A DNA stretch of 64,000 nt, taken from positions 349,990,001 to 350,054,000 of the forward strand of contig OZ024742.1 in assembly GCA_964016885.1 (NCBI GenBank). Reading direction: 5' to 3'. The position numbers and the translations under genes were made by a program. Source of the DNA: Eledone cirrhosa (taxonomy: Eukaryota). The notes beneath the pieces are model-generated. The model was given only the letters and a program-made list of their open reading frames with translations. It did no database searches and was not told the DNA's origin. Shown here in pieces: positions 1-64,000 of the stretch (within the stretch, counting starts at the first letter, position 1; each line of letters opens with the position of its first letter).

Positions 1-3000
1 GGCACTGTCGTATGTGTGTGAGTGGTCAGTGACATGGCACTGTCGTATGTGTGTGAGTGGTCAGTGACATGGTACTGTCGTTTGTGTGTAAGTGGTCAGT
101 GACATGGCACTGTCGTTTGTGTGTGAGTGGTCAGTGACATGGCACTGTCGTATGTGTGTAAGTGGTCAGTGACATGGCACTGTCGGTTGTGCGTGAGTGG
201 TCAGTGACATGGTACTGTCGTATGTGTGTGAGTGGTCAGTGACATGGTACTGTCGTTTGTGTGTAAGTGGTCAGTGACATGGTACTGTCGTTTGTGTGTG
301 AGTGGTCAGTGACATGGCACTGTCGTTTGTGTGTGAGTGGTCAGTGACATGGCACTGTCGTTTGTGTGTAAGTGGTCAGTGACATGGCACTGTCGTTTGT
401 GTGTGAGTGGTCAGTGACATGGCACTGTCGTATGTGTGTAAGTGGTCAGTGACATGGTACTGTCGTTTGTGTGTGAGTGGTCAGTGACATGGCACTGTCG
501 TATGTGTGTAAGTGGTCAGTGACATGGTACTGTCGTTTGTGTGTGAGTGGTCAGTGACATGGTACTGTCGTATGTGTGTAAGTGGTCAGTGACATGGTAC
601 TGTCGTTTGTGTGTGAGTGGTCAGTGACATGGTACTGTCGTATGTGTGTGAGTGGTCAGTGACATGGCACTGTCGTTTGTGTGTGAGTGGTCAGTGACAT
701 GGCACTGTCGTATGTGTGTGAGTGGTCAGTGACATGGCACTGTCGTATGTGTGTGAGTGGTCAGTGACATGGCACTGTCGTATGTGTGTGAGTGGTCAGT
801 GACATGGCACTGTCGTTTGTGTGTGAGTGGTCAGTGACATGGTACTGTCGTTTGTGTGTGAGTGGTCAGTGACATGGTACTGTCGTATGTGTGTGAGTGG
901 TCAGTGACATGGCACTGTCGTATGTGTGTGAGTGGTCAGTGACATGGCACTGTCGTATGTGTGTGAGTGGTCAGTGACATGGCACTGTCGTTTGTGTGTG
1001 AGTGGTCAGTGACATGGTACTGTCGTTTGTGTGTGAGTGGTCAGTGACATGGTACTGTCGTTTGTGTGTGAGTGGTCAGTGACATGGCACTGTCGTTTGT
1101 GTGTGAGTGGTCAGTGACATGGTACTGTCGTATGTGTGTAAGTGGTCAGTGACATGGCACTGTCGGTTGTGCGTGAGTGGTCAGTGACATGGTACTGTCG
1201 TATGTGTGTGAGTGGTCAGTGACATGGCACTGTCGTTTGTGTGTGAGTGGTCAGTGACATGGCACTGTCGTTTGTGTGTGAGTGGTCAGTGACATGGCAC
1301 TGTCGTTTGTGTGTGAGTGGTCAGTGACATGGTACTGTCGTTTGTGTGTGAGTGGTCAGTGACATGGCACTGTCGTATGTGTGTGAGTGGTCAGTGACAT
1401 GGCACTGTCGTTTGTGTGTGAGTGGTCAGTGACATGGCACTGTCGTTTGTGTGTGAGTGGTCAGTGACATGGTACTGTCGTTTGTGTGTGAGTGGTCAGT
1501 GACATGGCACTGTCGTTTGTGTGTGAGTGGTCAGTGACATGGTACTGTCGTATGTGTGTAAGTGGTCAGTGACATGGCACTGTCGGTTGTGCGTGAGTGG
1601 TCAGTGACATGGTACTGTCGTTTGTGTGTGAGTGGTCAGTGACATGGTACTGTCGTATGTGTGTAAGTGGTCAGTGACATGGTACTGTCGTTTGTGTGTG
1701 AGTGGTCAGTGACATGGTACTGTCGTTTGTGTGTGAGTGGTCAGTGACAGGGTACTGTCGTATGTGTGTGAGTGGTCAGTGACATGGCACTGTCGTATGT
1801 GTGTGAGTGGTCAGTGACATGGCACTGTCGTATGTGTGTAAGTGGTCAGTGACATGGCACTGTCGTATGTGTGTGAGTGGTCAGTGACATGGTACTGTCG
1901 TATGTGTGTAAGTGGTCAGTGACATGGCACTGTCGTTTGTGTGTGAGTGGTCAGTGACATGGCACTGTCGTATGTGTGTGAGTGGTCAGTGACATGGCAC
2001 TGTCGTATGTGTGTGAGTGGTCAGTGACATGGTACTGTCGTTTGTGTGTAAGTGGTCAGTGACATGGCACTGTCGTTTGTGTGTGAGTGGTCAGTGACAT
2101 GGCACTGTCGTATGTGTGTAAGTGGTCAGTGACATGGCACTGTCGTTTGTGTGTGAGTGGTCAGTGACATGGCACTGTCGTTTGTGTGTGAGTGGTCAGT
2201 GAGATGGTACTGTCGTTTGTGTGTGAGTGGTCAGTGACATGGCACTGTCGTATGTGTGTAAGTGGTCAGTGACATGGCACTGTCGTTTGTGTGTGAGTGG
2301 TCAGTGACATGGCACTGTCGTATGTGTGTAAGTGGTCAGTGACATGGCACTGTCGTTTGTGTGTGAGTGGTCAGTGACATGGCACTGTCGTATGTGTGTA
2401 AGTGGTCAGTGACATGGCACTGTCGTTTGTGTGTGAGTGGTCAGTGACATGGCACTGTCGTTTATGTGTGTGTGGTCAGTGAGATGGTACTGTCGTTTGT
2501 GTGTGTGTGGTCAGTGACATGGTACTGTCGTTTGTGTGTGAGTGGTCAGTGACATGGCACTGTCGTTTATGTGTGTGTGGTCAGTGACATGGTACTGTCG
2601 TTTGTGTGTGAGTGGTCAGTGACATGGCACTGTCGTATGTGTGTAAATGGTCATTGACATGGTACTGTTGTTTGTGTGTGAGTGGTCAGTGACATGGTAC
2701 TGTCGTATGTGTGTAAGTGGTCAGTGACATGGTACTGTCGTTTGTGTGTGAGTGGTCAGTGACATGGTACTGTCGTATGTGTGTGAGTGGTCAGTGACAT
2801 GGCACTGTCGTTTGTGTGTGAGTGGTCAGTGACATGGCACTGTCGTATGTGTGTAAGTGGTCATTGACATGGTACTGTCGTTTGTGTGTGAGTGGTCAGT
2901 GACATGGTACTGTCGTATGTGTGTGTGTGGTCAGTGTCATGGCACTGTCGTATGTGTGTGAGTGGTCAGTGACATGGCACTGTCGTATGTGTGTGAGTGG

Positions 3001-6000
3001 TCAGTGACATGGCACTGTCGTTTGTGTGTGAGTGGTCAGTGACATGGCACTGTCGTATGTGTGTAAGTGGTCAGTGACATGGCACTGTCGTATGTGTGTA
3101 AGTGGTCAGTGACATGGCACTGTCGTATGTGTGTGAGTGGTCAGTGACATGGTACTGTCGTTTGTGTGTGAGTGGTCAGTGACATGGCACTGTCGTATGT
3201 GTGTAAGTGGTCAGTGACATGGCACTGTCGTATGTGTGTGAGTGGTCAGTGACATGGCACTGTCGTTTGTGTGTGAGTGGTCAGTGACATGGCACTGTCG
3301 TATGTGTGTGAGTGGTCAGTGACATGGCACTGTCGTATGTGTGTGAGTGGTCAGTGACATGGCACTGTCGTTTGTGTGTAAGTGGTCAGTGACATGGCAC
3401 TGTCGTATGTGTGTAAGTGGTCAGTGACATGGTACTGTCGTATGTGTGTGAGTGGTCAGTGACATGGTACTGTCGTATGTGTGTGAGTGGTCAGTGACAT
3501 GGTACTGTCGTATGTGTGTAAGTGGTCAGTGACATGGTACTGTCGTATGTGTGTGAGTGGTCAGTGACATGGCACTGTCGTATGTGTGTGAGTGGTCAGT
3601 GACATGGCACTGTCGTATGTGTGTGAGTGGTCAGTGACATGGCACTGTCGTATGTGTGTAAGTGGTCAGTGACATGGCACTGTCGTATGTGTGTAAGTGG
3701 TCAGTGACATAGCACTGTCGTATGTGTGTAAGTGGTCAGTGACATGGTACTGTCGTTTGTGTGTGAGTGGTCAGTGACATGGTACTGTCGTTTGTGTGTG
3801 AGTGGTCAGTGACATGGTACTGTCGTTTGTGTGTGAGTGGTCAGTGACATGGTACTGTCGTTTGTGTGTGAGTGGTCAGTGACATGGTACTGTCGTTTGT
3901 GTGTGAGTGGTCAGTGACATGGTACTGTCGTATGTGTGTGAGTGGTCAGTGACATGGCACTGTCGTATGTGTGTGAGTGGTCAGTGACATGGCACTGTCG
4001 TATGTGTGTAAGTGGTCAGTGACATGGCACTGTCGTATGTGTGTGAGTGGTCAGTGACATGGCACTGTCGTTTGTTTGTGAGTGGTCAGTGACATGGCAC
4101 TGTCGTATGTGTGTGAGTGGTCAGTGACATGGCACTGTCGTATGTGTGTAAGTGGTCAGTGACATGGTACTGTCGTTTGTGTGTGAGTGGTCAGTGACAT
4201 GGTACTGTCGTATGTGTGTGAGTGGTCAGTGACATGGTACTGTCGTTTGTGTGTGAGTGGTCAGTGACATGGTACTGTCGTTTGTGTGTGAGTGGTCAGT
4301 GACATGGTACTGTCGTTTGTGTGTGAGTGGTCAGTGACATGGTACTGTCGTTCGTGTGTGAGTGGTCAGTGACATGGTACTGTCGTTTGTGTGTGAGTGG
4401 TCAGTGACATGGTACTGTCGTTTGTGTGTGAGTGGTCAGTGACATGGTACTGTCGTTTGTGTGTGAGTGGTCAGTGACATGGTACTGTCGTATGTGTGTG
4501 AGTGGTCAGTGACATGGCACTGTCGTTTGTGTGTGAGTGGTCAGTGACATGGCACTGTCGTTTGTGTGTGAGTGGTCAATGATATGGTACTGTCGTATGT
4601 GTGTGAGTGGTCAGTGACATGGCACTGTCGTTTGTGTGTGAGTGGTCAGTGACATGGCACTGTCGTTTGTGTGTAAGTGGTCAGTGACATGGTACTGTCG
4701 TTTGTGTGTGAGTGGTCATTGACATGACACTGTCGTTTGTGTGTAAGTGGTCAATGACATGGCACTGTCGTTTGTGTGTAAGTGGTCAGTGACATGGCTC
4801 TGTCGTTTGTGTGTGAGTGGTCAGTGACATGGTACTGTCTTTTGTGTGTGTGTGGTCACTGACATGGCACTGTCGTTTGTGTGTGAGTGGTCAGTGACAT
4901 GGCACTGTCGTTTGTGTGTAAGTGGTCAGTGACAGGGTACTGTCGTTTGTGTCTGAGTGGTCAGTGACATGGCACCGTCGTTTGTGTGTGAGTGGTCAGT
5001 GACATGGCACTGTCGTTTGTGTGTGAGTGGTCAGTGACATGGTACTGTCGTTTGTGTGTGTGTCCTCAGTGACATGGTACTGTCGTTTGTGTGTGAGTGG
5101 TCAGTGACATGGTACTGTCGTTTGTGTGTGTATGGTCAGTGACATGGTACTGTCGTATGTGTGTAAGTAGTCAGTGACATGGTACTGTCGTTTGTGTGTG
5201 AGTGGTCAGTGACATGGCACTGTCGTTTGTGTGTGAGTGGTCAGTGACATGACACTGTCGTTTGTGTGTGAGTGGTCAGTGACATGACACTCTCGTTTGT
5301 GTGTGAGTGGTCAGTGACATGCCACTGTCGTTTGTGTGTGTGTAGTCAGTGACATGGTACTGTCGTTTGTGTGTGAGTGGTCAGTGACATGCCACTGTCG
5401 TTTGTGTGTGAGTGGTCAGTGACATGACACTCTCGTTTGTGTGTGAGTGGTCAGTGACATGCCACTGTCGTTTGTGTGTGTGTAGTCAGTGACATGGTAC
5501 TGTCGTTTGTGTGTAAGTGGTCAGTGACATGGCACTGTCGTTTATGTGTGAGTGGTCAGTGACATGGCACTGTCGTTTGTGTGTGAGTGGTCAGTGACAT
5601 GGTACTGTCGTTTGTGTGTGAGTGGTCAGTGACATGGTACTGTCGTTTGTGTGTGAGTGGTCAGTGACATGGCACTGTCGTATGTGTGTGAGTGGTCAGT
5701 GACATGGTACTGTCGTATGTGTGTGAGTGGTCAGTGACATGGTACTGTCGTTTGTGTGTAAGTGGTCAGTGACATGGTACTGTCGTTTGTGTGTGAGTGG
5801 TCAGTGACATGGCACTGTCGTATGTGTGTAAGTGGTCAGTGACATGGCACTGTCGTTTATGTGTGAGTGGTCAGTGACATGGCACTGTCGTTTGTGTGTG
5901 AGTGGTCAGTGACATGGTACTGTCGTTTGTGTGTGAGTGGTCAGTGACATGGCACTGTCGTATGTGTGTAAGTGGTCAGTGACATGGCACTGTCGTTTAT

Positions 6001-9000
6001 GTGTGAGTGGTCAGTGACATGGCACTGTCGTTTGTGTGTGAGTGGTCAGTGACATGGCACTGTCGTTTGTGTGTGAGTGGTCAGTGACATGGCACTCGTT
6101 TGTGTGTGTGTGGTCAGTGACATGGTACTGTCGTTTGTGTGTGTGTGGTCAGTGACATGGTACTGTCGTTTGTGTGTGAGTGGTCAGTGACATGGCACTG
6201 TCGTATGTGTGTAAGTGGTCAGTGACATGGCACTGTCGTTTATGTGTGAGTGGTCAGTGACATGGCACTGTCGTTTGTGTGTGAGTGGTCAGTGACATGG
6301 TACTGTCGTATGTGTGTAAGTGGTCAGTGACATGGTACTGTCGTTTGTGTGTGAGTGGTCAGTGACATGGCACTGTCGTTTGTGTGTGAGTGGTCAGTGA
6401 CATGGCACTCGTTTGTGTGTGTGGTCAGTGACATGGCACTGTCGTTTGTGTGTAAGTGGTCAGTGACAGGGTACTGTCGTTTGTGTCTGAGTGGTCAGTG
6501 ACATGGCACCGTCGTTTGTGTGTGAGTGGTCAGTGACATGGCACTGTCGTTTGTGTGTGAGTGGTCAGTGACATGGTACTGTCGTTTGTGTGTGTGTCCT
6601 CAGTGACATGGTACTGTCGTTTGTGTGTGAGTGGTCAGTGACATGGTACTGTCGTTTGTGTGTGTATGGTCAGTGACATGGTACTGTCGTATGTGTGTAA
6701 GTAGTCAGTGACATGGTACTGTCGTTTGTGTGTGAGTGGTCAGTGACATGGCACTGTCGTTTGTGTGTGAGTGGTCAGTGACATGACACTGTCGTTTGTG
6801 TGTGAGTGGTCAGTGACATGACACTCTCGTTTGTGTGTGAGTGGTCAGTGACATGCCACTGTCGTTTGTGTGTGTGTAGTCAGTGACATGGTACTGTCGT
6901 TTGTGTGTGAGTGGTCAGTGACATGCCACTGTTGTTTGTGTGTGAGTGGTCAGTGACATGACACTCTCGTTTGTGTGTGAGTGGTCAGTGACATGCCACT
7001 GTCGTTTGTGTGTGTGTAGTCAGTGACATGGTACTGTCGTTTGTGTGTAAGTGGTCAGTGACATGGCACTGTCGTTTATGTGTGAGTGGTCAGTGACATG
7101 GCACTGTCGTTTGTGTGTGAGTGGTCAGTGACATGGTACTGTCGTTTGTGTGTGAGTGGTCAGTGACATGGTACTGTCGTTTGTGTGTGAGTGGTCAGTG
7201 ACATGGCACTGTCGTATGTGTGTGAGTGGTCAGTGACATGGTACTGTCGTATGTGTGTGAGTGGTCAGTGACATGGTACTGTCGTTTGTGTGTAAGTGGT
7301 CAGTGACATGGTACTGTCGTTTGTGTGTGAGTGGTCAGTGACATGGCACTGTCGTATGTGTGTAAGTGGTCAGTGACATGGCACTGTCGTTTATGTGTGA
7401 GTGGTCAGTGACATGGCACTGTCGTTTGTGTGTGAGTGGTCAGTGACATGGTACTGTCGTTTGTGTGTGAGTGGTCAGTGACATGGCACTGTCGTATGTG
7501 TGTAAGTGGTCAGTGACATGGCACTGTCGTTTATGTGTGAGTGGTCAGTGACATGGCACTGTCGTTTGTGTGTGAGTGGTCAGTGACATGGCACTGTCGT
7601 TTGTGTGTGAGTGGTCAGTGACATGGCACTCGTTTGTGTGTGTGTGGTCAGTGACATGGTACTGTCGTTTGTGTGTGTGTGGTCAGTGACATGGTACTGT
7701 CGTTTGTGTGTGAGTGGTCAGTGACATGGCACTGTCGTATGTGTGTAAGTGGTCAGTGACATGGCACTGTCGTTTATGTGTGAGTGGTCAGTGACATGGC
7801 ACTGTCGTTTGTGTGTGAGTGGTCAGTGACATGGTACTGTCGTTTGTGTGTGAGTGGTCAGTGACATGGCACTGTCGTATGTGTGTAAGTGGTCAGTGAC
7901 ATGGCACTGTCGTTTATGTGTGAGTGGTCAGTGACATGGCACTGTCGTTTGTGTGTGAGTGGTCAGTGACATGGCACTGTCGTTTGTGTGTGAGTGGTCA
8001 GTGACATGGCACTCGTTTGTGTGTGTGTGGTCAGTGACATGGTACTGTCGTTTGTGTGTGTGTGGTCAGTGACATGGTACTGTCGTTTGTGTGTGAGTGG
8101 TCAGTGACATGGCACTGTCGTTTGTGTGTGAGTGGTCAGTGACATGGCACTCGTTTGTGTGTGTGTGGTCAGTGACATGGCACTGTCGTTTGTGTGTAAG
8201 TGGTCAGTGACAGGGTACTGTCGTTTGTGTCTGAGTGGTCAGTGACATGGCACCGTCGTTTGTGTGTGAGTGGTCAGTGACATGGCACTGTCGTTTGTGT
8301 GTGAGTGGTCAGTGACATGGTACTGTCGTTTGTGTGTGTGTCCTCAGTGACATGGTACTGTCGTTTGTGTGTGAGTGGTCAGTGACATGGTACTGTCGTT
8401 TGTGTGTGTATGGTCAGTGACATGGTACTGTCGTATGTGTGTAAGTAGTCAGTGACATGGTACTGTCGTTTGTGTGTGAGTGGTCAGTGACATGGCACTG
8501 TCGTTTGTGTGTGAGTGGTCAGTGACATGACACTGTCGTTTGTGTGTGAGTGGTCAGTGACATGACACTCTCGTTTGTGTGTGAGTGGTCAGTGACATGC
8601 CACTGTCGTTTGTGTGTGTGTAGTCAGTGACATGGTACTGTCGTTTGTGTGTGAGTGGTCAGTGACATGCCACTGTTGTTTGTGTGTGAGTGGTCAGTGA
8701 CATGACACTCTCGTTTGTGTGTGAGTGGTCAGTGACATGCCACTGTCGTTTGTGTGTGTGTAGTCAGTGACATGGTACTGTCGTTTGTGTGTAAGTGGTC
8801 AGTGACATGGCACTGTCGTATGTGTGTGAGTGGTCAGTGACATGGTACTGTCGTATGTGTGTGAGTGGTCAGTGACATGGTACTGTCGTTTGTGTGTAAG
8901 TGGTCAGTGACATGGTACTGTCGTTTGTGTGTGAGTGGTCAGTGACATGGCACTGTCGTATGTGTGTAAGTGGTCAGTGACATGGCACTGTCGTTTATGT

Positions 9001-11204
9001 GTGAGTGGTCAGTGACATGGCACTGTCGTTTGTGTGTGAGTGGTCAGTGACATGGTACTGTCGTTTGTGTGTGAGTGGTCAGTGACATGGCACTGTCGTA
9101 TGTGTGTAAGTGGTCAGTGACATGGCACTGTCGTTTATGTGTGAGTGGTCAGTGACATGGCACTGTCGTTTGTGTGTGAGTGGTCAGTGACATGGCACTG
9201 TCGTTTGTGTGTGAGTGGTCAGTGACATGGCACTCGTTTGTGTGTGTGTGGTCAGTGACATGGTACTGTCGTTTGTGTGTGTGTGGTCAGTGACATGGTA
9301 CTGTCGTTTGTGTGTGAGTGGTCAGTGACATGGCACTGTCGTATGTGTGTAAGTGGTCAGTGACATGGCACTGTCGTTTATGTGTGAGTGGTCAGTGACA
9401 TGGCACTGTCGTTTGTGTGTGAGTGGTCAGTGACATGGTACTGTCGTATGTGTGTAAGTGGTCAGTGACATGGTACTGTCGTTTGTGCGTGAGTGGTCAG
9501 TGACATGGCACTGTCGTTTGTGTGTGAGTGGTCAGTGACATGGCACTCGTTTGTGTGTGTGTGGTCAGTGACATGGTACTGTCGTTTGTGTGTGTGTGGT
9601 CAGTGACATGGTACTGTCGTTTGTGTGTGAGTGGTCAGTGACATGGTACTGTCGTTTGTGTGTGAGTGGTCAGTGACATGGTACTGTCGTTTGTGTGTGA
9701 GTGGTCAGTGACATGGTACTGTCGGTTGTGTGTGTGTGGTCAGTGACATGGTACTGTCGTATGTGTGTAAGTGGTCAGTGACATGGCACTGTCGTTTGTG
9801 TGTGAGTGGTCAGTGACATGGTACTGTCGTTTGTGTGTGAGTGGTCAGTGACATGGTACTGTCGTTTCTGTGTGTGTGGTCAGTGACATGGCACTGTCGT
9901 TTCTGTGTGTGTGGTCAGTGACATGGCACTGTCGTTTGTGTGTGAGTGGTCAGTGACATGGCACTGTCGTTTCTGTGTGTGTGGTCAGTGACATGGCACT
10001 TTCGTTTGTGTGTGACTGGTCAGTGACATGGTACTCTCGTTTGTGTGTGTGTGGTCAGTGACATGGTACTGTCGTTTGTGTGTGTGTGGTCAGTGACATG
10101 GTACTGTCGTTTGTGTGTGAGTGGTCAGTGACATGGCACTGTCGTATGTGTGTGATTGGTCATTGACATGACACTGTCGTTTGTGTGTAAGTGGTCAGTG
10201 ACATGGCACTGTCGTTTGTGTGTGAGTGGTCAGTGACATGGTACTGTCGTTTGTGTGTAAGTGGTTAGTGACATGGTACTGTCGTTTGTGTGTGAGTGGT
10301 CAGTGACATGGTACTGTCGTTTGTGTGTGAGTGGTCAGTGACATGGTACTGTCGTTTGAGTGTGTGTGGTCAGTGACATGGTACTGTCGTTTGTGTGTGA
10401 GTGGTCAGTGACATGGTACTGTCGTTTGTGTGTGTGTGGTCAGTGACATGGTACTGTCGTTTGTGTGTGTGTGGTCAGTGACATGGCACTGTCGTTTGTG
10501 TGTGTGTGGTCAGTGACATGGCACTGTCGTTTGTGTGTGAGTGGTCAGTGACATGGCACTGTCGTTTGTGTGTCAGTGGTCAGTGACATGGTACTGTCGT
10601 TTGTGTGTGTGTGGTCAGTGACATGGCACTGTCGTTTGTGTGTGTGTGGTCAGTGACATGGCACTGTCGTTTGTGTGTGAGTGGTCAGTGACATGGCACT
10701 GTCGTTTGTGTGTCAGTGGTCAGTGACATGGCACTGTCGTTTGTGTGTGAGTGGTCAGTGACATGACACTGTCGTTTGTGTGTAAGTGGTCAGTGACATG
10801 GCACTGTCGTTTGTGTGTAAGTGGTCATTGACATGACACTGTCGTTTGTGTGTAAGTGGTCAGTGACATGGCACTGTCGTTTGTGTGTGAGTGGTCAGTG
10901 ACATGGTACTGTCTTTTGTGTGTGTGTGGTCAGTGTCATGGCACTGTCGTTTGTGTGTGAGTGGTCAGTGACATGGCACTGTCGTTTGTGTGTAAGTGGT
11001 CACTGACATGGTACTGTCGTTTGTGTCTGAGTGGTCAGTGACATGGTACTGTCGTTTGTGTGTGAGTGGTCAGTGACATGGTATTGTCGTTTCTGTGTGT
11101 GTGGTCAGTGACATGGCACTTTCGTTTGTGTGTGACTGGTCAGTGACATGGTACTATCGTTTGTGTGTGAATGTTCAGTGACATGGCACTGTCGTTTGTG
11201 TGTA
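1..11204. repeat. 35-bp tandem satellite/minisatellite, about 320 units, continuing past the window start
   Basis: Consensus GG(C/T)ACTGTCGT(A/T)TGTGTGT(G/A)AGTGGTCAGTGACAT repeats with period 35, with occasional 2-bp deletions. It ends abruptly at about 11204. Confidence 0.98.
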
Positions 11205-11520
11205 CACGCTACAAAACAATAATCCTGATCTCCTGCAGCTCGAGACATGCAAGGTAGGACAGCTGTCTGTCACGTGACATGATCCAAGATTCACGTCAAG
11301 AAATACCTATTAACCAAAACAATAACAAATGATATAGGCTATCTTCAGTAACACACAATAAAAGACCTCTTTATCATAAATCCCACGTTTAATTTCTATT
11401 TTTCAAATGATATAATCTATTATCAGATCTACGTTAATACATTTTACACGCATTGGAATTAATCTATTAATATTTAAAATCAGCATGGCACAGGCTAGGG
11501 ATATATATATATAACGTACG

Positions 11521-12260
11521 TGTTGTATTAAGGAACCAGATGGACCATAACGCACTAGAGTACTCAATACTTAGGGTAGAAGAGTCGGTAATAGGAGAAA
11601 GTATGACCCCGACGGCCGAGCTCAAGCCGATTCGACGGCTATTACTGGACTAAAGTAAGAGTTTTTTTAGTCTGGTAAATAAATAGCCGAACTTTTCAAG
11701 GGTACTTCCTTATGTGGAAAGATTGTAGTTGTCAAAGGGATTGGTCAAAATTTGTAGCGGAACAGAAAAGTCTGTAATGGCAGTGGGTACGGGGTCGGGG
11801 TGGATGAACTTGCCTGTAGAACGATAGGGGAGTGGGTATAGCCGGTCAAGCGTAGAAGGTGAAATCTACACGGCAAATTCTAAGGAATGTGTATGAAAGT
11901 AGGCCAGAGGAGGTTGGCGAAAAATTGTATCGCCAACCTCCTCTGGCCTACTTTCATACACATTCCTTAGAATTTGCCGTGTAGATTTCACTTTCTACGC
12001 TTGACCGGCTCTACCCACTCCCCTATCGTTCTACAGGCAAGTTCAGCCATCCGCACCCCGCACCCACTGCCATGATAGACTTTTCTGTGTCCGCTACAAA
12101 TTTTGACCAATCCCCTTGACAATTACAATCTTTCCATATAAGGAAGTACCCTTGAAAAGTTCGGCTATTTATTTACTAGACTAAAAAAACTCTTACTTTA
12201 GTACAATAATAGCCGTCGAAACGGCTTGAGCTCTGCCGTCTGGGTCACACTTTCTCCTAT
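11521..12260. mobile_element. Asymmetric fold-back element (family A, PLE pLTR-derived), arms about 330 bp
   Basis: 11591-11920 is the reverse complement of 11930-12260 with scattered substitutions. An unpaired tail lies at 11521-11590 and (TA)n flanks both ends. The same tail occurs at 20950-21110 and 38203-38413. Confidence 0.75.
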
Positions 12261-12274
12261 ATATATATATATAT

Positions 12275-12440
12275 ATAACTTTGATAGGTTTCGGCCAGTA
12301 TTGGCCTAGGCCATGTCTAACTTAATAGCACCACCTGGCAAAGTCTTTCAAATCAGGATTTGGGTACGATGGCTCACTCAAGTAGAGAGTTATTGTTTAC
12401 GGAGGCAAATCCGGGTGTAGGAGATTTATCCGGGATTTCT
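12275..12440 (-). repeat. Dispersed repeat with an HHR-like motif (second copy at 37703-37844)
   Basis: ATAACTTTGATAGGTTTCGGCCAGTATTGGCC...GAGAGTTATTGTTTACGGAGGCA is shared with 37712-37844. The minus strand reads ATAACT...GGCCA-ATAC-TGGCC GAAA CCTA TC AAAGTTAT. Confidence 0.6.
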
Positions 12441-12443
12441 TAT

Positions 12444-12493
<50 letters not shown>

Positions 12494-12555
12494 AAGCAGC
12501 GATTCTTTGCTTAAACTTTAATCTGTAATTTTAATAAATAAATAAATAAATAAAT

Positions 12556-12615
<60 letters not shown>

Positions 12616-12617
<2 letters not shown>

Positions 12618-14379
12618 CAAATGTGTAATCTTTACCTCCTTGAATCTAGAACAATTATTCATTGTAATCTTAACCGGAAATGAGAGATATTTTCCACGTG
12701 TTCATATTACCACAGATATTCTTTCTACTACTTCAAACCAAGTAGGTGATATATACCAATGTCGGAAATAATACTATACTACCACCTTTAAATTTATTTC
12801 AATAGCTTTCTGCAATTATATAACTACATCTTAACTTAGACAAACCACATCAACCTATATCCTGTCCGATATTCCTTCTTAGTTATCAAATTATCACCAG
12901 TACATATATATATATATATATATATTAATAAACCCATTCTTTGGTCGCTCTCTTAATACAATTCTAATTTTTCTTAGTAACCAAATAAATAAACAATTTA
13001 GACACCCTGATATACCCTCAATCCTTACTTCTAAAACACTATATAACACTAAATAAATAGCTGACAACAGTGTACATAACAATGATTACTCCATTATGTA
13101 TTATATAAATCCCTATCTTGTTATTTAAAAAATTAACTCTCTCTACACAGTCTGAATAGATAAGAATAACAAATAACTTTTATATATATTTAATTAATAA
13201 TCATTAATAATATTTTATAATTTATAAATATTAATTTATAACACTATTTAATGAAAGATAACTTTCAATAGATTATAAAATTTAAATATTAATTTATAGC
13301 ACTATTTAATGAAAAATAACTATCAATAGATTATAAAATTTATTTACAATAATAAAACAACCCTTATTTTATTATCAACTTTAAATACTTCCTTAATTAC
13401 CTCAATTTGTTATTAACTCCCCTTGAGAATATCGTTTCCTTTATTTTTTAAATTCATAACGTTAAAACAATTTAACGACATTTCATCCTTCCGACTTCAC
13501 CTAATAACTATTAATAGAACTCGCACATAAAGCAAACTCTAATATTTCTTAATATAAAATTTTAAGATAGGAATGCATTGTATAATATATTCCCTGTACT
13601 AGCATGGTTAGTAATACAGTGGAATTAATCTTTACCAAACACATATTTTAAAACTATACACATCTCAAAAACATTACATCTAAAATTAAGAAAATTCCAT
13701 AGTTAATACATTTGTGTAGAGACCCAATTTATACATCTATATACGAAATTCAATATAAACATTCTTGAATGACAATTACATATCTAATTTAATTACGTTT
13801 TTTTGCATTACATTTTACATAACATCTATCCATTTTATCACCACATATCTTTCTACCATATTTCATGCCTTTTAAAAAGTTTTAAACATTTCTAACACTT
13901 TTAACATGCTTTTAGATTCTATATGAAATATGTTTGTTTCATTTATTATATAACTCTTACCTCTTGCATGCCTTTATTAATTTAATTAACTTTTGCATTA
14001 TATACCCTTAACATTACCTGATTTCTATTGCTATGATATGTTTTTTCTATCTTATCTTATATATTTTTTTTATTGTATCTTTTGTACATGTATTACAAAC
14101 AATATCTTTTTATACATAATATGCTCTATTTTTCACTTTTCACCATTGCTCTTTATACTGTGTTTTCTGTAGCATAACATCCTTTTGTAACTCCTGATTT
14201 TCCATATGATGTCTCTGACACTGGCAATAGTTATGTATCTATGTAAATGTTCTGAAGACTAGGATTTTAATTTTCTGTTTAAACATTCTCTATGCTCCGA
14301 TGATCCCAGACGGATGTCTGGAAGAAACAATTGTCAGCAATTAAATGTATTAACTAAGATTTGATTGTTTTAATATTTC

Positions 14380-14380
<1 letters not shown>
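12616..14380 (+). mobile_element. 3' remnant of a Neptune-type PLE (GIY-YIG C-terminus, long AT-rich 3' UTR, HHR tail)
   Basis: About 12618-12720 translates as QMCNLYLLES-RTIIHCNLNRK*EIFSTC, matching ICNLCLNEKFTII..NRRSDLFSIC of the neighbouring ORF. HHR at 14293-14339. (TA)n on both sides. Confidence 0.65.
14293..14339 (+). ncRNA. Minimal type I hammerhead ribozyme (U4C core variant)
   Basis: TGCT CCGATGA [TCCCAGAC GGAT GTCTGGAA] GAAA CAATTG TC|AGCA. Stem I is TGCT/AGCA and stem III is the palindrome CAATTG. Confidence 0.75.
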
Positions 14381-14449
<69 letters not shown>

Positions 14450-14457
14450 GATGTTTG

Positions 14458-14496
<39 letters not shown>

Positions 14497-14528
14497 AGAT
14501 CAAAAGATGGTTAAAGGAGTTCAATATA

Positions 14529-14595
14529 TTTTATTATGCGCATTTCAAAAACAAACATCATCAAACAATAATATTTGTGTTTTCATCAGATAAAA
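14529..14595 (-). ncRNA. Type I hammerhead ribozyme in the PLE 3' pLTR
   Basis: Minus strand: TTTTAT CTGATGA [AAAC ACAAATATTAT TGTTTG ATGATGTTTGT TTTT] GAAA TGCGCA TA|ATAAAA, with palindromic stem III TGCGCA. Confidence 0.85.
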
Positions 14596-15844
14596 CAGGA
14601 GAACATGATATGAAGGCTAAAAAAACACTTGTTGATAGTGCAGTTTTAAATCAACATATGAAAAGTGGTTTTAGATTGATGTGTGATATTGGGAAAAATA
14701 TTTTATTTAGAGAGGGGGGAGAGAAAAGGATGAAAAGGGAAGGAGATGAGAGGGAGAGATGGGTGATAGAGAGAAAGAGATAGTTTTTATAACAGAGAGG
14801 AGATATATTTTATATAGAGGGGTTGAAAACCGTTGGAAGATACTGTATAAATTAAAAATTTTGAAAATTAACGAAGGGGGGATATGTGCGAGGAAAAAAT
14901 ATATTATATTTAGGGAGGGGTGGGGGTGGAAAGGATGAAAAAAAGGGAGGAGATGAGAGTGAAGGTGGAAAGGGAGAGATGGGTGATAGAGAGAAAGAGA
15001 TAGTTTTTATAACTGAGAAAAAGATATAATGTTTTAATATAGAGAGGTTGGGAACCGTTGGAAGATAATGTATAAATTAAAGGAATTTGAAAATTAACGA
15101 AGGGAAATTATGTATGGAGATAGAGAGAAACAAATAATAACGAAGGGAGATTATGTATGGAGATAGAGAGAAAAAAATAATAATTGTGGGTGAATATTCT
15201 AACGTCAAAAGGAGAAATGTAGGAATTTTAAAATTAGCAAAGAGAAAAAGTTTGTGTAGAAGGATTTGAGAAAAAATAATGTGAAGTTAAAGTTTTTATA
15301 TTGAATTCATATGTATTAATAATGAGTTCGTTGATGGGGAGAAAAAAATAATAATAAATTAAGGATGAAATTGAGATTAAAAAGATTTATGATAGAGAGA
15401 AAAAAAATAATAATGATTGCGGATGAATACTCAAAATGTCAAAAACAAATGTTATTGTTTTACGAGGAGATATAATGAGGGTGATGAGTAAACGGGTATT
15501 ATAGAGTGTATAATGCCCTTTAAAGTAAGGTAGATGGGTATATTTTAAAGAATATATGAGTATATATTAAGAAAATATATAATAATAAATTAAGGATGAA
15601 ATTGAGATTAAAAAGATTTATGATAGAGGGAAAAAAAAAAAAAAAAAAAAAAAATAATAATGATTGCGGATGAATATTCAAAATGTCAAAAACAAATGTT
15701 ATTGTTTTACGAGAAGATAGGATGAGTAAACGAGTATTATAGAGTGTATAATGCCCTTTAAAGTAAGGTAGATGGGTATATTTTAAAGAGGTGTATGTAT
15801 ATGTGCCTTTGAGAAAAGATTCTAAATTGATAAAGAATTGAATA

Positions 15845-17590
15845 TTAACTGTATACTTTGTGAAAAGTTCTATGGAATTTATGCAGGCAGATGGAAAACA
15901 AATCCGAGCGTCTATTTATTATGGATTCTAGGTTAGAGATAATGGTAAATTTTTCATTTAGGCAGAGATTACAGATTTTAGATAGAGAACTGTTCAAGTA
16001 CGAGGATGCAGAAGAAATCTTTTTCCAAAAGATGTTATATTTAATGTTTTTGTCTTTTAAGGACCATATGAGTTCTGAGAGAGCAGTGTTAGTTCTTTTA
16101 AGTTTGTATTTGAAAGATGAATGATGATTATAGAGACGAGCTTTAAAAGAGGTGGAAGTGGAGCCAAAATAGGTGAAGGAATTGGTGCTAGTTATAATTT
16201 TACATTCATAAATTAAGTTTTTATCGAGGCAATGGTTGTTGAGAGGACATTTATTTTTAATGCGGCAGTTGCAATTAGAGAGATTATTAATGAGTGATCT
16301 AGTGTTATCTATAGAAGGAATTGGATTGGAGAAGTTGTTTGCGATAGGAATAATAGGAATAATAGTTTCTTGATTTAGAGTTGGATTATGAACATTTAGC
16401 GAAGTTGTGTTTGACGTTGCATTTGGGTTTACAGAAGTTAGCCTAGGGTTTACAATGACGTCAGGAGTACTATTATTGTTATTATGAGATTCAATATTGG
16501 AAGGAAGAGATTTAGTATTTAATATTTTGTTGTTGTGTTTAGAAATGATGTTGGAAATATTGGAGGATGTAGAATACGAAAATTTGATGGTGTGTTTGTT
16601 AAATATTTTACTATAGATATGTGAGGGAGGGAAGCATTTATTTAAGGCACTAAAAAATAATTTAGGAATATTGTTATTAATAGAGATGGAGAAAGGAGCA
16701 TTATACCAGATTATGTTTTTGTATCTAGGTCTTTTATTAAAATTATTGGAATGGTTATGATTAAATATTCTACTGTAAGTTTTCCTAGAATTTGTTTCTT
16801 TATTATATTTGATTTTATCTGGATAGCCGGCTTTAGAAAGTGCGTTATTATAGTAATTGGCGTTAGCATCAAAGATGTTTTTATTAGAAGATATGTTAGA
16901 TATTCTATTTCCAATATTATTAACTATAGCATTCTTGATATTGGTAGGATGGTTAGATTTAAAGTTAACATAATTAAGATTCTCATTGTTTTTATGGTAA
17001 GGGTAATATAGGCCAGTGTCAAGATTAAGAGATACATCCAAGAAATTAGCTAGTTTGGTACTATTATCAAATTCAATTTTTAGGTTATGTTGGTTAAAGA
17101 GATTACGTATATTGTTCTTAATAATATTAAGTTTAACTATATTGCAATTTAGGATAGTAAAGAGTCCATCGTCACGATACATTCCACCGCGGAGTTGAGG
17201 AATTTTCCGACTCAAAGAGTTCGAAATGAAGATACCAATTAAATCAGTCAATTGGGATGAATCGGATGCTCCCATTGTGATGTCGAAGTTGTTAGAGGTA
17301 TCGGCTCTGGTCCAATATTCGTTGTTGAACTCTAGGATGGTTTTACGTGCGGTGAGGATGATGTGAAGTTCATCTGTGGTGATGTCAGAATATTTAAGTG
17401 CGAAAGATAGAGCATTATTGAGAAGTGAAGGCGAAATGGAGGAATAGTAGCTGGCAATATCGAATTGAATAAATTTTAGTTTGTTTTTATTATCCAATTT
17501 GTTGAACCAGCCAATCACTTCAGAAGTACCAAACCATAAATTTAGGTTTAAAGAAGAGCAATTAGAACTAACCTGTGGGATAATCGCATT
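15845..17590 (-). CDS. PLE reverse transcriptase / GIY-YIG endonuclease ORF, 5'-truncated but uninterrupted
   Basis: RT motifs FIQFDIASYY, ITMGASDS and YRDDGL; Cys linker CNCR..CPL..CL; LIYEC..TYFGST..FKARLYNH; ICNLCLNEK. The frame stays open upstream of 17518 (NLWFGTSEVIGWF) up to the inversion junction. Confidence 0.93.
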   Translation of the reverse strand, partial: NAIIPQVSSNCSSLNLNLWFGTSEVIGWFNKLDNKNKLKFIQFDIASYYSSISPSLLNNALSFALKYSDITTDELHIILTARKTILEFNNEYWTRADTSNNFDITMGASDSSQLTDLIGIFISNSLSRKIPQLRGGMYRDDGLFTILNCNIVKLNIIKNNIRNLFNQHNLKIEFDNSTKLANFLDVSLNLDTGLYYPYHKNNENLNYVNFKSNHPTNIKNAIVNNIGNRISNISSNKNIFDANANYYNNALSKAGYPDKIKYNKETNSRKTYSRIFNHNHSNNFNKRPRYKNIIWYNAPFSISINNNIPKLFFSALNKCFPPSHIYSKIFNKHTIKFSYSTSSNISNIISKHNNKILNTKSLPSNIESHNNNNSTPDVIVNPRLTSVNPNATSNTTSLNVHNPTLNQETIIPIIPIANNFSNPIPSIDNTRSLINNLSNCNCRIKNKCPLNNHCLDKNLIYECKIITSTNSFTYFGSTSTSFKARLYNHHSSFKYKLKRTNTALSELIWSLKDKNIKYNIFWKKISSASSYLNSSLSKICNLCLNEKFTIISNLESIINRRSDLFSICLHKFHRTFHKVYS

Positions 17591-17731
17591 GAAATGCGCA
17601 TAATAAAATATATTGAACTCCTTTAACCATCTTTTGATCTTATATTATGCATACTCCAGTCCCACAAACTGTAGAGTGCTTCTTATCCGATATCTGCATT
17701 GCTTTATTGTACTACAATAAAACTCACCTCC

Positions 17732-17772
<41 letters not shown>

Positions 17773-17773
<1 letters not shown>

Positions 17774-17855
17774 CTAGATTTGAACTCAGAAAGTGCCGTA
17801 ACTGTATGTCATACAGTATGGTGCCCGACGCTCTACCGATACTGCTAATCCACAT
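17773..17855 (-). mobile_element. tRNA-derived SINE head fragment
   Basis: GATTTGAACTCAGAA...CTCTACCGATACTGCTAATCCAC matches the heads of the full SINE copies at 23278 and 52004. Confidence 0.7.
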
Positions 17856-18321
17856 GATAATAATGTATGCCACCTTATGCCTGACCTGAAAAACATATTT
17901 CTTCCCCATAATTAACACCTTGTATGTCTACTCTGCTTCACTTGCTTTCCTCATTACTCGCCCATATTCAATATTTGATAAGGCCAATGTTCTTGATACG
18001 TGTTTTTGTTAAATGCAATCCCTCTTGATAAAACTGACGATATGCAGGAGTTTATATATATATAAGATAATAACAAGAGAGAAAGAAAGAGAGATAAATA
18101 AAAATGTGAACTCTTTAAAATGTATGTAAACTGTGTTTTTTATCAATATACACATTCATTTTATTATACACTCTTTAATCATATTTCCTGTAGCACGAAG
18201 AAACCTAAACAGCTTTTGGCTGAACCTGGTACGATTAATTGCCTTTTTTAAAACAAATGTCTTACTGTTAATTTTATGAGAAAGTCTCTTTAGCATTTAA
18301 TACTGTTTTTCTTATTTTCGT

Positions 18322-18587
<266 letters not shown>

Positions 18588-19200
18588 TTGTCATCATCAT
18601 CATCATCATTAATAACCTCATCAGCGGCAGTAAAACACCAACTAATTGTATTCAAGTGATACATCCACGTGGTGTTGAAACACCAAATCACTCCAAATGT
18701 ATATATTGGTCTACATAGAGAGTAAAATATTTTATACCAGTAATGAACTGGTGAACTGTGGGGAATAATATAAAGTCATTAACTCTATCCATCTTTAATA
18801 ATTGCCTTTGTACCAGAGTAGAAGACTCTGTTCTGTTGTGTTTGGTTTAGTTTACTAAATATTTTATTGCACATCTCTGATAAATACCTTTCAAGAACAC
18901 TCCAACGTTGGAGACATTAGAAGGCCATATGACCTGCTAGAAGTAGTAGTCATATTCCTCTTAAACTATATTCCTTATCATCTTAAAACCTGATGAATTA
19001 TTTCATATTACAATCATGAAAAAAATTGTCTGAAAATAAGATGGATTGGTCATAACCGGAACGCTTTGATTTCACCCTCCTCGTTACCATAGATGACCTG
19101 GAACATAAATGACAACACAAAATACAAACAAACAAAAAAGATCACAGAGAAAGATATAATAACATCAGTAAATATTGTTTGATGAATGAGCCCTATCCTC

Positions 19201-19320
19201 TGTGGTGTACACCCCACCATACGGTGTACACCCCACCGTGGGGTGTATGCTCCACAGTGGCGTGTACTCCCCACCGTGTGGTGTACTCCCCACCGGGCGG
19301 TGTACGCCTCAACAAAGGGG
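19201..19320. repeat. About 19-bp GC-rich minisatellite, about 6 units
   Basis: GGTGTACACCCCACC(A/G)T.. repeated, with a related copy at about 19446-19470. Confidence 0.8.
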
Positions 19321-20082
19321 AGCAATTTGAATATGTAAAGGAGGGATGATGTTAATGAGAATAAACTTTAGGTTTTACCCCATTACTTTCACACCCAGGA
19401 AACTTTGGTAAACAATACTGTCAGATACTTCTGTGTCATCTCAATGTGGGGTGCATGCCCCACGGGGGCGCAGTTCGAATATTTAGAGGGGGCAATTTGA
19501 AAATAATGTTAAAGAGGATAAACGTATTACTTTTAGTCCAAGGTAACTTTGATACACATTACTGCCAGAAACTCCTGCCTCACCTTCTCCACACACTTTA
19601 TTGGGCATCTGACGCCACATATACGCCAATTTCTTTACACTCTACAGTTGACCATCGCTGTTTTCACATCAAAGGCAACATTTTCTTATTAAAAGGCGAA
19701 TAACAACTTTTGAGATGTTGGGGTGGGGTTTGGTGCACAAAAGACTGGAAGCAGTAGTGTTACGAGAACATCATAGAATTTATGCTAAAATATGAAATTA
19801 TAATTATCGAAAATATTAATGTAAATTATCGCTATTATAATAATTCGTAGTGACGTCAAATCCTCGTAAGTCGCTTCATCAACTCTATTGAATTTAACGA
19901 TCTACTAAGTCTTCTTCATCATACAATAGAATATTGCTTATACTCTCAATGTAATACAGAAATTTAGATAATAAAAGTATGATGGCTTAGAAATTCAGCT
20001 CTGTGTTATAGGAGATGGTGTGAAAGTGGTTGGGGGTTATTCTATGTATGATGGTAGAATGGAAGCAAATAATACTTTATAG

Positions 20083-20154
<72 letters not shown>

Positions 20155-20320
20155 ACACACACACATATATATATATCGTTATATAAATAAATAAATATAT
20201 ATACATATGCTTGTATATTAGTATATGTGTATATATACATACATACACACATACATATCTATACATGCGCACACATATACACACGTGCACATACACACGT
20301 GCACATACACACGTGCACAT

Positions 20321-20371
<51 letters not shown>

Positions 20372-20949
20372 AGTAAATATAAATTAATATATATGATGAA
20401 ACACAAATACCAACATATCTGTGTTTATATTGTAAAATAAATTAAATTAGCTAGAATGAAATATACTAATTATAATATTACAGTTTGCCTATCTCGATTT
20501 AAAATAATAAATCAATAAAAACAAACAGTATTGGCAAATGGCCATGGTGTTTAGACAAATTTAAATTTCAAAATCAAACCTCTTCCGTAGATAAGTTTAA
20601 ACTTTAAAATCCAAATATGTTTCGAGATGAATAAGTGTAAGGATATCATGTCCAGCTCACATCAGTAAACACCCTGAACAAATTGATATGCTTCACTTCT
20701 AAATATTTTAAAAGACTGTTTAACACACATGGTTTAACACATGGTTTTCCAGTTTAAATAGACTTAATATATATATATATATATATAAATACACACTTTC
20801 TGTTTTTTTCCCTTCTTACCATCTTACGCTCACCAAACAATTTTTCTATCTCCCGACGAAGAAACGATTTCCGAAACGTTATGATTCATTTCCTACTATA
20901 TCAAGCTTTAAACTAATATATTATTACTGGACTGTATCGCTATACTGTA

Positions 20950-21110
20950 ATAACGAAGGAATTGTGGTAAGGAACCAGATGGACCATAACGCACCAGAGT
21001 ATTCAATACTTAGAGTAGTAGATAGGGTAATATGAAAAGATATGACCCCGACGGCAGAGCTCAAGCCGTTTCGACGGCTATTTTTAGACTAAATTAAAAT
21101 TTTTAGCCTG
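20950..21110. mobile_element. Family A tail, interrupted by the 5' end of an R4-type LINE
   Basis: AAGGAACCAGATGGACCATAACGCACCAGAGTA..GAGCTCAAGCCGTTTCGACGGCTATT matches 11530-11645. Confidence 0.75.
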
Positions 21111-21124
21111 TTAACAGAGTACTG

Positions 21125-23260
21125 GATATTTTTGATGTCGGGTGAGGTATCAGAGTGGTTGACAAAAGGTACCACAGTCCTGGTAATGAAAGACCGAATC
21201 AAGGGTAATGATGTTACCAACAATAGACCTACCACATGTCTATCCGTAATGTGGAAACTGTTAACAAGCATTATGTCTGAGGAAACCTACCATCACCTCC
21301 ACACAAACAACTTGTTACCGGACGAACAGAATGGATGCCCAAAGAAGTCCCGTGGTACAAAAGACCAGCTACTTATTGATAAGATGGTAATGAGGATGTG
21401 CAAGAGGAGGCACACTGGTCTTGCCATGGGATGAATAGACTACAAAAAGACATTCGACATGGTACCTCATTCTTGGATAACCAAAAGCCTAGAGATCTTC
21501 AAGGTGGCAGATAACATCAGACAGTTGTTGAGCAAAAGTATGAAGTCCTGGGAAACAGAATTAACATCGAGTGAAGATGGAGAATCCTTGGGAGGAGTGA
21601 AAATCAAGAGGGAGATAGTCTGTCCCCTCTGTTGTTTGTCCTTGCCCTGATACCCCTGACCATTATATTGCGAAATGTGAGAGCAGGATACAAGTTGGGA
21701 AAAGGAGAGCGTACCATCAACCACCTCCTCTTCATGGACGATCTGAAACTCTTTGGGAAAAGTGAGAAGGAGTTGGATGTACTTATTGACACTGTCCGTA
21801 TTTTCAGCTGTGATATATGTATGCAATTTGGTATTAATAAGTTTGGAGTTCTAGTGATGAAGAGGGGTAAATTGAGCAGAAGCAACGGAATCCAGGTACC
21901 AACAGGTGAGATGATAAAGAAATTGACACTGAAGAAGGATACAAATATTTCGGTGTTCTGGAGGCAGATGACATCAAGAACAAAAAAATGAAGGAATTGA
22001 TAAGATCTGAGTACATTAGGAGAGTAAGGAGCGTATTAAAATCACATCTAAATAGTAGGAGTGTCATAAGTGCAGTGAATTCCCGAGCTGTGTCTATTAT
22101 TAGGTACAGTGCGAGAATTCTGAAATGGAATGTTGCTGAACAAAAAGAAATGGATAGGAAGACTAGGAAGCTATTGACTATCTACGACATGTTACACAAG
22201 AGGAGTGATGTCGATAGACTCTACTTAAAGAGATCTGAAGGTGGAAGAGGTCTTATCAGCATAGAGGATTGTGTTCAGATGGAGAAAAACAACCTGCACA
22301 AATACGGGACTGACAGTAGGGAGCCAATGCTCAGAATGGTACTGAAGGAGAGAAAAATAGACCAGGGGATGTACAAGGAGGAAATAACAACAAGGAGGAA
22401 GACCAACCTTCATGAAAAATCCCTTCATAGTACCTTCTTTGAGAAAACTGAATTTAGAGATCCACAGACATGGAACTGGTTAAAAAGAGGAGACATTAAA
22501 AAGGCTACAGAAGGAATGCTAATGGCTGCGCAAGAGCAGGCACTCAAAACGAAGTGAGTGAAACACCATATTTACAAGGTGGAGGCTAGCCCACTATGTA
22601 GGATCTGTGGAGAGAGAGAGGAAACTGTGGCTCACATTGTATCCGAGTGTAAACACCTAGCCCAGACTCACTATAAAGGCTGGAGAGATGATGTGATGGG
22701 CAGGGTGATCCACTGTCACCTATGCAAAGTAAACAATTTACCACATTCTGAGAAGTGGTATGAGCATAAGCCAGAGTCGGTGATAGAAAACGATCAGGTG
22801 AAGGTGCTATGGGATTTTAGGATACAGACGGATAAGAAACTGGAACACAATAGGCCTGACCTGGTGGTTTTGGACAAGGAAAAAAGATCATGCCAGATTG
22901 TAGATGTAGCCTGCGCATTCGACACGAGAGTGCAAGAAAAGGAGAGGGAGAAAATTAACCGATACCAAGACTTAACGTGGGAGGTAAAAAGGATTTGGAA
23001 CTGCCATGAAGTCAGAGTCGTCCCGATTGTCATAGGCGCATTAGGTACTATCTCAAAGAGTTTCCAAAGATGGTTAAAGAAAGTTAGTCCAGCCTCGCTT
23101 TTTGGAACACTTCAAAAGGCATGCTTGCTGGGAACAGCAAAAACCCTCCGATACGTCCTGAATATCTGAGGCTACAGGTAGTGGCTTGATATTCATTTCA
23201 ACAAATTTTCCAGTTAAATAACATCAATGACTGAGACTCAAAGAACAATAACAATAGTAA
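21125..23260 (+). pseudogene. 5'-truncated, decayed R4/Dong-clade non-LTR retrotransposon (RT + CCHC + restriction-like endonuclease)
   Basis: RPTTCLS, EQNGC..SRGTKDQLLID, DYKKTFDMVPH, HLLFMDDLKL, CRICGEREETVAHIVSEC and HNRPDLVVLD..IVDVAC. Stops and frameshifts split it into several ORFs. The 3' end runs into (TAA)n. Confidence 0.9.
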
Positions 23261-23277
23261 TAATAATAATAATAATG

Positions 23278-23466
23278 ATTGTTTCTACTTATGGCACAAG
23301 GCCAGCAATTACCCAGTGCATTACTGGTACTTTATTTTATCGACCCCATAAGGATCAAAGGCAAAGTTAACCTCGGCGGGATTTGAACTCAGAACGGCAA
23401 GGGCCGTAACTCTATGCATCAAAGCAAGGCATCCGACCCTCTACCGATACTGTCAATCCACCGCCC

Positions 23467-23468
<2 letters not shown>
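23278..23468 (-). mobile_element. tRNA-derived SINE, full length
   Basis: Head GGGCGGTGGATTGACAGTATCGGTAG...GAGTTCAAATCCC (A/B-box-like), core GCCTTTGATCCTTATGGGGTCGATAAAATAAAGTACCAG, and (ATT)n tail. Multiple copies in the window. Confidence 0.9.
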
Positions 23469-23556
<88 letters not shown>

Positions 23557-23580
23557 TCTACTTTTGGCACAAGGACAGAA

Positions 23581-23800
23581 ATAATAATAATAATGATTTC
23601 TTTATTGGCCGCAAGGGCTGACATCAAGAAAAACCTAACTGACGGCACAGGACGGTACAGGACGGTACGATGTGGGTTTTGTGCGTGTACAGATTTTTAT
23701 TATTTATATAAGAAAAGAAAAAAAAGACATAGAAACATTTATATATATAAACAATAAAAATGAAAATTGAAACAATGAAAAATTCCCCAATAGATAATAA
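23581..23800 (-). mobile_element. 3' end fragment of the Tx1-like LINE family
   Basis: Minus strand ..GTCAGCCCTTGCGGCCAATAAAGAAATCATTATT resembles the 3' end at 33660-33693 (GTCAACCCTTGTGGTTAATAAAGAAACATTATT). Confidence 0.65.
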
Positions 23801-23815
23801 TCCTTGGACTTATTG

Positions 23816-23880
<65 letters not shown>

Positions 23881-24025
23881 CGTGTGTGTGTGTGTGTGTG
23901 TGTGTATAATTCTTGTGATTTTATAAATCTCTATACTCACTCTGTATCTCCCTATGCATTGAGTACTCCCATGAATAGTGGTTGCCTAGGTCTCAGCACC
24001 GCAGATACTCTCTCTCTCTCTGGAC

Positions 24026-24079
<54 letters not shown>

Positions 24080-24149
24080 TCGCGTGTGTGGGCGTATGTG
24101 TGTGTACGTGTGTGTGTGTGTGTGTGTGTAAGTGTGTGTGTGTGTGTGT

Positions 24150-24280
24150 GTCGGGTTCTAATGGGGATAACCCCAGTTTGTAAGGTTCCCAAAATATTAG
24201 TAGAATGTAAGCATCAAGTTTAAAATAGAAATGGCTTTTACAAGATTAGAACTGTTTCATTCGTATGAAATCATCAGAAT
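24150..24280 (-). mobile_element. PLE tail with HHR core (same family as 57664-57862)
   Basis: Minus strand CTGATGA TTTC ATAC GAAT GAAA CAG TT CTAATC. The downstream tail aligns by eye with 57670-57775. Confidence 0.65.
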
Positions 24281-24483
24281 ATGTAAATATACATAGCATC
24301 TCTCTCGCTCTTTATATATATATATATATAAATATAGATTTTGAGTTTATGTTGGTTGTATACCAACACCTCAGTATGCAGCTGGAGCACTCGACGAAGT
24401 GCGCAGGTTGGTTTGGTTACTCCGGAGTAGTGTAAAATAAAGTTAAATAAAAGTGAAATGTTTAAAATTTAGCTTCGTTTATT

Positions 24484-24538
24484 ACTGCTATATATATTTC
24501 AGTGACATCCATCTTTGGCTGTAACCTCTTCAGGCAGT
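24484..24538 (-). ncRNA. Type I hammerhead ribozyme (left-arm copy)
   Basis: ACTGC CTGAAGA GGTTACAGCC AAAGAT GGATGTCACT GAAA TATATA TA|GCAGT. Confidence 0.75.
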
Positions 24539-24654
24539 TCGAATTAGTGTGGTATAGACAAGTAGATATGTTGTTGAGGTGTATAATTTTGTCAATATTG
24601 ACAAAATTATACACCTCAACAACATATGTACTTGTCTATACCACACTAATTCAG

Positions 24655-24709
24655 ACTGCCTGAAGAGGTCACAGCCAAAGATGGCTGTCACCGAAATATA
24701 TATAGCAGT
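24655..24709 (+). ncRNA. Type I hammerhead ribozyme (right-arm copy)
   Basis: ACTGC CTGAAGA GGTCACAGCC AAAGAT GGCTGTCACC GAAA TATATA TA|GCAGT, followed by AATAAA. Confidence 0.85.
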
Positions 24710-24782
24710 AATAAACGAAGCTAAATTTTAAACATTTGACTTATTTATTTTACTTTATTTTATATATAAATATATATCTATA

Positions 24783-25006
24783 TAGTAATAATAATAAATA
24801 TGAAGATTAAAATCCAAAGAGGGCTCGATAAGGATAAATATATATCAAATATATAAGAACCGTAGAGCAAATATTTATTAAAATAACAGATTAAAGTTTA
24901 AGCAAAGAATCGCTGCTTTCACCCTTAACAGGATCTTCAGAAGATCCCGTTAAGGGTGAAAGTAGCGATTCTTTGCTTAAACTTTAATCTGTTATTTTAA
25001 TAAATA
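24783..25006. mobile_element. Fold-back element family F (other copies at 12493, 29249, 40935, 60167)
   Basis: Arms of about 65 bp centred on ATCTTC-A-GAAGAT (24939), plus a tail of about 90 bp. Nearly identical to 60167-60388. Confidence 0.85.
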
Positions 25007-25024
25007 TCTATCTATCTATCTATC

Positions 25025-25084
<60 letters not shown>

Positions 25085-25087
<3 letters not shown>

Positions 25088-25602
25088 TTGTTGGTTCACC
25101 ACTGGATAGAACTGGTAATTCCGTATGGTCAACCTCGATGTAATATTATGGAGAGCACTCAACGTAATGCAACTCACCCGTTTTCGTTAGTGTAGTTGGT
25201 GGTACGAGTAGGGAGATAATTATTATAAAATAACAGAAGTCCGGACTGGTGTACTTCCTTAAAAGGTTTATTATACTATGGTCATTTCAATGACCGGGTG
25301 CAGTATGAATCCGGTGACATCATCTGGTATTCGAAATTTAACAAAGGAATATAATAGACAAAATCCATGGGGCTGAAAATCAGAGACATGAGGGCAGGCG
25401 GCCGACCGAGGTAGAAGCTGCTAAATGTTCGGTCGCCCTCATGTCTCTGACTTTCAGCCCCATGGATTTTGTCTATTATATTCCTTTGTTATATTTCGAA
25501 TACCCGATGATGTCACCGGATTCATACTGGACCCGGTCATTAAAATGATCATAGTATAATAAACCTTTTAAGGAATTAAACCAGTCCAGCCTCCTGTTAT
25601 TT

Positions 25603-25605
<3 letters not shown>
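25085..25605. mobile_element. Asymmetric fold-back element with degenerate HHRs in both arms
   Basis: Arms about 25225-25394 and 25435-25605. Plus HHR at 25500-25557: ATAC CCGATGA..ACCGG..CCGGT..aAAA TGATCA TA|GTAT. The minus copy at 25273-25330 keeps GAAA. Confidence 0.8.
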
Positions 25606-25679
<74 letters not shown>

Positions 25680-26088
25680 TCACTCCGGAGATTCACCTGT
25701 ACACTTTGAGGAGTATCAGAAAAACTTGTGCACAGGTGACAATCCAGATTAACAACAATCACTAATTAGCCATAATAAATTAATAAAGATCCATTATTTA
25801 TATCAAATTCCCTTTACACCCAATTTAAGCCTTCGAATACTCCTTTCAGTGCAGCATTAACTAGTTTAGATTATATCACACCCTTTGTCTTTCTCCTCTT
25901 TCAATATTAGTCTAAATGTTTTTACTGTGATGTCCTATAGTGATAATTCTTGACTAAGGCTTTTCCTAATAATCTGCATATAAAGATATTTCTTAATCAA
26001 TAAGAACTTTAAGTGCAATCAAATTTCAATATTATCGAAGTCTTTCATATAATCCATACGACCCGTATAAGAATGTTGCTTATAATCT

Positions 26089-26172
26089 CTGTGAATTTGA
26101 TCTGTGAATTTGATCCGTGAAGCTGATCGTTGAATTTGATCCGTGAATTTGATCTATTAATTTGATCTGTAA
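26089..26172. repeat. About 13-bp tandem repeat (GTGAATTTGATC[T/C]), about 6 units
   Basis: Read directly from the sequence. Confidence 0.8.
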
Positions 26173-26823
26173 GTAAGTGATTTTGAAAGATCACTCTTAA
26201 AACTTATTTTCTGGCTTAGTTGATTAAGATCTAAGAAAATAAGGCAATGATTTGTTAGCATTTGGTGAATAGTTTGTGCAATTTAAACACGAAGCTGATG
26301 GATCTATAGATTTTAAAAGCTCTAATGACATATATATTGAATATAAGTAAGATGATGGCATTGCTGTAGCTGTTGGATATTTGCATAGTTTGATACATTT
26401 GTGAAGAGATCTTCAATCCACCTATAAACTGGGTCCAGTCTTCTGTAAAACAAACTCAATAGACACTTAAACCTCACATATTTTGTCTTTTTTATATCTT
26501 CCTATTCAGTCATAAGTTTTTGGTACTTCATCTATAGCGTTAATTTTACGAACAGTTAAATATTCCTTTCTTGAGTAGAAATCTTGATAAGAACCATTCA
26601 CACTATAATGATTTCTATTCTATCATTAAGGAATTGTCTATCACTAAAGTTCAAAGTTTAGATTTACAAATTTGAGAACAGAACAAGATTTCTTTTAGTT
26701 TATCTGAAGGTTTTATTTATTTCTATCTTTGCTCGACATTTTCAATATTTAATTTTCGTTTTTTTCTTTTATTTGTTTTCTAATGGGTTGAAAGTTTTCA
26801 GCATATATCACCTACCGAGCATA

Positions 26824-27006
<183 letters not shown>

Positions 27007-27022
27007 CTATCTATCTATCTAT

Positions 27023-27550
<528 letters not shown>

Positions 27551-27708
27551 TAAATATACACGGGTGTGTATGATTGTGTATAGAAGATTATATTAATAAG
27601 AGGAATTCCAACTTTGTCTGATTTACTCGTTTTATTTACAATCCTTTAAAATTTATAATGGTATTATAATGAAATAGTATGATAGAATATTAAATTCTAA
27701 GTGTTAAT

Positions 27709-27747
27709 TGAACAAGTACTTTCATGCTTTCGCAATCTTCAGGTTCA
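27709..27747 (-). ncRNA. Minimal type I hammerhead ribozyme (left arm)
   Basis: Reverse complement of 27829-27867. Confidence 0.82.
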
Positions 27748-27828
27748 TAATATGTGGTGACAGTCAAGTTTGCAATTTTCAACTGTGAAACAGTTGAACA
27801 TTGCAAACTTGACTGTCACCACATATTA

Positions 27829-27867
27829 TGAACCTGAAGATTGCGAAAGCATGAAAGTACTTGTTCA
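27829..27867 (+). ncRNA. Minimal type I hammerhead ribozyme (right arm, 39 nt)
   Basis: TGAAC CTGAAGA T TGC GAAA GCA T GAAA GTAC TT|GTTCA, with GNRA-capped stem II and palindromic AAGTACTT. Confidence 0.85.
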
Positions 27868-27979
27868 ATTAACACTTAGAATTTAATATTCTATCATACT
27901 ATTTCATTATAATACCATTATAAATTTTAAAGGACTGTAAATAAAACGAGTAAATCAGACAAAGTTGGAATTCCTCTTA

Positions 27980-28121
<142 letters not shown>

Positions 28122-28239
28122 TATATAGATATTCAAATAAATTTAAGGTAAAAGACTAATTGTCAGCAATATCTTTTGCATTTGTATTTATATTCTATAT
28201 CCATATCTGCATTGTTCTGGCATTCTAACTCCAAACGTA

Positions 28240-28269
<30 letters not shown>

Positions 28270-28270
<1 letters not shown>

Positions 28271-29133
28271 TCCTCTACTGCTGCTATGCCTTGACCCTCT
28301 GACCACTTCTCCTCACACACAGACACACAGCTCTCTCCAACTGTCATTCTCCTCTACCCTCTTCTTGCCTTGACCCTCTGACCACTTCCTGTTGCGCGCG
28401 CACCGCACATCTCCCCTCTTCCGACCGACACAACCACGGATTACACACCATTGGCCATCGTCCCCACTATCAACTCCATCACATGGAAAATATCCGGCAT
28501 CTCACCACACCCTTTACGGACTTACCCACGGACATACACTCACAAACATTATTTTTCGAACCACGCCACCTACATCCACAATACGTATAAACACCACACA
28601 CACGTGCGTACCCCCACATATATACACACTCAGCCTCCGGAATCCGCCCCCCCCCCTACCCAATTCCACCGCCCCCCTCCCCATTCACACCCCACCCACA
28701 CACCTTTTCCTGAACATGGAACCTCGTTCTTCCCCCAACTCTCACATTCACATACACACACACACACACGTACACCTACACACATACACCACCTTCAGCC
28801 CTCCCCGCTCGGACACCCCGCCTCCCTCTCCCCACTCCACCCGCCACCACACCTACACGCCCCACACCCTTCCACCACTTGTTTATCTTCATGTTTATTT
28901 TAATTTGAATCTCTTTAATTTTTATTTGTACCCCTTCCACCGTTCCCCACTTTTTCTAAATGTCTCTCCCCCACTCCCCTACACACCCTCGGAACTCTCT
29001 TCCCACACACTTTTCGCCTGAAGAAGGGCTTATGCCTGAAATGTCGTTCCCCCACACTCTCAAGAGCGTGAAACTAATAAACCTTTGTTCGTACTGCCTC
29101 TCTGTTTTGTTCCTGTTCCATTTTTCAGTAAAC
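28270..29133 (+). mobile_element. Degenerate PLE 3' region, C-rich, ending in an HHR core
   Basis: CTGAAGA AGGGC TTAT GCCT GAAA TG TC at 29018-29045, then AATAAA. There are weak GIY-YIG C-terminal traces (LPVAR, ISGI) near 28385-28510. Confidence 0.55.
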
Positions 29134-29458
<325 letters not shown>

Positions 29459-29726
29459 ACACACACACACATATATATATATATATACACACACAAGTAT
29501 ATACATACGCTCTCATACACACAAACACACACAATTATGATTCATCACGCTAACATAGAAATATAAAAATAACGTTCTGGAAAAAATGTAGAAATAGCTA
29601 TGTAAATTATTTTATTTTTCCTTTAACAGTCCAGTAAAAAAAATGGTTTCTCATAACTAAAACAAATCCCATCTAAAACAAACAACAAACAACACATGTA
29701 AAAAAATAAACAATACTGATATTTAG

Positions 29727-29945
29727 GTGAACCAAAACAGGAGAGGTTTGTTATGTTCAGTTGAATAAGGTCACGTGAGCCAAAACAGGAGAGGTGTGTT
29801 GTGTTCAGTTGAATAAGGTCACGTGAGCCAAAACAGGAGAGGTTTGTTGTGTTCAGTTGAATAAGGTCACGTGTGTCAAAAGAGGAGATGTTCAGTTGAA
29901 TAAGATCACGTGAGTCAAATCAGGAGAGGTGTTTTGTCTTCAGTT
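29727..29945. repeat. 48-bp tandem repeat, about 4.5 units, each with TCACGTG
   Basis: GAGCCAAAACAGGAGAGGT(G/T)TGTTGTGTTCAGTTGAATAAGGTCACGT with period 48. Confidence 0.9.
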
Positions 29946-30119
29946 AAGATTAGAGAAATTGGAATTTCGAATTCTTATTGATAACCAAAAATAGGTAAAA
30001 AAGAGGTCTCCGATATGTGGTGCCACGGACATTGTGTATATCGAGTGTAAGGAAGAGCATTAGTTAATACATGTTAGCATCTTATGTAGTCAGTCATGTA
30101 TTCCTGTCACCATATATAT

Positions 30120-33911
<3,792 letters not shown>

Positions 33912-34412
33912 TTAGGAACAGTTTAGGTATGATACATTTTATTACTAATTATATCTAAATGTTTCTTCTCTCTTCATAATGTATTTTTAACTCTGATACT
34001 GGTTCAGTCTGGTTCAAACTGAATTGGTCTGTCCCAGTCATTCATTGAGCAACATCGGTGAAGTTGGCACCCTTAACTCACAGTTGGGTGCGGGTGCATT
34101 CATGTATATATGTGTGTGTCCGCATGTATCTGTGTGTTTCTAAATGTATTATTAACTCCCTCTGGTCGAGCAACCTTTGAAGTGTGGGGACAACTGGAAA
34201 GCTTCCATTACTCATACTTCTCGCCTTCTTCACTACCTCTTCTACGGCCTCGATATGAATACCCCCTCCGCCTCTGTGGTATTTTTTTCGTGGTTATAAG
34301 AGGCTTAGCTCTGTTTCTCGACCGTTATATCGCGTGACTATCTCCCCCTCCGCCTTTTGGGATTCTTTCTCACGTCGTGTAGACGCGTTCTTGAGACTAG
34401 TAAAATGAGGTA

Positions 34413-34500
34413 TCCTCTTGATAAGTCGGCAGACCTCGCAAGGACTCTATATCTTTGATATATTGTTTTTGTTTATGCCACGAAACTACGTAGTCGAGGA
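34413..34500 (+). ncRNA. Type I hammerhead ribozyme, U3-A8 core variant, copy 1
   Basis: TCCTC TTGATAA [GTCGGCA...TGCCAC] GAAA CTACGTAG TC|GAGGA, with predicted cleavage after 34495. Confidence 0.8.
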
Positions 34501-35003
34501 ATTTAGGAACAGTTTAGGTATGATACATTTTATTACTAATTATATCTAAATGTTTCTTCTCTCTTCATAATGTATTTTTAACTCTGATACTGGTTCAGTC
34601 TGGTTCAAACTGAATTGGTCTGTCCCAGTCATTCATTGAGCAACATCGGTGAAGTTGGCACCCTTAACTCACAGTTGGGTGCGGGTGCATTCATGTATAT
34701 ATGTGTGTGTCCGCATGTATCTGTGTGTTTCTAAATGTATTATTAACTCCCTCTGGTCGAGCAACCTTTGAAGTGTGGGGACAACTGGAAAGCTTCCATT
34801 ACTCATACTTCTCGCCTTCTTCACTACCTCTTCTACGGCCTCGATATGAATACCCCCTCCGCCTCTGTGGTATTTTTTTCGTGGTTATAAGAGGCTTAGC
34901 TCTGTTTCTCGACCGTTATATCGCGTGACTATCTCCCCCTCCGCCTTTTGGGATTCTTTCTCACGTCGTGTAGACGCGTTCTTGAGACTAGTAAAATGAG
35001 GTA

Positions 35004-35091
35004 TCCTCTTGATAAGTCGGCAGACCTCGCAAGGACTCTATATCTTTGATATATTGTTTTTGTTTATGCCACGAAACTACGTAGTCGAGGA
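35004..35091 (+). ncRNA. Type I hammerhead ribozyme, U3-A8 core variant, copy 2
   Basis: Same sequence as copy 1, offset by 591. Confidence 0.8.
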
Positions 35092-35594
35092 ATTTAGGAA
35101 CAGTTTAGGTATGATACATTTTATTACTAATTATATCTAAATGTTTCTTCTCTCTTCATAATGTATTTTTAACTCTGATACTGGTTCAGTCTGGTTCAAA
35201 CTGAATTGGTCTGTCCCAGTCATTCATTGAGCAACATCGGTGAAGTTGGCACCCTTAACTCACAGTTGGGTGCGGGTGCATTCATGTATATATGTGTGTG
35301 TCCGCATGTATCTGTGTGTTTCTAAATGTATTATTAACTCCCTCTGGTCGAGCAACCTTTGAAGTGTGGGGACAACTGGAAAGCTTCCATTACTCATACT
35401 TCTCGCCTTCTTCACTACCTCTTCTACGGCCTCGATATGAATACCCCCTCCGCCTCTGTGGTATTTTTTTCGTGGTTATAAGAGGCTTAGCTCTGTTTCT
35501 CGACCGTTATATCGCGTGACTATCTCCCCCTCCGCCTTTTGGGATTCTTTCTCACGTCGTGTAGACGCGTTCTTGAGACTAGTAAAATGAGGTA

Positions 35595-35682
35595 TCCTCT
35601 TGATAAGTCGGCAGACCTCGCAAGGACTCTATATCTTTGATATATTGTTTTTGTTTATGCCACGAAACTACGTAGTCGAGGA
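35595..35682 (+). ncRNA. Type I hammerhead ribozyme, U3-A8 core variant, copy 3
   Basis: Same sequence as copy 1, offset by 1182. Confidence 0.8.
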
Positions 35683-35938
35683 ATTTAGGAACAGTTTAGG
35701 TATGATACATTTTATTACTAATTATATCTAAATGTTTCTTCTCTCTTCATAATGTATTTTTAACTCTGATACTGGTTCAGTCTGGTTCAAACTGAATTGG
35801 TCTGTCCCAGTCATTCATTGAGCAACATCGGTGAAGTTGGCACCCTTAACTCACAGTTGGGTGCGGGTGCATTCATGTATATATGTGTGTGTCCGCATGT
35901 ATCTGTGTGTTTCTAAATGTATTATATATATATATATG

Positions 35939-36014
<76 letters not shown>

Positions 36015-36101
36015 CATATATATATATACATATATATATATATACATATATATATATACATATATATATATACATATATATATATACATATATATATATA
36101 C

Positions 36102-36176
<75 letters not shown>

Positions 36177-36210
36177 TATATACATATATATATATACATA
36201 TATATACATA

Positions 36211-36292
<82 letters not shown>

Positions 36293-36422
36293 AGAGATAT
36301 TTAATTTGTTGGAAATCCAACAAATATAGATGTTTACAACTGATTCAAAGCACTCGACAGTTTCTGGAGTAAGTATTCAATTGATATTAAATAATGGAAA
36401 CTATATTTATAAAACCATCTTT

Positions 36423-36482
36423 ATTCTATTATATATATTTCAAGGGTACCAAAAATTTTGGTACGCTATCATCAGATAAAAT
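36423..36482 (-). ncRNA. Type I hammerhead ribozyme
   Basis: ATTTTAT CTGATGA TAGC GTACCAAAA T TTTTGGTAC CCTT GAAA TATATA TA|ATAGAAT. Confidence 0.75.
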
Positions 36483-37056
36483 ACAAAATGTTTTATAAAT
36501 ATTTGACATGACCAAGGATAATATACCTTAACGGTTCAAGTTATCCCTGGATAACTTATTCAAGTTATTCCAGGGATAATTTTAATATTTATTTTTGATT
36601 TCTAATTTTTAATTTTAATCTAATTTTTCAACCTATCATTATAAATATTATAATCACAACGTTATGAACCCTACATTATAAATACTATTCTTCCACGTTA
36701 ATCTTATTTCTTCTTTCACTTCTTTCACTTAGATATATTTACGCTGTGTATATTTCTCCATTGATACTTATTTCTTCATTCACTCTATCTTCACTATCAC
36801 TATGTATAATCGTTCTTTATTTCCCCTTCTCTCTTTCTCCTTTCTTTTTCTCTCTCTCCCTTACATATCATCTTCTTCCAACAGTTTAATTTAAATAAAC
36901 CGTTATCTTTTCAACCTTTCGGACACTCATTTGCATACTCACTCATAACTTTATATCACCCTCAATAAAATATTATCTCCACTATCCAGGAAGCTCCAAC
37001 CGTTAAGGTTGTCTTTTTCCCGGGTATGTCAATATTTATTTATAAAACAAATCTGT

Positions 37057-37120
37057 ATTTTATCTGATGAAAGCGCACCATAATTTGCCTTGGTTGCCCT
37101 TGAAATATGTATAATAAAAT
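37057..37120 (+). ncRNA. Type I hammerhead ribozyme
   Basis: ATTTTAT CTGATGA AAGCGCACCA..TGGTTGCCCTT GAAA TATGTA TA|ATAAAAT, with a 7-bp stem I. Confidence 0.78.
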
Positions 37121-37159
37121 AAATATGGTTTTATAAATATAGTTTCCATTTATTAATAT

Positions 37160-37190
<31 letters not shown>

Positions 37191-37198
37191 TTTTTTAT

Positions 37199-37340
37199 AT
37201 ATAGAATCTCTTGTACAAAATCGCAGAAGGGTAGATTATTATAGAAGTATCTCTCCCTGGGGACAAACATATTTGTCCCCAGGGAGAGATGCTTCTACAG
37301 TAATCTACCCTTCTGTGACCTTGTATAAGATGATCTATAT
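37199..37340. repeat. Fold-back palindrome, arms about 68 bp
   Basis: ..CTCTCCCTGGGGACAAA CATA TTTGTCCCCAGGGAGAG.. extends outward with mostly transition mismatches. Confidence 0.85.
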
Positions 37341-37422
37341 GTAGTTGCTTCTCTGAATGAGGTTTTTTTTAGCGATCTCTTTCCGTTGAGATGTTATGTA
37401 TGTTCTGACAATTTTACCTATG

Positions 37423-37486
<64 letters not shown>

Positions 37487-37596
37487 TATATAAATATATA
37501 AAATTATTGTGTATTTTGTAAATACCTAATTACCTGCCTCCATGTCCTCATTTTCTTATATAGGATCTCGTAATGGATATATACATACAAATATAC

Positions 37597-37644
<48 letters not shown>

Positions 37645-37903
37645 ACATACACAAATATATATACATATATATATATACACTTATACTTTTATAGACATAT
37701 ATATAACTTTGATAACTTTGATAGGTTTCGGCCAGTATTGGCCCAGACCACGTCTAACTTAATAGTACCACCTGGCGAAGTCTTACAAATCAGTGTTTGG
37801 GCACCATGACCCACTAGAGAAGAGAGTTATTGTTTACGGAGGCATACATATATAAATATATATATATATATATATAGTACCGATTGTGTTATTTCTGTTT
37901 ACC

Positions 37904-37996
<93 letters not shown>

Positions 37997-38202
37997 TGTA
38001 AGCATGCGTAGGTACTACATTCTGGATTCTGTTTGTATTTGTTTTAGACATTGTTTCTCGTTTGAGCAATTTGTACCTCTATTGTAATCATAAATATTAC
38101 CCAATTCCTCCGTGTTTAGATGAACATGTACACACGTAGTCGCACGTACACACGATCACACATACATATACCTGCATAAGTACGTACATAAATATATATA
38201 TA

Positions 38203-38409
38203 TAGGAAAAAGTTCTAGACCCCGACGGCAGAGGTGAAGCCGTTTCGACGGCTATTCGTGGTCCAGAAATAGTCCAGAAATAGCTGTCGAAACGGCTTGA
38301 GCTCTGCCGTCGGGATCTTGAACTTTTTCCTATTACACACTCTACTACCCTAAGTATTGAGTACTCTGGTGCGTTATGGTTCATCTGATTCCTTACCACA
38401 CTTCCTTCG

Positions 38410-38413
<4 letters not shown>
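38203..38413. mobile_element. Family A asymmetric fold-back (short version)
   Basis: Arms about 38203-38256 and 38279-38332. The tail 38333-38413 is the reverse complement of 20950-21030. Confidence 0.8.
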
Positions 38414-38457
<44 letters not shown>

Positions 38458-38952
38458 ATGTGTGGAAATACACATACATCTCTTTCATATATATATATAT
38501 CTCATATATTTTATATATACTCCTACACAAGGTGAGTCATAAGTAACCTGGCAGTCCACCATTTATATTCCAACAGATATTTACAAAACTTTTCGTCTTA
38601 TAGAACGGAAGTGTATATAAATGAGACAAAATTAGTTGAAAAATATATAATTAAAGTGTTTGAAAAGTGAACTCGCTCCTCAATACATTTTGAAGCTGAC
38701 GTTCAAAACGACATCTATGAACCTTCCAATAATAATGCATAGTCTGACTCAGCCTGTATATATATATTACGTTCGTATGTATATATATATGATAGAGAGG
38801 CGGGACTTGACGGCTGAGCTCTTGCCGTGTCAACAGCTGATTCCAGACTGTTTCATATATTGATATGTTTTAGTGTATGTGAATATTTTAGCTTATTCAT
38901 TAAATATTTCTTTAGATAGACATACGCAAAAGATGACCCAAATAAACGCGGT

Positions 38953-39032
<80 letters not shown>

Positions 39033-39279
39033 AATATACATGCTTATATATATATATAAAAATATACATATTTATATGTATGTTTATATATATACATATA
39101 TATATAAACAAGCAAATTATAAACATAAACATGTAAGTATGTTTTTGAAACGGTGCGCGAGTTTGAAATTAGAAATTAGAAATTATAAGCTTTCACCGTA
39201 TTTTAGACTAAAGAAATTTCTAGCCTGATAGTGGGGTTTATAACTCTCGGAGAAATGGAAAAAGATGAGTGTTGCCGTA

Positions 39280-40528
<1,249 letters not shown>

Positions 40529-40529
<1 letters not shown>

Positions 40530-40860
40530 GGTCATATGTGGAGCGTGGAGAACAATAGCACGCAAAGACAAAACCACGTAAATGGTATAGCAGTTAGTCT
40601 ACGACTTCTGCTATACCATTTACGTGGTTTTGTGTTTGCGTGCTATTGTTCTCCACGCCCCACATATGACTTATTATCTTCGTTTTTTCGTTCATTGCCA
40701 GAGAACGTCTCTATGCACCACCTTAAAGAACATTAGTCTACGACCTCTTTTATAGCATAAACGTGGTTCTGTCTTTGGGCGTAATTGTTTTTCACCGCTC
40801 CTATTAATGACGTATTATTCGTTTTTTCCCGTTCTTTGCCAGCGAACGTTTCCACGAAGC
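40529..40860. repeat. Fold-back (40531-40670) plus a diverged tandem duplication of about 150 bp
   Basis: GTCATATGTGG..GGTATAGCAG / CTGCTATACC..CCACATATGAC. TTAGTCTACGAC recurs at about 40594 and 40733 with homologous downstream sequence. Confidence 0.8.
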
Positions 40861-41065
40861 AAAGTATCGTCTTCCTGTCTTCCTCCGGTTGCAACGTTTT
40901 TTGAAATATCCAGTTCTGCGTTGACTTTATTAGTTTCAGAAGATCCCGTTAAGGGTGAAAGCAGCGATTCTTTGCTTAAACTTTAATCTGTTATTTTAAT
41001 AAATATATATGTATATATATATATATATACATATGTATATATATAAATATATGTATATATATATA

Positions 41066-41742
<677 letters not shown>

Positions 41743-41921
41743 GTCAGTTCTTGATTTACCAGCTCCTGCTGCAAAAGAAGGATGATCTTTCTTATAATTA
41801 AAACATAGAAAATAAAATAACATTAATGAAAAAATAAATATTATTATGTTTTAACAATTTTCATTTCAAGCCATAACTCTAAACAATAAGTATGTACAAA
41901 CATATGGAAATATAACATATG

Positions 41922-41978
<57 letters not shown>

Positions 41979-42010
41979 TGTATGTGCTTACATATATGTA
42001 TGTATATATA

Positions 42011-42094
<84 letters not shown>

Positions 42095-42568
42095 TAAATA
42101 ACGAAAATAAAACCAGTGATCTGATTTGAAATATAACACGCACTTTGATAATATTGTCAAATAATCAAATCCGCTTTCAAACTACATCATACTTTTACTT
42201 TCACTATTCACACACACACACGCACACACCCATATATTGTCTCACACACATATAATCACTCACATACTAACACAAACAAACATAAACACACCCAGGCCGA
42301 CACCTCAGCAATGAGACAGCATTTGACACATATACACAACTGCATGCTTGTAAAATCACCCAGAACTGTTTTTGTTTTCTTTTATTCGCTGAAACACACG
42401 CTTTCCATTGTTGTAGTATTTTCCTGTGAGTCGGAGGTACTTTTGTTCTCTATGTATAGATTCCTGCGCGGATCAATCATGTCTCCTATGATTGAACTGA
42501 AATGGAATGTACTAGATCCAGTTTCTTCGAAGCGCTGTAATTAAATACCAGCTGTAGTACATACATGC

Positions 42569-42615
<47 letters not shown>

Positions 42616-42623
42616 TATATATA

Positions 42624-42710
<87 letters not shown>

Positions 42711-42849
42711 TGTATATATATATTTGTATATATATATTGTATATATATATTTGTATATATATATTTATATTTACATATATTTATTTGTATATATATATAT
42801 ATGCATGTGTGTGTACATATATATGTGTATATATGTATGTCTGTGGGTG

Positions 42850-42925
<76 letters not shown>

Positions 42926-42958
42926 TAGACATACATGTAAATATACATCCATATATAT

Positions 42959-42994
<36 letters not shown>

Positions 42995-43193
42995 TTCTTT
43001 ACATACGTGGCTCATATATACATATATATGTATTTTGTGTTCAATTATTACTTTATCTCACTTTTTTTTCGTGGATAAAAAAGAATGAATAACAACCCAC
43101 TCACACACAAACATGTATAAACACATACATACACGTATATATGCGTATGTAGGTACGTAAAGACGTAATTATACACATATATATGTATGTCCG

Positions 43194-43237
<44 letters not shown>

Positions 43238-43249
43238 TATGTATGTCCG

Positions 43250-43362
<113 letters not shown>

Positions 43363-43508
43363 GTGTGTATGTATATATATACGACTAACTTGCATAAATA
43401 AACATTACAAAACAAAACTTTAACGACAAATATGAACTGATATGGAAAGAATTTGGTCAATTTTTAACTCGTCTTTCTTTCTCTTTCGTGACACACACAT
43501 ATATATAT

Positions 43509-43633
<125 letters not shown>

Positions 43634-43710
43634 CGTGTATATATATATACACGTATATATATATATATATATATATATATACGTGTGTCTGTGTGTATAT
43701 ATATATATAC

Positions 43711-43757
<47 letters not shown>

Positions 43758-44458
43758 CATATATATATATATGTGTATATATATATATGTATTTGTATGT
43801 ATATATGTATATATATATATCTGTATTTGTATATACGTGTTTGTGGAGATGGCATCCCATGATTTTCTTCCTGCTACCCAGTAATCCCGTTTCATCGGCT
43901 GATTTGGAAAGATCAATAATATTAATATTCAATACTGATAGTTTGACACCTGGCACTTCATTCCTGAACAGTTGTATCCATGTGACGGGTGGTGTTGGGG
44001 CGGCGGGGCGGAGGTATTCGTTTAGTTATAGAAACCATTTTTTATAGTATATTTTCTTCCTGATTTTTTAATAAATTGTTTATAGTTTTTTTGCCGAGAA
44101 CCAAGAAGGGCGAGAAAGAAGCATTTCAGTACCGAACAGATGGTCTATGTTGAGGTCCTTATAGACTTTAGTTTCGCATTGTTTATGAGGTCTTTAGTTT
44201 TGATGTTTTTGTGGGTATTTTATTTTAGATATGAAAGGTTAAATGATTGTTATTTTAACCGTCGTTCATTGTGTTATTATAGTATTTTACTGAATGCTCA
44301 TAGAAATTAGGAACGTTACCGTTGCTTGAGAAGTTAAACCGCTGGTCACATATCTGCGATGTGTTAATATTATTAAAAATATATTTAATAATATTTATAG
44401 TAATAATTGTTCCATAATAATAATAATAATAGTAATAATAATGATAATAATTGTAATA

Positions 44459-44643
44459 ATTGTTTCTTCTTTTGGCACAAGGCCCGCAATTACCCAGTGC
44501 ATTACTGGTACTTTATTTTATCGACCCCGTAGGGATGAAAGGCAAAGTTAACCTCGGCGGGATTTGAACTCAGAATGGCAAGGGTCATAACTCTCTGCGT
44601 CAAAGCTTGATGTCCGACCCTCTACCGATACTGCCAATCCACC
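44459..44643 (-). mobile_element. tRNA-derived SINE
   Basis: Matches 23278-23468 and has a (TAA)n-like tail. Confidence 0.9.
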
Positions 44644-45000
44644 AATAATATTAATATTATTATTACTATTATAATTATTATTATTTTTACTATTCCTATA
44701 TGTTTTCATTTCTTTTGCATGTCTTGTTTGTTTCAATGATTATAGGTTTGAATAAAATAAGTCTTTCAAGTTTTCAGAAAATCAAATTTATCGTATAATG
44801 AGAAATGGAGCCTAACGTAACGCTGTGTGACATGTAGTCAGTGAATTCCCGATGTCAGGGGGATAATGGCTGATAGCATTCATAACATAATATCATATTA
44901 TTAGTGAAGAAAAAAACACACATAAAAAACAACTGATTCAGTAAACTTTACACTGAATTAGGATTCTTATAGAAGAAACTCGTTGTCATTTTAATCTTAC

Positions 45001-45065
<65 letters not shown>

Positions 45066-45084
45066 TATATAGATATACATATAA

Positions 45085-45155
<71 letters not shown>

Positions 45156-45239
45156 TATAATATAAATATAATATATATAATATATAACAGATATACATGT
45201 ATGTATGTATGTATACTTTATATATATAACATATATATG

Positions 45240-45270
<31 letters not shown>

Positions 45271-45378
45271 TATAATATATATAACATACATATATATATC
45301 ATATATATAACATATAATATATATATGACATATATATGCATATACATTTATATAATATATAACATATATATGCGTGTG

Positions 45379-45457
<79 letters not shown>

Positions 45458-45911
45458 ACATATATACATATATGTATATATATATAATATATATATATAT
45501 ATACCATATATATATATATATGTATATATAATATATGTATAATATATATAATATGTATAGCATATATATGTATATATATAATATATATAATATATATGAT
45601 ATATATTATATACATAATATATATAATATATAAATAATATATATGAAATATATATATATATATATAATATATATTACATAAATATATATAATATATATAA
45701 CATATATATAATATATATGTACACACACACACATATATATATATACAATATTTATATACACACACACATATATATATATATATATTATATATATATATAC
45801 AATATATATAACATATATATATAATATATATATATATACACACACACATATATATATATACAATATATATAACATATATATATATATACACACACATATA
45901 TATATATATAT

Positions 45912-45984
<73 letters not shown>

Positions 45985-46098
45985 TATACAATATATATAA
46001 CATATATATATATATAATATATAATAATATACATACAATCTATATATATACACAAACATATATCTATATATATATAGACATACGATTATTATTATATA

Positions 46099-46156
<58 letters not shown>

Positions 46157-46270
46157 TATATATATATATATGCAATATATATATATATGCATATCATTAT
46201 GAATATGATTTATATATATATATATACATATATGTATATATATGCTTTTACATGTGTTTCTATATATATG
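45001..46270. repeat. Degenerate (TA)n/(CA)n low-complexity tract
   Basis: Read directly from the sequence. Confidence 0.9.
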
Positions 46271-46924
46271 TCATGTGTGTTTTATATATTTCGTTCCTTA
46301 ACTGTCAGTACAAGTAAGCGTTAACATTCTGGTCGTATCGAAGAAGAAGTCAGTGACATCTTCTTATCGAATCAACTTATCTTTGACTGGATTCAGATCA
46401 ACTCAGTCAAAGTCTCTAATGACTTAAGACTTGATTAACGGCTCAAGCGGACTTGCAAAATCGTATATCAAACCATCCGCCAGGTCCTCCTGCTTGTGGA
46501 ATTCCCCCTGCAAGTAAAGCAGTCTGGCTGAAATCTGATCTTCAGATCAAATCTGATAATAATCATCAAAAAGGCCACCATATTTGCTCACGCACTCTTG
46601 TCCGATGCTACAGATATTCTGTTGAATATATTACTAAGTAAAATAGCAGAAGGAAGCAAGGCAGCTGTGGCGTGAACTGTGAGTTAGATATTTGTCCGTT
46701 GGTCGTTTGTGTTGGTTCTATTCCTACAAAATAGTAAAAATAAAAGACATTAGACATTTACAAAAAAAAATCAGAAAATATTTTAAGATTTCATTTCATG
46801 AAACAGTGACTCGTTTTCGTAATAATAGCAACATTCATTAAAATTTTGATATTAAATGGTAGAGTATATACGTCTGTCATTATAGCAACAAAGATGAAGA
46901 TTAATATGAAAAGGATAATAATAA

Positions 46925-47072
46925 TTGTTTCTACTTTTTGGCACAAGGCCAGCAATTATCCCAGTGTATTACTGCTACTTTATTTTATCGACTCCGTAAG
47001 GATGAAAGGCAAAGTTAACCTTGACGTAACTATGCTAGAAAGCATGGCGTCTGACCCTCTAACGATACTGCC
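46925..47072 (-). mobile_element. tRNA-derived SINE with an internal deletion
   Basis: GGCACAAGGCCAGCAATT..GGATGAAAGGCAAAGTTAACCT..GACCCTCTAACGATACTGCCA. Confidence 0.8.
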
Positions 47073-47084
47073 ATGGCTTTGGTA

Positions 47085-47660
47085 GTGACGGTGACCATGG
47101 AGACGATGGGGGTAATGATGATGACGGTGACCATGGAGACGATGGGGGTAATGATGATGACGGTGACCATGGAGACGATGGGTGTAATGATGATGATGAC
47201 GGTAACCATGGAGACGATGGGTGTAATGATGATGATGATGAGGGTGACCATGGAGACGATGGAGGTAATGATGATGATGATGATGATGATGATGAGGGTG
47301 ACCATGGAGACGATGGGGGTAATGATGATGATGATGATGATGATGATGAGGGTGACCATGGATACGATGGGTGTAATGATGATGATGAGGGTGACCATGG
47401 AGACGATGGAGGTAATGATGATGATGATGATGATGAGGGTGACCATGGAGACGATGGGGGTAATGATGATGATGATGATGATGATGAGGGTGACCATGGA
47501 GACGATGGGTGTAATGATGATGATGACGGTAACCATGGAGACGATGGGTGTAATGATGATGATGATGAGGGTGACCATGGAGACGATGGAGGTAATGATG
47601 ATGATGATGATGGTGAGGGTGACCATGGAGACGGTGGATGTAATGATGATGATGATGATG
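47085..47660. repeat. Compound minisatellite GTGACCATGGAGACGATGG(G/A)(G/T)GTA(ATG)n
   Basis: About 14 units with variable (ATG)n length. Confidence 0.92.
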
Positions 47661-47714
47661 AAAATATAGGTTTCTGATTTAGGCACAAGGCCAACAATTT
47701 CATTTGTTACACTT

Positions 47715-47950
47715 TCTTAAATTACACACGCGAAATACATACGACTTGGCAAAGACATCTCTGTTGCCCGTTAATTCCGTTCTTTCAACCATTCTACTCA
47801 ATTTCTCTGTCTCAGGAATCATTTTACACCACGGATCCCCAAATACTCACACCGTAACCAATCCGAACTTAATTCTTCGAGTGGAACTGCTTTACCAAAT
47901 GGCCTCAACTACCGTCTACAGTTTCTATAGTCAGCTTTTATCCTTACCCA

Positions 47951-48042
<92 letters not shown>

Positions 48043-48310
48043 ACACACACACACACTCACGACTCCAGCCACCACATCAATACACAGATTCAATTCACAA
48101 CACCTGTATATATCATACAACACACATATGTATCACCTACCACAAATATATACGACCGAAAACACACGCATATATATATATGAACACACATACCCTTCAA
48201 ATGTCTACTAACACACATGCATACACCCACATACGGTTGCATATAATGTGTTTCCGCACACAGCGATAATCACCGAAGATGTCACAGTAATGTGTGACGA
48301 AATGACTTTA
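47715..48310 (+). mobile_element. PLE 3' remnant (GIY-YIG C-terminus and HHR core)
   Basis: KYIRLGKDISVAR*FRSFNHS / FSVSGI / GTALPNGLN across frameshifts. CCGAAGA T GTCACA GTAATG TGTGAC GAAA at 48273-48302. Confidence 0.65.
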
Positions 48311-48339
48311 AAAAAGTATATACGTATTTATATTTTTAA

Positions 48340-48537
48340 GTGTTGGTCAATCAATGATAAACATTGATTGTCAGCTAAATTATTTATAAAAAATATAAAA
48401 AATATATACTGAAAAGAAAACTAAACCAAACAATGCGGTTTAATATTTTTGGCAATATTAGGAAAACATAACGCTCCCTAAATATAACGATATGAGTTGA
48501 ACACACGATTTCATATACAAAAACATTGCAAAACAAA
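48340..48537 (+). mobile_element. Family G pLTR solo copy (diverged)
   Basis: GTTGGTCAATCAATGATAAACATTGATT..ACACACGATTTCATA..TTGCAAAACA is the reverse complement of 30120-30320. Confidence 0.7.
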
Positions 48538-48714
48538 TATATATTGATAAGGGCAATATCACCGAAACAATTGTCGACTGTTTTATCTCTGCAACCGGGG
48601 GAACAAAAGGAATACGTCTGTCGTCTAGAAAACATACATTCCGTAATGAGACTGTTTGCTTGCAAACGAAATGAATATTAATATTATCATAATATTACTA
48701 TTTTTTACTCACGA

Positions 48715-48821
<107 letters not shown>

Positions 48822-48880
48822 TTCCGGATGGCATACCATTCCTTGTCAATAAATATATATATACATATATATATATATAT

Positions 48881-50210
48881 AGTATAAAGAGAAAACACAG
48901 GTAAGCATTAAGAGAAGGATTTTATCCAGGTATTTACGACCGTTTCATTGGTAAGTGCAACCTTATATTGTTATACTGCAAATAGCAGCCACTCAATTAA
49001 AGTTGTTGTTCACGTACAAATTTTCAAAATAGTGAGTAAGTTACTCTTGAAATAGTTCTTAATATATAGAGAAAAACATTTTTTTGGAATTGTATTTACT
49101 AGTATAAAGAGAGAGGAACAGGAATTAGAATGTGGGGACAAACGGAATAGTATAGAGAGAGAGGAATGGGGAGAAGAGTTAGGAAGTACAAACTGAGATG
49201 GAGGGAGGTGTAGAGGTGGAAGGATTCCTTGATCAGTTTTGACATGTCGACTTCATGTCGTGGAATGTAGTGAGTTAAAGAGAATTAAATTGATCATAGT
49301 GGGAGGGATGGATAGAGAGAGAGAGGGGGGGATATAAAGAGATAAATATATATATATAAAATAAAGATAAAGATAATAATGACAAAAGTAAAAGCAAAGA
49401 AGGGGGGGGGGGGAGAAAGAAGAAAAGAAAAGATAGCCAAAAAGGGGAGGGAAGAAAGGAAGGAAGAAAACGAAGAAATAGAAGTGGAATGAAGGAGAAG
49501 GGAGGGATATAGGTTTTTGTGGGTAATTAAAAGGGTTTAGATACAATAAGAGGGTATACAGTCTAAGTATATGCAGTTTGTCAGTTGGTAGTAAGAGGTT
49601 AAAGGTTCGATTTGCACGTGTAGTGCGAAAACTTTTCTTTGAGTCTATGGTTACAAGAAATTGATCTTTCGATTTTATTGTTGAGTAACTTATTCTTCGA
49701 ACTCAAAATGTGGAACAGCTCAAGGTCACATAATCGACAGCTTCTCATACCACTCCGATATGGGGGCGCGTTCGATAATTTTTTCCACTTCAGGGTATAT
49801 TGATGGTTACTTTCCCTCAGTTGCCAGGTCTTGTTTGCAAGGGTAGTTACATAACGATGCTGGGAATGTTTCATTGCGTAACGGTGTGTATACCAACGGG
49901 CTTTAAATGTATTCCCAGTCGCTCAAATGTAATACCATTTCTGGTTGTCTGATTCCACTGTGCATTGGTAAACCAGGTTAGACTGCATACATTCATTATG
50001 TAATGGACAGGTTTCAGGTAGGTGGCAGTTACAATTCTTGTCATGGGCATCCTTCTCTTAATGCTTACCTGTGTTTTCTCTTTTATACTCCAAGATTGAA
50101 CGGAATTCTAACAAACTTGTGGAGTTACCCCTAACCGTACGTTGAAACCATCCATGAAACTGGCTTTCTTAACCACGAACTGGATCACAATAAGCAATTT
50201 TCTGCTTCCT
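48881..50210 (-). mobile_element. 5'-truncated Neptune-type PLE (endonuclease only) with inverted pLTR
   Basis: 49599-50045 minus: CNCHLPETCPLHNEC..LVYQC..YYI*ATGNTFKARWYTH..CRLCDLE. 48881-48920 is inverted at 50049-50089. Confidence 0.88.
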
Positions 50211-50226
50211 TAACTATATATATATA

Positions 50227-50400
50227 AGTAGTAACACAACAGTTAGTTCACCATACCGGGACCAATTGTTTCACCTTAGCGGATCCGCAAAAGGTGATAC
50301 AATTGTTCTCGGTATGGTGAACTAACTGTTGTGTTACCACTTCTACCAAACTCGTCCCATGGACTGAGTGCTCTACCACTAGGGATATTACCTTCGAGTG
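50227..50400. mobile_element. Asymmetric fold-back carrying the 3' half of an HHR
   Basis: Centre GCGGATCCGC (50279-50288). The arm reads AGGT GAAA CAATTG GTC. Confidence 0.75.
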
Positions 50401-50442
50401 TTCCCCCCCTCTCTCTCTCTCTTTATATATATATATACATAT

Positions 50443-50625
50443 ATATAATAACTAGAAATTGATTAACATATAAATAAACATTAATAATCACAGGAGATAA
50501 TTATCTCCTGTGATTATTCATGTTTATTTATATGTTAATCAATTTCTAGTTATTATAATATGTTTGGACCTATTCGTTAGGTCTTTCTCGCATGACACCC
50601 ATAATTGTGATAATCTTAATTTTGG
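50443..50625. repeat. Asymmetric fold-back, arms about 57 bp, with right tail
   Basis: Centre GGAGATAA|TTATCTCC at 50500/50501, TA flanks. Confidence 0.85.
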
Positions 50626-50688
<63 letters not shown>

Positions 50689-50845
50689 TAGATATACAAA
50701 TATATACATATATAGATATAGAGAGATAGGTAGATAGATATAGGCACACACACACACATATATATATATACATATAGCTATATACATATCAGTACACACA
50801 TTTAATATATTTATATATATTTTTATATATATATATAAATATATG

Positions 50846-50935
<90 letters not shown>

Positions 50936-51018
50936 CACACATTCAATATATTTATTTATATTTATATATATATAAGTACACAAATTTAATATATTTTTAT
51001 ATATATAAGTACACACAT

Positions 51019-51101
<83 letters not shown>

Positions 51102-51942
51102 AGACGGCATAATATGGCTTGACGATAATTGGTTTGCTATTTCTAGCACATCGACTAACCAGTTAGTAGGTTCAATAGTTAGCTCACTGTTTCAATGTTT
51201 GTAAGAGGCTGTGGTTGGTTGATCAATGTCTGTTTAAACGTAGCTGTTTCATGTGATATAATGCAAATAATACATCGTTAACAAGAGCTACAAAGTTTTT
51301 GTTGTGCTATTTGCCCAGAATAGTAATCAAATCACAACAAGACTCAACAATAGTCATTGGCGCCAAATACAACTTCTTTCTATTTTCATTGTTTGTTTAT
51401 TTATAATAATAATTTGCTTCATTAGACAATATTTTCATTGCCATGACAGCAAATGGCGAATGTACAATTTTGTTATATGTGTGTGTGTTTGTCTCTCTCT
51501 ATATCTGTGTGTGTGAGTGTGCGTGTTTGTGTGAGTTTGTATATGTGTGGTATATATCTCTATATATGTACATATACAGACACACATACATACACATACA
51601 TACACATACATACACATACAAGCATACATACAAACACAGACATTCACACACACACACACACACAAACACACACATATATAGATATATATATACATATATA
51701 TACACACACAGAGACAGACACATACACACACAGACACATACACTCACACATACACACTCACACACAAACAATCACACACATATATATGTTTATATATATA
51801 CATATATAGAAGACACAGTGCATGTGCTATTGAAGACATAAGTATTGCGCTATTAAAATAATATTCTTTCATTTACATTTATATCCTAACATATACGCAG
51901 ACATATCCACACACGCACACACACATATATACACACATAAAT

Positions 51943-52003
<61 letters not shown>

Positions 52004-52008
<5 letters not shown>

Positions 52009-52195
52009 GCGGTGGATTGGCAGTATCGGTAGAGGTTCGGACGCCATGCTTTGACGTATAGAGTTACGGCCCTTGCCATTCTGAGTTCAAATCCCGTCGA
52101 GGTTAACTTTGCCTTTCATCCTTACGGGGTTGATAAAATAAAGTACCAGCAATGCACTGGGTAATTGCTGGCCTTGTGCCTAACGTAGAAACAAT
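52004..52195 (+). mobile_element. tRNA-derived SINE, full length
   Basis: AAGGGCGGTGGATTGGCAGTATCGGTAG..GAGTTCAAATCCC..GATAAAATAAAGTACCAG..GGCCTTGTGCC. Confidence 0.92.
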
Positions 52196-52271
52196 CATAT
52201 ATATATATATATATATATATATAAATGAAAGGTATAGAAAACATTGTAGCAAAAAGCCAGCACTATTCCAT

Positions 52272-52325
<54 letters not shown>

Positions 52326-52443
52326 GTTATACAGTATAAATCGAATGTAGGTATGTCAGAGTTTCGGCTGTCTGACAGGCTTGCTGACTTCGCACTTGTT
52401 CTGCACACACACAAAGACACACACATATATGCCTATATGCGTG

Positions 52444-52478
<35 letters not shown>

Positions 52479-52752
52479 ATATGTGTATGTATATACATAC
52501 ATATGTGTATGTATATATGTGTATGTATATATATATATATATATATAAATGGAATTAATAGAATGGAACAAGGTTGTATAGAGGAACAATTGTGTTAGTG
52601 AAACAATGAGGAAGAGAAACTGGTGAACTGATAATTGTAAAGTCTTGTTTAAAGTGTTGTTATATAACTGTAGCTTAGTTATCACAGTCTCTCCCTCTCT
52701 CTTGCTCAATGTTATTGAACAATTGCTGCACCGATATAAATGTCTACAATAC

Positions 52753-52787
<35 letters not shown>

Positions 52788-52820
52788 TATATATATGCAC
52801 ATATATATATATACATGTAT

Positions 52821-52867
<47 letters not shown>

Positions 52868-53008
52868 TATATGTATATTTACATATATATATACACACAT
52901 ATATATACATGTATAGACTCTATATATATATATATATATATATACATAACGGTATTCATATTATATATGCATATATATGTATATATATATATATATGTAC
53001 ATATACGG

Positions 53009-53085
<77 letters not shown>

Positions 53086-55314
53086 TACATACATAATCGT
53101 ACATATATATATATGCGTATGTACACACACAATTGTACAAGCTGCAAGTTTTAGATCCTATATACTGTTCATGCATTACGACTTCTTTGTGTTATATAAT
53201 ACTATAATATAAAGTTAGCATGATTGTTTAATGACATGCTTTTATGGCGATTACAGCCTCGACTGGATAAGAAATATTGATAATACTGGGGTGTGTGTCT
53301 CTTTTCCCAAAGGAACTATTGTTATATTGTTATATGTGATAAGTCTTATAATCCATTGGGTTATAGAGACGCAAATGAAGATTTTCGTCGCCAAATAAAG
53401 TATCTAGGGGAAGGAAAAGTCAATTTAGCAGATAGTTAATTCTTTGCTAAGCTATATCTCTAATGTAATTTACAACGGTTTGCGAGGAAGATTTTGCTGC
53501 GACTTTCACAGGTCATGTGACCACGTTGAAGCTTTTTCATTGGCTTAGAGAATTGATCAGGCAGTTGCCATGTTCTAGTTCAATATTCAACTTGTTTTGT
53601 TTCAGAGTTGCGGATGTAGACACGTGACGCCGAAGCCTTTCTTAAAGAATCATTAAATGTACATTATTATTTACTGCGAGAAAAAGGCATTAACAAAAAT
53701 ATCATCTTTGAAATGTGATCATATAGAACGTCTTTGAGAATAATAGCAGGGACAGAAATTCTAAAAATGACAAATACACACACACCAAAAAAAAAAAAGA
53801 TAGATTAAAGACAGCAACAATGAAAGAAAACAATAAAATAATTTGGACACTTAATTAGAAAAACTGGTTTGTAGAGAATATTAATAGAAAGCAAAATAAA
53901 TGGGAAAAAAAAGAAGAAACCTAAGAACTGCCTCGATGGATTATAAAAATAATTTATCAAGGTTAAAATACAATGTATAAGAATAAAACAAAACAGAAAG
54001 AAAGTGATGTTGATCCGCGATATTTAACTTGCTGAGAGCAGACGATACCCGATGACATTGTCAGAGAAAATACAAAAACAAAAACAAAAGAAAAAGCAAA
54101 TAAAAGCAAATAAAATAGAATAAAATCTTCCACGTCAATTTAGCTTTAAATCAAAAGAACAATGAGAACTTTTAACATTCACCTTTCTAAAAGAATGATT
54201 GTAAAACGCGAATCATTTCTAAGTTAGACTAGAAATCTTGTAACGCATGAATGACTCAAATGTCAGAATACTGGTTGTAATTTTTCTTGAGTCAATGTTA
54301 TTTTATTTTATTGCTAAGTTTTCTTGTACATAGTGCTGAATTATAAATACTGGTGTATTCAATGACTGTTCTTTATTCTCTGGTACTCGAAATAGAGATT
54401 TAAAGAATCGTAATCTCAAATTAAACCCATATATATATTTTTGCCAAAACGGATATGGCTATACATTCATTGACCTCAGTCTTCACGTGTGACTGTGAAA
54501 TGTGTAGCACATATATACTATCCGATCTATTTTCTTTATCATTCTAAAAAACAAGAATGCTTTAATATGCACTAATATTCGCATTGTCATTAAAAGATCT
54601 CACCTTTATGCATTTTAAGAAATAGATCTACTTCTATTTAGAAACATTATAATACTTTCTGAAATGTGGCAGTTATTTGATCACGCTAAGCGATAACCAG
54701 TCTATACTTAAATTCAAAGTGTTATATCGACACCTCTCTGGTTAAGTGACATGTTGTGAATTCCTTCTTGAGTTAGATTTAATTTATGAGATCATCTTAA
54801 GGTCTGAATAGCAACAATAAGAAATATTGTCATGTCACCTACATCACATCTTATGAAGTAACTGATGAGCGATGTTTCACGAAACAATATTTTAAAGTGT
54901 TATCTCTTGAAATGTTATCTCTCTAAAAATCTCTTTCTTCTAATATGTCACACCTTGCGAAGTTAAGTTCGGTGAAAATATAAATATATGTAAAGTGTTA
55001 ATGAAGTTTAACTTACTTTCTTCCATCTGTAGTAAGTAAAAATTGTTTTAAATGACAATATACAACATTTATTGAATTGGAAAAGTTATTTCTTTTTTTC
55101 TGTTTTAAGATTCCTCGCATATAAGCCACCATATCTTCCACCTTTTCAAACTGAGATATGTTTCAGGATTTAACCCCTCCCTACCACTCAATGGCTGCTA
55201 CCTTACTTACAAAACTATACACTCTCTCTTATGTTGTTGTCGTTGTTGTCACAGCTCACACCTTGCAGGTTTAGCTGGCCTCCTCCAAGGTATATCTCGT
55301 TGGAGGTGTCTTGG

Positions 55315-55488
55315 GTGATTTAATGATAGGGACCCCAGTCCTATCATCTCATTTCTACAGCTGAGTAACCTGGAGCAACGTGAAATAAAGTGTCTTGCCC
55401 AAGGAGACAACACATCACCCGGTCCGAGAATTGAACTCACAACCTTTCAATTGCAAGCCCAATGCTCCAACCACTAAGCCATGCGCCT
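55315..55488 (-). mobile_element. Second tRNA-derived SINE family
   Basis: Minus strand GGCGCATGGCTTAGTGGTT..GAGTTCAATTCTC..CCTTGGGCAAGACACTTTATTTCACGTTGCTCC. Related pieces lie at about 56340-56430 and 61795-61895. Confidence 0.85.
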
Positions 55489-56475
55489 TCTCTTATGACT
55501 AAATCATGAATACTATCATCACAAACTTTACTAGAGCTAGCACTCACAATATTTGATGCGATTTTATAGTTACTAGACGGATAAAGTTTTCTAGGGTCAA
55601 AAATATATTCAGCTTTGAACAGCTGCTGCCCCTACACAATGTCCCACATATACACAATTTAGAGGACTGATTTTATATGATGTTTTTACAAACAGCATTT
55701 TTAGATCACACACCAAAACATGAACTACCAACTAATTTGCAAACATTCACTCCCAAACAGACAACCACGAACTCTCTGACATTTGTGTGTCTCCTTTATC
55801 ATCAATACATTAGTTAATTAATCAGTAACTTATCATTTGATGCCAGTTTTAAACTGTTTTGACACCAACCTGAAACTGTCAATGGTTCTATGATACAACG
55901 CCGTTGGTTTTAAAGTGGTCGTATTTAAATTTAAACCTTCCATAATAATTATACGCTAAACAAAAATTGTTATGTTTCAACCACGAGCTTAATATTGGAA
56001 AAATTAATTATATTTTAAAATCATTTCAAATTATTCATTATTTTAAAACTTAATGGTCATTATAGGGGAAATTATGTTTTCATTTTTAGCGTGTAACCAT
56101 GCACACGCACACAACGCCAGGCCCCAAATACTTATTTCCACAACTGCCAACATTAGAAACTATCTTATTAGTCATGTTTTTATTTATACAGGCAGCAAAA
56201 GACAAAAGGAATGAAGCGTTTAAAGTAAAAAACTTCTCCCACCCAAAAAACAAACAAACAAAAAAACAACAACAAAAAACAAAACAAGAAAACAGGGAAA
56301 TTTGCAGCTCCCACATATGGAGGAGTAGATAACCTGTCAGAAGGGTCTGGCTCAAGACTATAACGCGCCATTACCTCAAGGAGTCGAACCCACGATCACA
56401 AGTCCAACACTCTAACCACTAGACCACGCATGTTCGCAACAGAAAGTAGAAGTAAATTTAATATCAGTATCAACT

Positions 56476-56697
56476 ACAAGGCGGTAGATTGGCATTATCG
56501 GTGGAACGTCGGAACACATGACTTATGGCATAGAGTTATGGCCCTTTACGATCTGAGTTCGAATCCTGTTGAGTTAGCTTTGTCTTTCAACCTTACGAGG
56601 TCGATAAAATAAAGTACCAGTAATGCACTGGGGTCGATTTAATCGACTTTCCCCTCCCCCAAACTGTTAGCCTTGTGTCTAAATCAGAAACCATTAT
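56476..56697 (+). mobile_element. tRNA-derived SINE
   Basis: AAGGCGGTAGATTGGC..GAGTTCGAATCC..GTCGATAAAATAAAGTACCAG..GGGGTCGATTTAATCGACT. Confidence 0.88.
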
Positions 56698-56985
56698 TAA
56701 TATCATTGAACTCACTAGTCCTATGGGGACTGCAAGGACCAACGGCATCGTATTTTTTACCCAGCCTCAATTGGACAGATGAAAACTCTCAATAATGAAT
56801 TACATGAAAACAAAAATCTGACAAGAGAATGTTCAGCTAAAACAAGAAACATTGATTGATGAGGAAAGTAAAATATGACGTTTTACAGCTTCACAACTGT
56901 ACTCCATCTCTGGGACACAATAATATAACACGGTTTTGGTTTCTATTAGTTTTCTTACAGTGTTATGTTTCATTTAGAAGAATTG

Positions 56986-57197
56986 AGGGCGAAGGGTTAG
57001 CAGTAATAGGTAGAGAGTCGGACACTATGCTTCGTGGCATAGAGTTACGGCCCTTTACGTTCTGATTTAAAAACCTGGCGTGTCTTTCAACCCCAGGAGG
57101 TCGATAACATAAATTGTAAGTAATACACTAAGATCGATTTAATCGACTTTCCCCTTCCCTTCAAATTGCTGGCTTCGTACCCAAATCAGAAACCATT
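56986..57197 (+). mobile_element. tRNA-derived SINE (diverged)
   Basis: Same architecture as 56476-56697. Confidence 0.78.
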
Positions 57198-57663
57198 AAT
57201 AAGAATCGATATAAATAAAGTATTTTACTAATTCATACACAAGAAACATAAACAGATTTTATATATTCAGATTACCCTTTTACGTGTTCCAACCTACTGA
57301 GGCCATGCTGTGGCACTGCAGATTTAATGACACAAAGTAAATCCCTACGATCCGGCTTACTGATAAATTCCCATTATTCCCACTGGAATAGGAAGAAGAG
57401 GTTGCAAGTGAGAGATGTCAAACGTTCAACTAAAACATTCCTCTTGCTAAATATTATATATAAATGTTTCTACCGAAATGTGTTCGATACTAGAAACTAT
57501 TGGCATCGTTTAATCAATATATTATAAATAATCTATGATTACTGATTAAGAATTAAAAAAAAAATGTCAAATATGGTAAAACTATGACAACATAAATGAA
57601 CGAAATTCTTATTTCATCCAGCCACACGTTCAACATGTTTGAGGTGATTTATATATATATATA

Positions 57664-57862
57664 GGTAAGTTATTCCGGGTTGAATCGGAGGTAGCCACAG
57701 TAAGTAAGGTACTCAATACATAGCAGAGTATAAAAGTTTTAAGATAGATGAGATTCTACAGGACTAGAACTGTTTCATTCTTGAGAAATCATCATATTCC
57801 TGATGATTTCTCAAGAATGAAACAGTTCTAGTCCTGTAGAATCTCATCTATATTAAAACTAT
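57664..57862. mobile_element. Asymmetric fold-back with an HHR core at the junction
   Basis: Arms about 57735-57794 and 57801-57860. Plus strand CTGATGA TTTC TCAA GAAT GAAA CAG TT at 57800-57827. Confidence 0.85.
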
Positions 57863-57888
57863 ATATATATATATATTGAGCTAGAAAG

Positions 57889-57925
<37 letters not shown>

Positions 57926-58264
57926 AGCAAGAAAGATGAAAAAAACCTTACTCCAACATTTGATTTTAATTTTAAATCCTTAATTTTTAGTTTTTAACTA
58001 CTATTAATTCTTTTTAATTTTTATTTCAATACTCAACATTTGATAAGATGAATTTTAATAATAATCGAAACCGGTTATACTTTATATACTTCATATACTT
58101 TATATAGATTCTAAAACTTAAAAAAATAAAAGATTTGTCCCTCTCATCTTTTCAATAATGTCACTTTGACGATTCAAAGAAAGAATAAAAAAAGAAAAAC
58201 AAAACCGTAAATATATTTTCCGTGCTATTTCCAACTTCACCTTTTCTCTATATCCACTGTTTTG

Positions 58265-58282
58265 TATAGAACCTTACTTCCC

Positions 58283-58340
<58 letters not shown>

Positions 58341-58358
58341 GGGAAGTAAGGTTCTATA
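58265..58358. repeat. Inverted repeat enclosing a (TA)n tract
   Basis: TATAGAACCTTACTTCCCTTTTCTAA (TA)n TTAGAAAAGGGAAGTAAGGTTCTATA. Confidence 0.9.
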
Positions 58359-58493
58359 TATATATATAAATGAGAAGCTGACGAAGTCGCGAGTAACAAA
58401 ACTCACTATTTACCCTTATTAAAATTAACGTCTTCTGTTTTCTGTCGCCGTCAACTACATACGCATGTATATATATATATATTTATATATATA

Positions 58494-58526
<33 letters not shown>

Positions 58527-58528
<2 letters not shown>

Positions 58529-59240
58529 CATCTTGCTCAGCGTCGGTTATGGTGGTAAAATTCCTGGCAAAAGCAAGTATGTCGAGTTGCAGGAAGCGAG
58601 TGTGGCGGTTGTCGGGCAATTCTTGGAACCAAGCGATTGCCTCGGATGTTCTGCTCCAGAGTGGGAATGGTGAAGCAGCCCGCAGGATCTTTTTGCTGAT
58701 AGAGCCGATGTCCGAACGCGTGGGGTTGATATGTCTGACTGATGGTTTTTTTTTAGGAAGTTTCCCTTCTGGTCCTTCAGGGTAAAGTGCGGGATCTTTA
58801 CCCTTCGAGGTTCCGTTCGTTCGTGTGTGTTACACTTCCCATACAATATAGGTACTACACCATATTCCATAAGAACACAATAAGACTCTCCTAATCCACT
58901 ACACCTAACCTAGCTAGGAATATAGCCAATCTCAACACTAGAAAATTAAATAAGCCTACTACCCCCGAACCCAATCCACGGACTGAAGCCTTGTGCAACT
59001 GCCTAAATAAGGAAGCCTGCCCACTTGAAAACAAATGCCTGACAAATGACATCGTATACAAATGTTAGGCACCGATGACGGCAACAACAAAAAGACTTAC
59101 ATCGGCATGACTTCCAATAATTTTAAGACACGGTGGTATGCCCATACTTTCAGGAAGCTTTTCTATATTAAAACATTTATACTCTGCTGTGTATTGAGTA
59201 CCTTACTTACTGTGGTTACCTCCGATTGAACCCAGAATAA

Positions 59241-59243
<3 letters not shown>
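58527..59243. pseudogene. Rearranged Neptune-type PLE: RT N-terminal piece (-) joined to a linker/GIY-YIG piece (+) and a pLTR tail
   Basis: Minus 58527-58810: TLKDQKGNF / VRHINPTRSDIGSISKKIL..WSRTSEAIAWF..FLQLDI. Plus 58868-59158: CNCLNKEACPLENKCL..IVYKC..TYIGMTSNNFKTRWYAH. 59163-59243 is the reverse complement of 57667-57747. Confidence 0.8.
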
Positions 59244-60466
<1,223 letters not shown>

Positions 60467-60467
<1 letters not shown>

Positions 60468-60777
60468 TTGTTATACATGGGGAGGGTAATATTTGTGTAA
60501 TATTGCCAGAATTAATAACAGAACACACTCACTGTTTGGTTGGTTTTCGCTTTTCGCTTCTGTGTCTTTTATATCGGTAATCTAATTTATTCGGTCCTCA
60601 ATGTTGCCATTGAGGACCGAATAAATTAGATTACCGATATAAACGACACAGAAGTGAAAACCAACCAAACAGTGAGTGTGTTCTGTTATTAATTCTGGCA
60701 ATATTACACAAATATGACCCTCCCCAAGTAGAACAATATTTGTTTCGATACACGATTTCATATCAAAAACCTCGCAA

Positions 60778-60782
<5 letters not shown>
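60467..60782. mobile_element. Family G asymmetric fold-back
   Basis: Centre CTCAATG TTGC CATTGAG (about 60605), arms about 130 bp, right tail to 60782. Confidence 0.85.
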
Positions 60783-60850
<68 letters not shown>

Positions 60851-61162
60851 TATATATATATGTATATATATATGTATATATATATCGTAAATAGCTAACT
60901 GAAAAAACACTTCTGTAATTTCTCTTCCACCCCAATTTCTCCCTCTTCCCAATCTTGTCTATCTTTCTATTTTTCTTATATTTATCCTTCTCACGTTTGA
61001 CGACTGTCTTAACGTCCGAAACGTTGAGACTGTTTTCCTAATATATCAACCGTTAAGGTAATCTTCTGGAAATTCTATCATTTTGCTCTGTAGTTTATCC
61101 ATTTAATTTTAGCACATATATATGCATACACATGAATACACACACACACGAACACACACATG

Positions 61163-61304
<142 letters not shown>

Positions 61305-61306
61305 AG

Positions 61307-61528
61307 AAAGTGCTCAAGCACAGAAATGCTATGAAGATAGCTTATAAAATAGTGTAAAGACCCTTAAAAGACGGAACACTGCTGTGAGGAATTGAACCCC
61401 ATATGTCCAGTATGTGAGAGATATATGGTTCAATCCCTCCTAGCGAGCGATGGCAACCCTCTTTTCTGTCTTCTAAGGGTCTTCGCCCTAGTTTATAATC
61501 TATCTTTATAGTATTTGTGCGCTTAAGC

Positions 61529-61533
<5 letters not shown>
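61307..61533. repeat. Diverged inverted repeat with B-box-like motifs in both arms
   Basis: AAAGTGCTCAAGCAC..AAGACCCTTAAAAGAC versus GTCTTCTAAGGGTCTT..GCTTAAGCACTTT, with inner GGAATTGAACC / GGTTCAATCCC. Confidence 0.65.
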
Positions 61534-61591
<58 letters not shown>

Positions 61592-62346
61592 CATATATAT
61601 ATTCGATCGACTTTCGTCAAATCGAACGTGTTCTTATTGAAGATGGTGTAGTACCTATGTTGTATGGGGAAGTGTGTGTTCAGCAAAAGGAAGAAAGTCT
61701 TAGCTATAGGTGTAGAGACCTCTCTATTGAGGGGGGTTGTTCCATTGCTCTTTCCAATTGTTAATACTATCTATCGGTCGCAATTCCAGGTAGAAGGAGC
61801 AACCTAAAATAAAGTGGCTTGCTCAAGGACATAACGCATTGCCCGGTCCGTAAATTGAACTCACAACCTCATGATTGAAAAGCCGATCATTCTGGTCCGT
61901 ACCTTGTTTAGCCATTTTGAATTCGTTTCTGGCGGGGATCATTTAAGAAAAAATCATCGTCCAAGTGAGTTTGTTTCCTGATGATTTCGAAACTTGTGAA
62001 TTTATCCTTGATCGGATATTTCCAAAAAGCGAATGAAACCACATGGGGTAGAAACATCATTTTGGTATGTTTATATACATTTTTTCTTCTAATTTTGATT
62101 TTATACCTAATTGTGTATGCTTGACGATATATTTAATCGATTTCCACGTGCTATTAGAAATGGTGGGTAAATATTCTATAGCTGTAGATCGCGGATAGAT
62201 AGCTGTTGTTTATTTATGTATTATTTCTTCATAGATGCCTTTTAATCTTATAGTCTTGTTTAATTGGTTTTTTGTGTGGTTGATTATGCTGATTGGGAGA
62301 GGAAATAATGTATATATTTTATCAAATGATTCTATGGACATACTTT

Positions 62347-62384
<38 letters not shown>

Positions 62385-62506
62385 GATCTACCAACTCATA
62401 ATATTATAATATTATAAAATTAAATCAAATTATTTAACACTACAAGTGAATTCTTTCCTTTCCTTTTTTCAAATATACCTAACTGTACCAAGGATCTCAC
62501 ACATTT

Positions 62507-62544
<38 letters not shown>

Positions 62545-62998
62545 ATGTGTGTGTATTCACACACACACATATATATATATATTGTTATACTTGGGGAGTG
62601 TCATGTTGCCAATAAAAGCACCCCTGTTTAATTTCACTACAGGTCTACTAGTAAACAGAAAGTAAATCCACCTTCAATGGGAAGCTTGGATGGAATAACG
62701 ATAATCTCACGACCTACTAACGACAATATAAGAATTAATGACGACACACAAGAATCAATCTAAATAGTGGGGTGGGGGAGGACAAACATAAACCCTTCCG
62801 TGATAGAATACAGTAGAATACAGGAATAGAATGATTACCACGTGACTGGTGATAGAATGAAAAACGACATAGTCGCACATTCACACGAAAGCCTGGCGAG
62901 AAACAAGTCATAAATACATACATACATGCACAGATATACGTACACACGTGTATACACATGACACACACAGCAGCTTGTATAAGTAGCAACACACAAAG

Positions 62999-63061
<63 letters not shown>

Positions 63062-63553
63062 CACAAATCCACACGCATGTGCAGATGACATACAAAGCAC
63101 AGATAGAAAAGCTGGAGTAAATAAACCAAAATCAGAACAACGAGAAGACGAAGAGAAACAAAAATAGTTACAGAAAGGGTTACTGAAAGGGTTACAGTAT
63201 GGTGTCGAAAGTGCTTTGATTCTTAGATATGACAATCAAATAACCATACTGTCAGTGAACTAACCGACGAATATATCAGTTATCTAAGTAATAACTGAAA
63301 TAAAACTAAACTAGTGTATTTATTGGTAACATATCTCTCTCATATTATAACTATTTCAATGCCTGATTTCACATCGAAAAGACTTGCAAAACAAATGGAA
63401 ATACGAAGTACATACTAACACACGCACGCAAATATATATATATACACTCAGATACATATATATGTATGGATATATACATATGTGTATATAAGTATTGATA
63501 TATATATATATAAGTATATATATATAAATATATAAATATATATAAATATATAA

Positions 63554-63619
<66 letters not shown>

Positions 63620-63655
63620 ACAGATATTTGAGCAGGAACACTTTTATATATGTAC

Positions 63656-63711
<56 letters not shown>

Positions 63712-63882
63712 CATATATATCTGCGTGTATGTATGTATGTGTGTGTGTGAGAGAATTTGGGCATGTATGTGTATGTTTGTAAGATAATTTAAATATGATT
63801 AAAATCTCTATAACGCAGCTGAATGAAAAGCAGACATCAAAAGAACATAAACATACACGTATAAATGCAAAAATACATACAT

Positions 63883-63993
<111 letters not shown>

Positions 63994-64000
63994 TATATAC

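What the first reader, a model, noticed from the sequence alone, without database searches (positions are those of the whole stretch)
34413..34500. Non-canonical HHR: compensatory U3-A8 core, branched helix II, 10-nt palindromic stem III
Seen: the core is UUGAUAA instead of CUGAUGA, so both partners of the 3-8 tertiary pair changed together. The 57-nt helix II domain is closed by GU(C)GGCA/UGCCAC and contains sub-hairpins CCT-CGCA-AGG and TATATC-TTT-GATATA. Stem III ACTACGTAGT is self-complementary. Known: the C3-G8 pair tolerates covariation, and palindromic stem III allows dimeric HHR cleavage in PLE ribozymes. Inference: covariation argues for selected activity, and adjacent tandem units could cleave as a double hammerhead. 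Standard CUGANGA searches would miss it.
Basis: partly seen in the sequence, partly recalled or inferred. Interest (0 to 1): 0.75.

Follow-up and report, generated by a model that had tools for sequence, protein, structure and literature searches.

The report
Pseudoknotted hammerhead in Penelope-spread retrozyme
This is a predicted self-cutting hammerhead RNA, repeated in thousands of copies of a protein-free jumping element in an animal genome; its unusual core pair is already known, but it is likely braced by a pseudoknot, and the element likely borrows the copying enzyme of a Penelope retrotransposon.

Summary
The motif is real: a type I hammerhead (U3-A8 core, cut predicted after 34495) in each 591-bp unit of a 3.4-unit array in (TA)n, one of about 7,500 copies. 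U3-A8 is published, also for Penelope-like elements (PLEs). It does not covary in this family (6,307 U-A, no C-G). A sister lineage shows C-G, U·G and U-A as successive clades, so the swap was likely stepwise. Helix II is not branched: it is one rod. Dimer cleavage is plausible but untested. Insertions have two fixed 3' ends, one per arm (59 of 62). A start hairpin is shared with an intact 821-aa PLE, a copy of which lies in this window. No RNA data; activity is inferred. The scan found the two-armed pattern, U3-A8 and wobble cores, and a PLE-shared start signal before, on other DNA of this genome. A word search of scan notes did not return the pseudoknot.

The parts
33912..35925 (+). Single-armed insertion of the non-coding element: 3.4 identical 591-bp units; 5' end 6-8 nt after the predicted cut site, 3' end at start site B
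34406..34500 (+). Type I hammerhead, copy 1 (with the 5' pseudoknot strand)
34997..35091 (+). Hammerhead copy 2, identical
35588..35682 (+). Hammerhead copy 3, identical
34406..34411 (+). Predicted pseudoknot, 5' strand (pairs with 34433-34438)
   Evidence: inferred from covariation
34413..34417 (+). Stem I 5' strand (pairs with 34496-34500); one pair is U-A 29, U·G 9, C-G 8 of 47
34418..34424 (+). Core positions 3-9 with U3 (34418) and A8 (34423)
34425..34481 (+). Helix II: 2+4 bp base with bulged C, asymmetric internal loop carrying the pseudoknot strand, then an unbranched rod 34439-34471
34433..34438 (+).
34482..34495 (+). G12-A15, 10-nt palindromic stem III, C17; cut predicted 3' of 34495
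34575..34575 (+). Fixed 3' end A of family copies (+80 from the cut): inferred reverse-transcription start site
34740..34762 (+). Fixed 3' end B (+245 to +250), followed by a small hairpin motif (34747-34762) shared with an autonomous PLE
33734..33911 (.). (TA)n target, left flank
35923..36292 (.). (TA)n target, right flank
14490..17735 (-). 5'-truncated, two-armed copy of the candidate autonomous partner (Penelope-like ORF 15845-17644, canonical hammerhead core at 14589); ends approximate

Best explanation
The motif is a type I hammerhead fold, predicted to self-cleave and likely braced by a 6-bp pseudoknot, carried once per unit by a 591-bp non-coding element that likely uses a Penelope-like retrotransposon's enzyme to spread into TA microsatellites. 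Working model. (1) A tandem locus is transcribed (inferred; no RNA data). (2) The ribozyme cuts after C34495, with the pseudoknot docking stems I and II in place of loop-loop contacts, possibly helped by stem III pairing between two units (inferred). (3) Unit-length RNA is likely ligated to a circle (inferred). (4) The PLE protein nicks (TA)n on both strands and starts copying at site A from one DNA end and at site B from the other, guided by small hairpins just 3' of each site (end positions shown, mechanism inferred). (5) Copying runs on through the cut site, giving homogeneous, 5'-truncated, head-to-head arms (structure shown).
For: Fold: descriptor hit, 0 of 3,000 shuffles. 92% of 1,356 cells are paired in 47 distinct copies (mostly older), and stem I shows U-A 29, U·G 9, C-G 8. 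Lineage-shared changes hit 3 of 56 ribozyme positions vs 77 of 457 others, P=0.03; two of the three are that compensated pair. Core pair: in the sister lineage, the first 100 of 132 matches are C-G 71, U·G 20, U-A 7, C×A 1, U×C 1, arranged as clades. Pseudoknot: 95% paired in this family; over three lineages 99% paired, end pairs U-A 8/U·G 12/C-G 6 and U-A 8/U·G 13/C-G 5; precedent and kinetic need in PMC3088659. Element: 7,458 exact 23-mers. 187 of 203 arms end at A or B, and 176 of those 187 abut (TA)3+. Of 76 head-to-head insertions, 62 have both ends at A or B: 59 A+B, 2 A+A, 1 B+B (P=2e-14). Units within an insertion differ by a median of 0.38% vs 2.16% between insertions; 12 of 35 carry private variants in all overlapping units. 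Partner: an 821-aa ORF family with copies 98-99% identical has two fixed ends in (TA)n, one per arm in 3 of 3 visible pairs, and the same site-B hairpin motif. Two internal start sites on both strands are shown in vitro for a lizard PLE (PMC11167929).
Against: No cleavage or expression data. 5' ends of arms do not pile up at the cut site: 12 at -26..-1, 17 at +1..+25, 12 at +26..+45. Core plus stem III alone are not significantly more conserved (1 of 21 vs 77 of 457, P=0.22). A first version of the test, with edge artefacts, gave P=0.14. The pseudoknot has no double change within this family; the 26 rows were hand-picked, and the C-G rows were found with a pattern that demanded its four central pairs. 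RNAalifold did not recover the hammerhead fold. One two-armed insertion carries a U3×U8 mismatch in both units. PLE hammerheads are slow in vitro (PMC4209133), dispensable for insertion in vitro (PMC11167929), and 8 of 9 Xenopus retrozyme dimers did not cleave (10.64898/2026.07.22.740005). The start-hairpin pattern was defined after seeing the sequences. The partner ORF has no Pfam or PDB match, so its PLE identity rests on recalled motifs and on architecture, and other PLE families were not screened.
Confidence: 0.75

Rival explanations
1. Obligate double hammerhead: stem III forms only between two units, each core cutting the other unit's site, so that single units and circles are protected from cleavage.
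For: The palindrome alone does not fold, its duplex is -12.9 kcal/mol, and stem III pair probability is 0.11 in the monomer. Perfect 10- or 12-nt palindromes with different centres and arms occur across lineages. A mismatch core was copied in both units of one insertion. Dimer precedent: PMC4209133, PMC7229834, review PMC6765202.
Against: 3 bp plus a 4-nt loop exceeds the 2 bp plus tetraloop that PMC7229834 calls similar to invertebrate hammerheads, and its coral monomer cleaves efficiently. Part of the sister lineage has imperfect 13-nt stems. The pseudoknot could stabilise the monomer. Compatible with the best explanation as an added mode.
Confidence: 0.4
2. The fold is kept but cuts rarely or not at all. 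The element is copied from uncut read-through multimers, and the structure serves as a protein-binding or stability element or hitchhikes.
For: No 5' end pile-up at the cut; 66 of 203 arms exceed one unit; U·G lineages and one U×U insertion spread; catalytic mutants did not affect lizard PLE insertion in vitro.
Against: Catalytic positions carry no lineage-shared change; C×A never forms a lineage; private variants shared by all units and both arms point to a unit-length bottleneck.
Confidence: 0.17
3. A DNA-level satellite with a chance or dead hammerhead-like motif, homogenised by unequal crossover or gene conversion.
For: Tandem units are identical; the fold is not unusually stable; no Rfam match.
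Against: Dispersed short arrays with fixed 3' ends, variable 5' ends, head-to-head arms and a (TA)n target; compensatory stem changes.
Confidence: 0.03

Closest known systems
Metazoan non-LTR retrozymes (PMC7229834, passages read; bioRxiv 10.64898/2026.07.22.740005, parts 1-3 of 5 read)
   Same: Non-coding tandem units, one type I hammerhead each, thousands of copies, GC under 45%, proposed PLE dependence
   Different: 591-nt unit (published range 51-972, about 300 typical), 57-nt helix II with a predicted pseudoknot, U3-A8 core; two-armed insertions with one fixed end each; circles not shown here
PLE terminal-repeat hammerheads, including the U3-A8 variant of Schistosoma Cercyon elements (PMC4209133, parts 1-2 of 4 read)
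   Same: Type I, 5-bp helix I, large helix II with a bulge, palindromic helix III, U3-A8
   Different: Much longer helix II and palindrome; no ORF linked to this unit in the loci read; predicted pseudoknot
Pseudoknotted hammerheads and natural U3-A8 cores (PMC3088659, passages and section 8 read)
   Same: A base-paired contact between stem I and stem II regions, about 40% of representatives; U3-A8 seen in nature and active in vitro
   Different: Here the contact uses an internal loop of an extended helix II in a high-copy animal retroelement; a natural U3·G8 lineage is not mentioned in the passages read
Penelope-like element insertion structure (PMC11167929, parts 1-2 of 4; PMC8557442, passages)
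   Same: Two internal start sites, tail at one end only, inverted 5'-truncated arm, (TA)n preference
   Different: Start sites 165-170 nt apart rather than 30-40; no encoded protein

Membership tests
Type I hammerhead ribozyme | Core 3-9, GAAA, A15.1-U16.1, H17 and three helices in type I order | tested here: met
   U3-A8 is an accepted core variant
Type I hammerhead ribozyme | 3-8 Watson-Crick pair kept by covariation | tested here: met
   No variation within the family; C-G, U·G, U-A across sister lineages
Type I hammerhead ribozyme | [quoted passage not shown] | tested here: inconclusive
   Pseudoknot predicted; end pairs covary across lineages but not within the family
Type I hammerhead ribozyme | Match to an Rfam hammerhead model | tested here: not met
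   none at E<=10; the oversized helix II is a likely cause; a library match is not a defining trait
Type I hammerhead ribozyme | Self-cleavage 3' of H17 | not testable with these tools
   Needs an assay; 5' ends of copies give no indirect mark
Dimer-cleaving PLE-type hammerhead | Palindromic helix III too weak as a monomer, units in tandem | tested here: inconclusive
Non-LTR retrozyme | Tandem non-coding units, each with a type I hammerhead, dispersed at high copy | tested here: met
   (longest stop-free frame 86 aa)
Non-LTR retrozyme | Expressed as unit-length linear and circular RNA | not testable with these tools
   No RNA run listed; homogeneity within insertions is indirect only
Non-autonomous Penelope-like element | PLE footprint: two fixed internal 3' ends, inverted 5'-truncated arm, microsatellite target | tested here: met
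Non-autonomous Penelope-like element | Sequence shared with an autonomous partner | tested here: inconclusive
   Only a 16-17-nt hairpin motif at the second end is shared; pattern defined post hoc; other PLE families not screened

The most novel reading that the evidence does not exclude
These retrozyme lineages use a pseudoknot-docked, oversized hammerhead whose tertiary brace let the catalytic 3-8 pair walk between C-G and U-A through a transposing U·G stage. One Penelope enzyme complex copies the resulting RNA circle from both ends of a (TA)n break at two hairpin-marked sites, and a 17-nt hairpin is the signal that licenses any RNA for this. That gives a natural allelic series for core tolerance and a minimal cis signal for PLE mobilisation in trans.
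Probability: 0.4. Interest if true: 0.7.

Novelty: new variant of a known kind. Interest (0 to 1): 0.45.

Why it matters
The headline feature, U3-A8 with a palindromic stem III, is in print, so the finding as written is a modest one. The surroundings add more. How animal retrozymes move, and whether PLE hammerheads cut in vivo, are stated as open in PMC8557442, PMC11167929 and the 2026 preprint. This family supplies named start sites, a candidate enzyme with intact copies, a short shared hairpin, and natural C-G, U·G and U-A alleles in one scaffold, so these questions become directly testable. It also shows that descriptor and Rfam searches undercount ribozyme-bearing repeats by thousands per genome. 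Within this scan most of the element-level pattern was already noted on other families of the same genome; the pseudoknot and the correction of helix II are what this locus adds.

Tried and rejected
DNA search of the own genome with the 141-bp motif found nothing, because common words are skipped; exact patterns were used instead. Rfam scans: window-wide, the 150 listed of 278 hits are microsatellite-driven miRNA matches; locally there is no hammerhead. RNAalifold consensus gave an alternative, non-hammerhead pairing. An apparent pile-up of arm 5' ends just after the cut (26 of 203 in the first 20 nt) was a BLAST edge artefact and vanished on refinement; the window's own 5' end 6-8 nt after the cut is therefore not evidence. 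The first conservation test had edge misalignment and was redone. A search for relatives with a short helix II gave 8 matches against 2 in the control: deletion copies, apparent chance hits, one unexamined hammerhead-like hit and the sister family. No RNA holder was listed. In one search one run of unknown kind holds the unit as a single 621-letter closed contig at low depth; trace DNA of a high-copy repeat explains this as well as an RNA circle, so it is not used. Runs X2 and X4 (one sample, possibly the source) show the same two (TA)n junctions and are not counted as independent. Lünse et al. (dimer paper) and Przybilski and Hammann (3-8 exchanges) could not be read; what they show is taken from a review passage or not used. 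No measured rate for a U3·G8 core was found. Supplements of the cited papers were not opened and may list similar pseudoknotted or cephalopod motifs.

Full report
Observation. The window holds a type I hammerhead pattern at 34413-34500: 5-bp stem I, core UUGAUAA, a 57-nt helix II domain, GAAA, a 10-nt perfect palindrome and a GUC site. My descriptor found it in 0 of 3,000 shuffles of the unit. Rfam gives no hammerhead match locally. It occurs three times in an array of 3.4 identical 591-bp units (33912-35925) between two (TA)n tracts. The unit has no stop-free frame over 86 codons.

Family. An exact 23-mer matches 7,458 times in the 3.0-Gb own genome, control 0. I read 162 loci, mostly the first-listed matches on contig C1, so this is not a random sample; 135 distinct complete insertions remained. 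Older subfamilies at 75-90% identity were collected with an anchor outside the ribozyme (701 matches).

Helix II is a rod. The alignment holds 47 older-anchored copies plus the window; 4 of 51 rows with truncated or chimeric 5' halves were dropped. In it the rod segments are 88-96% paired, with many one-sided and a few two-sided changes. Stem I shows U-A 29, U·G 9, C-G 8 at one pair. RNAalifold alone did not recover the fold, and the fold's energy is unremarkable.

The 3-8 pair. Within the family there is no covariation: 6,307 U3-A8, 14 non-U3 copies all A8, 15 non-A8 copies all U3. A sister lineage with the same build was found through its stem III (24 matches), and then its C3-G8 branch (47 matches; about 78-87% identical to the first). 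A pattern neutral at both positions gave 132 matches. By my hand count the 100 listed are C-G 71, U·G 20, U-A 7, C×A 1, U×C 1 (Fisher P=5e-4, not corrected for ancestry). In a 68-row tree, 24 U·G, 8 U-A and 1 A·G rows form one branch (100/99), with 6 U-A rows nested in it (100/91). The tree is unrooted and its bootstrap had not settled. The swap was therefore likely stepwise through a wobble that itself spread; the direction is unknown, and this tree does not include the window's family. U3-A8 is published for natural hammerheads (PMC3088659 section 8) and for PLEs (PMC4209133).

Pseudoknot. In this family they are 95% paired without double changes. Across 26 hand-picked rows of three lineages they are 99% paired, the two end pairs being U-A, U·G or C-G. 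The C-G rows were selected with a pattern containing the central four pairs, so only the U·G lineage and the end pairs are independent support. Such contacts are common in hammerheads and raise rates strongly (PMC3088659). Paper searches for retrozyme with pseudoknot or cephalopod (listings only) and a word search of scan notes showed no description of this one; supplements were not checked.

Selection. Lineage-shared changes fall on 3 of 56 ribozyme positions vs 77 of 457 others in 49 older copies (P=0.03). Two of the three are the compensated stem I pair; the third is a CpG transition in the palindrome centre. Core plus stem III alone give P=0.22. Against strict need: one insertion has U3×U8 in both units.

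Dimer question. The palindrome does not fold alone and pairs with a second copy at -12.9 kcal/mol. Perfect palindromes of different sequence recur in the sister lineages, but some C-G copies have imperfect 13-nt stems. Dimer cleavage is known for PLE and amphibian hammerheads. It is plausible here but not shown.

How the element moves. 187 of 203 arms end at +72..86 (A) or +236..254 (B) after the cut site, and 176 of those 187 run into (TA)n. 76 of 135 insertions are head-to-head pairs. Of 62 with both ends at A or B, 59 have one of each; 14 others have at least one end elsewhere. 66 of 203 arms exceed one unit. Units within an insertion differ by a median of 0.38% against 2.16% between insertions (nearest neighbours 0.54%), and 12 of 35 multi-unit young insertions carry private variants in every overlapping unit. 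This fits copying round a unit-length template. 5' ends are not enriched at the cut. This is the PLE footprint: two internal starts used on both strands in vitro (PMC11167929), and a tail at one end with an inverted truncated arm (PMC8557442). A truncated copy of an 821-aa ORF family with near-identical intact copies lies at 15845-17644. I call it a PLE from recalled RT and GIY-YIG motifs and from its architecture; library searches were blank. It has two fixed ends 88 nt apart, one per arm in 3 of 3 visible pairs. Just 3' of its second end lies a hairpin motif also found 3' of site B and of the sister lineage's second end: in 94 of 162, 26 of 74 and 14 of 30 loci, chance 0.01 per window. The pattern was defined after the fact, following leads from scan notes e1-8805697 and e1-10309686.

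Verdict. This is a real and probably active hammerhead, in a known kind of element (non-LTR retrozyme, working like a non-autonomous PLE). The new points are the predicted pseudoknot with an unbranched rod, the stepwise core series and the shared start hairpin; the scan had noted the last two on other DNA of this genome. New variant of a known kind; interest 0.45.

Noticed in passing
window 14490-17735: Two-armed, 5'-truncated copy of a young Penelope-like family (821-aa ORF, 73 copies scored, 98-99% identical apart from the window's own) with a canonical hammerhead at 14589 (-) and two fixed ends 88 nt apart; candidate partner.
   Followed up: partly
window 24390-24780: Head-to-head pair of canonical-pair hammerheads (cores 24533 - and 24660 +, 8-nt AT palindrome) around a long inverted repeat: another small two-armed element.
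   Followed up: no
window 37056-37120: Single canonical type I hammerhead (core 37064 +), similar in build to the PLE one at 14589.
   Followed up: no
window 57770-57830: Self-complementary stretch that passes the loose descriptor on both strands with a U3-A8-like core; probably an inverted-repeat artefact.
   Followed up: no
L163-L236: Sister retrozyme lineage (132 exact core-region matches) with C-G, U·G and U-A cores, GUC or GUA cut triplets, and several palindrome variants.
   Followed up: yes
L267:1750-2760: Two-armed insertion whose two ribozyme copies both carry a U3×U8 mismatch core; may reflect rescue by a partner in a dimer or copying of uncut RNA.
   Followed up: partly
L047:1500-1550: Hammerhead-like C3-G8 motif with a short helix II, a 10-nt palindrome and a similar stem I 3' strand; family not examined.
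   Followed up: no
L048, L049, L050: Family copies with 22-24-nt deletions in the helix II rod; in L049/L050 both tandem units carry the deletion, so the rod may be partly dispensable.
   Followed up: no
window 1-11203: 35-bp satellite, 320 copies, 94% matches, strong GC skew.
   Followed up: no
window 31657-33490 and 21093-23169: Decayed LINE reverse-transcriptase fragments (RVT_1 hit at 31657-32181).
   Followed up: no
window 47030-47700: Mixed 36-54-bp trinucleotide-rich minisatellite, open in several frames.
   Followed up: no
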